Below are positions 1 through 64,000 of a stretch of 64,000 nt of DNA, in pieces. The DNA lies in the NCBI GenBank assembly GCA_016432285.1, contig CP066682.1, forward strand, positions 352,933 to 416,932. The letters run 5' to 3'. The notes beneath the pieces were generated by a model. The model saw nothing but the letters and a program-made list of their open reading frames with translations, made no database searches and was not told the origin of the DNA. Origin of the DNA: Candidatus Kaiserbacteria bacterium. GTDB taxonomy: Bacteria; Patescibacteriota; Minisyncoccia; Phycocordibacterales; UBA2100. A program made the position numbers and the translations under genes. Every line of letters begins with the position of its first letter. Position 1 is the first letter of the stretch.

Positions 1-253
1 CGACGCCTCCGACATAGCCGAAGCAGTGCTTTCCTACAGCGGCCTCAAGAAGTTTGATTATGCGATCTGCAACACGGCCGCAATGGACAAGAAACTCGTC
101 GCCGCGTATGAGAAAGAGAAAAAGTATCCGATCCTCTGCGACGATAAGCTCTCCGCGTACGCCGACGAGGTGATCACCGGCGATTTCTTCTCGGAGGCGG
201 ACATCGCCCGCCACGATTCGGGAAAGATAGCAAAAATTATTTCCGAGTTATGA
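1..253 (+). CDS. YvcK/CofD-like (UPF0052) protein, C-terminal fragment (5' end off-window)
   Basis: Frame is open from the window edge to TGA 251-253. The tail ...FDYAICNTAAMD...ADIARHDSGKIAKII resembles the conserved C-terminus of YvcK/CofD-family proteins (recalled pattern, not searched). Confidence 0.5.
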   Translation, partial: DASDIAEAVLSYSGLKKFDYAICNTAAMDKKLVAAYEKEKKYPILCDDKLSAYADEVITGDFFSEADIARHDSGKIAKIISEL

Positions 254-260
254 TGCTTAT

Positions 261-695
261 ATGACCGCGAAGCTTTGGATTGCCATCGGCGTCCTCTTTC
301 TCGTCGTGATTCTCGGCGCGATCCTGATCGCGCTCCCGGCTCCTGCCGAAGCTCCGGTGCAGGGCACCGCGTTCGTTTCGGAGAACGTGCGCGTGGATGC
401 TCCGCGGATGGGGGAGACAGTGGCGAGCACGATCGAAGTGCGCGGGCAGGCACGCGGCAACTGGTATTTCGAAGCATCGTTCCCCCTTGAGGTACGCGAT
501 CCGAGCGGTAAAAGGGTGGGAGAAGGGTATGCGATGACGAGCGAAGAGTGGATGACGACAAATTTTGTATCGTTTGAAGGCACCGTTGTGGCGACCGATT
601 ACAGGGGGCCGGCCACGCTCGTTCTCCATAAGGACAATCCGTCGGGCTTGCCGGAGAATGACGATTCGGTCGAGTTTTCGATCGTCATCAAATAA
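261..695 (+). CDS. Gmad2 Ig-like domain protein with N-terminal membrane anchor
   Basis: N-terminal hydrophobic helix followed by a beta-rich domain (VRVDAPRMGETVASTIEVRGQARGNWYFEASFPLEVRD ... ATLVLHKDNPSGLPEND) typical of Gmad2/GerM-associated Ig-like domains. TATGAT 249-254 lies 6 nt upstream of the ATG. Confidence 0.6.
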   Translation: MTAKLWIAIGVLFLVVILGAILIALPAPAEAPVQGTAFVSENVRVDAPRMGETVASTIEVRGQARGNWYFEASFPLEVRDPSGKRVGEGYAMTSEEWMTTNFVSFEGTVVATDYRGPATLVLHKDNPSGLPENDDSVEFSIVIK

Positions 696-698
696 TAG

Positions 699-1361
699 AT
701 GACACCGCTCTTTCGCGAACGGCAGCGGCGGGCGGAAAGGATAGTCGAATATCTCAAAAAAACGTATCCGAGGCCGAAAAGCGAATTGAAACATACGACA
801 CCGTTCCAGTTTCTTGTGTCGGTCGTGCTCTCGGCACAGTGCACAGACAAGCTCGTGAACAGGGTAACCGAACCGCTCTACAAAAAGTACAAGACACCGG
901 GAGACTTTGCGGGGGCGAATCCGCGCACGTTCGAGAAAGAGATCTCGTCGGTCTCCTTTTTCAGGGTGAAAGCAAAGGCGGTGATCGCTGCCGCCAAAAA
1001 AGTGGAGAAAGAATTTGGCGGCGCGGTGCCGCGTACTGCGGAGGAGCTCCAGCGCCTCCCTGGTGTCGGTTACAAAACCGCTCACGTGATTTTGGGCGAG
1101 CTCTACGATCTCTGGGAGGGGATCCCCACCGACACGCACGTGAAGCGCTTCGCGTATCGCTTCGATCTTTCGGATCAGGTAGACCTTAAGAAAATATCGA
1201 AAGATCTCGAAGCGCTCGTCCCCAAAAAAGACTGGAAGTACGTCAACAACGGCCTCGTGCTCTACGGTAGATACGTCTGCCCGGCGCGGCCGCACGTCTG
1301 CATCGATCATCCGCTCACCAAGCTCTGGCCCTCCGCCGCCAAGCGATGGCGCACAGTGTAG
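699..1361 (+). CDS. nth: Endonuclease III (HhH-GPD DNA glycosylase/AP lyase), Fe-S motif incomplete
   Basis: HhH-GPD core (LPGVGYKTAHVILGE, SAQCTDKLVN). The C-terminus is C-x6-C-x2-H-x5-W where Nth normally has C-x6-C-x2-C-x5-C. Confidence 0.85.
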   Translation: MTPLFRERQRRAERIVEYLKKTYPRPKSELKHTTPFQFLVSVVLSAQCTDKLVNRVTEPLYKKYKTPGDFAGANPRTFEKEISSVSFFRVKAKAVIAAAKKVEKEFGGAVPRTAEELQRLPGVGYKTAHVILGELYDLWEGIPTDTHVKRFAYRFDLSDQVDLKKISKDLEALVPKKDWKYVNNGLVLYGRYVCPARPHVCIDHPLTKLWPSAAKRWRTV

Positions 1362-1469
1362 AATCGCGGATATAAATTCCCTCGGAATCCGGATTTTCCT
1401 GCTGGAAAATCCTCAATCCTCGCGCTCTTCGCGCTGCGGAGGTTCCTCGGAAACATATACCCGCGATTC
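1361..1469. repeat. Palindromic hairpin-rich intergenic element between convergent nth and ddl (probable bidirectional terminator or REP/MITE-like unit)
   Basis: 14-bp inverted repeat GAATCGCGGATATA (1361-1374) / TATACCCGCGATTC (1456-1469), 13 of 14 positions. Perfect 9-bp hairpin GGATTTTCC-TGCT-GGAAAATCC at 1391-1412. Second GC hairpin at 1418-1442. Internal direct repeat TCCCTCGGAA (1378-1387) / TTCCTCGGAA (1443-1452). Confidence 0.6.
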
Positions 1470-1478
1470 TCTCCGCCA

Positions 1479-3845
1479 CTAGTACCCCTTGTTGCGAATG
1501 AGGATCTCGAGGAGTTGGCGCGGGAAAATTTGCGGCGATTCCGTGAGGGCCTGGTGGTAAAGCACAGTCGAGGGGGTGAGGCCTGGGAGCGTGTTGATCT
1601 CGATGATCGTCAGCTCACCCGTCCGGGTATGCACGAAGGCGTCGATGCGCGCATAGCCCGTGATACCGAGCTTTCTCGCGAGGCGTTCGATGCGCTCGCG
1701 GATTTTTTTGACGACCGCGGGCTTGATGACTTGCGGCGGTGGCGGCGTGAGGTTGACGCCGGTGCCGCCCTGGAATTTTTCTTCCACCGAAAGCACCTCG
1801 CCTTCGGCGACGGTGATAGAGGGGTTCAATGCGTGGATGCCGCCGGTTTTGCCGATTACGCCGATCGTGATCTCCACGAGACCGCTCTTTTTTGTGTGCT
1901 TCAGCCTGTTGTCGATCACGCGCAACGTGTCGGTCTCGATGAAGCGCTCGAAGATGAGATAGGGCGGCGCGGAGGGCGGCATGTCGATGATCGTCGTTTG
2001 GTTTTTGAAAGTACCGGGGTGCGCGTGCGCCGCGCGCGTGCGCACGAGCGCCAGGTAGGCCACGAGGTCGGAAGGCCCGTAGAGATGCACGACACCGGTG
2101 GAGCAGCCGTCGCCCCGGGGCTTTACGATGAGCGAGCGCGAGTGCAGCTCCTTCAAGGACGCGTGCCAGAATTTGCGCAGCGAGGCGTCGCTCATTTTGA
2201 GCAGCTCCGCCGTCTCCGCTATTTTTCCGGGGACGGCCCCGACGCCCTCGAGCTCGAGCGAGCGGACCTGCTCGGAGGTGGCCCATTTGTCGATGCAGAG
2301 CTTCGATGCTTCGGCGTCGGGGCCGTTCATCGGAATCCCGCGCTTTTGCATGAGTGTCTGGAGTGTACCATCCTCGCCTTCTCCCCCGTGGAGCGCAGCG
2401 AAGAGAAAGCGCGTCTCTTCCAAAAGCTCGTCGAGCGTCATGTGCGCGGGCTCGAAAAAGGTGGCCGCGTCTTTTTTGGCGGAAAAGCCGAGGTGGAGCC
2501 GGGCGCGCTCTTCGTAGGAGCGGAGCCGCTCCCTCGTGCGCGGATATTCCCGGCAGTTCTGGCTGATTTCCTCAACCGTGTGGTTCAAGGTGAGGTGATA
2601 CGGCAGGCGCCAGACGCTACCATCCGTATCAAGAAGGAATGGGCGGGGTTCGTAGGTGGGCGAGTTGCGCAGCTTCAGCCACACGTTGGTGCCGCTCATG
2701 AGCGACACCTGCCGCTCCGAAGTAGGGCCGCCGAAGAGCACTGAAACGGGTTTGCGCTCGGCTTTCGCAACCGACTTCTGCTGTGGCATCCTGAGGCTAT
2801 GCCGACGCGCTGCCGAACCGAGGATGTAGCGCAAGACGTCGCTGTGCGTCATGCCGACACGCGATCCCTGCTGGAAAAGGAAGCTGTTCTGCTCCATGCC
2901 GGAGACGGTGTTGAAGTCGCAAAACCAGATCTCGCCGGAAGGAAGGATCCATCCGTCGAATCGCGCGAAGTCGCGCATCCCGAAAAGCGCGAAAAGCTGC
3001 TCGGCTTGCGCCTGAATGCGCTCGATCGAGGCATCGTCGAATCGCGGCGGCGAATGGTAAGAGACGTGGCGCGAGGGAAGGTACTTCTTCCGGAAATCGA
3101 AAATCTGATGCTCGGCGTAATCGGTCTCGATCTCGGTCGGGGGGAGCGCCACGGGAATACCGAAGCGGTTTTGCAAAATAATCACCGTGAATTCCTTCCC
3201 CTCGGCAAACGGCTCCAAAACGAGCCGCGTGTCCATGCGTTTTGAAAAGAGCATACGCGCTCTCTCGAGGACCTCTCTTGGGGAGCCGACAGAGAAGACT
3301 CCGATCGACGAACCGCCACTTGCGGGCTTGATGACCGCGCGCTTGATCTTATGCTCATCAAAAAACTTCCGCGTGATCGAAGCGTGGTCGCGCCCGTATA
3401 TTTTCAGCACGACCGACGGCAGCGTGAAAAATCCATTCTCCCGGATGTACTCGTTGCCCGTGTGCTTGTCGAACGCCTTCTTGCAGCTTTCGGATCCTGA
3501 TCCGACAAACGGAATCTTGTGCTTTTCGAGAAATGCCTGCACGCCGCCATCTTCGCCATAGCTGCCGTGCATCACCGGAAAAACGATGTCGGTGCGACGC
3601 AGGGCTCGGACGAACTGTGCGGTACCGAGGGGTTTCGCCGTTTGCTTCAGCTTGAAGTCGAAATCGGAGGGAGTGTTGCTGTAGAGCTGGGCAGGGGAGA
3701 TCGCGTAGGCATTGCGTTTCTGGTCGAGGTAAAAGGGCACGATCTCAACGGAATCCGATGAGAGGTGATCGAGGACGGAGCGCGCCGAATTGAGCGATAT
3801 ACCGCGCTCCAGCGAGGGACCTCCGCAAATCAGTCCGACCTTCAT
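1479..3845 (-). CDS. ddl: Tandem-duplicated D-alanine--D-alanine ligase family protein (two complete ATP-grasp Ddl-like halves in one 788-aa chain)
   Basis: The N-terminal half starts MKVGLICGGPSLERGISLNSARSV. The second half restarts at about residue 365 with VSVLFGGPTSERQVSLMSGTNV. Each half has the HGxxGEDG motif (MHGSYGEDGGVQ / LHGGEGEDGTLQ) and a C-terminal ATP-grasp fold. Confidence 0.85.
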   Translation of the reverse strand: MKVGLICGGPSLERGISLNSARSVLDHLSSDSVEIVPFYLDQKRNAYAISPAQLYSNTPSDFDFKLKQTAKPLGTAQFVRALRRTDIVFPVMHGSYGEDGGVQAFLEKHKIPFVGSGSESCKKAFDKHTGNEYIRENGFFTLPSVVLKIYGRDHASITRKFFDEHKIKRAVIKPASGGSSIGVFSVGSPREVLERARMLFSKRMDTRLVLEPFAEGKEFTVIILQNRFGIPVALPPTEIETDYAEHQIFDFRKKYLPSRHVSYHSPPRFDDASIERIQAQAEQLFALFGMRDFARFDGWILPSGEIWFCDFNTVSGMEQNSFLFQQGSRVGMTHSDVLRYILGSAARRHSLRMPQQKSVAKAERKPVSVLFGGPTSERQVSLMSGTNVWLKLRNSPTYEPRPFLLDTDGSVWRLPYHLTLNHTVEEISQNCREYPRTRERLRSYEERARLHLGFSAKKDAATFFEPAHMTLDELLEETRFLFAALHGGEGEDGTLQTLMQKRGIPMNGPDAEASKLCIDKWATSEQVRSLELEGVGAVPGKIAETAELLKMSDASLRKFWHASLKELHSRSLIVKPRGDGCSTGVVHLYGPSDLVAYLALVRTRAAHAHPGTFKNQTTIIDMPPSAPPYLIFERFIETDTLRVIDNRLKHTKKSGLVEITIGVIGKTGGIHALNPSITVAEGEVLSVEEKFQGGTGVNLTPPPPQVIKPAVVKKIRERIERLARKLGITGYARIDAFVHTRTGELTIIEINTLPGLTPSTVLYHQALTESPQIFPRQLLEILIRNKGY

Positions 3846-3991
3846 ATTTTGCGAAATTTCCTCATTAAAAAGTGCTTATTTTAAGCGATTTTTACAACTT
3901 CGAGACGCCGATACCACGGAATATAGCATTTTTTGCAGAAAACACTATCAGCACGTGGGGAGAGGACTGGCTCTCAGTGTAGGATGAAGGC

Positions 3992-4684
3992 ATGAGCAAG
4001 AAACGCAAAGTGGCGGTATTTGATGTCGATGGCACGATATTCCGCTCCAGCCTTCTCATAGAGCTCGTCGACCGGCTCATCGAAGAGAGCGTCTTTCCGA
4101 AGTCGGCGCACAGAGAATACGGGAAAGAGTACGAGAAGTGGCTCAATCGCGAAGGTGACTACCAGGAATACATTCTCGCCGTGGTCCGCGTCTTTAATAC
4201 CTACCTCAAAGGCGTGCACTATGGGGCGCTCGCCGATGCGGCGGAAGTGGTCGTGGAGGAGCAGTGGAAGCGCGTGTACCGCTACACGCGGGATCTTTTG
4301 AAAGACCTCAAGAAGAAAGATTACTTTCTTCTTGCGGTGTCGCATTCGCCAAAAACGGTGCTCGATAAATTCTGTCCGCGCATGGGTTTCGATAAAGCGT
4401 ACGGCGTGGTGTACGAGATCGGTCCGCAGGAGCTGTTTACCGGCACGATCGTCGAGGAGCATCTCATCTTCAACAAGGCGTCGATCCTGAAGCGGGCGGC
4501 CGAAAAGGAAAATCTCACGCTCGAGGGATCGATTGGCGTGGGCGACACGGAGACCGACATTTCCTTTTTGGAAGAAGTCGCCGAGCCGATCTGCTTCAAC
4601 CCCAACGCGAAGCTCTACACCTATGCAAAGCGCATGAAGTGGAAGGTGGTAGTCGAGCGGAAAGATGTGATTTATGAGCTCTAG
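3992..4684 (+). CDS. HAD-superfamily hydrolase, subfamily IB (SerB-like)
   Basis: Motif I is VAVFDVDGTIF and the C-terminal motif is GVGDTETDISFLE. TAGGAT 3980-3985 lies 6 nt upstream of the ATG. Confidence 0.75.
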   Translation: MSKKRKVAVFDVDGTIFRSSLLIELVDRLIEESVFPKSAHREYGKEYEKWLNREGDYQEYILAVVRVFNTYLKGVHYGALADAAEVVVEEQWKRVYRYTRDLLKDLKKKDYFLLAVSHSPKTVLDKFCPRMGFDKAYGVVYEIGPQELFTGTIVEEHLIFNKASILKRAAEKENLTLEGSIGVGDTETDISFLEEVAEPICFNPNAKLYTYAKRMKWKVVVERKDVIYEL

Positions 4685-5576
4685 CTCGTCGCCGACGCAT
4701 GCCTCGATCGGGTCGCGTCGCCGTCTGCTGACGGGGCGCTCCCTCTCGCGCCGTCGCGCTGCGAAAGACCCTCACGAGGCACGCGTCGACTCCTTCCGCT
4801 CGGCAGTGTGGGGGTATTGGAAGAAGAGCGGACGGCATGAGCTGCCGTGGCGAAAGACGAAAGACCCCTACCGCATTCTCGTCTCGGAAGTGATGCTCCA
4901 GCAGACGCAGGTGCCACGGGTGATCGACAAATACAAATCTTTCCTCAAAAAATTTCCGACGGTCCGCGCGCTCGCCCGTGCGCCGCTCGTTGACGTGCTC
5001 AGCGAGTGGAATGGGCTCGGATACAACAGGCGGGCGAAATATCTCAACGATGCCGCCAAAATGATCACGGCGACCTATCGCGGAAATCTTCGAGCGGCGC
5101 TGGCGCACCCCTTGCCGGGAATCGGGCCGTACACGAAATCCGCCGTGCGCGTCTTCGCGTTCAACGAGCCCGATGCATTGCTCGAAACCAACATCCGGAG
5201 CGCCTTTATCCTCCACTTTCACAGAGGACAGTCCTCTGTGGAAGATAAGGAGATTTTGCCGATGGTGCGGGAAGCCGCAAGAGGGCAGGATCCGCGAAGG
5301 TGGCATTCGGCGCTCATGGACTACGGGGCGCATATCAAAAAACTTCATCAAAACCCCAGCAGAAAAAGCGCACACTATGTCGTGCAATCGAAATTTGAAG
5401 GTTCTCGCCGACAGGTGAGAGGTGCCATATTAAAGACGCTCAGCCTCGGCCCCCGGGGCGATCTCGCGCTCGCGCAGGAGCTCTCCTTTGATGCGCGGCG
5501 CGTGCGCGAAGCGCTCTCCGGGCTTCTCAAAGATGGTCTCGTGAGCGCCAAGAAAGGCTCCTGGAAAATCGCCTGA
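4674..5576 (+). CDS. MutY-like HhH-GPD adenine glycosylase lacking Fe-S cysteines and the NUDIX domain; C-terminal winged-helix-like tail
   Basis: WRKTKDPYRILVSEVMLQQTQVPRVIDKYKSFLKKFPT and WNGLGYNRRAKYL are MutY signatures. There is no cysteine anywhere in the region where the 4Fe-4S loop should be. The gene overlaps the HAD gene by 11 nt. Confidence 0.75.
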   Translation: MSSSSSPTHASIGSRRRLLTGRSLSRRRAAKDPHEARVDSFRSAVWGYWKKSGRHELPWRKTKDPYRILVSEVMLQQTQVPRVIDKYKSFLKKFPTVRALARAPLVDVLSEWNGLGYNRRAKYLNDAAKMITATYRGNLRAALAHPLPGIGPYTKSAVRVFAFNEPDALLETNIRSAFILHFHRGQSSVEDKEILPMVREAARGQDPRRWHSALMDYGAHIKKLHQNPSRKSAHYVVQSKFEGSRRQVRGAILKTLSLGPRGDLALAQELSFDARRVREALSGLLKDGLVSAKKGSWKIA

Positions 5577-5604
5577 GCGTTCAATTGCGGAGGCTAAGCC
5601 TCCG

Positions 5605-5651
5605 AAAAAAGCTTAAAAACAAAGCGGCAAGGGGACTCGCCGCCTTGCCGC
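5605..5651 (-). terminator. Rho-independent terminator for the minus-strand small gene
   Basis: 9-bp stem GCGGCAAGG (5624-5632) / CCTTGCCGC (5643-5651). On the minus strand it is followed by TTTGTTTTTAAGCTTTTTT. Confidence 0.7.
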
Positions 5652-5662
5652 CTTCGTTGACC

Positions 5663-5851
5663 TCACCGCCACATCCACATCCGCGCAAACACTGCGCCAG
5701 CGAAGAAAGTACCGGCAGTGTCGATCATTCGCGGCGACGTTAAACGGACTCCGAGAATGACGGTTTGAAAATTGAGGAAGTCCTCAGCCGCCGCCGTTAC
5801 GAAGCCCGTTGCCACCAGTATTAGCGCGGTAACAAGGAACGTCTTCACCAT
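5663..5851 (-). CDS. Small hypothetical membrane/secreted protein (62 aa)
   Basis: AGGAGG lies 6 nt upstream of the ATG (MVKTFLVTALILVATGF...). The N-terminus is hydrophobic and a canonical terminator lies downstream. Confidence 0.55.
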   Translation of the reverse strand: MVKTFLVTALILVATGFVTAAAEDFLNFQTVILGVRLTSPRMIDTAGTFFAGAVFARMWMWR

Positions 5852-5900
5852 CTCGCACCTCCTAGTTGGTTTCAAACTATAAATTGCAACTTTGAACTTG

Positions 5901-7781
5901 TCAAACGCTCACGATAACCGGAATGACAATCGGGCGTTTCATAGTGCGCTGCAAGAGGAAGCGCGAGACGCTCTCCGCGAGGTCATCGCGGGCGGCATCG
6001 AGGTCGACGGCGCGCGGATTGCGCATTGAGCCTTCGACGGACTTGCGGATGATAAGGCGCGTCTGATCCATGAGCTCTTTGTTGTCGCGCAGATACACGA
6101 AACCGCGCGAGATGATGTCGGGAGATTTGTGGAGGCGACCGGTACGCCGGTCGACGGTGGCGACGACGACGCAAAAGCCCTCCTGCCCAAGCGCTTTTCG
6201 GTCGCGCATCAGCACATCGGAGAGCTCGGATACGGTGTGGCCCTCGACGACGCGAAGCTCCGAGGGCGCCTTCATGGGAAGCGTCGAGATTTTCTCACCC
6301 TTCACAATCTCGATGATCGAACCGTTGTCGGGGACCACGACGTGGTTTTTCGGTACACCGAGCTCCATGGCAAGGTGCGAGTGTACGCGGAGCATGTAGT
6401 GGTAGCCGTGCACTGGCACGAAGAACTTCGGCTTCACCTGCTTGTGAATCCACACCGCCTCCTCGCGATTGCCGTGGCCGGAGGCGTGCACGTCGCTCGC
6501 GTGATAGGTGATGATGTGCGCTCCCTGGCGCGAGAGGTTGTCCTTCAGCTTTTGCACCGCGCGCTCGTTGCCGGGAATCACAGAGGAGGAGAGCACCACG
6601 GTGTCGGTGGGCTGGAGCCGGATGTGCTTGTGCGATTTGTTGCCGATGCGAGCGAGCGAGGCAAACTCGTCGCCCTGCGCGCCGGTCGCGAGAATCACCA
6701 TCCGCTCCGGCGGGTACTCTCCCATGCTCTCCACGGGCACCACCGTGTCGTCTTTGTATTTGACGAGCCCAAGCTCGCGCGCGATCTCGATGTTGGTGCG
6801 CATGGAGCGGCCGTCGATCACGATCTTCTTGCCGTACTTTTCGGCAAAGGCGATTACGCGGATGAGCCGCTCAAGGTGCGAGGCGAACATCGCGATGATG
6901 AGGCGGCCGGTCGCGTCTTTGATGATGTTTTCGAGCGTGGTGTAGACGTTCTTCTCGGGGATCGAGAAGCCGGGCTGCCAGACGTTGGTCGAGTCCATGA
7001 GAAGGAGGAGCACGTTGCGACTCTTGAAGACGCCGAACTCACGCACTTCCTCTTCGCTCGGCTGCCCGTTGTCGTGGTTGAGCTTGATGTCGCCGGTAAA
7101 AACGACGTCGCCCCATGCGGTCTCGATGATGATTCCCATCGAATCCGGCACGGTGTGCGTAACGCCGAAAAAGCGCACAGTGTGATCGCCGAGTTTGATG
7201 TGCTCATCTTTTTCGACTTCGCGGATCTGTACGGGAGTCGTTTGCGCGAATTCCTCCTGGCGCTTCTTGATCATCATGCCGGTGAGGCGGCGCGTGTAGA
7301 TGGTCGGATTGCCGATGCGGTCGATCACGTAGGGAATACCGCCGATGTGATCGAGGTGACCGTGCGAAATGAGAAGCCCGCGGATCTTGTCGCGGCGCTC
7401 TTCGAGGTAGCCGGTGTTCGGGAGGATGTAATCGATGCCGGGCGTTTCTTCTTCGCGGAACTGGAATCCAGCGTCGAGAATGAAAATGTCGTTGCCGATC
7501 TCGACGGCCGTCATGTTGCGGCCGATTTCTTCGACGCCGCCAAGCGGAATCACGCGGACCGTTTCGGGGCCGATCGGCGGGGGCGTGGCGCCCGCGGGAC
7601 GCGGGCGGCCGCTCGGCGCCTGGTGCTCGACGCGTGTGCGGCGCTGCCGCGGCGGGTGCGCAGAGCGGCCGCGCCCGCCGTAGAATCGGCCGGGACGGTT
7701 GCGCTGCGGTCGCGCATTCGGGGAGGCAGAGCGCGGTCTCCCGTGAGAGCCTGCGCCGGGGTTTTGAGGAGGTGGGTTCAT
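5901..7781 (-). CDS. rnj: Ribonuclease J (metallo-beta-lactamase / beta-CASP) with an Arg/Pro/Gly-rich N-terminal extension of about 75 aa
   Basis: HGHLDHIGG motif and beta-CASP region. The ATG overlaps the upstream gene's stop codon (ATGA at 7778-7781). Confidence 0.9.
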   Translation of the reverse strand: MNPPPQNPGAGSHGRPRSASPNARPQRNRPGRFYGGRGRSAHPPRQRRTRVEHQAPSGRPRPAGATPPPIGPETVRVIPLGGVEEIGRNMTAVEIGNDIFILDAGFQFREEETPGIDYILPNTGYLEERRDKIRGLLISHGHLDHIGGIPYVIDRIGNPTIYTRRLTGMMIKKRQEEFAQTTPVQIREVEKDEHIKLGDHTVRFFGVTHTVPDSMGIIIETAWGDVVFTGDIKLNHDNGQPSEEEVREFGVFKSRNVLLLLMDSTNVWQPGFSIPEKNVYTTLENIIKDATGRLIIAMFASHLERLIRVIAFAEKYGKKIVIDGRSMRTNIEIARELGLVKYKDDTVVPVESMGEYPPERMVILATGAQGDEFASLARIGNKSHKHIRLQPTDTVVLSSSVIPGNERAVQKLKDNLSRQGAHIITYHASDVHASGHGNREEAVWIHKQVKPKFFVPVHGYHYMLRVHSHLAMELGVPKNHVVVPDNGSIIEIVKGEKISTLPMKAPSELRVVEGHTVSELSDVLMRDRKALGQEGFCVVVATVDRRTGRLHKSPDIISRGFVYLRDNKELMDQTRLIIRKSVEGSMRNPRAVDLDAARDDLAESVSRFLLQRTMKRPIVIPVIVSV

Positions 7782-9610
7782 AGATTGGTTGAGTCTGTTT
7801 TATCAGTAAATATATTCCAGACGCGCTCCGTGTCGGTGTACCATTCGTACACATTGAGGAAGCGCTCCGAAGGGGAGGTGAGAGAGCCGAGTGCGACGCC
7901 GCGCAATTTTTCCGGGACGATGTAGATAAATTCCGGGGCGTAGAGGAAGACAGCAGGCTGGTCCTTTTCGACCACCGATTCGAACTCCTGGTAGAGCTCG
8001 GTACGGCGGCTCTTGTCGGTCGTGGCGCGCGCCTCCGCCAAAAGCGCGTCGGCGCGCGAATTCGCATACAGCGAAAGGTTGAGGCCCGGATCGTTGCGCT
8101 GCGAGCTGTGCCAAAAGGCGAAGAGATCGAGGGATCGGCCGACGACTTCTCCAAAAAGCACCGCGTCGTAGTTTCTCGGCCGCAGGATCGCGGTGTTGAG
8201 CTCCGAGAGCGAGTACACGTGCACGTCTACCTGCGCTCCCATGGCGCGCCACGCGGCCGCGACGATGTCTGCCGTTTGCGAGAGCTCCGGTTCGTCGGCC
8301 GTCGCGAGCGCAAACGAGAGAGTGCTCTTGCCCTTCGTCCACGCGCCGCTCGCATCGTCCCACTTCCAGCCGCCGCGCCGGAGGATCTCGCGCGCCGCTT
8401 CGGTGCGCGCGCTCGCTTCCACCGGTTCGTTCTGGGAAAGCGCGGCGGGCGTCGCCGGCGGCTCTTCTCCGAGCACTCGCGGGGGGATCGGCCCGTCGAT
8501 CGGTACGCCGTATCCTTCGAGCACCGCGTCGACGAGCACGCTCTTGTCGACCGCCTCATTGAGCGCCGCACGCACCGCCGCGTCGGCGAGTACCGGATTC
8601 TTGCTCTGGTTGAAAAAGACGCCGAAGGAGCGCGGCAGCGCGACCCGCACCATCTTCGTGCTATTCGGATCGAGGTTCTGCACGGCAGCAGGAGAGATAC
8701 CGGCGAAGCTGTCGACGCGCCCTGCGTTGTACGCGTTCAAAAGCGCGGTCTCGTTGGGATAAAAGAGCAGGGTGATGCGCTTCAGATAGGGCTTTCCGAG
8801 AGCGAATCGCTCGAAGGGCACGAGCTCGAAGGAAAGCGCGGCTCCGGTGCTGTCGGTGCTCTGCTTGTCGATGCGGTACGGGCCGCTTCCCACCGGATGC
8901 GTGTTGAGGGGATTGAAGGGAAAATCTTCCGCCGACACGCTCTCCCACAGTGTCTTCGGCAGAATACCGATCGTGGTGTTCTCGAGAAACGGAGCGTACG
9001 CGCGCGGCAGCTTGAAGACAATAGTAGAAGGATCAGGCGCGCTTACGGCGACGCCCTCCCAGTCGGCGCGCCGCTGGCTCTTGATGTCGGGACTCTGTGC
9101 TTTTTGGATCGTGAAGAGTACGTCGGCGGAGGTGAGGGACGTGCCGTTGTGGAAGACGGCGTCTTCGCGGATCTTAAATGTGTACGTCGTGCCGTCTTCG
9201 GATATTTCGTATGAAGAGGCGAGGTCGGGGACGAGGCGGCCGTCGGGGAGGGCTCGCATGAGACCTGAGTAAACGAGCGTCGTGAGATCGGCGTCGGGCT
9301 GCGAGAGTGCGAGCAGCGGATTGATGAAGCGCGCGGGGCCGATCACGCCTTCGGTGAGCGTCCCGCCCTGCGACGGGACGATGGTCGAGACGCTGCTGTT
9401 GAGGCCTGCAAGAAGCGCGAACGCGCTGACCGCAAGGAGCGCCGTCAATAGATAGAGCACGAGCCGCTCGCCCGGCGAGAAACGTCGAAGCTGCCCTTCG
9501 ATCATCGCAAGGTACGGGACGCTGCGGTGGCGCATCAGCTTTTGTGAGTAGCCTTCCTCAGCTTCCTTCGGAAGCGCGGGATCGGCGGGAGAGTCGTAAT
9601 CGGAAATCAT
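7778..9610 (-). CDS. Family-5 extracellular solute-binding protein (peptide/nickel ABC type), membrane-anchored, orphan
   Basis: N-terminal TM helix followed by an SBP_bac_5-like sequence (LVPDLASSYEISEDGTTYTFKIREDAVFHNG). No permease or ATPase gene is adjacent. Confidence 0.75.
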   Translation of the reverse strand: MISDYDSPADPALPKEAEEGYSQKLMRHRSVPYLAMIEGQLRRFSPGERLVLYLLTALLAVSAFALLAGLNSSVSTIVPSQGGTLTEGVIGPARFINPLLALSQPDADLTTLVYSGLMRALPDGRLVPDLASSYEISEDGTTYTFKIREDAVFHNGTSLTSADVLFTIQKAQSPDIKSQRRADWEGVAVSAPDPSTIVFKLPRAYAPFLENTTIGILPKTLWESVSAEDFPFNPLNTHPVGSGPYRIDKQSTDSTGAALSFELVPFERFALGKPYLKRITLLFYPNETALLNAYNAGRVDSFAGISPAAVQNLDPNSTKMVRVALPRSFGVFFNQSKNPVLADAAVRAALNEAVDKSVLVDAVLEGYGVPIDGPIPPRVLGEEPPATPAALSQNEPVEASARTEAAREILRRGGWKWDDASGAWTKGKSTLSFALATADEPELSQTADIVAAAWRAMGAQVDVHVYSLSELNTAILRPRNYDAVLFGEVVGRSLDLFAFWHSSQRNDPGLNLSLYANSRADALLAEARATTDKSRRTELYQEFESVVEKDQPAVFLYAPEFIYIVPEKLRGVALGSLTSPSERFLNVYEWYTDTERVWNIFTDKTDSTNL

Positions 9611-9662
9611 GGCGCTTGTGGAGCGCTGCGCTTCGCCGCACGGAGCGGCCTGCGCGGAGGCG

Positions 9663-9923
9663 TTAGCTTAGTAAGAGATTAATGAGTGCCGAAAAGGCAA
9701 AGAGGATACCGAGGACGATCGTAGCATAAAAGAGCGTCTTCTCCAACCCGCGGCGCGTGTGGAAGCCAGAAGAGAAGTTGTCGGCGCCAAATGCTCCGCC
9801 GAGCGAAGCGCCGGTGCGTTGCAGCACGATCGCTACAATCAAGAGTACCGAGAGCCCGATCTGTATGTAGGGCAGAACCCCTTGGAGAAAACCCATCGGC
9901 GAGAGGATAGCATACTGCCCCAT
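9663..9923 (-). CDS. secG: Preprotein translocase subunit SecG
   Basis: 86 aa with two TM helices and the central GGAFG motif (RTGASLGGAFGADNFSSGFHTRRGLEK). The longer 164-aa ORF prefix is Arg/Ser-rich junk. Confidence 0.75.
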   Translation of the reverse strand: MGQYAILSPMGFLQGVLPYIQIGLSVLLIVAIVLQRTGASLGGAFGADNFSSGFHTRRGLEKTLFYATIVLGILFAFSALINLLLS

Positions 9924-9978
9924 AAAAACAAGTCGCCGCGGCGGGTCCTCAAAAAGAGGTCCAGCCGCGGCGTATTTC

Positions 9979-10452
9979 TCATGCGCGCCGCCACGTGATC
10001 GCCACGACGAAACCCGCAACCGCGAAAACGAGAAGGTATGCGGATGCGTACGGAGCAGAGTTGGCCGTGGTGATCGAGACGGCGTCCCAGAATCCCCGCG
10101 CCTCATTGGTGAAGGCCGCGGTGATCGCCGCATAACCAAAGAACACGACGACCGCAACCCCCGCCGTCATCAGGAACCACGTTACGAAGAACCCGAGGAA
10201 GTGCCGGATCCATGCACCGACGAACAAGGCGAGGAAGGATGTGATGATGATGTACGCGAACGCATCGGCGTCGCTCAGTTCCAGGATCTTCCTCATGTAG
10301 CCCACGCTCACGGCCGTGGCGAAGAGCCACGCGGCAAACAGCACCAGCACCGGTAGGTGCCAAGAGCGAATCCGTGGAGGGGTGAGCATTGCCCCGGTGA
10401 TCATTGCGATGACGATCGGAGCAAGCGGAAAGAGGTAGGCGTAATTCTGCAT
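9979..10452 (-). CDS. Hypothetical integral membrane protein (4-5 TM)
   Basis: Hydrophobic-segment periodicity and an ATG start. No recognisable family. Confidence 0.55.
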   Translation of the reverse strand: MQNYAYLFPLAPIVIAMITGAMLTPPRIRSWHLPVLVLFAAWLFATAVSVGYMRKILELSDADAFAYIIITSFLALFVGAWIRHFLGFFVTWFLMTAGVAVVVFFGYAAITAAFTNEARGFWDAVSITTANSAPYASAYLLVFAVAGFVVAITWRRA

Positions 10453-10545
10453 AGCACCACCATAATTTCGAGCACCGCATTCCCGGCGGCTCGGGTATGT
10501 ACTCAGGGCACTCTGGCATTCGGTGCCCCTTTAGTCAATTTCTTC

Positions 10546-10575
10546 TTGACCGGGGTGCGCCACTTCATTTATAGT
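10546..10575 (+). promoter_or_regulatory. Sigma70-type promoter of groES-groEL
   Basis: TTGACC (10546-10551), 18-nt spacer, TATAGT (10570-10575). Confidence 0.6.
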
Positions 10576-10630
10576 GCCCGCACCTACGGCGAGAGCCGTA
10601 CATCCAAGCAATTTTTAAAAGCGTAACCAT

Positions 10631-10963
10631 TTGGATATGGCAAAAGAAGCGAAGAAGGGCAGCAAGGTAAACATCGAGCCGGTAGGCGACCGGGTGCTTG
10701 TAAGGCGCATGGACGTGGATGAAAAATCGCCGTCCGGCATTATCATTCCCGACACGGCGCAGAAGGAAAAGTCGAAGCGTGGCGTGATCGTCGCGGTCGG
10801 CCCCGGCAAGTACGGCGATGAGGCCGACCTCATCCCCATGACGGTGAAGGCCGGGCAGAAAGTGTTCTTTAATTCCGGCTGGGACAACGAGATCAAGATG
10901 GAAGGCGACGAATCCGAATACTTCCTGATCCACGAAAGCGACATCCTCGCGGTTATCAAATAA
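10631..10963 (+). CDS. groES: Co-chaperonin GroES
   Basis: IEPVGDRVLVRR...SPSGIIIPDTAQEK..RGVIVAVGPG. The alternative start is ATG 10637. Confidence 0.95.
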   Translation: MDMAKEAKKGSKVNIEPVGDRVLVRRMDVDEKSPSGIIIPDTAQKEKSKRGVIVAVGPGKYGDEADLIPMTVKAGQKVFFNSGWDNEIKMEGDESEYFLIHESDILAVIK

Positions 10964-10972
10964 GCACACACC

Positions 10973-12619
10973 ATGGCAAAAAAAGTAATTTTTGAACAAG
11001 ACGTCAGAAGCGCCCTCAAGCGCGGCGTTGACATCGTCGCGAATGCGGTGAAAGTAACGATCGGCCCGCGCGGCCGCAACGTCGCCCTCTCCAAATCGTG
11101 GGGAGGCCCGACGATCACCAACGACGGCGTCTCGATCGCGAAAGAGATTTCACTCGAAGACAAATTCGAAGACATGGGCGCCTCGATCGTCAAAGAGGTG
11201 GCCACGAAAACCAACGACAAAGCGGGAGACGGCACGACGACCGCCGTGGTGCTCACGCAAGCGATCGTCCACGAAGGCCTGAAGCGCACCGCGCTCGGCG
11301 CCAACGCCATGATGGTGCGCCGCGGCATCGAAGCGGCCGCCAAAGATGCAGTGGAGGAACTTCGCAAAATGGCGAAACCGGTGAAAGGGAAAAATGAGAT
11401 CAAACAAGTGGCTTCGATCTCCGCCGAATCGGAGGAGCTCGGCAAGACCATCGCCGAGGTCGTCGAGAAAGTAGGCAAAGATGGCGTCGTAACGGTGGAG
11501 GAAGGCCAGACGACCGCAATTGAATACGAATACGTGGAAGGCCTGGAGTTCGACAAGGGATATGTTTCCGCGTACATGATCACCAACGCCGAGCGCATGG
11601 AGGCGGAAGCCAAGGATGCGCCGATTCTCGTTACGGATAAAAAGATTTCGACGGTGAAAGACATCCTGCCGCTTTTGGAAAAAGTGGCGCAGGCCGGCAA
11701 GAAGGAGCTCGTGATCATCGCCGACGACGTGGATGGGGAAGCGCTCACCACGTTTGTCTTGAATAAATTGCGCGGCGGCTTCAACGTGCTCGCCGTGAAG
11801 GCTCCCGGATACGGAGATCGCAAGAAAGAAATGCTCGCCGACATCGCGATCACGGTGGGCGCGCAGGTAGTTTCTGAAGACCTTGGAATCAAACTCGAGA
11901 CAGCGGAGCTCTCGCAGCTCGGCCGCGCGCAGCGCGTGGTGGCCACGAAGGATTCGACGGTGATCGTCGGCGGTAAGGGCAAGAAGTCGGAGATCGAGGC
12001 GCGCGTCGCATCGCTCCGCAAGCTCGCCGAGAGCACCGACTCGAAGTTCGACAAAGAAAAACTCGACGAGCGCGTCGCCAAGCTCTCGGGCGGCGTGGCG
12101 GTGATCCGCGTGGGAGCCGCGACGGAAACTGAAATGAAATATCTCAAAGACAAAATCGAAGACGCGGTGAATGCGACGAAGGCCGCGATCGCCGAAGGCA
12201 TCGTGCCGGGCGGCGGAGCCGCGCTCGCGAAGGTCTCGGAAAAATTGGGCAAGAAGGTGAGCGCGAGCGCGCACGACGAATACACCATCGGCTACCGCAT
12301 TCTGCTTTCTGCGCTCTCCGCACCCTTCCTCCAGATCGCATACAACTCGGGCCGCGAAGACGGCGTCGTGCTTCTGAAGGAAATCGCCCACAAAGGCGGC
12401 AACTTTGGATTCGATGCCTCGAAAGACGCGCGGGAGGCGCACATCGTTGACATGTACGAGGCGGGAATCATCGATCCGGTGAAGGTAACACGAAGCGGTG
12501 TGGAAAACGCTGCTTCCGCTGCGGCCGTGCTCCTCACGACAGAAGCCGCCGTTGCCGACCTGCCGGAAGAGAAGAAGGCCGCGCCGGGCGGTATGCCGGG
12601 GGGGATGGACGAAATGTAA
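10973..12619 (+). CDS. groEL: Chaperonin GroEL
   Basis: Full-length Cpn60 (AGDGTTTAVVLTQAIV..., C-terminal GGMPGGMDEM). Confidence 0.98.
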   Translation: MAKKVIFEQDVRSALKRGVDIVANAVKVTIGPRGRNVALSKSWGGPTITNDGVSIAKEISLEDKFEDMGASIVKEVATKTNDKAGDGTTTAVVLTQAIVHEGLKRTALGANAMMVRRGIEAAAKDAVEELRKMAKPVKGKNEIKQVASISAESEELGKTIAEVVEKVGKDGVVTVEEGQTTAIEYEYVEGLEFDKGYVSAYMITNAERMEAEAKDAPILVTDKKISTVKDILPLLEKVAQAGKKELVIIADDVDGEALTTFVLNKLRGGFNVLAVKAPGYGDRKKEMLADIAITVGAQVVSEDLGIKLETAELSQLGRAQRVVATKDSTVIVGGKGKKSEIEARVASLRKLAESTDSKFDKEKLDERVAKLSGGVAVIRVGAATETEMKYLKDKIEDAVNATKAAIAEGIVPGGGAALAKVSEKLGKKVSASAHDEYTIGYRILLSALSAPFLQIAYNSGREDGVVLLKEIAHKGGNFGFDASKDAREAHIVDMYEAGIIDPVKVTRSGVENAASAAAVLLTTEAAVADLPEEKKAAPGGMPGGMDEM

Positions 12620-12643
12620 GGTTTGAAGGGAAAAGTTTTCAAC

Positions 12644-12667
12644 GCGGCCGCCCAGCAGGGCGGCCGC
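12644..12667 (+). terminator. Terminator hairpin after groEL
   Basis: 10-bp stem GCGGCCGCCC / GGGCGGCCGC with loop AGCA. The U-tract is weak (TTCGCGTTAT). Confidence 0.55.
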
Positions 12668-12688
12668 TTCGCGTTATGATTGAAGCAC

Positions 12689-15600
12689 ATGGGAACAACG
12701 ACCCGTGGAATTTTCAGTGTTGCGTTTTTCCTGATTTTCTACGCCTTTTTTCTTGTGCCACCTGCGGTGGCTACAATCGACGACTCCGCCGATCGAACGT
12801 GCGTGCCATTTCTTGCTGTATGCGGATGTGGTGAGACGTTGCAAAACAATACGTGCGTGAAGGTAACTTCCGAAAACACCGGTCTTAAGTCCAACGGTGT
12901 CAACATGAACGGATGCAAGTGCCAGAGCACGGAAAAACCGGCGGGTGGCACTTGCAGAGCGGTACGGGATTGCAAAGGAGAATGGTACGAGCAAAACGGC
13001 AAACGGGTCAACATCGATCCGAACGCCGAGAAGAATTTCGCGGATCTTTTGAAAGGACTTCCAAATCAACCTCCGAGCGGAGGTTCGGGACAGCAAGGGG
13101 GCGCTACACCTGATCTCTCGCCGCCGCAGCAAGCACCTTCGGAAACGAGCGATCATCAGGATTCAGAAAGCATTCAATCAGCGTTTGATCCTCTAACAGG
13201 GCAACCAATCGATCAGGGGAAGTCCGGCGATCAAAAGAATTGGGGCGAACTTCTTTCGGAGGACGAGTGGAATGATTTGGTAAAGCAAGATCAAAATCTG
13301 AGCAATCAATATCCGCCACCGACGCTGGACGAGGCGACACGGCTGCAACCAGGCTCGCCGGATACGCCATTTGATGTAGCGAAAATTGATCCGATCACGG
13401 GAGAGCCGACATACAGTGGTTTTCAAAACGGTCCGGTCCCAAACGATGAAACTGCTTCGGGGGATGAACCACGATCCGAACCGTCGTGGATGGATTCGGT
13501 CCGTGACTATGCCGGGAAAGCGTGGGACGCGATCAAGAATGAATTCGGCGGTGAGGCGGAGGCGGGTCAGGGATGCCCGAAATACAATTGTTGGGGCATC
13601 AAAAACGGCGGCAGCGGATATCAAAAATTCGGATCGGAAGAGGCCGCAGCCACACGATATCTTTCGAACTGGAAGGACTATGTCGACAAGGGATACAACA
13701 CTGTCGACAAGTATCTCAACCGATGGGTTGCCCCGAAGGAAGCCGGGACGGATCCCGAATACTATGGCCAGTATGTAAACGGAGTAAAACAAGCGATTGG
13801 CGGAAATCAGCTTGAGGCGGGCAACGCGGAGCAGGCGATCTCGATGATGAAAGCGCAAGCCCTCTACGAGCAGGGGGTCTCGGGCAGGAGCTTTCCGATC
13901 TCGGATCAGGCGATCGAGGCGGCTGCGCAACGAGTATTCGGATCGAGCTATTCCCGGGGGCCGGTGGAAGATATCGGCCCGGGAGCGGGAAGGAGTTTTG
14001 CCGCCGAGAGCTACGGCGACACGGATCGCTTTGCGCCGACGGAGGCACCCGCATGGGTGGCATCGACTCCCGGATCGACACCAGCTGATCTCGGTCTGCA
14101 ATCTGGGGTCTCTCCGTTTGGGTGGGGCAACAATTTCGACTCATACGGAGAGCCGTCCGATTCGCTCGTCGCGCAAACCGGTCCGGAAGAAACGTACGTA
14201 CCAAACGAGATCGCAAGCGGCGCGTTCGACATCGGTCCGCAGGATGTGCCGCCGCCTGTCCTCACAGACGCGCAAATCGGGGGAGGGTACAACGACCCGG
14301 ATTTCGACCCGTTCGGCGATTTCAATACGCCGGTAAACGAGCCCGCGACAGCGGACGCCGGGGATCAACAGCGCAACGAAGTCGATATTGCCGCCAACGA
14401 CGCCGAACGACAGGCGGAAATTGAGAGAGCACGAAACGAAGTCGACATCGCGGCCAACGATGCGGAGCGGCAGACGGAATTGGCTCGTGCCGAGGAGCGG
14501 CGCAACGAAGTCGATATTGCCGCCAGCGACGACGAGCGACGCCCGCTCCAGCCGAATCGCCAAGCGATCGAGCAGGCGCAGCGGGAGTATGTGGACGACT
14601 ACTTAAAGGAGTACGAGCAACGCCGTGAAGCGCAGCAACAGGCTGTAGCCAATGCGCAGAAGCAGAAGGCGCTCGACACCTTGAACGCGGCCGCGGCCGA
14701 TGTGAAAGATCGTGCCAATTCGATCGCGCAGACGGTCCGCGATCCGCAAAATCTCGACGTCAAGGATCTCGCCGCCGACGTGAAGAGCGCCCCCACCGAG
14801 CTCGCGCGTCTTCGCGCCGCCGCGCGCGAGGCGCTCGATAAGGGAGCGATCTCCAAAGAGCAGTACAACAACGTGATACGCGGGTCGGAAACGCTTCAGG
14901 GGATGGTCAGTGAGTACGCGAAGAATGACAAATATTTCAGCGAAGAATATAAAGGCCAGGTGCAAGGCGCTTTGCAGGGCAGGATTGAAACCGGCGAGAC
15001 GCGGGATCAGCTTGCGAAAGCCGGCAGCGCACTCGCGCAGGTAACCGACGTTCCGAAGACGTACACGCCGCCGCCGCGCACGCTCGGCTCAGACGCGAGC
15101 TCCGGCGTGAGCGATGCGGGGTACAGCCAGTCGCAGTCAGAAGGGTTGATCGACGGCGGCGCACTCGACTCGGGCTTCGGCCTCTCCTCGCAGCAGGTGG
15201 CCTCGCTCTACGACCAGCTCGAATTGGACGCGCAGGCGGATCAGCTGGTCGAGAGTGGGGCTCTCGACTCGGGCTTTGGCCTCACGTCGCCCCAGGTCGC
15301 ATCGCTCTACGACCATCTCGACTTGGAGAATAAAGTGGAGGGGATCGACTGGACGTCGGTTTCTTTCCACAGTCCATATACCGACACCGGTCTTTCGGAG
15401 GACATCAACGAGCAGATCCGCCTCGCGGCCGGTCCGCAGGAGTTCGTACCCGAAGAGCCGTTTGTGGAGGCGCGGCCTGATCGGAGCGGCCCGAACGATC
15501 AGGTTGCGATCAACGACGACAATCAAGTATTGCCGCTTGGTCAAAACAAGGAGGAGCTCGATCTTGAGCGGGGAGAATATGCGAAGTGGGACGACATCGT

Positions 15601-16822
15601 CCACTTTGCCGACGCGAAATCGTGGAACGACTTTGGGCAGGATGAGACGGATCGCAATTACCGCACCCCAGGCTTCCCGTCGGCTGCCGGTATCGACAAG
15701 GTCGCCGACGCGATCAGGGATGCCTCGAAAAACGTACTGGACGCATTTCGCAGCTCGGACGTGGAAGATGCGATCAAGAATTACAAAAGCCCCTACGGAG
15801 ACTACTTCGGCAACTACCTACAGTCACCGGATCCGTTCTCTCAAAGCGGCGAAGATCTGACGCGGCAGGTGCTGGCGTCCAACATTCCCGCGTCCGATCG
15901 CTTCACCCCAAGCGGGGAAGCGATTACTGAGGATGTCCTCGGGTCCAACTTCGCGCCGGTCGATTCGTCGGATCGAAGCGGCGAGGCGCTCACGCAAGAT
16001 GCGCTCGATTCCAGTTTCATCCCACCCGATTCGTTCGATCAGAGCGGGGAGGCTCTCACCGAATCCATCTCACTTTACAATCTGGCGGAATCGCAAAAGC
16101 TCATCGACGAAGGCTCGCTCGATTCTGGCTTCGACGGCTTCACCGGGGAGCAGGTAGCCGAAGCCTACCGAGACTACGCGCTGCGGAATACCGATTGGGA
16201 TCGACTCGTCTTGAACGACGACGTGCCGCAGGAAACACCTGAGGCCGATGTTTCCGATATACTGCCCGCGGATCCTTCCCAAATCGTTCCCGTAACGAAA
16301 CTCGCCGCACCAAATCAACTTATACCGAACGTGCCCGAGAAGCCGGCCGACGAGGTCAGTGCCGCCGACAAAACGGACGCGCAGTCTCCCGAAACTTCCG
16401 CCGAGGAAACTCCTGCGCAAAAGCCGCAGCTTCCAGCCGCCTGCTTCGGGCCGTCGGTCGCCGCGTGCAGTAAGGCGCTCGGCAAGGAGTGGAGCGAGAG
16501 CCGCAACGAGATCGCAAAGGATCTCGGAGTGAGCTGTACGCCCGGAAGCGCTTCCTGCAACAGGCAGATCCTAAAAGCGATCGTGGACCAAGGGGGCTTA
16601 CCACCGCCTTTGCCGCAGCCTCGAGATCCGTACTCGCGCGCGGCGCAGAATTATCCGACAGGGGACTCGCTCGTCAATTTCCTGAAAGCGGGAGGACTCC
16701 CGAGCGACTACCTCAGCCGCGCCGATTTCGCGAAGGAGAACGGCATCGACGGCTACAAAGGCACCGCGGCGCAAAACCTCCAGCTCCTCCAGTGTCTCCG
16801 AGACCCTTCCTGCAGGAAATAA
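12689..16822 (+). CDS. Giant (1378 aa) secreted repeat-rich acidic protein with Cys-rich N- and C-terminal modules
   Basis: Signal-peptide-like N-terminus (GIFSVAFFLIFYAFFLVPPAVA). Three families of internal repeats are present. An NCWGIK...F.SEE segment weakly recalls glucosaminidase-type muramidases. The C-terminal motif is SLVNFLKAGGLPSDYLSRADFAKENGIDGYKGTAAQNLQLL. TATGAT 12675-12680 lies 8 nt upstream of the ATG (the ORF-track start 12680 is TTG). Confidence 0.8.
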   Translation: MGTTTRGIFSVAFFLIFYAFFLVPPAVATIDDSADRTCVPFLAVCGCGETLQNNTCVKVTSENTGLKSNGVNMNGCKCQSTEKPAGGTCRAVRDCKGEWYEQNGKRVNIDPNAEKNFADLLKGLPNQPPSGGSGQQGGATPDLSPPQQAPSETSDHQDSESIQSAFDPLTGQPIDQGKSGDQKNWGELLSEDEWNDLVKQDQNLSNQYPPPTLDEATRLQPGSPDTPFDVAKIDPITGEPTYSGFQNGPVPNDETASGDEPRSEPSWMDSVRDYAGKAWDAIKNEFGGEAEAGQGCPKYNCWGIKNGGSGYQKFGSEEAAATRYLSNWKDYVDKGYNTVDKYLNRWVAPKEAGTDPEYYGQYVNGVKQAIGGNQLEAGNAEQAISMMKAQALYEQGVSGRSFPISDQAIEAAAQRVFGSSYSRGPVEDIGPGAGRSFAAESYGDTDRFAPTEAPAWVASTPGSTPADLGLQSGVSPFGWGNNFDSYGEPSDSLVAQTGPEETYVPNEIASGAFDIGPQDVPPPVLTDAQIGGGYNDPDFDPFGDFNTPVNEPATADAGDQQRNEVDIAANDAERQAEIERARNEVDIAANDAERQTELARAEERRNEVDIAASDDERRPLQPNRQAIEQAQREYVDDYLKEYEQRREAQQQAVANAQKQKALDTLNAAAADVKDRANSIAQTVRDPQNLDVKDLAADVKSAPTELARLRAAAREALDKGAISKEQYNNVIRGSETLQGMVSEYAKNDKYFSEEYKGQVQGALQGRIETGETRDQLAKAGSALAQVTDVPKTYTPPPRTLGSDASSGVSDAGYSQSQSEGLIDGGALDSGFGLSSQQVASLYDQLELDAQADQLVESGALDSGFGLTSPQVASLYDHLDLENKVEGIDWTSVSFHSPYTDTGLSEDINEQIRLAAGPQEFVPEEPFVEARPDRSGPNDQVAINDDNQVLPLGQNKEELDLERGEYAKWDDIVHFADAKSWNDFGQDETDRNYRTPGFPSAAGIDKVADAIRDASKNVLDAFRSSDVEDAIKNYKSPYGDYFGNYLQSPDPFSQSGEDLTRQVLASNIPASDRFTPSGEAITEDVLGSNFAPVDSSDRSGEALTQDALDSSFIPPDSFDQSGEALTESISLYNLAESQKLIDEGSLDSGFDGFTGEQVAEAYRDYALRNTDWDRLVLNDDVPQETPEADVSDILPADPSQIVPVTKLAAPNQLIPNVPEKPADEVSAADKTDAQSPETSAEETPAQKPQLPAACFGPSVAACSKALGKEWSESRNEIAKDLGVSCTPGSASCNRQILKAIVDQGGLPPPLPQPRDPYSRAAQNYPTGDSLVNFLKAGGLPSDYLSRADFAKENGIDGYKGTAAQNLQLLQCLRDPSCRK

Positions 16823-16872
16823 GACACTTGGCTTCAAATAGAAAAGGAGAGTCGTTGTGATAGAATGGCGGC

Positions 16873-17430
16873 ATGACAGCCTGGATCGTCGTCGGCATTC
16901 TCGTCCTTGTCGCGCTGTGGCTCGTGTGGGCGTACAACAACTTCGTGCGTCTCACCAACCGCTCCGAAGAGGCGTGGTCGGACATCGACGTGCAGATGAA
17001 GCGCCGTTACGACCTCATCCCGAATCTCGTGGAAACAGTGAAGGGCTACATGACGCACGAGCGGCAGACCTTGGAGAGCGTGACGGAGGCGCGCACGAAG
17101 GCCATGGGAGCGCACAGCGTGGGCGAACACGCGCAGGCGGAAAATATGCTGACGGGTGCTTTGAAAACTTTGTTCGCCGTGGCGGAGAGTTATCCGGATT
17201 TGAAGGCCAACACAAATTTCGTGGAGCTCCAGCGCGAGCTCGCGGACACCGAGAATAAAATCCAGGCCGCCCGCCGTTTCTACAACAGCGTCGTGCAGGA
17301 TCTCCAAAACGCACTCGAGCAATTCCCCGGCAACCTCGTCGGCTCTACCTTCGGCTTCAAGACGCGCGAGTTCTTCCAGCTCGATGCGGGCGAAGAGGCT
17401 GCGCGACAGCCCGTGAAGGTGAGCTTCTAG
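16873..17430 (+). CDS. lemA: LemA family protein
   Basis: N-terminal TM helix followed by WAYNNFVRLTNRSEEAWSDIDVQMKRRYDLIPNLVETVKGY. TG-n-TAGAAT at 16858-16866 lies 6 nt upstream of the ATG. Confidence 0.9.
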   Translation: MTAWIVVGILVLVALWLVWAYNNFVRLTNRSEEAWSDIDVQMKRRYDLIPNLVETVKGYMTHERQTLESVTEARTKAMGAHSVGEHAQAENMLTGALKTLFAVAESYPDLKANTNFVELQRELADTENKIQAARRFYNSVVQDLQNALEQFPGNLVGSTFGFKTREFFQLDAGEEAARQPVKVSF

Positions 17431-18138
17431 CTACCACTTCGCTTTTGAGTAGTCGATGGGCTTCGCGTAGAAGGAGTGTTTGTCTACGTAGCCAACAACG
17501 CGCAACGATTTGAAAAGCTTCTTGGTTTTCTCGCTCATGCGCTCTTCCTTCGGGTCGTGCTCGTTCCAGTCGGTGCGTTTGTAGAAAAGCGCGCTCGTGG
17601 GAACATACGTGATCTTGGAGAGCTCCCGTACGATGTGTGCAGGCTCCTTGCCACGCATAAACGTGCCGAGTATTTCTTGCAGTTTTTTCACAGCCTCCTG
17701 ATCTTCTGGAGAGACGCGCACTTTCTCGTCTCTCGTCCACGAAAACTGGTTTTTGGCAAGGATCACATCGCGCAGCGTGCGGCCAAACTCTCCGGCGGCG
17801 AGCCGCGCGAGTGTTACCTGCACCACCCCAAGCTGTCCCAAGGGGGACTCGCCCTTCGCCTCGTGGTAGACGTTTTCTGAAAGCAGGGTGAGATCCTCTT
17901 TTGAGTAGAGCTCCTGCTGCGCGCGCTCGATTTTTGCACCCTCACGAGCCTGCGCCGGCCCAGCATCGCTCACGGCTGCACCCGCATATACGGTGCCCGC
18001 CGCAAGGAGTGTGCGCAGCACTTTGACAGTTTCTTGAAGCGAAGGACCTTGCCCAGAAGAGGATTCATCTTTCAAAAAATCAGAGACCAATTTTTTTGCA
18101 CCCTCGATGCGCGAGCGGTCGATTCTGTCCATCCCCAT
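17431..18138 (-). CDS. SleB-like cell wall hydrolase (Hydrolase_2 family) domain protein
   Basis: LLSENVYHEAKGESPLGQLGVVQVTLARL...ILAKNQFSWT matches the SleB/CwlJ catalytic-domain pattern. Confidence 0.65.
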   Translation of the reverse strand: MGMDRIDRSRIEGAKKLVSDFLKDESSSGQGPSLQETVKVLRTLLAAGTVYAGAAVSDAGPAQAREGAKIERAQQELYSKEDLTLLSENVYHEAKGESPLGQLGVVQVTLARLAAGEFGRTLRDVILAKNQFSWTRDEKVRVSPEDQEAVKKLQEILGTFMRGKEPAHIVRELSKITYVPTSALFYKRTDWNEHDPKEERMSEKTKKLFKSLRVVGYVDKHSFYAKPIDYSKAKW

Positions 18139-18197
18139 GCCACAAGTATAGCCTTCATTCTGGATTCTTTCAGTCCGCGAGAGTATGATGACCGGCT

Positions 18198-19097
18198 ATG
18201 GCATCCCTCTACACCGAAAAGAGCAAGAACATCCAAAAGACGTGGCTTTTGATGGGCGTCTTTCTCGTCCTCATCATCGCAATCGGATATTTCGCCGGGT
18301 GGTACCTCAACAACCCTTCTATTGTATACATCGCGGTCGCATTTTCGCTTTTCATGAACGTCGCGGCGTACTGGTTTTCGGACAAAGTCGCGCTTGCCGC
18401 CACTGGCGCCAAGGAAGCTGATCCGAACCAGTTCCGTGAGCTGCATCGCATGCTCGAAAATCTCGCGATCACCGCGGGCCTTCCGAAGCCGCGGCTCTAC
18501 GTGATCGACGATCCGGCACCGAATGCCTTTGCCGCAGGAAGGAATCAGGAGAGGGCGGTCGTGGCCGTCACGACAGGCCTCCTCGGCCAGCTTGAGAAAG
18601 CGGAGCTCGAGGGAGTGATCGCGCACGAGCTCTCACACATCGGCAATCGCGACATTCTCGTGATGACCGCGGCGGTCGTGCTCGCCGGATTTATCGCGAT
18701 CATCGCCGACATATTCCTCCGCATGAGCTTTTTCGGGGGAGGAGGGGATCGCGACAACCGCAATCCCTTGTTCGCGATTCTTGGTATCGTGGCCATCATC
18801 GTGGCCCCGATCGCGGCGCAGCTCATACAGCTCGCCGTCTCGCGCCGCCGCGAATTTTTGGCCGACGCCTCGGGCGCGCTCCTCACGCGCTACCCCGACG
18901 GGCTCGCATCGGCCTTGAAAAAGATCGCGAGCTACCAGGCACCGATGAAAAGGGCCAACCACGCCACCGCGCACCTCTTTATTTCGAATCCCTTCGGCGC
19001 GCACGAGGCCGGTCGCTTTATCGCCAAGATCTTCAGCACCCACCCGCCGGTGGAGGAGCGCGTGGCGGCCCTCGTGGGGTTGCGCGGGCAGATCTAG
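18198..19097 (+). CDS. htpX: Zinc metalloprotease HtpX (peptidase M48)
   Basis: HELSHIGNRD (HExxH), 4 TM segments and the C-terminal FSTHPPVEERVAAL. Confidence 0.9.
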   Translation: MASLYTEKSKNIQKTWLLMGVFLVLIIAIGYFAGWYLNNPSIVYIAVAFSLFMNVAAYWFSDKVALAATGAKEADPNQFRELHRMLENLAITAGLPKPRLYVIDDPAPNAFAAGRNQERAVVAVTTGLLGQLEKAELEGVIAHELSHIGNRDILVMTAAVVLAGFIAIIADIFLRMSFFGGGGDRDNRNPLFAILGIVAIIVAPIAAQLIQLAVSRRREFLADASGALLTRYPDGLASALKKIASYQAPMKRANHATAHLFISNPFGAHEAGRFIAKIFSTHPPVEERVAALVGLRGQI

Positions 19098-19133
19098 CGG
19101 TATACTGAAAACGGTCATACGTGGGAGGTCAAG

Positions 19134-19337
19134 ATGACCGAAATCGTTGATGCGAAGAAGTTCTTCGAGCGGAAGTGGCTTTTTAATGAGAGGCGGAGAG
19201 CGCAGAACCGTGCTCCCCGGATGCAGGAAGATGCGCAGCGCATCCAATTCCCTTTATCGCAAACGCCCGAGCAGCGGCGGCGTAGCAATGAAAGGAGTGT
19301 TCGGGAAGTGCAAGCGCGGATCGTTCAGGATCAGTGA
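19134..19337 (+). CDS. Small basic hypothetical protein (67 aa)
   Basis: TATACT at 19103-19108, then GGGAGG 5 nt upstream of the ATG. No homology recognised. Confidence 0.4.
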   Translation: MTEIVDAKKFFERKWLFNERRRAQNRAPRMQEDAQRIQFPLSQTPEQRRRSNERSVREVQARIVQDQ

Positions 19338-19347
19338 GGAGTGTGTG

Positions 19348-19500
19348 ATGAATGTTCTCTACGTGGGAGCGTACTTGATCGCTCACGGGCGGGGCAGAGA
19401 GTACCGCGAGCGTGCGCGAAGATTGCGAGTCGCTCGCCGGGCGCAGCGGCGAAGCGCTCGCGAAAGCAGGGGATTCAGCAAGCGCTTCCGTCGAAAATAA
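19348..19500 (+). CDS. Small very basic hypothetical protein (50 aa, about 30% Arg/Lys)
   Basis: GAGGAG lies 6 nt upstream of the ATG, 10 nt after the stop of the previous small ORF. A terminator follows. Confidence 0.35.
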   Translation: MNVLYVGAYLIAHGRGREYRERARRLRVARRAQRRSARESRGFSKRFRRK

Positions 19501-19514
19501 TCGAAAGTTAAGGT

Positions 19515-19541
19515 GGGCCGCTTCGGCGGCCCCCTCCTTTT
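19515..19541 (+). terminator. Rho-independent terminator after the two small ORFs
   Basis: GGGCCGC-TTCG-GCGGCCC followed by CCTCCTTTT. Confidence 0.7.
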
Positions 19542-19576
19542 AATAGGAATTGGAATGCGATATGCTCAGTGCGCGA

Positions 19577-19660
19577 GGAGGGTTCGAATCCGAATCGAGG
19601 ATTCGAAAGCCGGAGGCGCGTCGGCGCCGAGGCGGGGTCGCGGAAATTTTCAACAGAAAA
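19577..19660 (+). repeat. Degenerate copy of module 2 of the tRNA-associated mini-insertions, fused to a T-arm-like fragment
   Basis: GGAGGGTTCG (19577-19586) repeats the first 10 nt of tRNA-Ser (19725-19734). Perfect 9-bp hairpin TTCGAATCC (19583-19591) / GGATTCGAA (19599-19607). It is followed by AGCCGGAGG...CGAGGCGGGG, as in the Arg and Phe inserts. Confidence 0.4.
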
Positions 19661-19724
19661 TTATCCCTGACCGCATAGTGGGCTTGTTATACGATGTTTG
19701 TCGGCTCGGTTTGCAGATATACAC

Positions 19725-19812
19725 GGAGGGTTCGCATAGTGGTCTAGTGCGCCGCATTGGAGATGCGGTGTGGGGAAACCCACCGAGAGTTCGAATCTCT
19801 CACCCTCCGCCA
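19725..19812 (+). tRNA. tRNA-Ser (anticodon GGA), class II, CCA encoded
   Basis: Acceptor GGAGGGT/ACCCTCC, anticodon loop TTGGAGA, long variable arm TGTGGGGAAACCCACC, T-arm GAGAGTTCGAATCTCTC, then GCCA. Confidence 0.9.
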
Positions 19813-19815
19813 TCT

Positions 19816-20127
19816 ATGGACGATAAGATCCAAAATCTTGAAAAAGAAATTTTAACGCTCCGCGAGCGAGGTCGCACCTTGGAGTCGCAAATCGAATTAC
19901 TGAAAGAGCGCAACGCGCGGGTGGAGAGCGAAAAGGCGTGGGAGACGAGCTACTTCCGAGTACTCTCGATCGGGCTCGTCACGTACGTCGTGGCGGCCGC
20001 GCTCCTCTTTGCGATCGGTGTCGCCAATTTTCTGCTGGCAGCTCTCATGCCCTCGATCGGGTACATTCTCTCCACGCTCTCGTTCCCGGCGTTGAAGCGC
20101 TGGTGGCTTCGGAGGCGAGTCTCGTAG
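19816..20127 (+). CDS. Small coiled-coil protein with two C-terminal TM helices (103 aa)
   Basis: The ATG lies 3 nt after the tRNA. The sequence MDDKIQNLEKEILTLRERGRTLESQIELLKERNARVE is followed by hydrophobic segments. The longer 204-aa ORF would run through tRNA-Ser. Confidence 0.55.
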   Translation: MDDKIQNLEKEILTLRERGRTLESQIELLKERNARVESEKAWETSYFRVLSIGLVTYVVAAALLFAIGVANFLLAALMPSIGYILSTLSFPALKRWWLRRRVS

Positions 20128-21045
20128 CTACACGGTCTCGTGTTTCTTGAAGATCACGATGCTTTCGCTGTCGCTTTCCGCTTCTTTCAGGGGCAGCACG
20201 GTATTCACGACGATCTCGACGGGCGCCCCATCCCTTTCCACGACGCAGGTGAGCTGCGTTTCTCCGTGGGAGACGCGTGAGGCGTTTTGCTTTTCTGCGA
20301 GCTCGATCAATTTCTTGTAACTCTCGAGGACATTCTTCGTCGAAAAGCCCGCCTCCGCGACGGCGCGCGCCGCCTCTTCGTACGATGCCTCTCCGCCTTC
20401 CGTTTGCGCTGCTTTGAAGGCCTCTTCATCGTCCACTTCACTCTTTTTCCAAAAATCTCCAGCATTCGGATCCACGGTCGTGCTGCCCGCGCGTATCACG
20501 CCCATGGTTTCGTACTTGCCGGTCCGGCGCACTGCATTCGCGCCTTTGAGGCGGCAGAGAAGCCAGCCGCCAGACTCGACATTTTTGAGAAGATGTTTGG
20601 TCATCGTTACCTCTTCGTCGAGCACGACGACGATTTTCGCCCGCTCTCCCTCGTGCCATTCCGCCGCACCCTTCTGGATCTCATCGAGGCCGCTCTTTTT
20701 GCGCAGCATGTCTGCCTCTGCCGTCCTCTCCGTGAGCATACGGAAGTGGGGGATCGAATCTCCCTTGCGAAAGGCGCGCGTGATAGCCACATTGCGCTCC
20801 GGATGCACGACGTAGATGTCGAGATCCTCGGGATTCAGTCGATTGAGATGGAAAGCGCGTCGGAACGATCGGAATTTTTTTATGTCGCTCTTGTGGACTT
20901 CGAGATACGGATCCGTCTTCAGATCTTGCTCGAGCTCGCGCTCGAAATCCGCCTCCTCTTTTTCGGCAGTCGGCTCGCCTTGCTCGCGCCCAAACTCGTT
21001 GCCTACACCTGCCTTCAACATCCTCCCAATATACCAGGTATGCAC
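20128..21045 (-). CDS. Hypothetical acidic cytoplasmic protein (305 aa)
   Basis: Long ORF with normal composition and no recognisable motifs. Its stop abuts the stop of the convergent gene. Confidence 0.55.
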   Translation of the reverse strand: MHTWYIGRMLKAGVGNEFGREQGEPTAEKEEADFERELEQDLKTDPYLEVHKSDIKKFRSFRRAFHLNRLNPEDLDIYVVHPERNVAITRAFRKGDSIPHFRMLTERTAEADMLRKKSGLDEIQKGAAEWHEGERAKIVVVLDEEVTMTKHLLKNVESGGWLLCRLKGANAVRRTGKYETMGVIRAGSTTVDPNAGDFWKKSEVDDEEAFKAAQTEGGEASYEEAARAVAEAGFSTKNVLESYKKLIELAEKQNASRVSHGETQLTCVVERDGAPVEIVVNTVLPLKEAESDSESIVIFKKHETV

Positions 21046-21088
21046 ACCGTCAACTGGACGATGGTGAAAGTCGCGCTACGATTCACGT

Positions 21089-21493
21089 ATGACAGAAGTC
21101 AGTTTGATTTCGCTCCTCGCTTCCGGGATCGTGAGCCTTCTCATCGGTTTCGCGTGGTATCACCCGAAGGTCTTTGGAGGAATCTGGATGCGGCTCTCCA
21201 ACATCACGCCCGAATCGCAGGAGCGCGGCAAGCGTCGCATGCCGGTGAGCGCGGGAATCACTTTCCTTGCGAGCATGGTGATCGCGTACGTCATGAGCTA
21301 CTTCGGCATCGCGTGGGGTGTGTACGATCCGATCGGTGCAATCGAGCTCGCGTTCTGGATCTGGATCGGATTCGTCGCGCCGACGATGCTCGGCACGGTG
21401 CTCTGGGAACAAAAGCCCTTCCTCCTCTATGTGATCAACGTCGGCTTCTGGTTTGTCGCGCTCGTTGCTATCGCGATCGTTCTGGTTTTCTAA
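21089..21493 (+). CDS. DUF1761 family membrane protein
   Basis: LIGFAWYHPKVFGGIWMRL plus 4 TM segments, as recalled for DUF1761. Confidence 0.6.
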   Translation: MTEVSLISLLASGIVSLLIGFAWYHPKVFGGIWMRLSNITPESQERGKRRMPVSAGITFLASMVIAYVMSYFGIAWGVYDPIGAIELAFWIWIGFVAPTMLGTVLWEQKPFLLYVINVGFWFVALVAIAIVLVF

Positions 21494-21518
21494 AGAGCCG
21501 GTTCTCCTTTTTTGAGAA

Positions 21519-22064
21519 GTGTGCTTTGATGCGCTCATGAAACGCGTATTCACCGTTGCACTTCTTCTCACCGCCGTTGCGGTGCTGATCTCGCTCGTCT
21601 ACACCAAGCTCCCCACGCCACTCACGCAGCAACAAGAGCAGCAAGAGGAACAGCAGGAGCAACGGCAAGCGCAGCAAGAGAAGCAAGGCGTCGGCGAGAC
21701 GGTGGAACTCGATGGGCAGATCATTCGCATCAGCGTCGCGGATACAGACGAGGAGCGGCAGTTGGGCTTGAGCGGCCGTGAGGGGCTTGCGCAAGACGAG
21801 GGAATGTTGTTTATTTTTCCGGAGGACGGTTTGCATGCATTTTGGATGAAGGACATGCTCTTTTCGATCGACATTTTATGGCTCTCTGCCGAGGGCAAAA
21901 TCGTCCATATTGAAAAGAGCGTCTCTCCCGACACCTTCCCCTCGTCGTTTTCCCCATCCGCGCCGGCGAGATACGTTTTGGAGTTGCCAGCGGGCTTTTC
22001 CGAGCGGTATACTGTGATGCAAGGGGACGTGGTGCATCTCGGAAGCGCGACGCTTTTTGATTAG
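21519..22064 (+). CDS. DUF192 (COG1430) domain protein with an N-terminal anchor and a Gln/Glu-rich linker
   Basis: GLSGREGLAQDEGMLFIFPEDGLHAFWMKDMLFSIDILWL matches the DUF192 pattern. QQQEQQEEQQEQRQAQQEKQ is a low-complexity stretch. Confidence 0.7.
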   Translation: MCFDALMKRVFTVALLLTAVAVLISLVYTKLPTPLTQQQEQQEEQQEQRQAQQEKQGVGETVELDGQIIRISVADTDEERQLGLSGREGLAQDEGMLFIFPEDGLHAFWMKDMLFSIDILWLSAEGKIVHIEKSVSPDTFPSSFSPSAPARYVLELPAGFSERYTVMQGDVVHLGSATLFD

Positions 22065-22110
22065 CTTCGCGATATTGCCTCATGCAGCTTGCAGGGGGTG
22101 GTTGTCCACA

Positions 22111-22122
22111 CTATCGCGATAG
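22111..22122. promoter_or_regulatory. Perfect 12-bp palindrome CTATCGCGATAG upstream of nrdJ (NrdR-box-like left half ACACTAT)
   Basis: ACACTATCGCGATAGCGA at 22108-22125 overlaps the expected -35 position for TACAAT at 22145-22150. Confidence 0.35.
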
Positions 22123-22176
22123 CGAGCTCGCAAAAGCGCGGGAGTACAATAAACCTCCGATTAAAAATCTAGGTCA

Positions 22177-24534
22177 ATGCGCATGACAAAAACAATCGCC
22201 GCACGCGCGGCACGTGAGAAAGGTTCGGCAGGGGTCGTCGACGGCTCCGCGCTTCGCGTGTACAAAAAATATTTACCGCAGATCCAGAAACGCGACGGAC
22301 GAATCGTGCCGTTTGAATTTGAAAAAATCGTGCGCGTGATCGAGAAGGCGATGAAAGCCTCCAACGAAGGCTCCGCGGAGGAAGCGATGGTCGTGGCCCA
22401 CAAGGTCGCGGGCGAGATGATGCGCATCGCCAAGACCTACAAGAACTTCCTGCCGACCGTCGAGGGCTGCCAGGACGAGGTAGAGCGTCAGCTCATCCTC
22501 TCCGACTACGTGGCGACCGCGAAGAACTACATTCTCTACCGCGCGGAGCGCTCCAAGATCCGCAAAGAGCAGGGAGAGGTGCCGGAGCATGTCCGCAAGC
22601 TCGCCGAGGAGTCGAAAAAGTATTTCAAAAGCAATCCGCTCGGAGAGTTTGTGTACCTCCGGACCTACGCGCGCTGGATCGAGAGCGAGCAGCGCCGCGA
22701 GACGTGGATCGAGACAGTCGATCGCTACGTCAATTTCATGAAAGAGAATCTCGGCGAAAAGCTCACGAAGCGCGAGTACGCGGAGGTGCGCGAAGCGATC
22801 CTCAAGCAGGAGGTGATGCCCTCGATGCGCGCGATGCAGTTTGCGGGCGCGCCTGCCAAAAAGTGCAACACGTGTTTCTACAACTGCTCTTTCACCGCAC
22901 CAGTGAAGCTCGAAGATTTCGCGGAGATCATGTATCTCTCGATGCAGGGATGCGGCGTGGGGTATTCGGTGGAAAGCCAGAACATCCAGCAGCTTCCGCA
23001 GATCGAAAAGCAAACCAGCGAGAAGCTCCCGACGCACGTCGTGCAAGACACGAAAGAAGGGTGGTGCGACGCGCTCACGCTTGGCCTTCGGACCTGGTAT
23101 TCCGGCAAAGACATCGAATTTGATTTCTCACTCATTCGCCCCGCAGGCGCGCGCTTGAAGACGATGGGCGGCAAGGCCTCCGGTCCTGAGCCCCTGCGCT
23201 CGCTCCTCGCCTTCGCGCGGGAGCGCATTTTGAAGCGGCAGGGGAGGCGCCTTCGCAACATCGACGCGCACGACATCATCTGCAAGATCGGCGAGTGCGT
23301 GGTGGCGGGCGGCGTGCGCCGCACGGCCATGATCTCGCTCTCGGACCTCGACGACGTGGAAATCCGCGACGCGAAAAAGGGCCAATTCTTCCTCACCGAT
23401 CCGTACCGCTCGGTCGCCAACAACTCCGCCGTCTACGAATCGAAGCCGACCAACGCCGAGCTCATGGACGAGTGGGTCGCCCTTATGAAATCGGGCACCG
23501 GCGAGCGCGGCATCTTCAACCGCGGTTCGCTCGAGAAGACCATGCCCGAGCGCCGTATCAAGCTCTTGCAGAAAAAGTACAAGCGCAAAGGCTACATCGG
23601 GCAGGTGGGCACTAATCCGTGCGGCGAGATCATTCTGCAATCAAAACAGTTCTGCAATCTCTCCGAAGTGATCGCGCGCGCCGACGACACCGAGAAAACC
23701 CTGCTGCGGAAAGCGAGGCTCGCGACATTGCTCGGCACCTACCAGTCGACGCTCACGAATTTCAACTACATCTCGCAGGAGTGGACCGACAACTGCCGCG
23801 CGGAGCGACTCCTCGGTGTCTCGATCACCGGCCAGTGGGATTCTCCCGCGGTGCGCAATCCGAAGGTGATGAAAAAAATGCGCGACGCTGCGGTGAAGAC
23901 CAACGCTTCGTACGCCAAACGTTTCGGGGTGAATCCCTCAAGCTCGATCACATGCGTGAAGCCCTCGGGAACCGTCTCGCAGACCTTCGATTGCTCCTCC
24001 GGCATCCACCCGCGTCACTCGCAGTACTACATCCGCCGCGTGCGCATCTCGGCTACCGACTCGCTCTTCAAGATGGTCCGCGACCAGGGGATCCCGCACC
24101 AGCCTGAAGTGGGGCAGAATCCGGGCGAGGCCAACACCTACGTCTTGGAGTTCCCGGTCAAATCTCCCACAGGGTCGGTTTTCAAGAACGACCTCACCGC
24201 GCTCCAGCAGCTCGAATACTGGAAGATGGTGAAAGTGAATTTCACGGAGCACAATCCTTCGGCCACGATCTCGGTGGGCGACGAGGAGTGGGTGGAGGTG
24301 GTCTCGTGGCTCTACGCCAATTGGGACATCATCGGCGGCCTCTCCTTCCTGCCGCGCGAAAACCACGTCTACCGTCTCGCACCGTACGAATCAATCGACA
24401 AAAAGACGTACGAGCAGCTCGCTGCGAAGTTCCCGAAGATCGACTACTCGAAGCTCGTCATCTACGAGCGCACCGACGAAACCGAGCAGAAAAAGGAGCT
24501 CGCCTGCGCTGGCGGCACCTGCGAAATTATTTAA
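22177..24534 (+). CDS. nrdJ: Class II (adenosylcobalamin-dependent) ribonucleotide reductase with an N-terminal ATP-cone
   Basis: ATP-cone (IQKRDGRIVPFEFEKIVRVIEKAM), active-site TNPCGEI, and a C-terminal CAGGTCEI redox tail. Confidence 0.85.
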   Translation: MRMTKTIAARAAREKGSAGVVDGSALRVYKKYLPQIQKRDGRIVPFEFEKIVRVIEKAMKASNEGSAEEAMVVAHKVAGEMMRIAKTYKNFLPTVEGCQDEVERQLILSDYVATAKNYILYRAERSKIRKEQGEVPEHVRKLAEESKKYFKSNPLGEFVYLRTYARWIESEQRRETWIETVDRYVNFMKENLGEKLTKREYAEVREAILKQEVMPSMRAMQFAGAPAKKCNTCFYNCSFTAPVKLEDFAEIMYLSMQGCGVGYSVESQNIQQLPQIEKQTSEKLPTHVVQDTKEGWCDALTLGLRTWYSGKDIEFDFSLIRPAGARLKTMGGKASGPEPLRSLLAFARERILKRQGRRLRNIDAHDIICKIGECVVAGGVRRTAMISLSDLDDVEIRDAKKGQFFLTDPYRSVANNSAVYESKPTNAELMDEWVALMKSGTGERGIFNRGSLEKTMPERRIKLLQKKYKRKGYIGQVGTNPCGEIILQSKQFCNLSEVIARADDTEKTLLRKARLATLLGTYQSTLTNFNYISQEWTDNCRAERLLGVSITGQWDSPAVRNPKVMKKMRDAAVKTNASYAKRFGVNPSSSITCVKPSGTVSQTFDCSSGIHPRHSQYYIRRVRISATDSLFKMVRDQGIPHQPEVGQNPGEANTYVLEFPVKSPTGSVFKNDLTALQQLEYWKMVKVNFTEHNPSATISVGDEEWVEVVSWLYANWDIIGGLSFLPRENHVYRLAPYESIDKKTYEQLAAKFPKIDYSKLVIYERTDETEQKKELACAGGTCEII

Positions 24535-24557
24535 TTCTGCTCTCTTAAAAAGTGGAA

Positions 24558-24583
24558 AGCCCCGCGATCCTCGCGGGGCTTTT
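24558..24583. terminator. Bidirectional terminator between nrdJ and the convergent small gene
   Basis: AGCCCCGCGA-TCC-TCGCGGGGCT, flanked by AAA on the left and TTT on the right. Confidence 0.8.
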
Positions 24584-24589
24584 CGTGCG

Positions 24590-24847
24590 TCAGATGTCGA
24601 TGACGATCTTTTCGGTGTCGTCGCGCTCCGTGACGCAGATCAGGCGGGCTCTTCCGATTGCGACCTCGCCTTCTTTCTCGTCAGGCATCTTGTGCCTGCC
24701 GTAGGTTACATGCCTTTTTTCGGGGATCCTGAGACCCTGGGATTTAGCCTGCATGAGCGTCAAATACACGCTCGACCCGGGCGCCATCCACACCTCGACC
24801 GACGTTTCGGTGCCGGCGAGCGTCAGCGTTACCGTAATCCTTGGCAT
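24590..24847 (-). CDS. Small hypothetical protein (85 aa)
   Basis: GGAGGAG lies 6 nt upstream of the ATG (MPRITVTLTLAGTETSVEVW...). A terminator lies downstream. Confidence 0.5.
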   Translation of the reverse strand: MPRITVTLTLAGTETSVEVWMAPGSSVYLTLMQAKSQGLRIPEKRHVTYGRHKMPDEKEGEVAIGRARLICVTERDDTEKIVIDI

Positions 24848-24923
24848 CGTATCTCCTCCAATGAACAACGTCGCTCACAAGAAAACACGATTGCCAGAGC
24901 GCGTCAAATTGGTATACTACCCG

Positions 24924-25342
24924 TCTGCGTCAGGCAATCGCCCCGCGTAAGCGGGGAGGAAAGTCCGGACACGCACATTGTTCTTACGATGTAGCAGGGT
25001 AGCGGGTAACGCCCGTCCGAGTAATTCGAGGGATGCGAACAGAGACGCCGAAGCCGAGAGGCGACGGCTCCTACCGAGGTTTAACCTCGGTCGGATGAGG
25101 CCCGCAGCAATGCGGGAGTGCAACGGCAAAAATCCTACCTGCGTGCAAGGTCGTGACCCATGGGATAATGCGCTCCGAATAGTTCGGCTGATCCGGAGAG
25201 ATGAATAAAATCCGATTTTCCGAAATGTGCGGATCGCGTTATCCCACGGGTAGAACCGCTCGAGGTGATCGGCAACGATCATCCCAGATACATGATTGCC
25301 TCGTCCTTCGGGATCAGACAGAATCCGGCTCATGACGCAGAA
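24924..25342 (+). ncRNA. rnpB: RNase P RNA, bacterial type A
   Basis: GAGGAAAGTCCGGAC at 24955-24969 and ACAGAATCCGGCT near 25317-25330. P1 pairs TGCGTCA (24926-24932) with TGACGCA (25333-25339). TATACT at 24913-24918 lies just upstream. Confidence 0.9.
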
Positions 25343-25346
25343 CGAA

Positions 25347-25375
25347 CCCCGCCGCAAGGCGGGGTTTGCTTTTTT
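25347..25375 (+). terminator. Rho-independent terminator of rnpB
   Basis: CCCCGCC-GCAA-GGCGGGG followed by TTTGCTTTTTT. Confidence 0.85.
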
Positions 25376-25519
25376 AACTCAGGATGGCGGCACTTTCTGC
25401 TTTGACAACAGACGATCTTATGGGCGAACGGCACAACTTGTAAGAAAAACGCTTGCGGGGTATCATGTGCCTTATGATAGATAACCTGGTTGAGTAGACC
25501 TCGTTGTGAGCCAGGAGGA

Positions 25520-26269
25520 TTAACGTTGTAGGTCAAGAGGAGGGTTCACGGAGAACACCTTCCGGACCCATTCGCGCGTGTCGTCCACGCGCTTTATGAG
25601 GTTAGCGCGTCTGTTTGGATCGGAAATCTCTTTAGCCACCTGGATATACTGGAGATTTGACTCGGCAATTTTTTTGTCGATCGCGTACTCACGTGCATGA
25701 TTTTTTTCAACGAGGAATTTTATGAATTCGTCGTCCTTCTTCTCCTCTCTGAAGTAGTTCCACTTCAGCGCAAGAAAAAAAGCCTGGTTGTTCTTGCCGA
25801 TTAGGTTCTCGTAGTGGTAGAGGTTTCCAACATTCGCTATTTGCATGTGCACGCTCGCCAGATCTTCGTGGATTAAGGCGCGGTCGATTCGCTCTTTTGC
25901 TTTTCCTCCCTTGTCCGTAGATGCAGTTTGCCAGTCGTAAAGCGTCTTGTAGAGAAGTGCGTGTATGTATCCGAGAATGTTGTTCACCTTCACGCTCACG
26001 TATGCCTTTTCCTGGCCGTGGGTTCGTGCCATCTCTTCAGCGATGGTTTTTGAAATCCAAAGATAGACGCCATACCCAGCGACACCGACAAAAGCCATTA
26101 CGATGCTCAAGATGTCTAGAACGTCAGATGTCTCAATGGGAGCCAAAAGTGGCGAGGATATCTGAGCCAGACGAAGGAAGTCAGGCACGTACAAGAAGCC
26201 GACGGCAAAAATAAAAACCGTCGCTAAAATGCCGATTAGTTCGAAGACCTTTCTCATGCGCGGATCCAT
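25520..26269 (-). CDS. Hypothetical protein with two N-terminal TM helices and an all-helical soluble C-terminal domain of about 170 aa; low-GC islet
   Basis: GGAG lies 7 nt upstream of ATG 26269 (MDPRMRKVFELIGILATVFIFAV...). Local GC is clearly below its neighbours, with many AT-rich runs. Confidence 0.6.
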   Translation of the reverse strand: MDPRMRKVFELIGILATVFIFAVGFLYVPDFLRLAQISSPLLAPIETSDVLDILSIVMAFVGVAGYGVYLWISKTIAEEMARTHGQEKAYVSVKVNNILGYIHALLYKTLYDWQTASTDKGGKAKERIDRALIHEDLASVHMQIANVGNLYHYENLIGKNNQAFFLALKWNYFREEKKDDEFIKFLVEKNHAREYAIDKKIAESNLQYIQVAKEISDPNRRANLIKRVDDTREWVRKVFSVNPPLDLQR

Positions 26270-34367: not shown

Positions 34368-34543
34368 TGCCCTCGGCAGGAATCTCCCTCGACTCTCGGC
34401 TCGCCGTCGCTCGCCTCGGTCTGGGCACCGCCTCGCTGCTCGGCCTGCTGGCCTCGCATCGCTCCGGCGTTCGATTCCTGCACGCGCCATGCAGCGGCAC
34501 GGCGCTCTCGATCACTTGCTTCGCAGTGCCCTCGGCAGGAATC
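34366..34543 (-). mobile_element. ORF-less 140-bp structured insertion (module 2) bracketed by a 19-bp direct repeat of the tRNA-Arg 3' end
   Basis: AGTGCCCTCGGCAGGAATC occurs at 34366-34384 and 34525-34543. A hairpin lies at 34484-34505. There is a 13-bp perfect inverted copy of the tRNA T-loop plus 3' T-stem (34469-34481 vs 34535-47). Confidence 0.7.
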
Positions 34544-34598
34544 GAACCCACATCTCTCCCTTAGGACGGGATAGCTCTATCCATTGAGCTACGAGGGC
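34527..34598 (-). tRNA. tRNA-Arg (anticodon CCT), CCA not encoded
   Basis: Acceptor GCCCTCG/CGAGGGC, anticodon loop GTCCTAA, T-arm GTGGGTTCGATTCCTGC. TATAGT (complement of 34608-34613) lies 9 nt upstream. Confidence 0.85.
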
Positions 34599-34632
34599 GA
34601 GGCCGCAACTATAGCATGCTAAGATTTCAGGC

Positions 34633-34923
34633 ATGGATCCGAGTCAGGAAACGCTGAGAGAGATTCTTCGTCTCACACAGGAGAACAACCGCATGCTCCA
34701 CAAAATGCGCCGCAGCGCGTTTTGGGGCGGGATCCTGAAGCTCCTTCTGTACGCCGCGCTCCTCGGAATTCCGCTGTGGCTCTACATCACGTACCTTGGC
34801 CCCATGATGCAGGAGGTCATACAAACGTATCGCGACATCCAGGGCACCGGCGCCAACGTCTCGGCGCAGTTCACTGATTTTCAGGGAATGCTTCAGCAGT
34901 TCAAGGATAATTTCTCGCAGTAA
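34633..34923 (+). CDS. Small hypothetical membrane protein (96 aa, 2 TM)
   Basis: TAAGAT 34620-34625 lies 7 nt upstream of the ATG. The central hydrophobic pair is FWGGILKLLLYAALLGIPLWLYITYLG. Confidence 0.55.
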   Translation: MDPSQETLREILRLTQENNRMLHKMRRSAFWGGILKLLLYAALLGIPLWLYITYLGPMMQEVIQTYRDIQGTGANVSAQFTDFQGMLQQFKDNFSQ

Positions 34924-34999
34924 AACAGGTCGACTTCCAATAAAAAGATCTGGTATAGTACCGCAATCGCCCGGAGAGGTTCGTTTCTGGGCGTCGCTT

Positions 35000-35072
35000 G
35001 CCCAGATAGCTCAGGTAGTAGAGCATTCCCCTGAAGAGGGAAGGGTCGTCAGTGCAAATCTGACTCTGGGCA
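35000..35072 (+). tRNA. tRNA-Phe (anticodon GAA) with a non-canonical T-loop TGCAAAT; CCA not encoded
   Basis: Acceptor GCCCAGA/TCTGGGC, D-arm GCTCAGGTAGTAGAGC, anticodon loop CTGAAGA, T-arm GTCAG-TGCAAAT-CTGAC. TATAGT 34954-34959 lies 40 nt upstream. Confidence 0.85.
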
Positions 35073-35305
35073 CCTCTTGGAAACCCACGGTTTTCCAACG
35101 CTCGCTTCGCGAGCTGTCTTCCTCCACGGGAAAACAATTGTTTTCCCGACCCCTTTCAAAGCCCAGAAGAGCCGTGCCTGCGCACGGCTCGTGTCGGATT
35201 TGCAAGCCGGAGCCATGTCGCCTTGGCGACAGGCGAGGCCGGGCAGGAGCCACTTAACGAGCGCAGCGAGTTTAGTGAGCTGTCGCCAAATCTGACTCTG
35301 GGCAC
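35055..35305 (+). mobile_element. ORF-less 213-bp composite insertion (module 1 + module 2) bracketed by a 19-bp direct repeat of the tRNA-Phe 3' end
   Basis: CAAATCTGACTCTGGGCAC occurs at 35055-35073 and 35287-35305. Hairpins lie at 35077-35098, 35100-35114, 35127-35148 and 35169-35190. The segment GTCGGATTTGCA (35193-35204) is complementary to tRNA-Phe 35053-35064. Confidence 0.7.
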
Positions 35306-35307
35306 AC

Positions 35308-35339
35308 AAAAAAATCCGGCCTGTCAGTCGACAGGCCGG
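35308..35339 (-). terminator. Rho-independent terminator of the minus-strand membrane-protein gene
   Basis: CCGGCCTGTC / GACAGGCCGG 10-bp stem, followed on the minus strand by ATTTTTTT. Confidence 0.85.
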
Positions 35340-35355
35340 TGCACACTTCGTTTGT

Positions 35356-35694
35356 TCAGGCGGCATTTTGTTCGCGCCTCCGGGTTTCTGAGGATCGCGC
35401 TTTTCGACGCTCAGCCTCCTGCCGCGCGGCTTTTCCCGGCCACAAAATCCCCGCTCCCCGGTGTTCGCGGTTCAGGTACAGCGCCAGAACGGACATTCCG
35501 TACGAGTACCACCCGCAGAGGGTCAGCAGAATGAACATCACCTCGTTGGACGTTCCGTTCTTTAAGAAGTTGTGTGGATACTTGCGAACCGTGATCGCGT
35601 ACACAACTCCGGCTCCCGCGAATCCGGCCGGGAGCCAGGTGACCCCGATCACGCCGATGAGGATATACGAAAAGTTGGACCACGCTTCTGTCAT
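35356..35694 (-). CDS. Hypothetical membrane protein (112 aa) with a basic C-terminal tail
   Basis: ATG at 35694 (MTEAWSNFSYILIGVIGVTWLPAGFAG...). The longer version would need a TTG start. Confidence 0.5.
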   Translation of the reverse strand: MTEAWSNFSYILIGVIGVTWLPAGFAGAGVVYAITVRKYPHNFLKNGTSNEVMFILLTLCGWYSYGMSVLALYLNREHRGAGILWPGKAARQEAERRKARSSETRRREQNAA

Positions 35695-35776
35695 GGGATT
35701 CCCCCGCGCTGAAAAACGTATGCGGATCAGCCCGCACCTAGTGGAGAAGCCTACGGATTTGGGGCGGAAGGTCAAG

Positions 35777-36352
35777 CTACAGCCCCAGGGTAAACGTCAT
35801 TGGCTTTGCGCCCGCGACGAGCCACTTTGAGGTGTCGAGCTTGATCTCGCGTGTGGTTCCGAGATCCTTGTATTTCAAGCTGCCTTTCTGGAGTGCGTAG
35901 TCGAAGACCCGCTTCGTGAGCTCCACGTCTTTTTGGCAGTACATCTTCACTTTTTCCACCTCTCCCTGCTTCCACCATTTCAGCGACAGCGAGCCGTCGC
36001 CACTCTTGCCCTCGCCGAGCGTCCCGGCTGCCACCGAATCGAGCTTCAGCCGCCGCCCGAGCGATGAGTAGATCTCCTGCAAGAGGTCGAGGCTCTTGAT
36101 GCGTTTCAAATCCCCCGGGTAGTATTTATTGAGAAGCGGAATGTCAAAATAATCAGAATTGTAACCCACGAGCATGTCGGTACGCTCCAAAATGGGCCAG
36201 AGCTGCGGCAGCTCGTTCTCCAAAAAGCAGGAGTACTGATTCGTCTCCGAATCGTGAATCCCGACGACTGCAATCGTGAGGTCGGACGGATCTCCCGAGC
36301 CCGTCTCGCTCATCCAGTTCGCGGTCTCAATGTCAAAAACAACCGTTCGCAT
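35777..36352 (-). CDS. DnaQ-like/RNase H-fold 3'-5' exonuclease (YprB/PolB-exo-like family)
   Basis: VVFDIETAN (Exo I), LVGYNSDYFDIPLL (Exo II), YCQKDVELT (Exo III). Confidence 0.65.
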   Translation of the reverse strand: MRTVVFDIETANWMSETGSGDPSDLTIAVVGIHDSETNQYSCFLENELPQLWPILERTDMLVGYNSDYFDIPLLNKYYPGDLKRIKSLDLLQEIYSSLGRRLKLDSVAAGTLGEGKSGDGSLSLKWWKQGEVEKVKMYCQKDVELTKRVFDYALQKGSLKYKDLGTTREIKLDTSKWLVAGAKPMTFTLGL

Positions 36353-36389
36353 CGGGGTAGTATATCGCGATACGCTCGCGGTCCAAAAA

Positions 36390-37649
36390 TCAGCCGAGCG
36401 AGGAGAAGAGGTGTTCGGCGATTCTGTCGGCGGGAAGCGTGATTTCGTTGCCGGTCGCGAGATTTTTCACGGTGTACCGGCCACTCTCGCGCTCCTTCGA
36501 GCCCACCGCAAGCACAAAGGGGATTTTCATTTTGTCGCCCTGCCGGATCTGATCGCCGATGCGCTTTCCCGAAAAGTTGAGCGCGACGGTTACGTCTTCG
36601 CGCCGCAAGTCCTGCGCGAGCTTCACCGCATGGCTCGTGGCGTCTTCGTCGACGATCGCGATCATAAGCTCGGTGGCGGGCGCGTAGGCGGGCATCAGGT
36701 TGTGGGTTTCCAAAAAGTCGCGTGCGGTTACATCGCCCATGGCAAAGCCGACCGCCGGTATCGATCCTCCTCCAAAGAGCGAGAGCAGGTTGTCGTATCT
36801 GCCGCCGCCAAACATTGAGCGGCGGTTGGATTCGTCGGTGTCGTACACTTCGAAGACCATGCCGGTGTAGTAGTCGAATCCGCGCGTGATCTTGGTGTCC
36901 ACGATCATGTTGTGCACGCCCATGTACTCGAGCTGACGCCGAAGCTCCTCGAGGTAGGCGGTCGACGTGGTGCGGTCGAGCTGATCGATGAGCGAGAGCG
37001 CCGTCTTGGCCCCGAGCACATCGGAAAGCGCTTTTTCAAAATTCTCGTGCTTGGCGCGCCGGTCGAGAAGCCGGGTCGTTTCGGCACGGAGCGAGGCGTC
37101 GATGCCGGTGGCGTCGTAGATCGTGTCGAGGATGCGGCGATCGGAGACGCGAATCTCGAAATCGCGCTCTTCTGCGCCGAGGCTGCGGAGGATGCCGTGC
37201 GCGATTGCGATCACCTCCGCATCTGCTTCCACGCTGTTTACCCCCACGATGTCGGCGTTGAGCTGCCAATGCTCGCGAAGGCGACCGCGCTGCGGACGCT
37301 CGTAGCGGAAGACGTTGGCAATCGTGTACCAGCGTGCCGGAAGCGGAATCTCGCGCGAGCGCGCCGCGACCATACGCGCGAAGGTCGGGGTCATCTCAGG
37401 ACGGAGTGTTACCTCCCGCTCGCCACGGTCCCGAAAGGTGTAGGTCTGCTCGTTGACGATTTCCTCCGAGGTTTTGCTGCGGTAGAGCTCCGACGGCTCT
37501 AAGACCGAGGCGTTGTATTCCTCGTAGCCGAACAGCTCGCACACGCGCTCCATGTGCTCGAAGATGTAGCGTTGCAGGAACTGATCTTCGGGGTAAAAGT
37601 CGCGCACGCCCTTGTAGCTTTCGGTCGAGAGCTTTTCTCGCTTGGTCAT
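36390..37649 (-). CDS. hisS: Histidyl-tRNA synthetase
   Basis: Class II motifs (YKGVRDFYP..., FRYERPQRGRLREHWQ, GGGRYDNL) and an anticodon-binding domain. The ATG at 37649 lies 7 nt after TATAAT. The ORF-track start 37667 is GTG. Confidence 0.93.
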   Translation of the reverse strand: MTKREKLSTESYKGVRDFYPEDQFLQRYIFEHMERVCELFGYEEYNASVLEPSELYRSKTSEEIVNEQTYTFRDRGEREVTLRPEMTPTFARMVAARSREIPLPARWYTIANVFRYERPQRGRLREHWQLNADIVGVNSVEADAEVIAIAHGILRSLGAEERDFEIRVSDRRILDTIYDATGIDASLRAETTRLLDRRAKHENFEKALSDVLGAKTALSLIDQLDRTTSTAYLEELRRQLEYMGVHNMIVDTKITRGFDYYTGMVFEVYDTDESNRRSMFGGGRYDNLLSLFGGGSIPAVGFAMGDVTARDFLETHNLMPAYAPATELMIAIVDEDATSHAVKLAQDLRREDVTVALNFSGKRIGDQIRQGDKMKIPFVLAVGSKERESGRYTVKNLATGNEITLPADRIAEHLFSSLG

Positions 37650-37672
37650 TCCCCGTATTATACTCACGCGCC

Positions 37673-38071
37673 ATGGAAACGACAGCCAACCTCGGGATAG
37701 TGAGAAAATCGCGCGCCGGATTAGGGCACGGCTTTTTTGCCACGCGGAAGATCGAAAGAGGCGAGTGCGTCGCCGAATACACGGGGAAGCGCATAGCTAC
37801 GACGTACGCGGATACCCTCAAGAGCCGCTACCTTTTTGAAATCGACGAGTCGTGGACGATCGACGGCTCCGGGCGCGAGAATGTCGCGCGCTACATCAAT
37901 CACTCCTGCGAGCCGAATGCGGAAGCGGAAATACACGACGGCCGCATCTACATCCTCGCGACGCGAACGATCCGCAAAGGCGAGGAAATCACAATCGACT
38001 ACGGAGACGAGTACTACGACGAGTTCATCCGCCCCGTCGGCTGCAAGTGCGCGGCGCAAAAGCACCGCTAA
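37673..38071 (+). CDS. SET-domain protein (putative lysine methyltransferase)
   Basis: GLGHGFFATRKIERGECVAEYTG, NHSCEPN, GEEITIDYG, and a C-terminal Cys (post-SET-like). Confidence 0.85.
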   Translation: METTANLGIVRKSRAGLGHGFFATRKIERGECVAEYTGKRIATTYADTLKSRYLFEIDESWTIDGSGRENVARYINHSCEPNAEAEIHDGRIYILATRTIRKGEEITIDYGDEYYDEFIRPVGCKCAAQKHR

Positions 38072-38557
38072 CTAGGCGCTGCCGATCAAGATCCCAGCCA
38101 AAAAGACGAGCGCGCCGCCAAAGACTACTTGCGCGACCGAAAACCAGAAGCCCGCTTTGAAATAACGGTAACGAATGTAGCCGATCGAGAGGAGCTCGAT
38201 CCCGACGACGACGTAGGCGACGTAGAGGGCGATTGAAAAATCAGAGATGAGAAAGGGGAGCGTGTGAAAAACGCCTCCCACGAACGTAGTGCCGCCGACG
38301 ATAGCGCCGCGCACAAAGGGGTGCCCGCGGCCCGTGTGGTGGCCTGGGTCCGAGAGCGCTTCGGCGAACGCCATGCTGATCGCCGCGCCGACGGCGGCGG
38401 CGGAGCCGACGAGAAACGCGACGTGCGGGCTCCCGCTCGCGAAGGCGGCCGCAAAGAGCGGGGCGAGCGTAGAGACCGAGCCGTCGATGAGGCCAATGAG
38501 AGCCGGCTGGACCACCTGGAGGAGAAATTCTTTGTCGATGTGTTCCTCTTGAGACAC
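38072..38557 (-). CDS. VIT1/CCC1-family Fe/Mn transporter-like membrane protein
   Basis: QPALIGLIDGSVSTLAPLF...SMAFAEALSD...TFVGGVFHTLPFL. The GTG start lies 6 nt after TACAAT. The upstream part of the 211-aa ORF looks non-coding. Confidence 0.65.
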   Translation of the reverse strand: MSQEEHIDKEFLLQVVQPALIGLIDGSVSTLAPLFAAAFASGSPHVAFLVGSAAAVGAAISMAFAEALSDPGHHTGRGHPFVRGAIVGGTTFVGGVFHTLPFLISDFSIALYVAYVVVGIELLSIGYIRYRYFKAGFWFSVAQVVFGGALVFLAGILIGSA

Positions 38558-38585
38558 TCGCGCATTGTACGCTATACTCAACTCG

Positions 38586-38966
38586 ATGAAAAAAGGCACC
38601 CTGATCTTCTCGCTCGCGGTGCTCGCTCTGCTCGTGGCGGGGATCGGCGTGGCGTTTACCGTGCGGGCGCGACCGGGGGATCTCGATTCGTTTGCCACCT
38701 GCCTCAAGGATCGGGGCGCGGTATTCTACGGCGCCTTCTGGTGCCCGCACTGCAAGCGCACGAAGGATCTCTTTGGCGCTTCCGCCAAGCTGCTCCCGTA
38801 CGTGGAGTGCTCCACGCCCGACGGACAAACGCAGCTCGATGCCTGCAAAGAAAAGGGGATTGACCAGTACCCCACATGGATTTTTGCCGATGGATCGCGG
38901 CTTACCGGCGAGCGCACGTTAGAGGAACTTTCCGAAAAAACCTCCTGCGCGCTCCCGCAGTCGTGA
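38586..38966 (+). CDS. Membrane-anchored thioredoxin-like protein of the type normally fused to bacterial VKOR
   Basis: FYGAFWCPHCKRTKDLFG...LPYVECSTPDG...C.EKGIDQYPTWIF closely follows the Trx-like domain of cyanobacterial/actinobacterial VKOR proteins. TATACT 38573-38578 lies 7 nt upstream of the ATG. Confidence 0.75.
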   Translation: MKKGTLIFSLAVLALLVAGIGVAFTVRARPGDLDSFATCLKDRGAVFYGAFWCPHCKRTKDLFGASAKLLPYVECSTPDGQTQLDACKEKGIDQYPTWIFADGSRLTGERTLEELSEKTSCALPQS

Positions 38967-38973
38967 TTTTTTC

Positions 38974-39510
38974 ATGCTCGAAACGGTCAACTACATCCTT
39001 GGCCTCAAAGTGATCGCACTTCAGATCGTTACGCTTGCGCTACTCGGGCTCTACCTGCTGAAGGATCGCTTTCCGGATCTGCGTGAGGCCGCGGGCTTCG
39101 TAGGACGATGGGGTCTGTGGGTCGGCTTTTTCACGGCGCTTGGTGCGAGCGCGGTATCGCTCGTGCACTCCACAATCTTCAACCTTCCGCCGTGTCCTTT
39201 GTGCTGGTGGCAGCGTATCTTCCTGTATCCGCAGGTCTTCCTGTTTGCGCTCGCGCTGTGGAAGCGGGATCGTGGTATTGCGGATTATTCGATCCTCCTT
39301 TCCGTCCTTGGCCTCGGGTTTGCCCTCTACCACCACGCGCTTCAGATGTTTCCCTCGAGCTTCGCGCCGTGCTCCGCCGAGGGCGTAAGCTGCGTGCAGA
39401 TTCTCTATCTTGAGTTCGGCTACATCACGTACCCCCTCATGGCGGCGAGCGCCTTCGCTTTCTTAATCGTCCTCATGCTCTTTGTACGCACGCGAGTCGT
39501 GCAATTCTAA
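38974..39510 (+). CDS. dsbB: Disulfide bond formation protein B (BdbC/DsbB family)
   Basis: 4 TM segments. The first loop is PPCPLCWWQRIFLYPQ and the second Cys pair is APCSAEGVSC. Confidence 0.8.
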   Translation: MLETVNYILGLKVIALQIVTLALLGLYLLKDRFPDLREAAGFVGRWGLWVGFFTALGASAVSLVHSTIFNLPPCPLCWWQRIFLYPQVFLFALALWKRDRGIADYSILLSVLGLGFALYHHALQMFPSSFAPCSAEGVSCVQILYLEFGYITYPLMAASAFAFLIVLMLFVRTRVVQF

Positions 39511-39517
39511 AATCCCA

Positions 39518-40543
39518 TCACAGCAACGGCTCGCGGCCGCGTCGCTTCAGCAGGAGTCCTTCGAGCGAGTAGCGGTCGTACCCGTGACAGAAGATCGCAA
39601 GTCCGAGACCGATGAGAATGAGGTGTGGCCACACGGCCTCTTGGAAGTAGAGGAGGCTCAGCGTGAGCCAAAAGAGGAGAAAGAGCGACGTCCAGCGCAC
39701 CGCGATCCCGAGTAAGAGCATGAGCCCTGCCAAGAATTCGATGATGAGTGCGCCGAGCACCACGAAGAGCGGGTCGAAGGGAAAGTAGCGGGTGAGATCG
39801 TTCTCGATCACTACATCGAGCGCGAGCTGGCTGTGGATGTATTTCGCGTAGACCGCGGCAAACATGATCCCGAAACCGAAGAGGATGCGCATCAGCGGGA
39901 ACGCAAAGCGTGAGAGTCTCGAAAACGCGAGGAGTGCGCGAGGGCGGTCGCGAATCGATTGATCGACCGACCACACGCCGCCGCCGAGAATCAGGAGGAG
40001 GAGCGCGCCTCCTAAGTGATCCGTGTACGTCAGAAGGTACGAGCCGTGCACGAATGCGGCGTACAGATAGATCAGCACGGCACAGAGCGCGGCGAGGCGC
40101 GTGTACGCGCCGAGCGTCAGAAACGCGCCGAGCGCGATGAGGAAAATCTGGGCCGCATTCTGAAAAGATCCGAAGAGATCCTGAAGTGGCATCTCCGGTC
40201 CGTAGAGCGAACCCATAATGCCGAAGGAGATGAAGCAGAGCCCGATCGTAACGCGGGCGAGGGGAAGAGCGAAGCGCTTCAATTTGAAGAAGAGCGGGTC
40301 GAGCGTCCTTTCAAATATGCCGAATATACTCGCGGCGATGATCGTTGAGAGGACGACGGCTGATACAAAGCCCCAGAAGAAGAATTGGTATTCGTTGCCG
40401 AAGTACGCGAGAAAGGGATTCGGGGAGCTCGTTGCCATTCCCGCGGCCACGCTTGCTGGATCGAGTACGTACACCTCGTGCGCAAAGACGCTACCCGGAA
40501 TCACGAGCACGGACGCGAGCAGTGTGAGGAGTAGCCTACCCAT
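39518..40543 (-). CDS. DoxX-like polytopic membrane protein (duplicated 4-TM unit) with a signal peptide
   Basis: 8-9 TM segments. The family call rests on topology and composition only. Confidence 0.45.
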   Translation of the reverse strand: MGRLLLTLLASVLVIPGSVFAHEVYVLDPASVAAGMATSSPNPFLAYFGNEYQFFFWGFVSAVVLSTIIAASIFGIFERTLDPLFFKLKRFALPLARVTIGLCFISFGIMGSLYGPEMPLQDLFGSFQNAAQIFLIALGAFLTLGAYTRLAALCAVLIYLYAAFVHGSYLLTYTDHLGGALLLLILGGGVWSVDQSIRDRPRALLAFSRLSRFAFPLMRILFGFGIMFAAVYAKYIHSQLALDVVIENDLTRYFPFDPLFVVLGALIIEFLAGLMLLLGIAVRWTSLFLLFWLTLSLLYFQEAVWPHLILIGLGLAIFCHGYDRYSLEGLLLKRRGREPLL

Positions 40544-42185
40544 GGCGGATCATGTCGCGCTCGATATCTGCAAGCGTACCACCAACTTTTTTTCCGGGGT
40601 TCAGAATGCCCGCCGGATCGAATATGCGCTTCACCTTCGCGAAAAGATCGCACATCTTCTCTCCAAACATGATCGGCAGGTAGGGCGTGCGCACGATTCC
40701 GTCGTTGTGCTCGCCCGTGATCGATCCGTGGTATTTCGCGACGAGCCGGTACACACGATCGTCGAGCTCCATGATCGTCTGCCGCGACTTCGGCTCCCCG
40801 AGATTCATCAGGGGGATGATGTGAAAATCCGCGTCGCCGATGTGCCCCGCGATCGTGTAGATCAGATCGTACTCACCGAGGAGCTCCTGTAGTTCCGGCA
40901 GGAAGGCGGGATAGTCGGCAGGATGCACGACGATGTCGTCGATAAAAGGTGCCGCGTGGAGGCCCCGGAGGTTTTTCCGCAGCAGCGAGAAGCTTTCGCG
41001 GCGGATTGTCCAGTACTTTGCGGCAGCGGTCTCGCTCCCCGCTACCGTGGCCTTCACCGGGATCCCGTGGAGCGAGTCGGCCGCGCGGTGCGCTTTTTTT
41101 CGCGCCTCTGCGAGCGAATCTTCCGCAAACTCCGCAAGCAAGACCAGCTTCGGCACGCCGCCCGTGAGGGCCATCCAGGTTTCTGGAATGAACGAAAAGC
41201 CCAGTTTGACCATCTGCAAGAAACCGAAGTGCCTGATGATCTGCGGCATGAAGCGCACCGCGAGCCGGAAGGTCTGATCGTCGTAGCTCTCGAAGGATTC
41301 GGGAGAAAGCGCGAGCACGCGGCGCACGATTTCGGGCAGCGTGTTGAGATCCGAGAGAAAGATCACGAGCATGGATTTTTCGGGCTTCAGCTTCACGAGG
41401 CCGATCTTTGCTTTAGTCACGATCCCAAGTGTTCCTTGGGAGCCCGTGATCAGCTGCGTGATGTCGAATGTGTCGTGCTCGCGATCCCACACTTCCCAAA
41501 GCGCGTAGCCAGCCGAGTTTTTGGAAACGCTTGGCCGCGCTTTTTCGATTTCGTCGATATGCTCCTCGATAAGCGCGCGGACCTCGCGGTATACGGCCCC
41601 TTCGAAATCGTGTTGCGACTCCTTCTGCTCCCACTCCGGCCTCGTGAGAGGCCGCATAATCACTTTCGATCCGTCGGAGAGGATCACGTCGAGCGCGCGG
41701 ACATACTTTCTCGTCTGTCCGTACTTCAACGTGAGCTCGCCGCCGGAGTTGTTGCCGATCATGCCGCCAAGGGCGCAGATCTCGCGCGAAGCGGGGTACG
41801 AGGGGATCAGCGCGCCCGCCTTCGAAAGTGTGATCTTCTCGAAATCGCGGTAGTACACGCCCGGCTCCGCGATTGCATAGTCGGTGCCTACGTCTTCGAT
41901 CGTTTGCATGTATTTTGTGAACACGAGTGATATTGAGCTGGTGAGCGGCCCACCCGTCATGTCGGTGCCGGCGGAGCGCGGTGCGATGCTGATGTCTTCA
42001 CCCTTTTCTTTTGCCTCGCGTACGAAACGAACGACCGCGGCCACGTCATCGGCATCTTTCGGAAAGACCACGACGCTCGGGCGCCTCTCGAAAATGCTTG
42101 TGTCGTGGCTGTAGAGAGCGCGCGTGTTATCGTCGTCGGCGACATCGCCTTTGAGGAGGGGAGCGAGCCGCTCGCGCAGTGTCAT
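40536..42185 (-). CDS. FAD-linked oxidase (GlcD/D-lactate dehydrogenase family)
   Basis: FAD_binding_4 pattern (VVFPKDADDVAAVVRFV...ISIAPRSAGTDMTGG) and a C-terminal FAD-oxidase domain. It overlaps the DoxX-like gene by 8 nt. Confidence 0.8.
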   Translation of the reverse strand: MTLRERLAPLLKGDVADDDNTRALYSHDTSIFERRPSVVVFPKDADDVAAVVRFVREAKEKGEDISIAPRSAGTDMTGGPLTSSISLVFTKYMQTIEDVGTDYAIAEPGVYYRDFEKITLSKAGALIPSYPASREICALGGMIGNNSGGELTLKYGQTRKYVRALDVILSDGSKVIMRPLTRPEWEQKESQHDFEGAVYREVRALIEEHIDEIEKARPSVSKNSAGYALWEVWDREHDTFDITQLITGSQGTLGIVTKAKIGLVKLKPEKSMLVIFLSDLNTLPEIVRRVLALSPESFESYDDQTFRLAVRFMPQIIRHFGFLQMVKLGFSFIPETWMALTGGVPKLVLLAEFAEDSLAEARKKAHRAADSLHGIPVKATVAGSETAAAKYWTIRRESFSLLRKNLRGLHAAPFIDDIVVHPADYPAFLPELQELLGEYDLIYTIAGHIGDADFHIIPLMNLGEPKSRQTIMELDDRVYRLVAKYHGSITGEHNDGIVRTPYLPIMFGEKMCDLFAKVKRIFDPAGILNPGKKVGGTLADIERDMIRHG

Positions 42186-42203
42186 CGTATGAAGTATAGC
42201 AAT

Positions 42204-42237
42204 GAAAAAACGGCAGACCGGAGCCTGCCGCTTTTTT
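42204..42237. terminator. Bidirectional terminator
   Basis: AAAAAA-CGGCAG-ACCGGAGC-CTGCCG-CTTTTTT. Confidence 0.8.
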
Positions 42238-42251
42238 GGTGGTTCGCGAGA

Positions 42252-42461
42252 TTACTTCGCGAACCGATAGCTCAGCGCGCCTGCCGGAAAGTCTTTCGGC
42301 AAGGCACCGCGCTTGATCATCGCGTCGCAACGCGTCGCCACTTCGGGTTCGCCCATGCTACCCGTCGGAAAGATCGCCCCAGTCCTATTCGGAGTATCCG
42401 CCTCCGATTCAACCGCGTACGGGATGAGGGGAGGAACTTTCGTTGTTTTGCCACGTGCCAT
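42252..42461 (-). CDS. Small hypothetical protein (69 aa)
   Basis: GAGGA lies 7 nt upstream of ATG 42461 (MARGKTTKVPPLIPYAVESE...). Its 3' end lies in a 9-bp hairpin, GGTTCGCGA/TCGCGAACC. Confidence 0.4.
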   Translation of the reverse strand: MARGKTTKVPPLIPYAVESEADTPNRTGAIFPTGSMGEPEVATRCDAMIKRGALPKDFPAGALSYRFAK

Positions 42462-42548
42462 CGCACATCCTCTCATTTCGAGCGCCATGCTCGGTTTGCG
42501 AATGTTGCCAGACTTGTAACGATAGTCAACTGATAAAGTAAAGTTCAC

Positions 42549-42577
42549 TTGACCGGCGCCTGCGCCGTAGGCAAGAT
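42549..42577 (+). promoter_or_regulatory. Promoter of the XRE regulator operon (leaderless geometry)
   Basis: TTGACC (42549-42554), 17-nt spacer, CAAGAT (42572-42577), then 6 nt to ATG 42584. Confidence 0.55.
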
Positions 42578-42583
42578 AGGCAA

Positions 42584-42790
42584 ATGCAGGAGCGCGTTGC
42601 AAATACCGTACAGTCCGCACGGATGAAGGCTGCCATCACGCAGGAGGAGCTGGCCGCCGCGGTCGGCGTCAGTCGTCAGACGATTATCGCCATCGAGAAG
42701 GGTAACTATGCTCCTTCGATCCTGTTGGCGCTCCGGCTCGCGCGCTACTTCAAGACGCCCGTCGAAAAATTATTCGCTATCGAATCGTAG
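42584..42790 (+). CDS. XRE-family HTH transcriptional regulator (YozG-like)
   Basis: [47 protein letters not shown]. Confidence 0.9.
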
Positions 42791-42791
42791 T

Positions 42792-43142
42792 ATGAAGGAA
42801 ATCCTCGCATCGCTCGCTCTCATCGTGCTCCTCGTGTTCATTCTCAACCCGTTCCACTTTTGGATGCCGATGCCGATACAGATTGCAGTCCTGGGAGGTC
42901 TTGCGGCGGCGTTCGGGGCGATTGCGGTCTTCGCGTTGCGAGAGCGGGCGGCTGACGAGCGGGAGGCGGCCCACCGCAGCTTCGCAGGGAGAATCGCATA
43001 TCTTTCTGGAGCCGCGGTGCTGCTCGCGGGTATCACACTCCAGAGTCTCGACCATAGTATCGATCCGTGGCTCGTGGGCGCCCTCGCCTTCATGGTGGTC
43101 GCAAAGACGGCTGCACGCATATACAGCGACCTCTACAGTTGA
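42792..43142 (+). CDS. Small membrane protein (4 TM) co-transcribed with the XRE regulator
   Basis: The ATG lies 1 nt after the XRE stop. This regulator/membrane-protein pairing is typical. Confidence 0.6.
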   Translation: MKEILASLALIVLLVFILNPFHFWMPMPIQIAVLGGLAAAFGAIAVFALRERAADEREAAHRSFAGRIAYLSGAAVLLAGITLQSLDHSIDPWLVGALAFMVVAKTAARIYSDLYS

Positions 43143-43171
43143 GATTGTCCACAGGCGGATGTAAAGTCAAT

Positions 43172-43199
43172 TTGACATTCACCGGACGCTTTTTATACT
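43172..43199 (+). promoter_or_regulatory. Near-consensus sigma70 promoter of the Trx/DipZ operon
   Basis: TTGACA (43172-43177), 16-nt spacer, TATACT (43194-43199). Confidence 0.7.
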
Positions 43200-43227
43200 G
43201 ACCTTTATTAGTCTTTAGCGCGATACT

Positions 43228-43782
43228 ATGGCGACACAAAAAATATTCGTGTGGATAGCGGGTGTGATTATCATCCTCGGCGGCGGCTACTTCCTCTTCT
43301 GGGGCAGCGCACCGAAATCGGATGACTCGATGATGAAAGGGGAGACGATGGAGCAGAAAGATGCGATGCAGGCTGGGGGACAGACGATGCAGAAAGATGA
43401 AATGATGCAGAAGGAAGACGGCGCGATGATGGAAGGAGATACAATGATGGAAGGCGACGCCATGATGCAAAAGAGCGGCTCGTATGAGGCGTATGCTCCC
43501 GAAAAGCTGGCGAGGGCCGAAAGCGGCGACGTCGTACTTTTTTTCCGGGCGTCGTGGTGCCCCACCTGTAAGGCGGTCGACACCGATATTCGCGCGAATC
43601 TCGGTTCGATCCCGGCTGGGCTCACGATCCTCGACATCGACTACGATAACTCCGCGGCGCTGAAGCAAAAGTACGGCATCACCTACCAGCACACTTTCGT
43701 GCAGGTGGATTCTAAGGGTACTCTGATCAAGAAGTGGAGCGGTTCCCCGACGCTCGCCGCGCTCGCGCGGGAGGTGCAATAA
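43228..43782 (+). CDS. Membrane-anchored thioredoxin with a Met-rich linker
   Basis: WCPTC active site. Residues about 30-85 carry at least 18 Met in repeats such as MMKGETMEQKDAMQAGGQTMQKDEMMQKEDGAMMEGDTMMEGDAMMQK. Confidence 0.8.
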   Translation: MATQKIFVWIAGVIIILGGGYFLFWGSAPKSDDSMMKGETMEQKDAMQAGGQTMQKDEMMQKEDGAMMEGDTMMEGDAMMQKSGSYEAYAPEKLARAESGDVVLFFRASWCPTCKAVDTDIRANLGSIPAGLTILDIDYDNSAALKQKYGITYQHTFVQVDSKGTLIKKWSGSPTLAALAREVQ

Positions 43783-43784
43783 GC

Positions 43785-45515
43785 ATGGTATTGCTTCTCG
43801 TCTCGTTCGTCGCCGGCGTGCTGACCGTGCTCGCTCCGTGCGTGCTGCCGCTCCTTCCCGTCATCGTCGGCGGCTCTTTGGCGGGCGGATCTCGCCGGCG
43901 CGCGTATGTGATCACCGCATCGCTCGCGCTCTCGATCGTCGTCTTCACGCTCGTGCTGAAGGCCTCGACCGCGCTCATCGGGGTTCCTGAAGAGATCTGG
44001 CGGTATCTTTCTGGGATCATCGTGATGGTCTTCGGCCTCTTTCTCCTTTTCCCCGACGTGTGGGCCTCAATTCCCGGCGTGAACGCCTTGAATATCGGCT
44101 CGAACAAGCTGCTGGCGAGAGGGTATCAAAAGGGGAGCTTCTGGGGAGACGCGCTCATGGGCGCTGCGCTCGGCCCAGTGTTTGCCGGCTGCTCGCCGAC
44201 CTACTTCATCATTCTCGCGACCGTGCTTCCGGTACAGCCGCTTGTCGGGATCGTGTATCTCGCAGCATACGCCGCGGGCCTCTCGCTCATGCTCCTCTTG
44301 ATAGCGTTCCTCGGGGATCGACTCGTGCAAAAGCTTGGGATCACCATCGAGCCGAGGGGATGGTTCCGGCGTGGCATTGGAGCACTCTTCGTGATTGTGG
44401 GCGTACTGGTTTTCACCGGCGTGATGCGGGACATCGAGGTGTGGTTCGTTGAAAAGGGACTGAACTTCAGCCAACTCGAGTATTTGCTCCTTGGCAACGA
44501 AGAAGCGCGTGCCGCCGCATCGGTCACGGATCTTTCGCCCGAAGCGAAAGCGACTGCCTACGAGAAGGCGCCCGAGCTTGTCTCTCCCGCGGGTTACCTC
44601 AACACGGAAGGCGAGCCGATCACACTCGAGAGCCTCCGGGGCAAAGTGGTACTGTTGGACTTTTGGACGTACAGCTGCATCAACTGCCAGCGCACCTTCC
44701 CGTACCTGCGGATGTGGTACGAGAAGTACAAAGATCAGGGCCTTGAGATCGTCGGTATTCACACGCCCGAGTTCGCTTTCGAAAAAGTGAAAGCCAACGT
44801 CGAGAACGCCGCCACCCGTTTCGGATTGACCTATCCGATCGTGCAGGACAACGACTACGAGACCTGGCGTGCATACGGCAATCAGTACTGGCCGCGAAAG
44901 TATCTCGTCGATATCGACGGTTACATCGTGTACGACCACATCGGCGAAGGCGCATACGAGGAAACCGAGCAAGCGATTCAGCGCGCGCTCGCGGAGCGGG
45001 CACGGCGACTCGGGCAGGAGATGCCGCAGCAAGCGGCTGGTGAGGCTCCGGAAACGGTCGCCGTTGAGCCGGGCCGTGTCGGAAGTCCGGAAATCTATTT
45101 CGGATCATCTCGCAACGAGTACCTCGGCAACGGGGTGCAGTATCGAAGTGGCACGCAAAATTTCACGCTTCCAGATCGTATTTTTCCAAATGTTCTTTAC
45201 CTCGGCGGCAGGTGGGAATTTACCGACGAGGCCGCTCGCAGCGCGTCGGCGGGCGCGGAGATCCGCTTTACGTACACAGCCAAAAACGTCTACCTCGTGG
45301 CCTCGGCAGAGAGCGGCGTGCGAATCAAAGTAACGCACGATGGGGGAAAGGCTCTCGGTGCGACGCGCGGGGCGGATGTCGATGCAGACGGGTACGTGAG
45401 AGTCACTGAAAGTGGCCTCTACCACCTCGTGGAGAATGATGACTACGAAACGCACCTACTGGAGATCACGATTGAAGGCGCGGGGCTCGAGGCGTACACC
45501 TTCACCTTCGGCTAG
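43785..45515 (+). CDS. DipZ-like protein: CcdA/DsbD transmembrane domain + thioredoxin-like (redoxin) domain + C-terminal beta domain
   Basis: LAPCVLPLLPV (CcdA), FWTYSCINCQRTFPYL (CxxC redoxin), and a C-terminal domain of about 150 aa as in mycobacterial DipZ. Confidence 0.8.
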   Translation: MVLLLVSFVAGVLTVLAPCVLPLLPVIVGGSLAGGSRRRAYVITASLALSIVVFTLVLKASTALIGVPEEIWRYLSGIIVMVFGLFLLFPDVWASIPGVNALNIGSNKLLARGYQKGSFWGDALMGAALGPVFAGCSPTYFIILATVLPVQPLVGIVYLAAYAAGLSLMLLLIAFLGDRLVQKLGITIEPRGWFRRGIGALFVIVGVLVFTGVMRDIEVWFVEKGLNFSQLEYLLLGNEEARAAASVTDLSPEAKATAYEKAPELVSPAGYLNTEGEPITLESLRGKVVLLDFWTYSCINCQRTFPYLRMWYEKYKDQGLEIVGIHTPEFAFEKVKANVENAATRFGLTYPIVQDNDYETWRAYGNQYWPRKYLVDIDGYIVYDHIGEGAYEETEQAIQRALAERARRLGQEMPQQAAGEAPETVAVEPGRVGSPEIYFGSSRNEYLGNGVQYRSGTQNFTLPDRIFPNVLYLGGRWEFTDEAARSASAGAEIRFTYTAKNVYLVASAESGVRIKVTHDGGKALGATRGADVDADGYVRVTESGLYHLVENDDYETHLLEITIEGAGLEAYTFTFG

Positions 45516-46867
45516 AGGCCGCAGACGGAGCAGAGCTCCCGCAAGATGCGCGCGGTTTCCGCAGGGCCCGCGACTTCGCGCGTTTTGATGCCGGTCGGGA
45601 TCACCATCGCGTCGTTGCCCCCGCGCTTCAGATCGTCGCCCACAAAGAGCATATCCTTCGGCTCCACGCCGAGGCGCTTGCTGAACCAGCGGACACCCAT
45701 CGCCTTGTCGACTCCCTTATGGGTGATGTCGATCGCCGTGCGACCCGAGACGCGCACGTCAAAATCCTTGAGGCGCCTTCGGAGGTAGCGCGCCAGCTTG
45801 TTGCGCTTCTTGCGATCCGGATCCCATGCGGCCTTCAGATCGGCAGGTGCATCGATGCCGATCGCGGCGAGCGTTACCTGATTGTCGCGCGCGAGTATTT
45901 TCTCACCGTACTGCGGCGTGTTTTCCATAATCCCGGTCTCCGAGATGCCTGCCTCGAGTGTTTTCGTCACGCGCTCAAACTCACCAGAGCCGAAGGAATG
46001 GTTGAACTCCCGCGTCCATGCGCCGTCCTTGCAGAGGAAACAGCTGGCGCACGTGTCGGGGAAGAGATGCAAGTTGGCAAGATTCGCGTCCGGCGGGAGC
46101 GCCGAGAGGAGGTACGTTTGCATGCGCTCAAAAGATGCGCCGCTCATGACTGCGACGGGCAGGCCCCTGAGGAGCCGGGCGAGATGCTGTGCGACTTCGG
46201 GCGTGGGTTTCTGGAAGCTCTCGGCGAGCGTGTTGTCGAGATCGAAGATGATCGCCTTGGGGCAGCGCTTCACGGGCGCGTGGCGGCGCCACCACTCAAA
46301 GAGAAGCGGGATCGAGCTCAAGACGATGATTGCGAGCACGATCGGCGTGATGTAATTTTCGGCATCTGGGATTGCGCGCCCGAGGGTGTAGCCTGCGAGC
46401 GTGACGCCGCCCGCCCAGAGGAGCGCACCCACGGCGTTGTAGAAGAAAAACACTCGGTACTCCATGCTTCCCACGCCAGCAAGGATCGGCGCGAAGGTAC
46501 GTACCACCGGTACGAAACGGGCGAGTAAAATCGTCGACTTGCCGTAGCGTTTGAAGAAAGCGTTGGTCTGTTCCAGGTGCTGCTGCTTAAAAAAGCGCGA
46601 GTCAGCGCGCTTGAAGAGCGCGAGCCCGACCTTCGCGCCAAACCAGTATCCGACGTTGTCGCCGAGGATCGCGGCGAGCACCAAAAGCGGCGCGAGGATC
46701 CAGATATTGAAGATACCCGCCGAGGCGAGCACCCCCGAGGTAAAAAGGAGACTGCCGCCGGGCAGAAAAAAACCGAAGAACACGCCGGATTCGAGGAAAA
46801 TGATCCCAAAGAGACCGGGGTAGCCGATGAGCTGGACGAGCTGAAGGAGGTCGATCTCGAAGGGCAT
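45512..46867 (-). CDS. Fusion of a DedA-family membrane protein and a HAD-IIB phosphatase domain
   Basis: N-terminal part: GYPGLFGIIFLESGVFFGFFLPGGSLLF. C-terminal part: IIFDLDNTLAES ... VSGRTAIDITHKGVDK ... FVGDDLKRGGNDA. Confidence 0.8.
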   Translation of the reverse strand: MPFEIDLLQLVQLIGYPGLFGIIFLESGVFFGFFLPGGSLLFTSGVLASAGIFNIWILAPLLVLAAILGDNVGYWFGAKVGLALFKRADSRFFKQQHLEQTNAFFKRYGKSTILLARFVPVVRTFAPILAGVGSMEYRVFFFYNAVGALLWAGGVTLAGYTLGRAIPDAENYITPIVLAIIVLSSIPLLFEWWRRHAPVKRCPKAIIFDLDNTLAESFQKPTPEVAQHLARLLRGLPVAVMSGASFERMQTYLLSALPPDANLANLHLFPDTCASCFLCKDGAWTREFNHSFGSGEFERVTKTLEAGISETGIMENTPQYGEKILARDNQVTLAAIGIDAPADLKAAWDPDRKKRNKLARYLRRRLKDFDVRVSGRTAIDITHKGVDKAMGVRWFSKRLGVEPKDMLFVGDDLKRGGNDAMVIPTGIKTREVAGPAETARILRELCSVCGL

Positions 46868-46898
46868 GGAGACCTCGCATTCTACCAGGTCGCGTGTT

Positions 46899-48176
46899 TT
46901 AGACGAAAGATTCGGGGATGGGGAATTTCTGACACATTGACCGGATCTCTTCACGGATCTCTTCATGCCTCTTCTTGTCGTCCTTATTTTTCATCGTCTC
47001 CACCATGAGATCTGCAACGCGGCCGCACTCTTTTTCCGTGAATCCGCGCGTCGTGATCGCGGGCGGGCCGAAACGGATGCCGGAAGGATCCATGGGGCCG
47101 CGAGGATCGTCGGCGATCGAGTTTTTGTTGAGGGTGATGCCGACCTCATCGAGCAGCGTCTCGGCTTCCTTGCCGGTGAGCCCCAGGGAGCCGAAGACAT
47201 CGGCGAGAATGAGATGGCTGTCGGTGCCGCCGGTTAGCATGCGGACGCCGGAGTCCTTGAACACGGCCTCCATGGCTTTCGCGTTCTTGAGGATTTGTGC
47301 GGCATACTCGCGGTACTGCGGGGTGAGCGCCTCGCCGAAGCACACGGCCTTCGCCGCGATCGTGTTCATGAGCGGGCCTCCCTGAAGGCCGGGGAAGATA
47401 CTCTTGTCGATCTTTTTCGCCACCTCTTCGTTTTCTCGCGTGAGAATCATGCCGCCGCGGGGGCCGCGGAGGGTCTTGTGCGTCGTGGTCGTCATCACGT
47501 CGAATCCGAAATCGAAGGGGTTCTTCATGGCCTTCCCGGCAATGAGACCCGCGATGTGCGCGACGTCCATGACCGCATACGCGCCTACCTCGCGCGCGAT
47601 GTCCACGAATTTCTGATAGTTGAGCTCGCGCGGATACGCGGAGTAGCCCGCGAGCACGATTTTCGGCTTCTCCTTCTTGGCAACCTCGCGCATTTCGTCG
47701 TAGTCGATCTCGCCCGTGTCGACGTTTTTCATCTTGTAGCGGACGAATCGGAAAATCTTGGTGAGGTAGGTAACGGGGTGGCCGTGCGTAAGGTGCCCGC
47801 CGTGCGAGAGATCCATTCCAAGAACGGTGTCGCCCGGCTCAAGAAGCGCGAAGTAGAGGCCGATGTTGGCGTTGGCGCCCGCGTGCGGTTGCACGTTGGC
47901 GAACTTGCAGTTGAAGAGCTCTTTGGCGCGATCTCTCGCGAGGTTTTCCACGACATCGGTGTAGGTCTGGCCGCCGTAGTAGCGTTTGCCAGGGTACCCT
48001 TCGGAATATTTGTTGGTGAGGATGGAGCTGTTGGCTTCCCGCACCGCGCGAGAGACGTAGTTTTCGGAGGGAATCAGCTCGATGCCTTCAGCTTCGCGCT
48101 TCTCCTCGCCTTCGAGCGCTGCGTACACGTCCGGATCCTGTTTTTTGACGCTCCCGTACAGGTCGGTGCTTCTCAT
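46899..48176 (-). CDS. glyA: Serine hydroxymethyltransferase
   Basis: LIPSENY, SHGGHLTHG, TTTTHKTLRGPRGG. Confidence 0.97.
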   Translation of the reverse strand: MRSTDLYGSVKKQDPDVYAALEGEEKREAEGIELIPSENYVSRAVREANSSILTNKYSEGYPGKRYYGGQTYTDVVENLARDRAKELFNCKFANVQPHAGANANIGLYFALLEPGDTVLGMDLSHGGHLTHGHPVTYLTKIFRFVRYKMKNVDTGEIDYDEMREVAKKEKPKIVLAGYSAYPRELNYQKFVDIAREVGAYAVMDVAHIAGLIAGKAMKNPFDFGFDVMTTTTHKTLRGPRGGMILTRENEEVAKKIDKSIFPGLQGGPLMNTIAAKAVCFGEALTPQYREYAAQILKNAKAMEAVFKDSGVRMLTGGTDSHLILADVFGSLGLTGKEAETLLDEVGITLNKNSIADDPRGPMDPSGIRFGPPAITTRGFTEKECGRVADLMVETMKNKDDKKRHEEIREEIRSMCQKFPIPESFV

Positions 48177-48787
48177 AAAAGCGATTGTACCGTCTTCAAG
48201 ACTTCCGTCCAGACCTCCTCGAGAGGTTTGTCTGCGTCGATGACGACGGGCGTCCCGAATTCGGCGAGGTGTTTCTTGTAACCCTCCCGTACGCGCGTGT
48301 GAAATTCGATCGATTCGTTGTCGAAGCGCGTCGGCTCCTCCTCGCGGGAGTGGACGCGTGCGATACCGACTTCCGGCGACACGTCGAGAAAAATCGTCGC
48401 GTCGGGTTTGCAGTTTTCGAGAATGATATCCGAGACTTTCGTGTAGAGCGGCAGCAGCTCCGGTTTTTGCCGGCCGTAGATCTGGTAGGCGATGGAGGAG
48501 AGCGCGAAGCGGTTGGAGATTACATGTGTACCGCTCTCGAGCGCGGGCACGATGATCTCGGAGACCATCTGCGCGCGTGCCGCGAGAAAGAGGAGAAGCT
48601 CAGCGCGCACGTCGATTCCTTTCGTGCGCTCCGACATGAGGAGGTCGCGAATCTGATGCCCCAGGGCCGTGCCGCCTGGATCCTGCGTGTAGACGAAATC
48701 CGAAAATTCTTTCCTCAGCATGTCGACGATCGTGGTCTTGCCGGATCCCTCGCCGCCCTCGAACACGATGAATTTTCCACGCTGCAT
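48173..48787 (-). CDS. tmk: Thymidylate kinase
   Basis: KFIVFEGGEGSGKTT. The stop overlaps the glyA start (ATGA). The ATG at 48787 is preferred over the TTG at 48796. Confidence 0.9.
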   Translation of the reverse strand: MQRGKFIVFEGGEGSGKTTIVDMLRKEFSDFVYTQDPGGTALGHQIRDLLMSERTKGIDVRAELLLFLAARAQMVSEIIVPALESGTHVISNRFALSSIAYQIYGRQKPELLPLYTKVSDIILENCKPDATIFLDVSPEVGIARVHSREEEPTRFDNESIEFHTRVREGYKKHLAEFGTPVVIDADKPLEEVWTEVLKTVQSLL

Positions 48788-48801
48788 AGGCGGCAATTGT
48801 A

Positions 48802-49281
48802 CTACTCAAACTGATGTCCGATAACGTTGTCGGGATCGGATTTATTGAAAAGCTTTTCGCTGCCCTCAAGAAGGTACACACTTTTGATGCCCGCATCGAT
48901 CATCGTGCTCCAGCACGGCTCGCAGCACCACCAGTGGCCCCATAAATACAAATCTGCGCCCTTTGTATCTGCGCCGCTCTCCTTTGCGTTGCGGATCGCG
49001 GATGCCTCACTGTGATTCTCGTAGCCGCAGCCTGCGCAGAGCTCGTATCCGGTGCCCGTCGGGACGTTGTGCTTCTCACGCTCGCAGCCGTTTGTGTGCG
49101 GACCGGCGCCGATCGATCCGCGACCAATGATCGCGCCGTCTTTCACGATCACCGCCGCGCCCACGTGCCGGATCGTGTTGTTCTCCTTCGCGAAATCGCG
49201 CGCCGCCGCCATCCACGGATTCTCGAGGCGTACATACTCGATCGATCGGCCGGCGGGAAGATACGGGTAGGGGATCGTCAT
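48802..49281 (-). CDS. dCMP (deoxycytidylate) deaminase
   Basis: HSEASAI and CCEPC zinc motifs. The rest of the 458-aa ORF is antisense to thyA. Confidence 0.85.
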   Translation of the reverse strand: MTIPYPYLPAGRSIEYVRLENPWMAAARDFAKENNTIRHVGAAVIVKDGAIIGRGSIGAGPHTNGCEREKHNVPTGTGYELCAGCGYENHSEASAIRNAKESGADTKGADLYLWGHWWCCEPCWSTMIDAGIKSVYLLEGSEKLFNKSDPDNVIGHQFE

Positions 49282-49317
49282 TGCCAAAATGTAGCACGTA
49301 GTACAATGAGTCTCCTT

Positions 49318-50154
49318 ATGGCCCGGTTCGACGAGATCTACCAGGAGATGCTCGGGAAGATCATGAAAGAGGGCGTGCGGCAGGTTTCGGGCCGCAACCA
49401 GCACGAAACGGTCGCGATCCCGGGGATGCACTTTTCGATAGACGTGGAAAAGGAGGGCTTCCCGCTTCTCACGCTCCGCAAGATACCGGTCAAGATGTTC
49501 GTGGCGGAGCAGATCTGGTTTATCGCGGGAGTGCGGAAGCCGTCGGATTTTTTGGAGGATTTCACGAAAATTTGGAATGAGTTCACGAATCCCGCGGGCG
49601 TCGTCACGGTGGCCTACGGCTACCGCTGGCGCAAGCACTTCGGCCGCGATCAGCTCGGCCTCCTCGTGAAATTGTTGAAGAAGGATCCGAGCTCTCGCCA
49701 CGGCGTGATCGTTACATGGGACCCCTCTGAAGACGGACTCGGTGGCACCAAAAGAATGAACGTGCCATGCCCGTACTCGTTTACCGTCAACATCATCGGC
49801 GGGCGGCTGCACCTCCACAACATCGTGCGCTCCAACGACATGGTGCTCGGATTTCCATCCGACGTCGCGGGCTTTGCGCTTTTGCAGTGCATCCTCGCGC
49901 AAAAGCTCGGCGTCGCTCCGGGCATATACAGCCACTCGATCTCCAACGCACACGTCTGGGACAATCAGTATCCGGTTGCCGAAGAGCTCTTGAAGCGAAA
50001 AAGCGAACATCCTGCGATCAAAGTGGTGTTGCCCAAAAACACGTTCGATCGCGCGGAGAAAAAAGACAAGAAATTGGTCGACGAGATCGTGAATCCGATC
50101 GCCGCGCAGTACCAGCCGCTTCCCGCGATTTCCGGCATGCAAATTGTGCTTTGA
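49318..50154 (+). CDS. thyA: Thymidylate synthase (ThyA type)
   Basis: VPCPYSFTVNIIGGRLHLHNIVRSNDMVLGFPSDVAGFALL matches the ThyA active-site region. The alternative start is ATG 49306. Confidence 0.9.
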   Translation: MARFDEIYQEMLGKIMKEGVRQVSGRNQHETVAIPGMHFSIDVEKEGFPLLTLRKIPVKMFVAEQIWFIAGVRKPSDFLEDFTKIWNEFTNPAGVVTVAYGYRWRKHFGRDQLGLLVKLLKKDPSSRHGVIVTWDPSEDGLGGTKRMNVPCPYSFTVNIIGGRLHLHNIVRSNDMVLGFPSDVAGFALLQCILAQKLGVAPGIYSHSISNAHVWDNQYPVAEELLKRKSEHPAIKVVLPKNTFDRAEKKDKKLVDEIVNPIAAQYQPLPAISGMQIVL

Positions 50155-50156
50155 GC

Positions 50157-50774
50157 ATGGATGATCTAAATAAGCCACTTACGGCGAGACAGGGTATTGA
50201 GCGAGAAGCCCAGCTTTCCTTTTTGAAGAAAATTTTTGAGAGTCAGCTTCCGGTGTATTTGGTAGGCGGCCTTGCGGATGACGCACTCCTCCATAAAAAG
50301 GCCACAAGACGTCACCAAGATGTCGACTTTTTGGCATCGCGCCACGATTCGGACCTGTTAATAGAGGAACTTTCGCGTATGGGCTACAGAGTTCGTGAAG
50401 AGGGACCGGTCCCGCTGCGAGAGAGCCCATATAAGCTGTCTATCCTGGGGAATAACATCAAAGCGGAAGTCGTTTTTTACGATAGAGATCAAAACGGCGA
50501 ATCTTATGTCGCACTATCGAACCCCATGATGGGTGAAAGGTTGCGGGTGTATGTCGATATGAAGGAAGCGATGCCTGCTCAGCAGATCAATGGTATCGAA
50601 GTGAAGACGGTTTCCACACTTACCCTCATACGTCTAAAAGACGAATACCATCAGGCGGGAGCGCCCGAATCCAACCCTCAACAGGTTCGAACTAGGAATA
50701 GACTCATTGACAAGTTCTACCCCGGAGAAAATCCTGATTCTGACAAATTCAAGCTTCGGATCGAGAAAGAGTGA
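50157..50774 (+). CDS. Nucleotidyltransferase-fold protein (aminoglycoside 2''-adenylyltransferase-like domain); low-GC islet
   Basis: LPVYLVGGLADDALLHKKATRRHQDVDF parallels the LW.GGGWA.DA..G...R.H.D.D pattern recalled for ANT(2'')-type enzymes. GC is visibly lower than in the flanking thyA and dcd. Confidence 0.5.
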   Translation: MDDLNKPLTARQGIEREAQLSFLKKIFESQLPVYLVGGLADDALLHKKATRRHQDVDFLASRHDSDLLIEELSRMGYRVREEGPVPLRESPYKLSILGNNIKAEVVFYDRDQNGESYVALSNPMMGERLRVYVDMKEAMPAQQINGIEVKTVSTLTLIRLKDEYHQAGAPESNPQQVRTRNRLIDKFYPGENPDSDKFKLRIEKE

Positions 50775-50815
50775 TGGTTCGACGGTTGCTGGAAGCAAGA
50801 TATAATGCCAAGTCC

Positions 50816-51445
50816 ATGGCCATCCTTACCGGCGAAGAGATCCTGGCGCGCGTGAAGAAAGGCAACATCGCCTTCTCTCCTGGGCTCGACCAGTTCCAGC
50901 TCCAGACCCACGCCGTCGACCTCCGGCTCGGCTTCACCTTCCTCATCCCGAAGTCGTGGCACATGACCGCGAAAGGTCGCGAAGCGTACCGCATCGATCC
51001 CTTGAAGGATCACGGTCCCGAATACTTCGACATCATCGAGCTCGAACAGGGGCAGTGTTTTGAACTCCTGCCGCAGGAGTACGTGCTCGTCTCCACCTTT
51101 GAGACGATCAAAGTGCCGGACGATCTCATGGCCGTGCTCTACCCGCGCTCGTCGGTGAACCGCAAGGGTCTTTCCGTCGATCTCACGGGCATCATCGACT
51201 CGGGCTACGAAGGGCCCCTCACGCTTCCCGTCAAAAACAACACACGCTCGCAGGTGATCCAGTTGCACCCGGGGGAGCGCTTCTGCCAAGTCGTCTTCGA
51301 GCAGCTTTCCAAAAAGGTGAAGCCTCGCCGCAGTCGGTGGCACCAGAAAGACGTGGTGGAAAAGGGCGCAAAAGAAAAGAGCGTGGAGATGAAGATGGTC
51401 TTTGGGGGAGATCTGAAGAAGCTGAAAAAAGATTTTGCAGCATGA
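50816..51445 (+). CDS. dcd: dCTP deaminase family protein with a basic C-terminal extension of about 35 aa
   Basis: HAVDLRLG..., GIIDSGYEGPLTLPVKNN. TATAAT 50801-50806 lies 9 nt upstream of the ATG. Confidence 0.8.
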   Translation: MAILTGEEILARVKKGNIAFSPGLDQFQLQTHAVDLRLGFTFLIPKSWHMTAKGREAYRIDPLKDHGPEYFDIIELEQGQCFELLPQEYVLVSTFETIKVPDDLMAVLYPRSSVNRKGLSVDLTGIIDSGYEGPLTLPVKNNTRSQVIQLHPGERFCQVVFEQLSKKVKPRRSRWHQKDVVEKGAKEKSVEMKMVFGGDLKKLKKDFAA

Positions 51446-51446
51446 T

Positions 51447-51947
51447 ATGGCTGCGAGAATCTGTGCGGTCGTAGCGATCGGAAAAAATCGGGAACTCGGC
51501 AAAGACGGCAAGCTCCTCTGGCACATTCCCGCCGACCTGAAGCGCTTCAAAGAGCTGACGCTCGGGCATCCCGTGATCATGGGGCGTAAAACCTTCGAGT
51601 CGATCGTGGACTACCTCGGCGGCCCGTTGCCTGATCGCACCAATATCGTCGTGACGCGGGATCGTAGCTGGAAGCACGAGGGCGTGATTGCGGTGGGATC
51701 ACTGGACGAGGCTATCGCGCAGGCCCGGCAGCTCGATGACCAAGAAATTCACATCGGCGGCGGTGCGGACATATACGCGCAAGCGCTCCCGCAGATCGAT
51801 CGGCTCTACCTTACGCTCATCGATGCAAAAGGGGATGCGGACACTTTTTTCCCGGCATACGAAGACGAGTTTACGAAAAAGACGCTCGAAGAGGCGCACG
51901 AGTGGAATGGTTTGAAGTATCGCTACGTGAATCTCGAGCGTTCATAA
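51447..51947 (+). CDS. folA: Dihydrofolate reductase
   Basis: AVVAIGKNRELGKDGKLLWHIPADLKRFKELTLGHPVIMGRKTFESI. Confidence 0.9.
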   Translation: MAARICAVVAIGKNRELGKDGKLLWHIPADLKRFKELTLGHPVIMGRKTFESIVDYLGGPLPDRTNIVVTRDRSWKHEGVIAVGSLDEAIAQARQLDDQEIHIGGGADIYAQALPQIDRLYLTLIDAKGDADTFFPAYEDEFTKKTLEEAHEWNGLKYRYVNLERS

Positions 51948-52374
51948 AAACGCGCCCCGGAGAAGACTCCGAGGCGCGGGAAAGATCCAGCTCGCATGCG
52001 ACGTAGAAGGTCGGCCGACCGGTGAAGCGGTTCACGCGCGCGTAGATGTGCGCCGTGCGCTCGGTGATCCGGGGCTTGAGGCAGGCGACGATTGCTTCAT
52101 GGTGCCCGCCCGACTCGTCTCTGAAGCCGAGACGCCGGATCGTGCCCCGCGTGGTGATTTCTGGCGAGAGCAGCGAGCGGATGCCGATGTCGTAGACTGC
52201 CTCCGCGCCGGTAAAGACCGCGATGCCGAGCCGCTGCCGTTGTTCGGCGAACGGGATTCCGGCGGACATGTCTTGCGCGATCTCCCGCGTCTTGGATCTC
52301 GGGTCGCCGAATGCGGTCATCAAGATCATGATCACAAATGCGCTCGCCATACCGGCGACAATGGATTTCTGCAT
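51871..52374 (-). CDS. Hypothetical membrane-anchored protein (167 aa)
   Basis: GAGGAG lies 7 nt upstream of the ATG (MQKSIVAGMASAFVIMILMTAFG...). Its 3' 77 nt overlap the end of folA convergently. Confidence 0.45.
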   Translation of the reverse strand: MQKSIVAGMASAFVIMILMTAFGDPRSKTREIAQDMSAGIPFAEQRQRLGIAVFTGAEAVYDIGIRSLLSPEITTRGTIRRLGFRDESGGHHEAIVACLKPRITERTAHIYARVNRFTGRPTFYVACELDLSRASESSPGRVFMNARDSRSDTSNHSTRAPLRASFS

Positions 52375-52442
52375 CTCACGTCTCCTCGTGCTGTGTTGCC
52401 GTCCGAAAACATTTATGCGTCCGGAGAGGAAGATTGTCAAAA

Positions 52443-53444
52443 TCACGAACGAGAGAGACTCTTCAAAACCTTGAGATACAAGTTTTCGACGATTTTTTCC
52501 TGTGCCTTGCCTGCTTTTACGTAGTGATCGAGGCCGGGCGCGGCGTTGATTTCGAGCACGACGTACCTGTGCGGTGTCTGCTCGATGCCGCCCTCCGTCA
52601 TAATATCGACGCCACAGAGCCGGAGCCCCATGTCCTTGGTGAGACGTATCGCGAGACGCTTCCAGCCCGGATGGATCGATTGCGTGACATCGACTGCATC
52701 GCCGCCGCTCGAGAGGTTCGCATTGTCGAGCAAGAAAATCCGCTCGCCGCGCGCGGGCACTGATCGCATCGAGCGTTTCTGCGCGCGCAACTTTGCTTTC
52801 ATGCGCGCGTCGTCGAGCTGTATGTTCGTGTCGCGGCTCGCGGCAAGAAAGGCGCGCGCTTTCTTGCGAAGAAGCTGCCCGATCGTCGATCTGCCGTCGC
52901 CGACGACGCTGAGGGGGATTCGCTCGTACGCGGAGATCACGTTCGTATCGAGCACCACGATGCGGTAGTCGCGGCCGCGCGCGAGTCGCTGCACCAGAGC
53001 CACGCGGTCGTTTGCGAAGACGTGCTTCAGCGCCGCTTTCAGCTCCCGATCGCTGCGAACCACGAGGACTCCCGTCCCGTGACTGCCGCTGTTGGGCTTC
53101 ACCACGAGCGGGTAGCCAATTTTTTTTGCGTAGGCAGCCGCTGCTTTGCCCGAGCGCTTCGACCGGAGGATTTTCGCGAAATCGTCGCGGAAAAAAGTTT
53201 TGCCCTCGATCGCCCTGTAGCCCATCCTTCGCATGAAGAAGGCCGCATAATCTTTGTCCTTGGCGATGTCGGACGAGCCCACTCTATTCAGGTCGAGCGT
53301 GTTGTACCGGAAGTAGCTCTTCCTGCCGTTTCGGAAAATGATTTGGCCAGCCACGCCCCATGTAGGCTCAAGCAGCACACGCGCGCCCACCTGCGGCGCG
53401 ATTTTCTTCAGCAATTTTCCGAGAAGCAGGCTCTCTTTTTGCAT
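52443..53444 (-). CDS. Stand-alone ATP-grasp ligase resembling the N-terminal ATP-grasp of cyanophycin synthetase / RimK family
   Basis: IGYPLVVKPNSGSHGTGV..., DYRIVVLDTNVISAYER, VLEINAAPGL. Confidence 0.7.
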   Translation of the reverse strand: MQKESLLLGKLLKKIAPQVGARVLLEPTWGVAGQIIFRNGRKSYFRYNTLDLNRVGSSDIAKDKDYAAFFMRRMGYRAIEGKTFFRDDFAKILRSKRSGKAAAAYAKKIGYPLVVKPNSGSHGTGVLVVRSDRELKAALKHVFANDRVALVQRLARGRDYRIVVLDTNVISAYERIPLSVVGDGRSTIGQLLRKKARAFLAASRDTNIQLDDARMKAKLRAQKRSMRSVPARGERIFLLDNANLSSGGDAVDVTQSIHPGWKRLAIRLTKDMGLRLCGVDIMTEGGIEQTPHRYVVLEINAAPGLDHYVKAGKAQEKIVENLYLKVLKSLSRS

Positions 53445-53504
53445 ACCGTGGGCGCATCATACATCGTTGATTTTTTTCGCAAATGGCGTAGTATTATGAA
53501 AATC

Positions 53505-56423
53505 ATGGCCCATCGTATCGCGGTCTACCCATCGAAAGTGGGGGACGCGCGTGCCGAGGGGGTGCTCCGGTCCCTGAAAGCGGTTTTTCCCACAGCACAT
53601 CTTGATCGGGTCGCCAGTGTGGCGACCTACGTCGTTGAAGCGGCGCTCACCGATCGCGACCTGGAGGTGGCGGCCGTTCGGCTTACGAACCCGATCATCG
53701 AACACTCCTCGAGAGAATCCGTCGACGCACCTGCGGGGTACGCATTCGCGATCGAGATCGGCTACCTGCCGGGCGTGACGGACAACGTGGGCAAAACCGC
53801 GCGCGAGACGATCGAAGATGCGCTTTCAAAAAAGTTCAGCGGGGGCGAGGCCGTCTATTCCTCCACTCTCTATTTTTTCTTCGGTGATCTCACCAAAAAA
53901 GACGCGGAGGCGTTCGCGAAAGAGCTCCACAACCCCTTGATCCAACGCACTATCGTATATGGTAGTGGCGAAAAAGAATTTCCGATTGTCGTTCCTCGCG
54001 TTGATCTCCATGCGCCACCGGAGGCGGATCTAGTCGATCTCGACGTCGACGACGCAGAGCTCCTGCGGATCGGCAAAGAGGGAATACAAAACAGAGATGG
54101 CACAAGGCGCGGCCCGCTCGCACTTTCGGTGCGGGCGCTGAAGGTGATCCGCGATTATTTCAAACAGGAGGGCCGCAAGCCAAGCGATATAGAGCTCGAA
54201 GCGCTCGCACAGGCGTGGTCGGAGCACTGCAAGCACACGATCTTCGCCGATCCGCTCGACGAGATTGAAGACGGGATCTACCGCCGCTACATCAAAGGCG
54301 CCACGGAGAAAATCCGCAAAGAAAAGGGGAAGAGGGATTTTTGCGTATCGGTGTTCAAAGACAATTCCGGCGCGATCGCGTTCGACGAAAAATACCTCGT
54401 CACGCACAAGGTGGAGACGCACAACTCACCCTCGGGGCTCGACCCCTTCGGCGGCTCGGTCACGGCGATCGTGGGCGTCAATCGCGATTGCCTCGGCTTC
54501 GGGCTCGGCGCGAAGCCGATCGCCAATACGTACGGCTTTTGCGTAGCCGACCCCACCGATGCTACCGAGCTCTTTCGCGATAAAGAAAAAACACAGCCGC
54601 TTCTTCCGGCACGCCGCATACTCGAAGGCGTGATCGCCGGTGTGAACGCGGGAGGCAACCAAAGCGGCATCCCCACGATGGACGGCTTCGTGATCGCAGA
54701 CCCTTCCTACCGCGGCAAACCGCTCGTGTACGGCGGCACCGTCGGGCTCATCCCTCGTAAGAAAGGCTCGCGTACGTTGTATGAAAAAAAGGCCAAGGCG
54801 GGCGATTACATCGTGATGATCGGCGGCAGGGTCGGCCTCGACGGGATCCACGGCGCGACCTTTTCTTCAGAATCGCTCTCGTCCGGCTCGCCCGCGACCG
54901 CGGTGCAGATTGGAGATCCGATCACGCAAAAGAAATTCTCCGATGCGCTCGTGCGCGAGGCGCGTGATGCGGGACTCTACTCCAGCATCACTGACGACGG
55001 CGCGGGCGGACTCTCTGGATCGGTGGGAGAGATGGCGCGCGAGAGCGATGGAGCACTGGTGGATCTCGAAACCGTCCCACTGAAGTACCCGGGCCTCTCG
55101 CCGTGGCAGATCTGGCTCTCCGAATCCCAAGAGCGCATGACGCTCGCGGTCCCGAAATCGAAATGGAGCGCCTTCCAAAAAATCTGCGAGCGACACGACG
55201 TGGAGGCCACGCGCATCGGGGAGTTTACTTCCTCCGGGCGGTGCATCGTCCGCCACAAAGGGCAAACGGTGCTCGACATCTCGCTCGATTTTCTACATGA
55301 GGGCCGCCCGATCGAAGCACAAAAGAGCGCACGACCCGAGCCGAAATCGCTTTCGACACAAAAGCACGCCGACCTTGGCGAAGCGCTGCTCGATATGCTC
55401 TCTCGTCCGAGTATCGGTTCGATCTCTTTTATCTCGCAGCAGTACGATCACGAGGTGCAGGGCACGTCTGTCACAAAGCCGCTCCAAGGGAAAGGGCGCG
55501 TCAATGCGGAGGCCACTGTCTTGAAGCCGCTCGCGGAAAGCGATAAGGGAGTCGTGCTCGCGCACGGTATTGCGCCGTGGTACTCGAAGATCGACACGTA
55601 CGCCATGGCGGCCGCCGCGATCGACACGGTGGTGCGCAATGCCATCATCGCAGGAGCCTCGCGCGATTATCTCGCGATCCTCGACAATTTCTGCTGGTCA
55701 TCGAGCGATGCGCCCGAGCGCCTCTTCGAGCTGAAAATGGCGTCGAAAGCGTGTTACGACGTCGCCACCGCGTACGGCACCCCTTTCATTTCTGGTAAAG
55801 ACTCGATGTTCAACGACTTCCGCGGATACACGGCGGAAGGAAAGCCGACGCATATCGCCGCGCTTCCGACGCTGCTCGTCTCCGCCATCGGCGTGATCCC
55901 CAACGTGGAGAAAGCAATGACGATCGATCTGAAGCGAGTGGGGGACCTCCTGTATGTGGCAGGCGAGACCAACGATGAGCTCGGCGCTTCCGAGTATTCG
56001 GAGGCGGGCGACGTGCCGATTGTCGATACGAAGAAAAATGCGGCCGTCTACGATGCCGTGGCAAAGGCGATCGGAAACGGACTCGTGGCTTCTGCGATCG
56101 GCGTCGGCCGTGGCGGTCTTGCGGTCGCCCTCGCGAAATCCGTTATCGCAGGGAAACTCGGGGCCGCAATCGACCTCTCGAAGCTTGCGGGTAGAGCGAA
56201 AGGCGACGCCGAGAAGCTCTTTTCCGAAAGCCAGGGCCGCATTTTGCTTTCGGTACCACGCACTTCGAAAGCCGCATTCGAGAAAATGTGTCAAGGTGTC
56301 ACCGTGACAGAGGTCGGTGAGGTGCTCGAGGCGGCTTCGCTTTCCGTCGAGGGAGACAAGTCGATTGAGATTCCGCTCTCAAAACTCACCGAGGCATATC
56401 GGTCCTTCTTCAAAAAATGGTAG
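53505..56423 (+). CDS. purL: FGAM synthase synthetase subunit PurL with an N-terminal PurS-like/large-PurL N-domain
   Basis: WSEHCKHTIF, ETHNSPS, and duplicated AIR-synthase-like domains. TATTAT 53492-53497 lies 7 nt upstream of ATG 53505. The alternative start is ATG 53496. The 1133-aa ORF prefix is antisense to the ATP-grasp gene. Confidence 0.9.
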   Translation: MAHRIAVYPSKVGDARAEGVLRSLKAVFPTAHLDRVASVATYVVEAALTDRDLEVAAVRLTNPIIEHSSRESVDAPAGYAFAIEIGYLPGVTDNVGKTARETIEDALSKKFSGGEAVYSSTLYFFFGDLTKKDAEAFAKELHNPLIQRTIVYGSGEKEFPIVVPRVDLHAPPEADLVDLDVDDAELLRIGKEGIQNRDGTRRGPLALSVRALKVIRDYFKQEGRKPSDIELEALAQAWSEHCKHTIFADPLDEIEDGIYRRYIKGATEKIRKEKGKRDFCVSVFKDNSGAIAFDEKYLVTHKVETHNSPSGLDPFGGSVTAIVGVNRDCLGFGLGAKPIANTYGFCVADPTDATELFRDKEKTQPLLPARRILEGVIAGVNAGGNQSGIPTMDGFVIADPSYRGKPLVYGGTVGLIPRKKGSRTLYEKKAKAGDYIVMIGGRVGLDGIHGATFSSESLSSGSPATAVQIGDPITQKKFSDALVREARDAGLYSSITDDGAGGLSGSVGEMARESDGALVDLETVPLKYPGLSPWQIWLSESQERMTLAVPKSKWSAFQKICERHDVEATRIGEFTSSGRCIVRHKGQTVLDISLDFLHEGRPIEAQKSARPEPKSLSTQKHADLGEALLDMLSRPSIGSISFISQQYDHEVQGTSVTKPLQGKGRVNAEATVLKPLAESDKGVVLAHGIAPWYSKIDTYAMAAAAIDTVVRNAIIAGASRDYLAILDNFCWSSSDAPERLFELKMASKACYDVATAYGTPFISGKDSMFNDFRGYTAEGKPTHIAALPTLLVSAIGVIPNVEKAMTIDLKRVGDLLYVAGETNDELGASEYSEAGDVPIVDTKKNAAVYDAVAKAIGNGLVASAIGVGRGGLAVALAKSVIAGKLGAAIDLSKLAGRAKGDAEKLFSESQGRILLSVPRTSKAAFEKMCQGVTVTEVGEVLEAASLSVEGDKSIEIPLSKLTEAYRSFFKKW

Positions 56424-56439
56424 TTTCACTGCGCTCACT

Positions 56440-57213
56440 ATGAAAAAGAAACCACATGTCATTCTATTTTCGGGATACGGGCTCAACACCGAGGACGAAA
56501 CCAAGTGTGCGTTCGAGTTGGTGGGCGCAACGGCGGACATCGTGCACATCAACGATCTCATCGCCGATCCGAAGTTGCTCGGGAAGGCGCAGGTACTCGT
56601 GATGCCCGGAGGATTTTCGTACGGCGACGATACGGGCGCCGGCAAGGCGTACGGCAACAGGGTAAAGCAGCATCTCAGCGGTGCGATCGAGCAGTTCCTC
56701 GCACGGGATACGCTCATGATCGGCATCTGCAACGGCTTCCAGATCATCACGAATGCGGGTTTCGTGCCGGGCGCGCTTTTGCAAAACGACTCGGGTCGTT
56801 ACAGCTGCCGCTGGGTCGACCTCGAAGTGACGGGCGAGAGTCCGTGGCTCACCGGAATCAAGTCGCTCAGCGTGCCGATCGCCCATGGCGAGGGGAAGTA
56901 TTTCGCGCCCCCGGAAACGCTCGCGCAGCTCAAAAAGGAGGGCGCGATCGCCCTCCGGTACGTGCGTGGGGAGACGGCGAATTATTTCGACATGCCGGAG
57001 AATCCGAACGGCTCGCTCGAGAATATCGCGGGTGTTACATCTCACGGTGGCCGCGTCCTCGGGCTCATGCCCCACCCCGAGCGGGCCGTGCGCTTCACGC
57101 AGCTGCCGCACTGGACCTACCTGCGGGAAGGATATGTCCGGGACGGCAAGGAGCTCCCCGCGGAAGGGCCGGGGCTTCAGCTTTTTAGAAATGCGGTACA
57201 CTACTTCTCATGA
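56440..57213 (+). CDS. purQ: FGAM synthase glutaminase subunit PurQ
   Basis: VMPGGFSYGDD, GICNGFQI, HPER triad context. Confidence 0.9.
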   Translation: MKKKPHVILFSGYGLNTEDETKCAFELVGATADIVHINDLIADPKLLGKAQVLVMPGGFSYGDDTGAGKAYGNRVKQHLSGAIEQFLARDTLMIGICNGFQIITNAGFVPGALLQNDSGRYSCRWVDLEVTGESPWLTGIKSLSVPIAHGEGKYFAPPETLAQLKKEGAIALRYVRGETANYFDMPENPNGSLENIAGVTSHGGRVLGLMPHPERAVRFTQLPHWTYLREGYVRDGKELPAEGPGLQLFRNAVHYFS

Positions 57214-57743
57214 ACAAACCACTTGTCGGCATCCTGATGGGCTCTGATTCGGATCTTCCGGTCATGCAGGAGGCGTTGAAGGCGCTTGAAGAATTCGGCA
57301 TTCCGTCCGAAGTGCACACGCTCTCCGCGCACCGCACGCCCGAAGCCGTCGTCGACTATGTGCGCAAAAGTGAAGCGGCAGGCTACAAAGCCTTCATCTG
57401 CGGTGCCGGCGGCGCGGCGCATCTTGCCGGAGTGGTGGCCGCACACACGACGCTTCCCGTGATCGGCGTGCCGCTGGAGAGCGCCAAGATGGGCGCCGCC
57501 GGCGTTGACGCGCTCTTTTCCACCGTGCAAATGCCGCCGGGAATCCCTGTTGCCACCGTGGCGATCAACGGCGCGAAAAATGCTGGAATTCTTGCCGCGC
57601 AGATAATCGGCGCGGGAGATGAGTCGGTGCGCGCGAAGGTAGTAGCGTACAAAGAAAAAATGGCGAAAGACATTTCGGCCAAAGATCTGGAACTTCAAGA
57701 GAAAGGTTTTAAGAAATATCTTGAAGACAAGGGGCTGATATGA
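57210..57743 (+). CDS. purE: Phosphoribosylaminoimidazole carboxylase catalytic subunit / N5-CAIR mutase PurE
   Basis: [39 protein letters not shown] overlap with purQ. Confidence 0.93.
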
Positions 57744-58783
57744 GTATCAAGAAATCACTCACGTACAAAGTGGCGGGAGTCGATATAGATACGGCCAACG
57801 AAACCAAGAGCGAGTTGAAGGGAATTCTTGATACCGCTGATCAGCGTGTCCTCAACAGGGTGGGCGCGTTCGCCACGCTCTTCGACGGCCGCTTTCCCGA
57901 ATACGAGCATCCCGTGCTCGTTTTCAAGACCGAGGAGCCCGGCTCCAAGCAAAAGATCGCACTCGATCATGGGAGTGTAGAGACGATTTGCCAGGATTTG
58001 ATCAACCACCTCATCAACGACGCCATCGTCATGGGCGCGAAGCCGCTTTCGGTCCAGGACTGTGTCGTCTGCGGCAAGCTGGAGAAAGACGTGATCCTGC
58101 GGATGGTGAAGGCGCTCTCGGAGGCGTGCAAGGCGCAAGGCGCAGTGTTGACGGGCGGGGAGACCTCGGAGCAGCCGAGCGTCGTGCCGGCAGGCACCTA
58201 CGTTCTCACTGCGAGCATCGTGGGCGTCGTCGACAAAAAGAACCTGATCGACGGCTCCAAGATTAAAGAGGGAGACACCGTGCTCGCGCTCGCTTCGAGC
58301 GGTATTCACACCAACGGTTACTCGCTGGTGCGGAAGATCATGGAAACGGCTCCGGAGATTCTAAAAGAATCGATCGACGGCAAGCCCTTTATCGAAACGA
58401 TCCTGACGCCGCATCGGTGTTACTACAGCGCGCTCAAAGACCTGTTCGGCAACGACGGACTCGTCGGGCTCGCGCACATCACCGGGGGCGGTATCAAAGA
58501 AAATCTCAACCGCATTCTGCCGAAAAATCTTTCGTCCCGCATCGATCTCTCGAAGATCCGCGTGTTGCCGATTTTTAAGACGCTCAAAAAGTTCGGCAAT
58601 CTCGATGATGCGGATATGCTGCGCACCTTCAATCTCGGCGTCGGCATGATGGCCGTGGTCAAGCCGGAATATGCCTCCGAAGCGATTGCGCACCTCCAGA
58701 AAACCGGCATCGATACGTACGTGGTGGGCACCATTGCGGCGGGGGATGGGTCGGTCGCGACCGAAGGCGAGCTCACGTGGTGA
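57740..58783 (+). CDS. purM: AIR synthetase PurM
   Basis: YKVAGVDID, LINHLINDAIVMGA, GIHTNGYSLVRK. ATGA overlap with purE. Confidence 0.93.
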   Translation: MSIKKSLTYKVAGVDIDTANETKSELKGILDTADQRVLNRVGAFATLFDGRFPEYEHPVLVFKTEEPGSKQKIALDHGSVETICQDLINHLINDAIVMGAKPLSVQDCVVCGKLEKDVILRMVKALSEACKAQGAVLTGGETSEQPSVVPAGTYVLTASIVGVVDKKNLIDGSKIKEGDTVLALASSGIHTNGYSLVRKIMETAPEILKESIDGKPFIETILTPHRCYYSALKDLFGNDGLVGLAHITGGGIKENLNRILPKNLSSRIDLSKIRVLPIFKTLKKFGNLDDADMLRTFNLGVGMMAVVKPEYASEAIAHLQKTGIDTYVVGTIAAGDGSVATEGELTW

Positions 58784-58812
58784 TTGACATCATAGTAAAT
58801 ATGATGTATACT
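58784..58812 (+). promoter_or_regulatory. Consensus sigma70 promoter of purC-purB (leaderless geometry)
   Basis: TTGACA (58784-58789), 17-nt spacer, TATACT (58807-58812), then 5 nt to ATG 58818. Confidence 0.75.
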
Positions 58813-58817
58813 CAAAT

Positions 58818-59753
58818 ATGACTGAAGTACTTCGAGAAACCAACTTCAACTTCCTCGGCGAAAAAAAGACAGGAAAGGTGCGCGACATCTACGAACAGCC
58901 GGACCGGCTGATTTTGATAACGACCGATCGCCACTCCTCCTTCGACCGCATCATTGCCCACATTCCTCACAAAGGGCAGGTCTTGAATCAGGTCAGCGCA
59001 TGGTGGTTCGAGCACACGAGGGACATCGTCCCGAACCATATTCTCGCCACGCCGGACCCGAACGTTACGGTCGGCAAAAAATACCAAACGGTGCCGGTGG
59101 AAGCCGTCGTGCGCGGTTACCTCACCGGCGTTACCGACACCGCGATCTGGACTCGCTACGAAAAGGGAATGCGTGATTTCGGAGGCGCGAAGCTCGCGAA
59201 CGGGCTCAAGAAAAATCAGAGATTGCCGCAACCGATTTTCGATCCGACGACCAAGGAGGACACACATGACCGCGCGATTTCCCCAGAAGAGATGATCGCC
59301 GAAGGGCTCATCACGAGGGATCTCTTTGAAAACGTAAAACAAACGGCGCTTGAGCTCTTTGCGCGCGGGCAGGAGCTCGCCGCAAAAAACGGTCTCATAC
59401 TTGTCGACACGAAGTACGAGTTCGGTCTCGACGAAAAAGGCGCGCTCGTTCTCATCGATGAGATTCACACACCGGATTCCTCACGCTACTGGATGCTCGA
59501 TACCTACGAGGACCGTTTCGCAAAAGGAGAAGAGCCGCAGTATTTTGACAAGGAGTTCCTTCGCCTGTGGTTTAAGGAGCACTGTGATCCGTACAAAGAC
59601 GCCGTGCTACCGGAGGCGCCGAAGGAGCTTGTGGAGGAAATGAGTCGCCGCTACATACAGATGTATGAGAAAATAACGGGGCAGGCGTTTCTGGCCGGCG
59701 CGGAGCCAATTATTTCGAGAATGGAGAACAATCTAAGAGAGTATGCCATTTGA
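58818..59753 (+). CDS. purC: SAICAR synthetase PurC (long form)
   Basis: GKVRDIY, LILITTDRHSSFD, LVDTKYEFG. Confidence 0.93.
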   Translation: MTEVLRETNFNFLGEKKTGKVRDIYEQPDRLILITTDRHSSFDRIIAHIPHKGQVLNQVSAWWFEHTRDIVPNHILATPDPNVTVGKKYQTVPVEAVVRGYLTGVTDTAIWTRYEKGMRDFGGAKLANGLKKNQRLPQPIFDPTTKEDTHDRAISPEEMIAEGLITRDLFENVKQTALELFARGQELAAKNGLILVDTKYEFGLDEKGALVLIDEIHTPDSSRYWMLDTYEDRFAKGEEPQYFDKEFLRLWFKEHCDPYKDAVLPEAPKELVEEMSRRYIQMYEKITGQAFLAGAEPIISRMENNLREYAI

Positions 59754-61155
59754 TCAACTGACAGCAATCACACCAATCGACGGCCGCTACCGGGACGCGG
59801 CCTCGGGGCTTGCCGAGTATTTCAGCGAGTATGCGCTCATACGGGCACGGGTGCGCATGGAGTGCGAATACTTGATCGCGCTTTCGGAAACGCCCCACGT
59901 CGGCGTGCGCTCGCTCTCTGCCGAGGAAAAGAAACTACTCCAAAGAATGGCTGCGGTCTCGCTCGACGATGCGCGAGTGGTGAAGAAAATCGAGAAGGAG
60001 GGCTATGAGGAAATCCCCGCCACCAACCACGATGTGAAAGCGGTCGAGTACTTCCTCAAGAAACGACTGGCGGGCACCTCGCTCGTCGATCTTTCGGAGT
60101 GGATACACTTCGCCACCACCTCCGAAGATACCAACAGCATCGCGTACGGGCTTCTCCTGCGGGATTTTTTGGAAGGCATGTTCCTCGATTCGCTTGGCGA
60201 GATCGAAAAGCACCTCGGAGAGTACGCAAAAAAATATGCGGCCGCTCCCATGCTCGCGCGCACCCACGGCCAGCCAGCCACCCCGACCACCTTTGGCAAG
60301 GAGATGAAAGTATTTCTCAATCGTCTGGAGCGGCAAGTGGAAATCTTGAAGGCAGGCACGATTTTGGTGAAGCTCGGCGGAGCTACCGGTAATTGGAGCG
60401 CGCACGTGGCGGCAGCGCCCGAGGTGGACTGGATCGATTTTTCGCGGAAGTTTATCGAGCAGCTCAACGAAGCGGGAAAGGGCAAGCAGCATGTGGTCCG
60501 TCTCGCGCTCAATCCGTACACGACGCAGATCGAGCCGCACGACACGTATGCAGAGCTTTTCGATGCGGTGCGGCGTATCAATACGATTTTGCTCGATCTT
60601 TCGCAGGATTACTGGCGGTACATCAGCGACGGATGGCTCACGCAAAAGCCGAAGGCCGGGGAAGTGGGCTCTTCGACGATGCCGCACAAAATAAACCCGA
60701 TTGATTTCGAGAACGCCGAGGGCAATCTTGGCGCCGCCAACGCGCTCTTCGAATTCTTTTCCCGCAAACTCCCGATCTCGCGCTTGCAGCGCGACCTTTC
60801 GGATTCTACGGTCGAGCGTATCTTCGGCACCGCCTTCGCCCATACGGTGATCGGCTGGAAGGCCCTGACGCGCGGCCTCGGCAAGGTGGGAGTCAATGAG
60901 AAGGCGATGCTCGCGGATCTCCAGAAGCATCCGGAAGTGATCGCAGAGGCGATCCAGACGGTGCTCCGCAAAGAGGGAGTCGAGGTGCCTTATGAAAAAT
61001 TGAAAGCGCTCACCCGCGGCAGAGAAGTGACGCTCGAAGATTTCGCAGCATTTATCGACGGTCTCGACGTGTCCGCCGAAGTGAAGAAGCGCCTTAAATC
61101 ATTCGCTCCCGAAAGCTACATCGGCCTTGCCGAAAAAATCGCGAGGAGCGACTAA
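59743..61155 (+). CDS. purB: Adenylosuccinate lyase PurB
   Basis: ISPIDGRY-type N-terminus (ITPIDGRYRD) and the GSSTMPHKINP signature. It overlaps purC by 11 nt. Confidence 0.95.
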   Translation: MPFDQLTAITPIDGRYRDAASGLAEYFSEYALIRARVRMECEYLIALSETPHVGVRSLSAEEKKLLQRMAAVSLDDARVVKKIEKEGYEEIPATNHDVKAVEYFLKKRLAGTSLVDLSEWIHFATTSEDTNSIAYGLLLRDFLEGMFLDSLGEIEKHLGEYAKKYAAAPMLARTHGQPATPTTFGKEMKVFLNRLERQVEILKAGTILVKLGGATGNWSAHVAAAPEVDWIDFSRKFIEQLNEAGKGKQHVVRLALNPYTTQIEPHDTYAELFDAVRRINTILLDLSQDYWRYISDGWLTQKPKAGEVGSSTMPHKINPIDFENAEGNLGAANALFEFFSRKLPISRLQRDLSDSTVERIFGTAFAHTVIGWKALTRGLGKVGVNEKAMLADLQKHPEVIAEAIQTVLRKEGVEVPYEKLKALTRGREVTLEDFAAFIDGLDVSAEVKKRLKSFAPESYIGLAEKIARSD

Positions 61156-61553
61156 TCAACGTCGTCAGTCGGGGGATTTTCGGCACGCTCACGCGTTTCG
61201 TTAATTTTGTCGTGTAAGACACGCGCTATGGCGACGTAGTACGTGGGGTGCTGTTGCCAGACATGTTCCTCGCTGATCAAAATCATGTTGCGCAAATCCG
61301 CTATTTCATAGACCTTGAGTCCGACTGCGCGCTGCTGAATGTCCGTTTCCGAAATGACGAGCGGGTCTCCATTTTTATCGTGCAGAGATCCTATGAATTC
61401 GTACATTTTTTTAACGTGCGCAAGGAATTCCTTTTCCGTCGGGTAACGATCATAACCTTCATTGTCTCTCTTCACTCCCGAAGAGTCTGGAGACCGTTGT
61501 TTCCACGGGCCCTTGATGACGTTTTTGCCGGGGTCGAAAGAATCCTTGACCAT
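61152..61553 (-). CDS. Hypothetical protein (133 aa); low-GC islet
   Basis: TATCAT (complement of 61561-61566) lies 7 nt upstream of the ATG. No recognisable motif. Its stop overlaps the purB stop. Confidence 0.5.
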   Translation of the reverse strand: MVKDSFDPGKNVIKGPWKQRSPDSSGVKRDNEGYDRYPTEKEFLAHVKKMYEFIGSLHDKNGDPLVISETDIQQRAVGLKVYEIADLRNMILISEEHVWQQHPTYYVAIARVLHDKINETRERAENPPTDDVD

Positions 61554-61572
61554 GCGCGAAATGATACCAAGG

Positions 61573-62355
61573 TTATTGCTTGAGCCCGAGGCCGGTACGG
61601 ATCAGGTACCAGTTGATCACCGCGAGCGCAAGGATGAGCACGCCAAGCACACCGACCGAAACGGCAAGCGAGATGTCGGCGATACCGAGGAAGCCGTAGC
61701 GGAAACCGTTGATGAGGTAAAAGAGCGGATTGGCGTAGGTGATCGCCTGCCACCAGGCGGGGAGCGTGTGCACGGAATAAAAGATGCCGCCGAGGTAGAC
61801 CAGGGGAGTGAGGACGAAGGTGGGCACGAGGTTGATGCCGTCGATTGTCTTGGCGTAGACGCCATTGACCAATCCCGCGAGCGCGAAGACGAGCGAGGTG
61901 AGGATCGCGAAGGCAAGGATGATCAGCGCGTTGTGGATGGTGATCGAGAGCCCCGTGAAAAAGAGCGAGATCGTCATCACGAGCGCGCCCACCAAGACGC
62001 CGCGCACGACGCCGCCTGCGATGAAGCCCGCGATGATAAGCCACGGCGGCATGGGGGAGACGAGCATCTCGTCGATCGATCGCATGAAGAATTTCGACTG
62101 GAAGAAGGTGAACGAGGAATTGGCATACGCGCTCGTTACGATCGCGAGCATGACGAGCCCCGGCACCACGAACTGCATGTAGTCGAAGCCCTGCATATCT
62201 CCAATGCGGGAGCCAAGCACCGTCCCGAAGACCGTGAAGTAGAGGGCGGAAGTGATCACGCTCGGCAAAAAGGTCTGCACCCAGATGCGGAACATGCGCA
62301 CCACGTCCTTGCGGAGCATGGTGTAGAAGGCGATCCATTTTCTGCGGGCAGGCAT
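61573..62355 (-). CDS. ABC-2 type transporter permease
   Basis: 6 TM segments with an ABC-2 pattern. The ATG at 62355 (MPARRKWIAFYTML) is preferred over the GTG at 62364. Confidence 0.75.
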   Translation of the reverse strand: MPARRKWIAFYTMLRKDVVRMFRIWVQTFLPSVITSALYFTVFGTVLGSRIGDMQGFDYMQFVVPGLVMLAIVTSAYANSSFTFFQSKFFMRSIDEMLVSPMPPWLIIAGFIAGGVVRGVLVGALVMTISLFFTGLSITIHNALIILAFAILTSLVFALAGLVNGVYAKTIDGINLVPTFVLTPLVYLGGIFYSVHTLPAWWQAITYANPLFYLINGFRYGFLGIADISLAVSVGVLGVLILALAVINWYLIRTGLGLKQ

Positions 62356-62660
62356 ACCTGTCACACGAAATGACCTGATCGCAGGCCGGTAGTAAGTCGA
62401 CGTTTTAAAGCAGTTCTTGCACCAGCGGATTTCTTCAGCATTTGCTCCCGCCGCTCGGCATCGGCCTGCGATGAGTACGCCTCATAGTACAGGAGTTTGA
62501 ACGGTACCCGAGGTTTCGTTGACTTGTTTAGGCCGTCGTTATGTTCGGAAAAACGTCTGCGCAGGTCCGATGTATACCCGGCGTAGAGCTTTGTATCTTT
62601 TGAACTTTGCAAGATGTATACGTAGAACATAACTAGGTCATTTCGTGTGAACAGGCATAC
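62349..62660 (-). mobile_element. Miniature TIR element (294 bp between the repeats) carrying only a GIY-YIG ORF, with a 9-bp target-site duplication
   Basis: Direct repeat CAGGCATAC at 62349-62357 and 62652-62660. Perfect 16-bp terminal inverted repeats: TCACACGAAATGACCT (62361-62376) and AGGTCATTTCGTGTGA (62635-62650). Low GC. Confidence 0.8.
62361..62630 (-). CDS. GIY-YIG nuclease-domain protein (UPF0213/YhbQ-like, 89 aa)
   Basis: MFYVYILQSSKDTKLYAGYTSDLRRRFSEHN...FKLLYYEAY...A..RE..LK. Confidence 0.9.
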   Translation of the reverse strand: MFYVYILQSSKDTKLYAGYTSDLRRRFSEHNDGLNKSTKPRVPFKLLYYEAYSSQADAERREQMLKKSAGARTALKRRLTTGLRSGHFV

Positions 62661-63427
62661 TATTTTTCTTGCGTGAGCTTCAAAAAGACTTCCTCCAGCC
62701 GGCCGCCTCGATAGCCGTCTTTCGCGGCGCCCGTATCGTCGTGCATGGCGAGCACCTCCTGCATCGTGCCGTTGGCGACGATCTCGCCTTTGTTGATGAT
62801 CGCCACGCGCTTCGCGAGCTGCTCCGCTTCTTCGAGATAGTGCGTGGTGAGGAGGATGGTTACGCCTTCTCCGGTGAGCTTGCGGAGGTAGTCCCACATC
62901 CCGCGCCGCAGCTCCACGTCGACGCCCGCTGTCGGCTCGTCCAAGACGAGAAAGCGCGGCTTGTGTATCAACGCGCGGGCAATCATGAGGCGGCGCTTCA
63001 TGCCGCCCGAGAGCTGCATGCCGTTCTGCTCCATTTTCTCTCCGAGCCCGAGGTCGGTAAGGAGCTGCCTGGCGCGCGGAAGCGCCTCGCTGCGGGGGAG
63101 CCCATAGTAGCCGCCCTGGTTGACGACGATGTCGATGAGTTTCTCAAAGGGGTTGAAGTTGATTTCCTGCCCGACGAGGCCGATGAAGGTTTTGGCCACT
63201 TCGGGCTCTTTGTCGATCGAATGCCCGAAGACCTCCACCGTGCCGCTCGTTTTATTGACGAGGCCGGTCGCGATGCCGATGATCGTCGTTTTGCCCGCGC
63301 CGTTGGGGCCAAGCAGCGCAAAAAAGTCGCCCTGCGGAATGTCGAGCGAGACGCCTTTCAAGGCGACGGTCCCGCTCCGGTAGGTTTTCTTGAGGTCCTT
63401 GATCGAAAGTGCGTGCATGGGTTTCAA
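62660..63427 (-). CDS. ABC transporter ATP-binding protein
   Basis: Walker A GPNGAGKTT, signature LSGGMKRRL, Walker B FLVLDEPTAGVD. Confidence 0.93.
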   Translation of the reverse strand: MKPMHALSIKDLKKTYRSGTVALKGVSLDIPQGDFFALLGPNGAGKTTIIGIATGLVNKTSGTVEVFGHSIDKEPEVAKTFIGLVGQEINFNPFEKLIDIVVNQGGYYGLPRSEALPRARQLLTDLGLGEKMEQNGMQLSGGMKRRLMIARALIHKPRFLVLDEPTAGVDVELRRGMWDYLRKLTGEGVTILLTTHYLEEAEQLAKRVAIINKGEIVANGTMQEVLAMHDDTGAAKDGYRGGRLEEVFLKLTQEK

Positions 63428-64000
63428 GATAGTAGGCTAGTCTCTACAAAATGAAAAGCGTCGGAAGGATCTTTGACTGCCTGCGTGGGGATGACGCCGA
63501 TCACGGTGGCATCGTTGCCGCCGGTGAAGAGCGCGTCGCCCACGTAGAGGCAGTCCTCTTTTTTCCACCCCTCGTGCTCCAAAAGGCGCAGGATGTTGTA
63601 GCCCTTGTGCTTGCCATCGAGAATGAAGTTGAAGCTCGTGGTGCCGGCGGGCTCTACTGAAATCCCGAGTTCGCGGAGCTTGCGGACGTCCGCATCGTGC
63701 CGCGCGAGCGCGGCCTGCCGCTTTTTGTCATCCGGATCGAATGCGTATTTTTCGTTGATGTCGGCGTGGAAGCCGGTAACGCTCGCGGTCAACTGCGCAC
63801 CGCGATTTTCTTCCTCGAGTGGATAGCCGTGAAAATCTTCTCTCCGCAGGAGAGAGACGAATGCTTTGATTGCCGCCGTCTGCTTTGTGGAGAGCTCCTC
63901 GATCCAGAGCGGCGCGCCGTTTTTCGTGCGCGCATCGTTGCCGCTCTGCGCGAGCACGTAGTACTTACCATCGAATCGCGACGTCACTTGCTCGCGTATC
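63424..64000 (-). CDS. HAD-IIB-like phosphatase, C-terminal part (5' end off-window)
   Basis: LYVGDALFTGGNDATVIGV. It is a paralogue of the HAD half of the DedA-HAD fusion (FDPD.KKR..., GGNDA). The frame stays open to the window edge, and motif I (DxDxT) is not seen. Confidence 0.6.
   Translation of the reverse strand, partial: IREQVTSRFDGKYYVLAQSGNDARTKNGAPLWIEELSTKQTAAIKAFVSLLRREDFHGYPLEEENRGAQLTASVTGFHADINEKYAFDPDDKKRQAALARHDADVRKLRELGISVEPAGTTSFNFILDGKHKGYNILRLLEHEGWKKEDCLYVGDALFTGGNDATVIGVIPTQAVKDPSDAFHFVETSLLS

Follow-up and report, generated by a model that had tools for sequence, protein, structure and literature searches.

Small gene-less insertions appear to be stacked at a tRNA-Phe gene in Patescibacteria

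Introduction

Why does the tRNA-Phe gene of a Patescibacteria genome carry two structured modules inside one pair of 19-bp repeats, and do the echoes of its acceptor stem on both sides belong to an RNA that mimics a tRNA? Patescibacteria have tiny, streamlined genomes that are thought to be poor in classical transposons. Group II introns are reportedly absent from them (PMC13011429). An earlier note on the 64-kb stretch of Candidatus Kaiserbacteria DNA analyzed here, which we call the window, had described the composite insert and proposed a minihelix-like fold for its second half. Our comparison with relatives and with more than 100 other genomes leads us to conclude, with moderate confidence, that the tRNA-Phe locus is a stack of independent insertions of gene-less elements of about 90 to 160 bp that are found almost only in Patescibacteria. 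In this stack, module 1 lies on the tRNA-Phe strand and module 2 on the opposite strand, and the leader of the gene probably contains a decayed third scar.

Results

Two modules lie within one pair of repeats at tRNA-Phe

The observation made at this locus was borne out: exact 19-bp repeats enclose two modules. The tRNA-Phe(GAA) gene occupies 35000-35074 on the plus strand (ARAGORN; Rfam, 63.2 bits). The direct repeat CAAATCTGACTCTGGGCAC, which runs from T-loop position 56 of this tRNA to the discriminator plus 1 nt, is exact at 35055-35073 and 35287-35305, both on the plus strand. Copy 1, starting at T-loop C56, is part of the working tRNA-Phe; copy 2 runs into native flank, and the terminator of the convergent gene lies beyond it at 35316-35339 on the minus strand. 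In the 64-kb window, the exact direct repeats that are 19 bp or longer and lie no more than 1.5 kb apart are the pairs at tRNA-Phe, tRNA-Arg, and lepA, each of 19 bp, and one 26-bp pair (14371-14396 and 14500-14525) inside a coding tandem repeat. Pairs of 14-bp direct repeats are also present. Compared with the genes of two relatives (L122 and L124), the acceptor stem and T arm of this tRNA-Phe are unlike theirs on both strands; the anticodon arm is the same, and the D arm has only two base differences.

Downstream of the gene, the module 1 core spans 35075-35160 on the plus strand (covariance model R1, 66.5 bits, E = 9e-19). It contains three hairpins, HP1 (35077-35098), HP2 (35100-35114), and HP3 (35128-35147), followed by the tail GACCCCTTTC (35148-35157), all on the plus strand, and its fold at this locus has a z score of -4.25. 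The plus strand then continues with GCCCAGA (35161-35167), the reverse complement of the acceptor 3' strand TCTGGGC, and with a conserved module 2 hairpin at 35169-35190 that has a 9-bp stem and the loop CTGC, as seen from copy comparison and predicted folds. At 35193-35204 lies GTCGGATTTGCA, which repeats in inverted form the T-loop and the T-stem 3' strand of tRNA-Phe, TGCAAATCTGAC, with which it forms 11 Watson-Crick pairs and 1 G-T pair. The remaining module 2 body (35205-35286, plus strand) consists of (A)GCCGGAGC, a variable hairpin, GCGAGGC, and GTTTAGTGAGC; it was delimited by a three-copy alignment and by nhmmer hits in L101, L019, and L061.

As proposed, the units of the composite insert are also found singly. 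The earlier note had left the choice between a full-length form and nested insertions. Adjacent insertions are what we find; the idea of a single full-length form falls, with model R1 missing module 2 and each module occurring alone at many further loci. At tRNA-Phe, module 1 lacks repeats of its own, and the composite needs an extra assumption, which is either a shared frame or loss of the DNA between two copies of GCCCAGA. GCCCAGA is indeed present at 35161-35167, but it had been taken as the start of module 2, and this is also the position of the target complement of module 1 (compare tRNA-Gly in L122). Lying at the site of both modules' complements, it is thus not assignable to one module.

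The single copies at lepA and tRNA-Arg separate native from element-borne gene ends

Module 1 alone occurs inside the lepA 5' end at 30438-30588 on the plus strand, where the covariance model scores 61.5 bits; it finds no further module 1 copies in the 64-kb window. The 19-bp repeats lie at 30419-30437 and 30589-30607, the native start ATG is at 30407, and the replacement ATG is at 30577. The target complement CGATGTGAGCGAT is at 30556-30568. The old lepA reading frame extends through the element and ends at a stop codon (30572-30574) 2 nt ahead of the new ATG. The gap between MurJ and lepA measures 257 bp in the window versus 3 to 80 bp in relatives, which lack the insert. In the closest relative (L120), lepA starts with ATGAATATCCGC, which resembles the upstream copy in the window; the element therefore brought in the downstream start (ATGCACATCAGA and the 19 bp). 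This resemblance shows that the upstream lepA start is the native one. The element-borne start carries diverged homology past the repeat.

Module 2 alone lies 3' of tRNA-Arg(CCT) at 34366-34524 on the minus strand, as defined by alignment and folds, and module 2 at tRNA-Phe (35161-35286) can be aligned with it as had been suggested. Its 19-bp repeats are at 34366-34384 and 34525-34543, with the hairpin at 34484-34505, the T-arm complement GCAGGAATCGAAC at 34469-34481, and GCCGGAG at 34462-34468. An acceptor complement is absent from this copy. The tRNA-Arg site is empty in the relative L124, where the gene runs directly into the same downstream gene.

Module 1 is a structurally conserved core found in many genomes

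Module 1 is a conserved three-hairpin core whose signature is present in at least 119 genome stretches, nearly all from Patescibacteria. In the window plus 99 loci, model R1 gave 111 matches beyond short HP3-only ones, extra and divergent copies among them; 105 were full-length and 6 were cut by contig ends. We found compensatory changes at 8 of the 8 pairs of HP1 (158 cells), a level that none of 500 shuffles reached. The core pairs include 57 G-T pairs versus 12 A-C pairs. These data show that the module 1 core is under structural selection on one strand. RNAalifold on a MAFFT alignment recovered HP3 alone, the HP1 loop varying in length, and covariation was measured on the model-based alignment. 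No Rfam family matched module 1 at E values up to 5.

Sixty-two of 103 module 1 copies lie antisense to and 3' of a tRNA gene, together covering 17 amino-acid specificities, and other copies lie in the 5' ends of translational GTPase genes. Translational GTPases were the sole clearly enriched neighboring protein family (16 loci, among the matches listed). No recombinase, transposase, or reverse transcriptase was enriched within 2.5 kb of the 119 loci among the matches listed. Related cores occur at different targets: the tRNA-Phe core of the window is nearly identical to the tRNA-Gly core of L122, a genome whose LepA is 82% identical, and L078 has a pair of related cores at separate tRNAs, the flanks of each core matching its own target.

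Terminators are frequent in the element-borne spacers (L013, L019, and L088), as would be expected if these were modules for host regulation or insulation, for example terminators, signals for processing, or translational-coupling leaders, that had arisen and spread by duplication and gene conversion, not by transposition. The coupled upstream reading frame made by the lepA copy also agrees with this idea. However, orthologous sites are filled or empty among close relatives, and near-identical cores occupy nonorthologous sites (tRNA-Phe in the window and tRNA-Gly in L122) in genomes whose LepA proteins are only 82% identical. We consider such a host-module origin most improbable.

Target copies occur in both direct and inverted orientation

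On the element strand, the copies share one layout: a target copy, the structured core, an inverted target copy across the insertion point, a spacer, and another target copy, which leads into the intact gene. Flanking direct repeats (score of at least 12) were found for 70 of 103 module 1 copies versus 1 in the control. Forty-seven of the 103 copies, versus 2 in the control, carry a segment that begins about 6 nt beyond GACCCC and complements the downstream copy of the target (score of at least 12). An exact-complement search against the upstream flank alone was weak, the complement being mainly to the downstream target copy. The target sites are short and highly conserved: the T-loop or 3' end of tRNA genes and the G1-motif codons of GTPase genes (IIAH-IDHGK). 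The replacement borne by the element is the tRNA 3' part, often with a terminator, or the GTPase start codon and first codons. The element thus supplies a replacement gene end, and the essential gene stays functional.

The direct repeat extends as far as the host gene end and its element-borne counterpart are identical. Its length varies from 8 bp to about 85 bp (top repeat score, 79) and is 20 bp at L127. This variation is consistent with a carried homology arm and also with other copying mechanisms. A fixed 19-bp duplication from staggered cuts was ruled out by the 20-bp repeat at L127, by the range of 8 to about 85 bp elsewhere, and by the lepA homology past the repeat. Copying from mature tRNA, whether by reverse transcription or with the tRNA as a primer, was rejected on the grounds that the repeats share genomic bases after the discriminator (ACC, ACT, or ACA) and not CCA. 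The reported absence of reverse transcriptases from Patescibacteria also counts against such an origin (PMC13011429). Cut-and-paste at TCGA (TaqI-like) sites was set aside as well, many copies having their junction after GAAC. TCGA sites do fit the lepA junction (ATCGAT) and the T-loop TTCGAA.

A phage attP origin was rejected: a search of 2.9 million viral contigs gave 0 matches, and phage records gave none. A related possibility is that the repeats are attL/attR scars of prophages or genomic islands that an integrase drove into the tRNA 3' end and whose interior was lost. Repeats that cover a tRNA gene from its T-loop to its 3' end are a hallmark of integrase sites of the T-loop type, and integrative elements typically replace the gene end that they displace. 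Several observations conflict with this origin: one 90-nt core, with compensatory changes, recurs in more than 100 genomes, at GTPase genes as well as at 17 kinds of tRNA; no integrase was found within 2.5 kb of the loci among the matches listed; and the searches of viral contigs and phage records were negative. We regard old integrase scars as very unlikely.

The segment complementary to the target could instead be a guide, in the style of a bridge RNA or omega RNA, for a recombinase or nuclease encoded in trans, with the core as its protein-binding scaffold. A scaffold that is structured on one strand does directly precede 10 to 20 nt matching its own target across the insertion point, and this segment varies with the target inside one genome (L078). 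However, recombinase, TnpB, and IscB genes were not found in association within 2.5 kb of the loci among the matches listed, and the guide-like stems decay without wobble bias. To our knowledge, the guided systems described so far leave neither long direct repeats nor a replacement gene end. The element-borne lepA start adds homology that extends beyond any guide. A guided element is therefore improbable in our estimation.

Module 2 is a separate family with the same logic

The parallel layout of the two modules had prompted the idea that module 2 is a homologue of module 1 that has diverged and lies in reverse orientation. This candidate was dropped: R1 gave no match to module 2 even at E = 10 with filters off. 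Modules 1 and 2 are separate families. About six copies of module 2 were found (at the Phe and Arg genes of the window, L127 Leu, L101 Val, L019 Lys, and L061 Arg), and every copy contains the complement of the T-loop and T-stem of its own tRNA. The hairpin is kept with compensatory changes in the Arg, L127, L101, and L019 copies. These observations show that module 2 follows the logic of module 1 with a different core. A pattern used to look for module 2 in metagenomes was at once too narrow and too permissive, and only 1 of its 18 matches was true.

The minihelix-like fold is read as a target-derived inverted repeat

The fold that the earlier note had proposed for 35161-35305, an acceptor-like stem closing on a T-arm-like stem, is the predicted minimum-energy structure of this segment (-77.9 kcal/mol; z = -6.0; 0 of 200 shuffles were as stable). 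The stem GTCGGATTTG/CAAATCTGAC, which includes one G-T pair, was found as described. Good folding is predicted for the opposite strand, too (z = -4.35). The acceptor-like closure is more than coincidence, the complement of the acceptor 3' strand lying just 5' of the hairpin in three of five clean copies (Phe, tRNA-Leu of L127, and tRNA-Lys of L019). The comparison with the Arg copy that had been proposed found no closure there, nor is there one in L101. An acceptor-like stem stacked on a T-arm-like stem is thus a feature of the Phe, L127, and L019 copies and is not family-wide.

This fold raises the possibility of a functional noncoding RNA, cotranscribed with tRNA-Phe, whose acceptor/T-arm minihelix would be recognized by tRNA-processing or charging enzymes. 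The exact match to the predicted minimum-energy fold, a plus strand without a terminator from tRNA-Phe to 35305, the T-arm complement in all module 2 copies alongside the acceptor complement in three of five, and the RNA-like, G-U-rich covariation of the module 1 core all speak for it. The two copies without closure do not, and other data also conflict with selection for tRNA mimicry. Mismatches in the target stems, counted in 64 copies of module 1, comprise 8 G-T, 15 A-C, and 39 other, and neither strand shows a wobble bias. Internal segments are the reverse complement of the gene 3' strand and do not reproduce the tRNA 5' strand: at tRNA-Arg, the match to the 3' strand is exact even across G-U pairs, with GCAGG where the T-stem 5' strand has GTGGG. 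Furthermore, GTPase genes show the same layout without a tRNA-like shape, and the element strand is mostly antisense to the tRNA, often with a terminator between them. Since the module 1 mismatches lack wobble bias, we read the stems as DNA-level target copies and not as selected mimicry. The suggestion of a selected tRNA-mimic RNA did not hold up, and a functional minihelix RNA is unlikely. From these sequence comparisons, the acceptor/T-arm minihelix is best described as a target-derived inverted repeat.

The tRNA-Phe leader probably holds a third scar

A promoter scan placed the -10 box TATAGT of tRNA-Phe, with an upstream TG, at 34954-34959 on the plus strand. We confirmed that the leader measures 40 nt after this box versus 9 nt for tRNA-Gly and tRNA-Arg, which have the same box, and that it contains TCTGGGC at 34986-34992. 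Read from sequence, 34969-34999 (plus strand) is a probable scar of a third insertion at the tRNA-Phe 5' end. Its first part, GCCCGGAGAGGTTCG, appears to be a decayed copy of the tRNA-Phe 5' end, with 10 of 15 positions identical to GCCCAGATAGCTCAG. It begins exactly 9 nt past the -10 box, the canonical distance by the standard of tRNA-Gly and tRNA-Arg. It is followed by TTTCTGGGC, which contains an inverted copy of the acceptor 5' strand, and then by GTCGCTT. Model R1 gave no match in the leader, and comparison with the two relatives in which tRNA-Phe is present showed no conservation of the leader echoes. The order of a 5'-end copy and then an inverted copy suggests that the leader is probably a decayed insertion scar.

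Discussion

The stack of insertions that we favor at tRNA-Phe has a layout that would be the expected outcome if a small circular or hairpin-folded intermediate integrated by crossover within shared target sequence. Such an intermediate would contain the core, the inverted copy, the spacer, and one target copy; its circle junction would join the target copy to the core start, for example ATCATCGCAC directly to CCATCGTCGC. The core would be folded on one strand and presumably recognized by a trans-acting host or helper enzyme, while the inverted copy and the target copy would form a hairpin that mimics the duplex target. The folded strand may act as single-stranded DNA.

A bolder and tentative reading, possible but in our judgment not probable, is that these are mobile elements without a protein of their own that re-target. 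A host enzyme would insert the core, as single-stranded DNA or RNA, at conserved hairpin-forming sequences in translation genes, and this very reaction would produce direct as well as inverted copies of the target. In that case, target copying would both repair the gene that was hit and make the hairpin for the next move. If true, this would account for one core at 17 kinds of tRNA and several GTPases in genomes without transposases, group II introns, or reverse transcriptases.

Three or four copies of gene-less elements lie within or next to essential translation genes in the window, and more than 100 species-level genomes carry the signature of module 1 by itself. If mobile as proposed, these elements would be a main source of structural change at Patescibacteria tRNA loci and a source of misannotation in the form of duplicated tRNA ends, false upstream reading frames, and shifted start codons in genes of the lepA and EF-G type. 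They would also offer a route for replacing tRNA gene ends; compare the acceptor stem and T arm of this tRNA-Phe, which are unlike those of relatives. Highly specific, gene-restoring insertion without an encoded protein, if it occurs, would be of interest for minimal mobile DNA and for site-specific insertion. The elements seem to be previously undescribed, as we found no published description in the literature searched.

Like tRNA-integrating islands and their derivatives that lack an integrase (cis-mobilizable elements, CIMEs), the elements insert at the tRNA T-loop or 3' end, have direct repeats of the 3' part, replace the gene end, and include nonautonomous forms. The repeat of the tRNA 3' part at both ends was found here (19 bp at Phe and Arg; 70 of 103 copies versus 1 in the control). 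However, these elements are 90 to 160 bp long and gene-less, with an inverted target copy beside the core. The inserts of 150 to 230 bp have no open reading frame, and no recombinase family was enriched within 2.5 kb of the 119 loci among the matches listed. One family per site is not the pattern either, the same core being found at many tRNAs, with 17 specificities, and at GTPase genes. MITEs and miniature transposons are likewise short, gene-less, multicopy, and presumably moved in trans. MITEs have terminal inverted repeats of their own and a fixed target duplication of 2 to 10 bp, whereas here both repeats are target-derived, with direct repeats of 8 to about 85 bp and an inverted repeat specific to each site, and the target gene is restored. 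The elements thus do not fall among MITEs.

Integron attC sites and the attP hairpin of CTX phage, the latter used by XerCD, resemble the elements in strand-specific folding with G-T pairs, in a hairpin that mimics a duplex, and in small circular cassettes whose enzyme is encoded elsewhere. An attC site has the geometry R''-L''...L'-R', with RYYYAAC/GTTRRRY at the stem base. The elements have neither the attC consensus nor its geometry; their AAC/GTT triplets (GAAC/GTTC) lie beside the loop and not at the stem base. Their targets are tRNA and GTPase genes, not attI or dif, and no IntI was found. IS110 and IS1111 elements with bridge (seek) RNAs share a structured noncoding part with a target complement. 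A bridge RNA has loops that pair with target and donor; a target complement is present here as well, and no donor-binding loop could be defined. Those elements encode a DEDD/serine recombinase, duplicate a 2-nt core only, and bring no replacement gene end, in contrast to the long repeats and absence of an open reading frame here.

Covariance models for introns of group I and of group II gave no Rfam match even at E values up to 5. Group I introns do occur in Patescibacteria tRNA genes and are, in the same phylum, small and structured tRNA gene inserts without open reading frames (PMC13011429). These introns interrupt the anticodon loop and are spliced out, whereas the elements described here lie outside a restored gene whose end has been duplicated.

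Inserts that duplicate and restore gene ends

Sequences inserted at three genes of the window duplicate and restore the end of the gene that they enter. The tRNA-Phe(GAA) gene (35000-35074) includes a 19-bp sequence, CAAATCTGACTCTGGGCAC, at 35055-35073, with a second copy at 35287-35305. Starting at T-loop position 56, the sequence covers the 3' strands of the T-stem and acceptor stem and ends one base past the discriminator. We scanned the whole window for exact direct repeats no more than 1.5 kb apart. A few 14-bp pairs were found, and the pairs of at least 19 bp were the tRNA-Phe pair, analogous 19-bp pairs at tRNA-Arg(CCT) (34366-34384 and 34525-34543) and at the lepA 5' end (30419-30437 and 30589-30607), and one 26-bp pair (14371-14396 and 14500-14525). 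The 26-bp pair belongs to three tandem 63-66-bp coding repeats (14371-14525) in a 1380-codon ORF (12680-16822) and is unrelated to the inserts. Elsewhere in the window, two 21-bp direct repeats with internal palindromes ACTTTACAAAGTAAAGCGACT and ACTTTACTAAGTAAAGCAACT (33363-33429), in the gap before an ORF at 33468, may form an operator-like site. The class A RNase P RNA at 24922-25348 (117 bits, threshold 100) may carry insertions, its length being 427 nt versus 367 model positions.

LepA of the window is 100% identical to a protein of Candidatus Kaiserbacteria, a member of the Patescibacteria (CPR). We compared the window with three relatives, L120, L122, and L124 (LepA 85% and 82% identical to that of the window). 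The order ribonucleotide reductase, MurJ, lepA, tRNA-Gly is kept, and in L122 and L124 it continues with tRNA-Arg, tRNA-Phe, an RNase H-like gene, and HisRS. In the relatives lepA has no insert, and the MurJ-lepA gap is 3-80 bp, versus 257 bp in the window. The lepA start of the closest relative, ATGAATATCCGC, exactly matches the upstream copy of the window, where the working start is ATGCACATCAGA. Therefore, the host gene originally began at the upstream copy, and the downstream start arrived with the element. The 19-bp repeat is the stretch of identity between the two, whose homology extends past it with differences of synonymous type. From the old start, the ORF continues for 55 codons through the element to a TGA (30572-30574) 2 nt before the new ATG, an arrangement that would allow translational coupling. 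The tRNA-Arg site is empty in L124 and runs into the same downstream gene.

Module 1 has a core conserved in structure on one strand

Module 1 is the insert at lepA and the first of two in tandem at tRNA-Phe. Its signature, GGAAAAC-N3-6-GTTTTCCCGACCCC, occurred in at least 119 stretches of a species-representative genome collection, and among the matches listed nearly all carriers were Saccharibacteria, Parcubacteria, or other Patescibacteria. R1, our covariance model of the core, found exactly two copies in the window, at 35054-35159 (66.5 bits) and 30436-30554 (61.5 bits). Among the relatives, L122 has R1 matches behind tRNA-Gly and tRNA-Arg, and L124 behind tRNA-Phe. Across the window and 99 loci, R1 gave 111 matches beyond short ones covering only the third hairpin, HP3 (105 full-length and 6 cut by contig ends); several loci held second, more divergent copies. 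No Rfam family matched, even at E up to 5, and neither viral contigs nor phage records gave a module 1 match.

The core is structurally conserved on one strand. In the model-based alignment, the first hairpin, HP1, had compensatory changes in all 8 of its pairs (158 cells); none of 500 shuffles reached the observed values, and slid-register controls collapsed. HP3 showed little variation because our search pattern had fixed it. HP1 contained 57 G-T versus 12 A-C pairs. Thus, the folding strand, in the form of RNA or of single-stranded DNA, is what we call the element strand.

Read along that strand, a typical copy has nine parts: a tRNA 3' end in reverse complement, made up of the 3' strands of acceptor and T-stem; the T-loop-like ATCTCAC or a true TTCGAAC; GTCGCTTCGCTCC; HP1, then optionally HP2; CTTCCTCCACG, then HP3; GACCCCTTTCC; GTTCGAATCC with the sense T-stem and acceptor 3' strand, which makes an inverted target copy across the insertion point; a spacer, often a terminator; and the same tRNA 3' end again, continuing into the complete tRNA gene. 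Flanking direct repeats with an ungapped score of at least 12 were present at 70 of 103 copies, versus 1 in a control that paired flanks from different loci. In 47 of 103, a segment that starts some 6 nt past GACCCC was complementary to the downstream target copy (score of at least 12), versus 2 in the control. The elements carry an inverted target copy.

Most copies (62/103) lie antisense and 3' of a tRNA gene, with 17 amino-acid specificities represented. Three of the 103 are in sense orientation at a tRNA 3' end, including those at tRNA-Phe in the window and tRNA-Gly in L122, whose cores match almost throughout, HP2 carrying a compensatory change. At most loci, the tRNA repeats reach on their outer side to within 0-2 nt of the tRNA 3' end. 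This would be expected if a tRNA end carried in from elsewhere met the host one, with identity stopping at the unconserved trailers. A further 33/103 are not at tRNAs. Translational GTPases were the sole clearly enriched protein family near elements (16 loci); here the elements occupy the IIAH-IDHGK codons, in every case on the coding strand, and their 19-66-bp repeats take in the start region.

After tRNA-Gly, L124 (8518-8590) and L122 (8629-8745) have a common frame of TGTGCGG, a 16-nt spacer, and ACCCGCA, which holds a module 1 core in L122 and an unrelated 45 nt with the hairpin GCAGTGTGAGC...CTCACACTGC in L124. The comparison suggests that a frame can host more than one kind of core. In L088 (2215-2470), a unit that joins the tRNA 3' end, a terminator, the inverted copy, and the opening 10 nt of the core is repeated in tandem, and the second unit runs on into a different core variant, AAAGGGGTGCTTGCCGATAGGCAGG... 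A subgroup in L010, L021, L026, L038, L096, L103, and L118 occupies a target other than a tRNA; this target ends ...CCACCCTCCCCCGT, and the inverted copy that matches it, ACGGGTACTCCCTCC, lies downstream.

Module 2 is a separate family with the same logic

Module 2 stands alone at tRNA-Arg and second at tRNA-Phe. We considered whether it was a reversed relative of module 1 and rejected this, because module 2 escapes detection by R1. It forms a family of its own that follows the same logic. A pattern scan of metagenomes yielded a single true copy, L127, which follows tRNA-Leu and has a 20-bp repeat. A profile of these three copies found more in distant Patescibacteria, after tRNA-Val (L101), tRNA-Lys (L019), and tRNA-Arg (L061, a complex copy). 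Read in the sense of the tRNA, module 2 has these conserved parts: a 9-bp hairpin whose loop is CTGC or CTAC; GTG or GTC; an 11-13-nt complement of the T-loop and T-stem 3' strand belonging to that copy; (A)GCCGGAG; a variable hairpin; GCGAGGCGG; a GTTTAGTGA-like motif; and the repeat. The T-arm complement is GTCGGATTTGCA for Phe (11 Watson-Crick pairs and 1 G-T, of 12), GCAGGAATCGAAC for Arg (13/13), GGGAGACGAGAAC for L127 (about 11/13), AGGGACTCGAA for L101, AGGACTTGAAC for L019, and CAGGAATCGAA for L061 (each 11/11). The Phe (GCCCAGA, 7/7), L127 (GGCAGA, 6/7), and L019 (GTGCGCCTAG, 10/10) copies also carry, immediately 5' of the hairpin, a sequence complementary to the acceptor 3' strand, which the Arg and L101 copies lack. 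The tRNA-Gly trailer in the window (32976-32992) starts ACGAGCGAGCGCTTGG, which resembles the GAGCGAAGCGAG junction motif after the tRNA in the L101 and L127 copies, and may be a remnant.

The acceptor-like stem is part of an inverted tRNA copy

The earlier note proposed that the tRNA-Phe insert closes as an RNA minihelix mimicking the tRNA acceptor and T arm. Its elements are in place: GCCCAGA lies at 35161-35167, the stem GTCGGATTTG/CAAATCTGAC is present, and the RNA fold of 35161-35305 is exactly the structure proposed, with a 7-bp closing stem, a 9-bp hairpin, and a stem against the repeat (-77.9 kcal/mol, z = -6.0; 0/200 shuffles as stable). The Arg copy folds as a hairpin and 9-bp stem lacking the closing stem (z = -3.9). 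The closure is not unique to Phe and recurs in L127 and L019. The opposite strand of the Phe copy folds well too (z = -4.35), as expected from inverted repeats.

The closing stem is a portion of the inverted tRNA 3'-end copy, split by the hairpin. Three observations favor a copy made at the DNA level over selection as a tRNA-like RNA. First, the tRNA-Arg T-stem has G-U pairs (5' strand GTGGG, 3' strand CCTGC), and the element carries GCAGG, which is the 3' strand in reverse complement and not a copy of the 5' strand. Second, among 64 module 1 copies whose target stem is good (16.6 bp long on average), we counted 8 G-T, 15 A-C, and 39 other mismatches; unlike HP1, these stems had no wobble bias on either strand. 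Third, the same layout occurs at GTPase genes, where the stem has no tRNA-like feature; at lepA, 12 of the 13 positions of CGATGTGAGCGAT (30556-30568) can pair with ATCGCACACATCG. From these sequence comparisons, we argue that the closing stem is a DNA-level copy and not a selected RNA shape.

Both ends of the tRNA-Phe gene may have been replaced

GCCCAGA at 35161-35167 occupies exactly the position of the target complement in sense-oriented module 1 copies (in L122 tRNA-Gly, ...CCCCTTTCA-TGTGCGG-16 nt-ACCCGCAC) and also that of the acceptor complement in module 2 copies. At tRNA-Phe, module 1 lacks a separate pair of repeats. The tandem had been read as either a full-length form or nested insertions; the composite stands, but its simplest reading is two adjacent insertions that would share, or have collapsed onto, one GCCCAGA.

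The tRNA-Phe leader is 40 nt after TATAGT (34954-34959), versus 9 nt at tRNA-Gly and tRNA-Arg, and contains TCTGGGC (34986-34992), as previously noted. After TATAGT come 9 nt, GCCCGGAGAGGTTCG, TTTCTGGGC, GTCGCTT, and the tRNA. GCCCGGAGAGGTTCG is 10/15 identical to the tRNA-Phe 5' end, and TTTCTGGGC holds an inverted copy of the acceptor 5' strand. This decayed 5'-end copy begins at the exact 9-nt spacing of tRNA-Gly and tRNA-Arg, and we therefore read the extra 31 nt as a probable scar of a 5'-end insertion that supplied a new 5' end. R1 detects no copy in the leader. Conservation of the leader echoes did not hold up, as the L122 and L124 leaders are unrelated. Compared with relatives, tRNA-Phe differs on both strands of the acceptor stem (GCCCAGA/TCTGGGC versus GCTTGGG/CCCAAGC) and of the T arm (GTCAG/CTGAC versus GCCGG/CCGGC), while the anticodon arm is identical and two D-arm bases differ. 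This pattern of divergence fits replacement of the gene ends. At 35050-35064, the T-loop reads TGCAAAT, with G replacing the near-universal U of position 55; relatives have the canonical GGTTCGATCC.

Possible mechanism and comparison with known systems

No protein gene travels with the elements. Junctions cluster at (A/G)C|GTCG, and targets contain WTCGA, a core common to the T-loop reverse complement (TTCGAAC) and the GTPase codons (ATCGAT/C). The integrating form would be a small circle or a hairpin-folded molecule comprising core, inverted copy, spacer, and target copy, and a crossover inside the shared target sequence would be catalyzed in trans. In L078, direct and inverted copies of a new target must have been acquired jointly. 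Among about 115 loci, small genes with a GIY-YIG domain (Pfam PF01541, E = 4e-13; L099, L111, L097, L110, L047, and L086) lie within about 150 nt of an element in five and more than 1 kb away in a sixth. They could encode a partner nuclease or be another element with a shared preference for tRNA neighborhoods. A family of 230-aa helix-turn-helix proteins recurs in five other loci.

We found no description of the elements, exact motifs included, in the literature examined, whose coverage was limited. A single relevant paper, on group I introns located in the anticodon loop, reports that the phylum lacks group II introns (PMC13011429). Among known systems, the elements come closest to tRNA-integrating islands and derivatives of these without an integrase, MITEs, systems recombining a folded single strand (attC sites and CTX phage), and bridge-RNA elements. 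Each has one or two features in common with the elements described here but differs in its defining ones. We rate these sequences as a site-specific, non-autonomous integrative element, and there is a real chance that its mechanism is new.

Follow-up and report, generated by a model that had tools for sequence, protein, structure and literature searches.

The feature that interrupts an ABC transporter operon in the 64-kb window (the whole stretch of 64,000 nucleotides that was analysed, from a Candidatus Kaiserbacteria contig) is probably a nuclease-plus-split-hairpin element, i.e., a low-copy, self-contained and minimal selfish cassette, and comparison with relatives reveals that it was inserted at this place. 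An 89-aa nuclease gene would lie in the loop of a long hairpin, with one half just upstream of the ATG and the other over the last codons and the stop. The window holds a single copy, which is old but intact. We delimit the element at 62357-62655 (299 bp), with TATG on both sides (Table 1); the GIY-YIG gene is its sole ORF, and an HUH/Y1 transposase (TnpA) is absent. The cassette entered directly behind the T-ATG of the permease gene and duplicated TATG; therefore, both the ATPase stop and the permease start codon were kept. It is found in the orientation of the operon, without a promoter of its own. An earlier, sequence-only reading of this stretch had described perfect 16-bp inverted repeats at 62361-76 and 62635-50, an ORF whose stop codon is the first 3 nt of an arm, and an interior with lower GC content than both flanks. 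The repeat coordinates were correct on re-inspection, the ORF was confirmed by its Pfam match, and the GC content was 0.45-0.54 in the interior vs 0.57-0.66 in the flanks.

Table 1. Features of the element and of the genes on either side, in positions of the window.
Feature	Position	Strand	Basis or remark
ABC transporter ATPase gene, 255 aa	62660..63427	-	ORF list; Pfam ABC_tran 2.9e-29; stop TAG at 62660-62662
TATG, upstream copy of the duplicated target, original permease start codon	62656..62659	-	Filled/empty comparisons and sister elements
Mini-ORF ATG CCT GTT CAC ACG AAA TGA (MPVHTK, stop)	62638..62658	-	Spans left arm; stops 7 nt before GIY-YIG ATG
Split hairpin, left arm, coding strand CCTG-T-TCACACGAAATGACCT	62635..62655	-	Outer 4 bp, small internal loop, 16-nt core
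GIY-YIG nuclease ORF, 89 aa, single domain, Slx1/UPF0213/Ssn-like	62361..62630	-	Pfam GIY-YIG 1.4e-16
Start-codon region of GIY-YIG ORF, GTTATGTTC	62625..62633	-	Predicted pairing with 62538-62546
Internal ORF segment, codons E-H-N, GAACATAAC	62538..62546	-	Predicted pairing with 62625-62633; inverted repeat and MFE fold
Split hairpin, right arm, AGGTCATTTCGTGTGA-CAGG	62357..62376	-	Codes last residues GHFV and TGA stop
TATG, downstream copy	62353..62356	-	Its ATG, 62355-62353, is the start codon now used by the permease
ABC-2 type permease gene, 260 aa	61573..62355	-	Pfam ABC2_membrane 1.2e-35

The 9-mer CAGGCATAC is present at 62349-57 and 62652-60, with just these 2 copies in 64 kb; shuffles gave 0.16 copies as the chance expectation, and 1 of 100 shuffles reached 2. 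Removal of 303 bp gives back ...GAAAAATAG T ATG CCT GCC..., so that the empty junction, written out as one sequence, is GAAAAATAGTATGCCTGCCCGC. The syntenic relative L094 carries the uninterrupted junction ...GGAAAAATAG T ATG CCC GCC..., and L093 has the same junction type (stop, T, ATG); the ATPase orthologues of both end 1 nt ahead of the permease ATG, and the permease orthologues, more than 100, are every one 260 aa long. Because these syntenic relatives carry the uninterrupted stop-T-ATG junction, the 303 bp are an insertion. The sequence-only reading, which had placed the insertion exactly between the ATPase stop and the permease start and had proposed a search for the uninterrupted junction in relatives, was therefore right. 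Presence or absence among close relatives is documented at three loci. At infB/rbfA the filled site reads TGA T ATG / CCCC...GGGG / T ATG GGA and the empty site reads TAA T ATG AGT; the third pair is L087 (filled) vs L022 and L024.

The same comparisons define what was duplicated. The earlier reading had taken the 9-mer for a 9-bp target duplication; the repeat is there, but only (T)ATG was duplicated, as three filled/empty comparisons and about 16 sister insertions indicate. A 9-bp duplication was rejected because of the infB/rbfA junctions and because of L128, where the left junction is identical (AAATAGTATGCCTGTT), yet the downstream gene opens with ATGGCC. CCTG is the left end of the element itself and pairs with CAGG at the opposite end, its match to permease codons 2-3 being chance, while the outer G of the 9-mer belongs to the TAG stop in one copy and to CAGG in the other. 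The length of the duplication depends on the site, with 3-5 nt at gene starts (TATG or TATGA), 6-11 nt at tRNA 5' ends, and TTGA at some others. This variable length is a poor fit to one fixed staggered cut. Junctions of the window clade were read by eye, since the internal loop of that clade is not treated correctly by the automated duplication caller. The left junction of the element also shares a 9-nt microhomology with the window target.

The two ends of the element are predicted to form a 25-bp stem (MFE -113 kcal/mol; z -4.4), and a panhandle is predicted for RNA and for ssDNA of both strands (z -3.3 to -4.4). In the arms of 65 related CPR elements the sequence differs between clades and complementarity is kept: the 20-nt left arms have a mean identity of 0.40 between elements, and each is still complementary to its own partner. 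Both-sided (compensatory) changes were observed in 7 of the 15 pairs of the main helix, where 98.7% of cells pair; for the whole structure, 31-45% of cells pair in a slid-partner control. Mean duplex energies were -39.7 kcal/mol for cognate, -21.4 for non-cognate and -15.2 for shuffled arms. The stem includes the last codons and the stop of the ORF, and the compensated changes reach the C-terminal residues of the protein, with GHFV changed to GRFV or SHFV. The left, non-coding arm is constrained in sequence and not by pairing alone; its core is identical at 15 of 15 positions within a clade, in elements with saturated synonymous sites (dS 1.9-3). Folding is slightly better in the sense than in the antisense strand (G.U pairs 135 vs 80; Wilcoxon p 0.0045, on phylogenetically non-independent samples and with counter-examples), and three elements have an uncompensated A.C in the sense strand. 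Conserved transposase-binding TIRs were rejected, as the arms differ between clades and co-vary with their partners, and cognate pairing is far stronger than non-cognate pairing. Judged from these alignments, the arms are a co-varying stem that evolves together with the enclosed gene.

Relatives of the nuclease number 428 in GTDB species genomes, nearly all of them CPR, and flanking arms are present in 65 of the non-redundant elements that were fetched. Of these, 19 lie at CDS starts, 18 at tRNA 5' ends and 28 elsewhere. The earlier reading had proposed to look for other copies of the 16-bp repeat and for similar genes flanked by TIRs and 9-bp duplications. No further copy of the arm exists in the 64-kb window with up to 3 mismatches allowed; units with the same arms do occur at more than 16 other, unrelated junctions in other genomes, with only (T)ATG in common, and the duplications beside related elements measure 3-5 nt at gene starts and 6-11 nt at tRNA genes in place of a fixed 9 bp. 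As read from the genomes of these relatives, there is direct comparative evidence that such units of gene and hairpin enter new sites. Upstream of tRNA-Ala(TGC), some of the placements are shared in synteny between genomes. Palindromes without an ORF, having the same CCCC...GGGG ends and duplicated tRNA 5' ends, were found in L067, L080, L085 and L086, whereas ORF-less shells with window-clade arms and loops no longer than 30 nt were absent from 241 million metagenome records. No recent movement was seen: the window has one copy, copies within a genome are just 75-77% identical, and the identical proteins P0011, P0037 and P0055 are each at one locus only. Rfam returned two chance-level matches and nothing more, and a group I intron or other known RNA was rejected on that ground and on size, because the 270-bp ORF fills the 299-bp element. 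Literature on GIY-YIG proteins in connection with inverted repeats, palindromes, tRNA, CPR and YhbQ yielded no account of such an element.

Based on profile comparisons, the window protein is a Slx1/UPF0213-like and Ssn-like single-domain nuclease. It matches Pfam PF01541 over residues 1-71 with 61 bits (gathering cut-off 22.6; E 1.4e-16), and the columns Y3, Y5, Y16, G18, R26, H30, E50, R61 and E62 are invariant in 45 homologues, the catalytic residues (two Tyr motifs, Arg, His and a metal-binding Glu) among them. The nuclease ORF is under strong purifying selection (dN/dS 0.04-0.14). The best matches among solved structures belong to the UPF0213 or prokaryotic Slx1-like proteins (B. subtilis YazA, E. 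coli YhbQ, BH0048 = PDB 1zg2, EF2693 = PDB 1ywl), with profile E-values of 4.1e-13 for 1zg2, 6.3e-9 for 1ywl and 1.2e-4 for SLX1, and only 0.045-0.4 for I-TevI and UvrC. These proteins are minimal GIY-YIG domains in which, as in the window protein, the C-terminal Asn known from the UvrC/I-TevI lineage is missing (PMC1564403). YazA-type genes show about 40% identity to the window protein; however, they are single conserved housekeeping-type genes without reported flanking inverted repeats or insertion polymorphism, and the CPR clade differs by the conserved ...LRxGHFV tail that the hairpin arm encodes.

The family had been called uncharacterised in the sequence-only reading, a label that is no longer valid because its Ssn relatives have been shown to be hairpin-directed ssDNA nucleases (PMC11893778). 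The Ssn family consists of site-specific ssDNA nucleases (SsnA of Neisseria meningitidis; CDD cd10448 GIY-YIG_unchar_3) with NTS/SRM hairpin repeats (Chenal et al., Nat Commun 2025, PMC11893778). These enzymes bind the cognate hairpin only in ssDNA, nick beside it, still cut a hairpin that is split over two strands, and have no activity on dsDNA or RNA; their authors remarked that NTS-ssnA-NTS resembles an insertion sequence and is 'IS-like' (PMC11893778). Kinship to Ssn was gauged by proxy, using an NTS-flanked Azospirillum homologue in place of the SsnA sequence or the cd10448/cd10456 profiles. The gene of this homologue lies between sufB and sufC with four canonical NTS around it, and its product is 43% identical to the window protein (pairwise E 2e-15; profile probability 98%). 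The Ssn-related motif HGTCWYN(0-2)YYVSBRHN(0-5)WNVSBRGN(0-2)RNCYNB, used as a regex, gave 4 sites around the Azospirillum gene, 0 matches in the window (0.65 expected from shuffles) and 0 in 85 related loci. Both systems have single-domain GIY-YIG proteins of about 90 aa without a DNA-binding module, and both genes are flanked on each side by sequences that form the cognate hairpin, nuclease and hairpin co-evolving. The Ssn pattern of 20-50 nt hairpin-forming flanking repeats that co-evolve with the protein is found here as a variant, in which the flanks jointly form one hairpin. Canonical Ssn genes have complete hairpins on each side; here the gene separates the halves of a single hairpin, the ORF occupies the loop and the right arm is coding sequence. 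No site fits the published SRM consensus; in place of hundreds of dispersed repeats, the 64 kb contain one copy of the element, and the host belongs to the CPR/Patescibacteria, whereas Ssn proteins are mainly from Pseudomonadati. On the other hand, the filled and empty sites, target duplication and defined target classes described here are not shown in the Ssn paper.

Several explanations of the locus compete with the selfish cassette. The sequence-only reading had seen in the TIRs and duplication the hallmarks of DDE-type transposition, and its first alternative was a MITE shell that captured the GIY-YIG gene and is moved in trans by a transposase reading the 16-bp TIRs, with a 9-bp duplication. 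In favour of this are the perfect inverted repeats of 16 bp at the ends and the 9-mer repeat at the flanks, both seen in the window. The hallmarks did not withstand comparison, given duplications of 3-5 or 6-11 nt and arms that form a co-varying stem: the 9-mer is TATG plus chance identity, the duplication has no fixed length, the arms vary by clade and co-vary with the enclosed gene, and the right arm belongs to the ORF. Since the metagenome collection lacks an ORF-less shell with these arms and a loop of up to 30 nt and the window lacks a second copy, capture and mobilisation in trans are highly improbable. The other alternative of that reading, in which small GIY-YIG genes move as their own minimal unit, is favoured by the observations. 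A resident or domesticated host gene, i.e., an Ssn-type ssDNA nuclease for transformation control or repair with regulatory or self-targeting half-sites at its flanks, an ancient insertion that is now immobile, also appears rather improbable. Strong purifying selection, low copy number without recent duplicates, the syntenic placements upstream of tRNA-Ala(TGC) in several genomes and the Neisseria precedent for a host function (PMC11893778) are consistent with it. Nevertheless, the gene is absent from close relatives at three different loci, sister elements occupy many loci, at each of which a start codon or tRNA end has been regenerated, and the 64-kb window has no additional target hairpins.

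A free-standing homing endonuclease gene is unlikely. Such a gene would cut empty dsDNA junctions and be copied in by double-strand-break repair, at times ectopically via microhomology, and the inverted repeat would act in RNA only, as an operon-insulating panhandle, as a brake on translation of a toxic nuclease, or as an RNase III site like those of rRNA intervening sequences. Presence/absence differences between close relatives, the better folding of the sense strand with its additional G.U pairs, compensatory changes in the hairpin that would sequester the start codon, and the microhomology at the left junction all point in this direction, and insertion between genes in operon orientation recalls the phage seg/mob genes. 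GIY-YIG ORFs also lie within non-intron insertions of CPR rRNA genes, where removal at the RNA level would be needed (PMC11270868). Several observations argue against homing. The protein, one domain of 89 aa, lacks a DNA-binding module with which to contact a long double-stranded target, and same-arm elements at more than 16 unrelated junctions share only (T)ATG and thus no single long cognate site. The same ends and duplications persist in ORF-less palindromes, the non-coding arm is invariant in sequence beyond what pairing requires, and the closest characterised relatives cut neither dsDNA nor RNA (PMC11893778).

Phage free-standing GIY-YIG homing genes (T4 seg, I-TevI relatives) share the GIY-YIG domain, insertion between genes and presence/absence patterns, and RNA hairpins over the translation start restrain their expression, as is predicted here; however, their proteins have 200-250 aa with DNA-binding domains, and they use one cognate site with long flanking homology, without terminal inverted repeats or target duplication. 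By analogy, IS200/IS605 and REP/RAYT elements, in which HUH Y1 transposases act on ssDNA hairpins, may be similar as small elements with hairpin-defined ends recognised as ssDNA. ORF-less palindromic derivatives occur in both, and short base-pairing between end and flank is plausible (here CCNN with NNGG). They differ in that an HUH enzyme is absent here and the GIY-YIG enzyme is hydrolytic and forms no covalent intermediate; moreover, IS200/IS605 elements produce no target duplication and have a separate subterminal hairpin at each end, whereas here one stem joins both ends. Intervening sequences of rRNA with an internal ORF (23S_rRNA_IVP type, removed by RNase III) also have a long stem of two ends with the ORF in the loop and are tolerated inside a transcription unit. 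In contrast, the present element is in an mRNA operon and some relatives are in tRNA leaders, and its stem is a predicted one.

For the mobility of the cassette we infer, by homology, that the nuclease would recognise the stem of its own two arms in ssDNA, the source of which would be the replication fork or incoming transforming DNA, and that the nick would fall at the flank between YATR and CCNN. A hydrolytic nuclease alone cannot paste DNA. Because GIY-YIG enzymes are hydrolytic, host repair or replication must supply the joining step and produce the short duplication, and microhomology possibly helps such host-mediated joining. The site bias would arise if, in these compact genomes, an insertion persists only where it restores a start codon, a promoter or a tRNA 5' end. 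The lack of recent movement, the variable duplication and the absence of the Ssn-related motif count against this account of the cassette. With somewhat more doubt than belief, we suggest that the elements may constitute an autonomous, unrecognised class of prokaryotic transposable element, in which the only protein is a hydrolytic hairpin-directed ssDNA nuclease (Ssn/Slx1-like GIY-YIG), the ends are halves of its recognition hairpin, start codons and tRNA 5' ends are targeted and regenerated by short duplication, and a translational relay keeps the operon working. If so, this would be a fifth bacterial transposition chemistry beside DDE, HUH, serine and tyrosine enzymes, and could be the ancestral state of NTS/Ssn systems.

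CPR hosts have tiny genomes and few classical transposons. There are thousands of small standalone GIY-YIG genes, and a function was assigned to one branch, Ssn, as late as 2025. The Ssn authors could only remark on the IS-like hairpin-gene-hairpin layout; here, the layout is caught as an insertion, for which empty sites, defined ends and a target duplication are documented, along with ORF-less derivatives and two target classes that recur. Should the nuclease mobilise its own hairpin, it would offer new transposition chemistry and very small ssDNA nucleases that could be programmed by sequence; otherwise, the cassette still illustrates cleanly how a selfish gene can be harmless in a coupled operon or tRNA leader. 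The cassette may likewise explain the non-intron insertions with GIY-YIG ORFs that are described for CPR rRNA genes (PMC11270868).

The cassette is probably expressed via read-through and a termination-reinitiation relay. The upstream TATG copy now opens a 6-codon mini-ORF, and most window-clade elements carry a mini-ORF MP[VLQ]HTK, followed by a stop, at this spacing, which suggests that it acts as a translational relay. Ribosomes would pass from the ATPase stop to the mini-ORF at the old ATG, then to the nuclease ORF and, after 5 nt, to the permease ATG. Translation of the mini-ORF would melt the left arm, while the panhandle and a second hairpin that buries the start codon would hold nuclease synthesis low. 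The arms might act on the transcript rather than on DNA, because the start-codon hairpin, together with the sense-strand bias, points to selection at the RNA level. A partner of the type of segment 62538-62546 is the best within-ORF partner of the start-codon region in 35 of 66 elements, and this start-codon hairpin shows compensatory changes at columns 37/141 and 38/140.

Re-inspection of the junction between the ABC ATPase and ABC-2 permease genes agreed with the sequence-only reading on the positions of the 9-mer repeat, the 16-bp inverted repeat and the GIY-YIG ORF, as well as on the low GC content of the interior (0.45–0.54 within the insert vs. 0.57–0.66 in the flanks). The TGA stop of the ORF is the outermost triplet of one arm of the inverted repeat. 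The 64-kb window contains no third copy of the 9-mer (2 matches vs. 0.16 expected, a count reached in 1 of 100 shuffles), no further copy of the 16-mer arm with up to three mismatches (2 matches vs. 0.32 expected) and, by tblastn and blastn, no second copy of the GIY-YIG gene or the element. Elsewhere in the window a palindrome, CGGGAAAAC-NNNN-GTTTTCCCG, recurs at 30522-30543 and 35127-35148, both times followed by ACCCCTTTC, and also at 5810-5831 of L003, a locus from another genome; it is possibly an operator or another small repeat.

Features of the GIY-YIG element and its neighbours in the window
Feature	Positions	Strand	Remarks
9-mer CAGGCATAC	62349-57 and 62652-60	+	
Perfect 16-bp inverted repeat	62361-76 and 62635-50		
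GIY-YIG ORF, 89 aa	62361-62630	minus	between the arms; Pfam GIY-YIG 1.4e-16
ABC ATPase gene	stop 62660-62	same as GIY-YIG ORF	
ABC-2 permease gene	ATG 62355-53	same as GIY-YIG ORF	
Element proper	62357-62655		299 bp

The empty ABC junction predicted from the sequence exists in the two loci with the closest permease orthologues (L094 and L093; 88% identity), which share with the window the order HAD hydrolase, ATPase, permease, purB, purC. In both, 1 nt separates the ATPase stop from the permease ATG, the junctions reading GGAAAAATAG T ATG CCC GCC in L094 and GACAAATAG T ATG GAT AAC in L093. Three further loci with an 85% identical permease (L095–L097) carry a different insert of ~155 nt at this junction, at ~1841-2000 (e.g., L096:1835-2005). 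It has no ORF, comes after a TATG (GTGA CCG TATG AAGAG...AAAACTAC ATG GAC) and has a strong fold (−64 kcal/mol over 170 nt); the ATPase/permease junction may be a recurrent target of unrelated small insertions.

Homologues with 65–79% identity occupy other junctions, between ftsK and the next gene (L001) and between infB and rbfA (L003–L012), and another dozen lie at stop/start junctions of other Kaiserbacteria/Paceibacterota genomes and metagenomes. Their geometry is common to all, with 29 nt from the upstream stop to the ORF start and 5 nt from the ORF end to the downstream ATG. On the coding strand the left end reads stop, N1-4, (T)ATG, / CCNN NN CACACGAAATGACCT NGTT ATG...ORF, and the right end ORF...AGGTCATTTCGTGTGA NNGG /, then the T ATG of the next gene; the outer CCNN is complementary to the opposite NNGG in every case (CCTG with CAGG, CCCC with GGGG, CCCG with CGGG). 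Empty infB/rbfA junctions in relatives with 80–87% identical RbfA (TAA T ATG AGT; TAA AT ATG TCC), compared with the filled TGA T ATG/CCCC...GGGG/T ATG GGA, indicate that the duplication is TATG only and that CCCC is part of the element. The left junction of the window, AAATAGTATGCCTGTT, recurs exactly in L128 before a different gene starting ATGGCC. A third filled/empty pair comes from a sister clade, in which L087 has TATGA/CCCG...CGGG/TATGA and in the empty L022 and L024 stop and start overlap as ATGA; the TATGA duplication preserves both the upstream stop and the downstream start. The window 9-mer can therefore be broken down into TATG and two coincidental matches: the CCTG of the element equals permease codons 2-3 (CCT G; CCC G in the relative), and the outer G is common to the TAG stop of the ATPase gene and the CAGG end of the element. 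The 9-bp target duplication originally proposed thus shrinks to TATG, and a 9-bp staggered cut was rejected, although the 9-nt match may have aided integration via microhomology. Directly downstream of rbfA in L003–L012, adjoining the GIY-YIG insertion, lies a 223-aa ORF with a faint LAGLIDADG_3 match (e.g., L003:4736-5407), possibly another selfish nuclease gene in this neighbourhood.

A pattern scan across GTDB, with each species represented by one genome, identified 428 relatives, nearly all in CPR/Patescibacteria MAGs; the 80 best loci together with other fetched loci yielded 65 non-redundant elements with flanking inverted repeats. Of these 65, 19 adjoin a gene's start codon and 18 a tRNA 5' end, the gene in both cases being co-oriented with the element; the other 28 occupy different kinds of site, several of them reading TTGA/.../TTGACA, where TTGACA resembles a −35 box. 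In the tRNA class a single G separates the ORF stop from tRNA nucleotide 1, and a copy of the initial 6-10 (sometimes 11) tRNA nucleotides precedes the left arm, as in GGGCCCGTAG/CCCC-TCAC...GTGA-G/GGGCCCGTAG..., the repeat corresponding each time to the invaded tRNA (Ala, Val, Ile or Ser). In all target classes the duplication restores what insertion would have destroyed. ORF-less perfect palindromes with stems of 12-21 bp and CCCC...GGGG-type ends also sit directly at tRNA 5' ends, flanked by the duplicated tRNA segment (L067:3264-3304, L080:3290-3335, L086:3333-3378, L085:3391-3433), in most cases just downstream of a GIY-YIG ORF without flanking arms of its own; differences between the L080 and L086 palindromes are compensatory. 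The metagenome collection contained no ORF-less copy with window-clade arms and a loop of up to 30 nt. In L044 and L032 (2961-2985), of the TCACCCAGAA clade, the duplicate upstream of the left arm reaches into the element's own right end (GGTGAGGGGCCAGTAG), and flank and left arm form a separate 10-bp hairpin, hinting that elements inserted repeatedly at one tRNA-Ala or that the junction sequence has a role of its own. In L057 (408-500) a tRNA-like start (GGGCGTGTAGCTCAGTTGGTTAGAGCGCG) follows the right arm and ARAGORN calls tRNA-Ile only from position 498; the 5' part of this tRNA may be interrupted or duplicated.

Arm sequences vary by clade (e.g., CACACGAAATGACCT, ACACACTAAACGGCC, CCCCTCACTTGAAAAGGAT, CCCCCACACCTAATT, CCCAGCACCTTTGAAATCGAGT). 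Mean identity of the 20-nt left arms between elements is 0.40; nevertheless each arm pairs with its own partner, with mean duplex energies of −39.7 kcal/mol for cognate, −21.4 for non-cognate and −15.2 for shuffled arms. When 25 whole elements representing two clades were aligned with MAFFT, 98.7% of cells in the 15-pair core helix were paired and both sides had changed in 7 pairs; slid-partner controls on the whole 28-pair structure gave 31–45%, and no shuffle reached the observed covariation score. Some elements carry compensated changes that modify the protein tail (from GHFV to GRFV or SHFV), and at these positions pairing thus takes precedence over residue identity. Window-clade elements with saturated synonymous sites (dS 1.9–3.1) have an identical non-coding left core, and the ORFs are under strong purifying selection (dN/dS 0.04–0.14). 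The covariation and the invariant left core mean that pairing constrains the arms and that, within a clade, their sequence is constrained as well.

This double constraint is a prediction of a cognate protein-hairpin pair, not of a family-wide transposase-binding TIR. The arms had been taken for transposase-type TIRs, which would make the element a DDE-type MITE shell with a captured gene; arms that differ by clade yet co-vary with their own partners, together with the variable duplication length, led us to reject this reading. Variable duplication argues against a single fixed staggered cut and fits repair- or microhomology-mediated integration with a selection filter in very compact genomes. 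An active transposon is disfavored by the single copy per 64 kb, by the 75–77% identity of copies within one genome, by identical proteins always lying at the same locus, and by the hydrolytic nature of GIY-YIG enzymes. The initial observation was correct except for the length of the duplication, and the second of its two alternatives, a GIY-YIG gene as its own minimal mobile unit, is supported to the extent that sequence comparison allows.

With a 45-homologue profile, the best matches were the UPF0213 proteins BH0048 (4e-13) and EF2693 (6e-9), then SLX1, with I-TevI and UvrC marginal, which places the protein among the prokaryotic Slx1-like minimal GIY-YIG domains (PMC1564403). Site-specific ssDNA nucleases (Ssn; cd10448) are 94-aa single-domain GIY-YIG proteins that bind a cognate hairpin, the NTS/SRM repeat, exclusively in ssDNA form and cleave next to it, are inactive on dsDNA and RNA, and still cut a hairpin divided over two oligonucleotides; ssn genes are usually flanked by NTS/SRM repeats in a layout termed 'identical to' insertion sequences, movement not having been shown by the authors (PMC11893778). 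A homologue from Azospirillum lipoferum shares 43% identity with the window protein (pairwise E 2e-15, hhalign probability 98%); its gene in strain 4B (L100, plasmid AZO_p3, 254918-256318) has four canonical NTS (CGTCATCCCCGCGAAGGCGGGGATCCAG), two inverted copies per side. It sits between sufB and sufC; hence the proteobacterial unit, too, lies between two genes of a conserved cluster. Neither the window nor any of the 85 related loci contains the published SRM consensus. The CPR elements differ from Ssn in their cognate hairpin and in having one hairpin split around the gene, and we treat them, on sequence grounds, as a sister or variant. Judged by these comparisons, the element is a relative of the recently described Ssn-type nuclease/hairpin systems in variant form, and the junction pairs are the first filled/empty evidence of insertion for such systems. 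If the nuclease proves to drive movement, the element could be a new class of mobile element.

Insertion with defined ends and duplication, a co-varying stem, purifying selection on the ORF and operon orientation are established. The insert leaves no space for a promoter, so the element would be transcribed by read-through. A 6-codon ORF (MPVHTK*) now begins at the old ATG, spans the left arm and ends 7 nt upstream of the nuclease ATG, and the nuclease stop lies 5 nt before the permease ATG; most window-clade elements have the mini-ORF at the same spacing, and this arrangement would relay translational coupling through the insert. The panhandle is predicted in RNA and in ssDNA of both strands. 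In a second predicted hairpin, GTTATGTTC (start codon plus 3-5 nt before it; 62625-62633) pairs with GAACATAAC (E-H-N codons; 62538-62546) ~90 nt downstream. Among possible intra-ORF partners of the start region this segment ranks first in 35 of 66 elements, with compensatory changes that include a codon change in L021 (AAC to AGC with GTT to GCT); the hairpin is probably a translational brake that would limit synthesis of the nuclease. Homology to Ssn suggests that the enzyme may recognise, in ssDNA, the stem formed by its own arms and nick at the flank, with host repair or replication completing the movement. Three observations bear on whether the stem acts in RNA or in DNA. Sense-strand stems are slightly more stable and contain more G.U pairs (135 vs. 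80; p 0.0045, samples not independent), and three elements have an uncompensated A.C in the sense strand. GIY-YIG ORFs also occur in non-intron insertions of CPR rRNA genes (PMC11270868), which, if of the same type as the element, would need removal at the RNA level.
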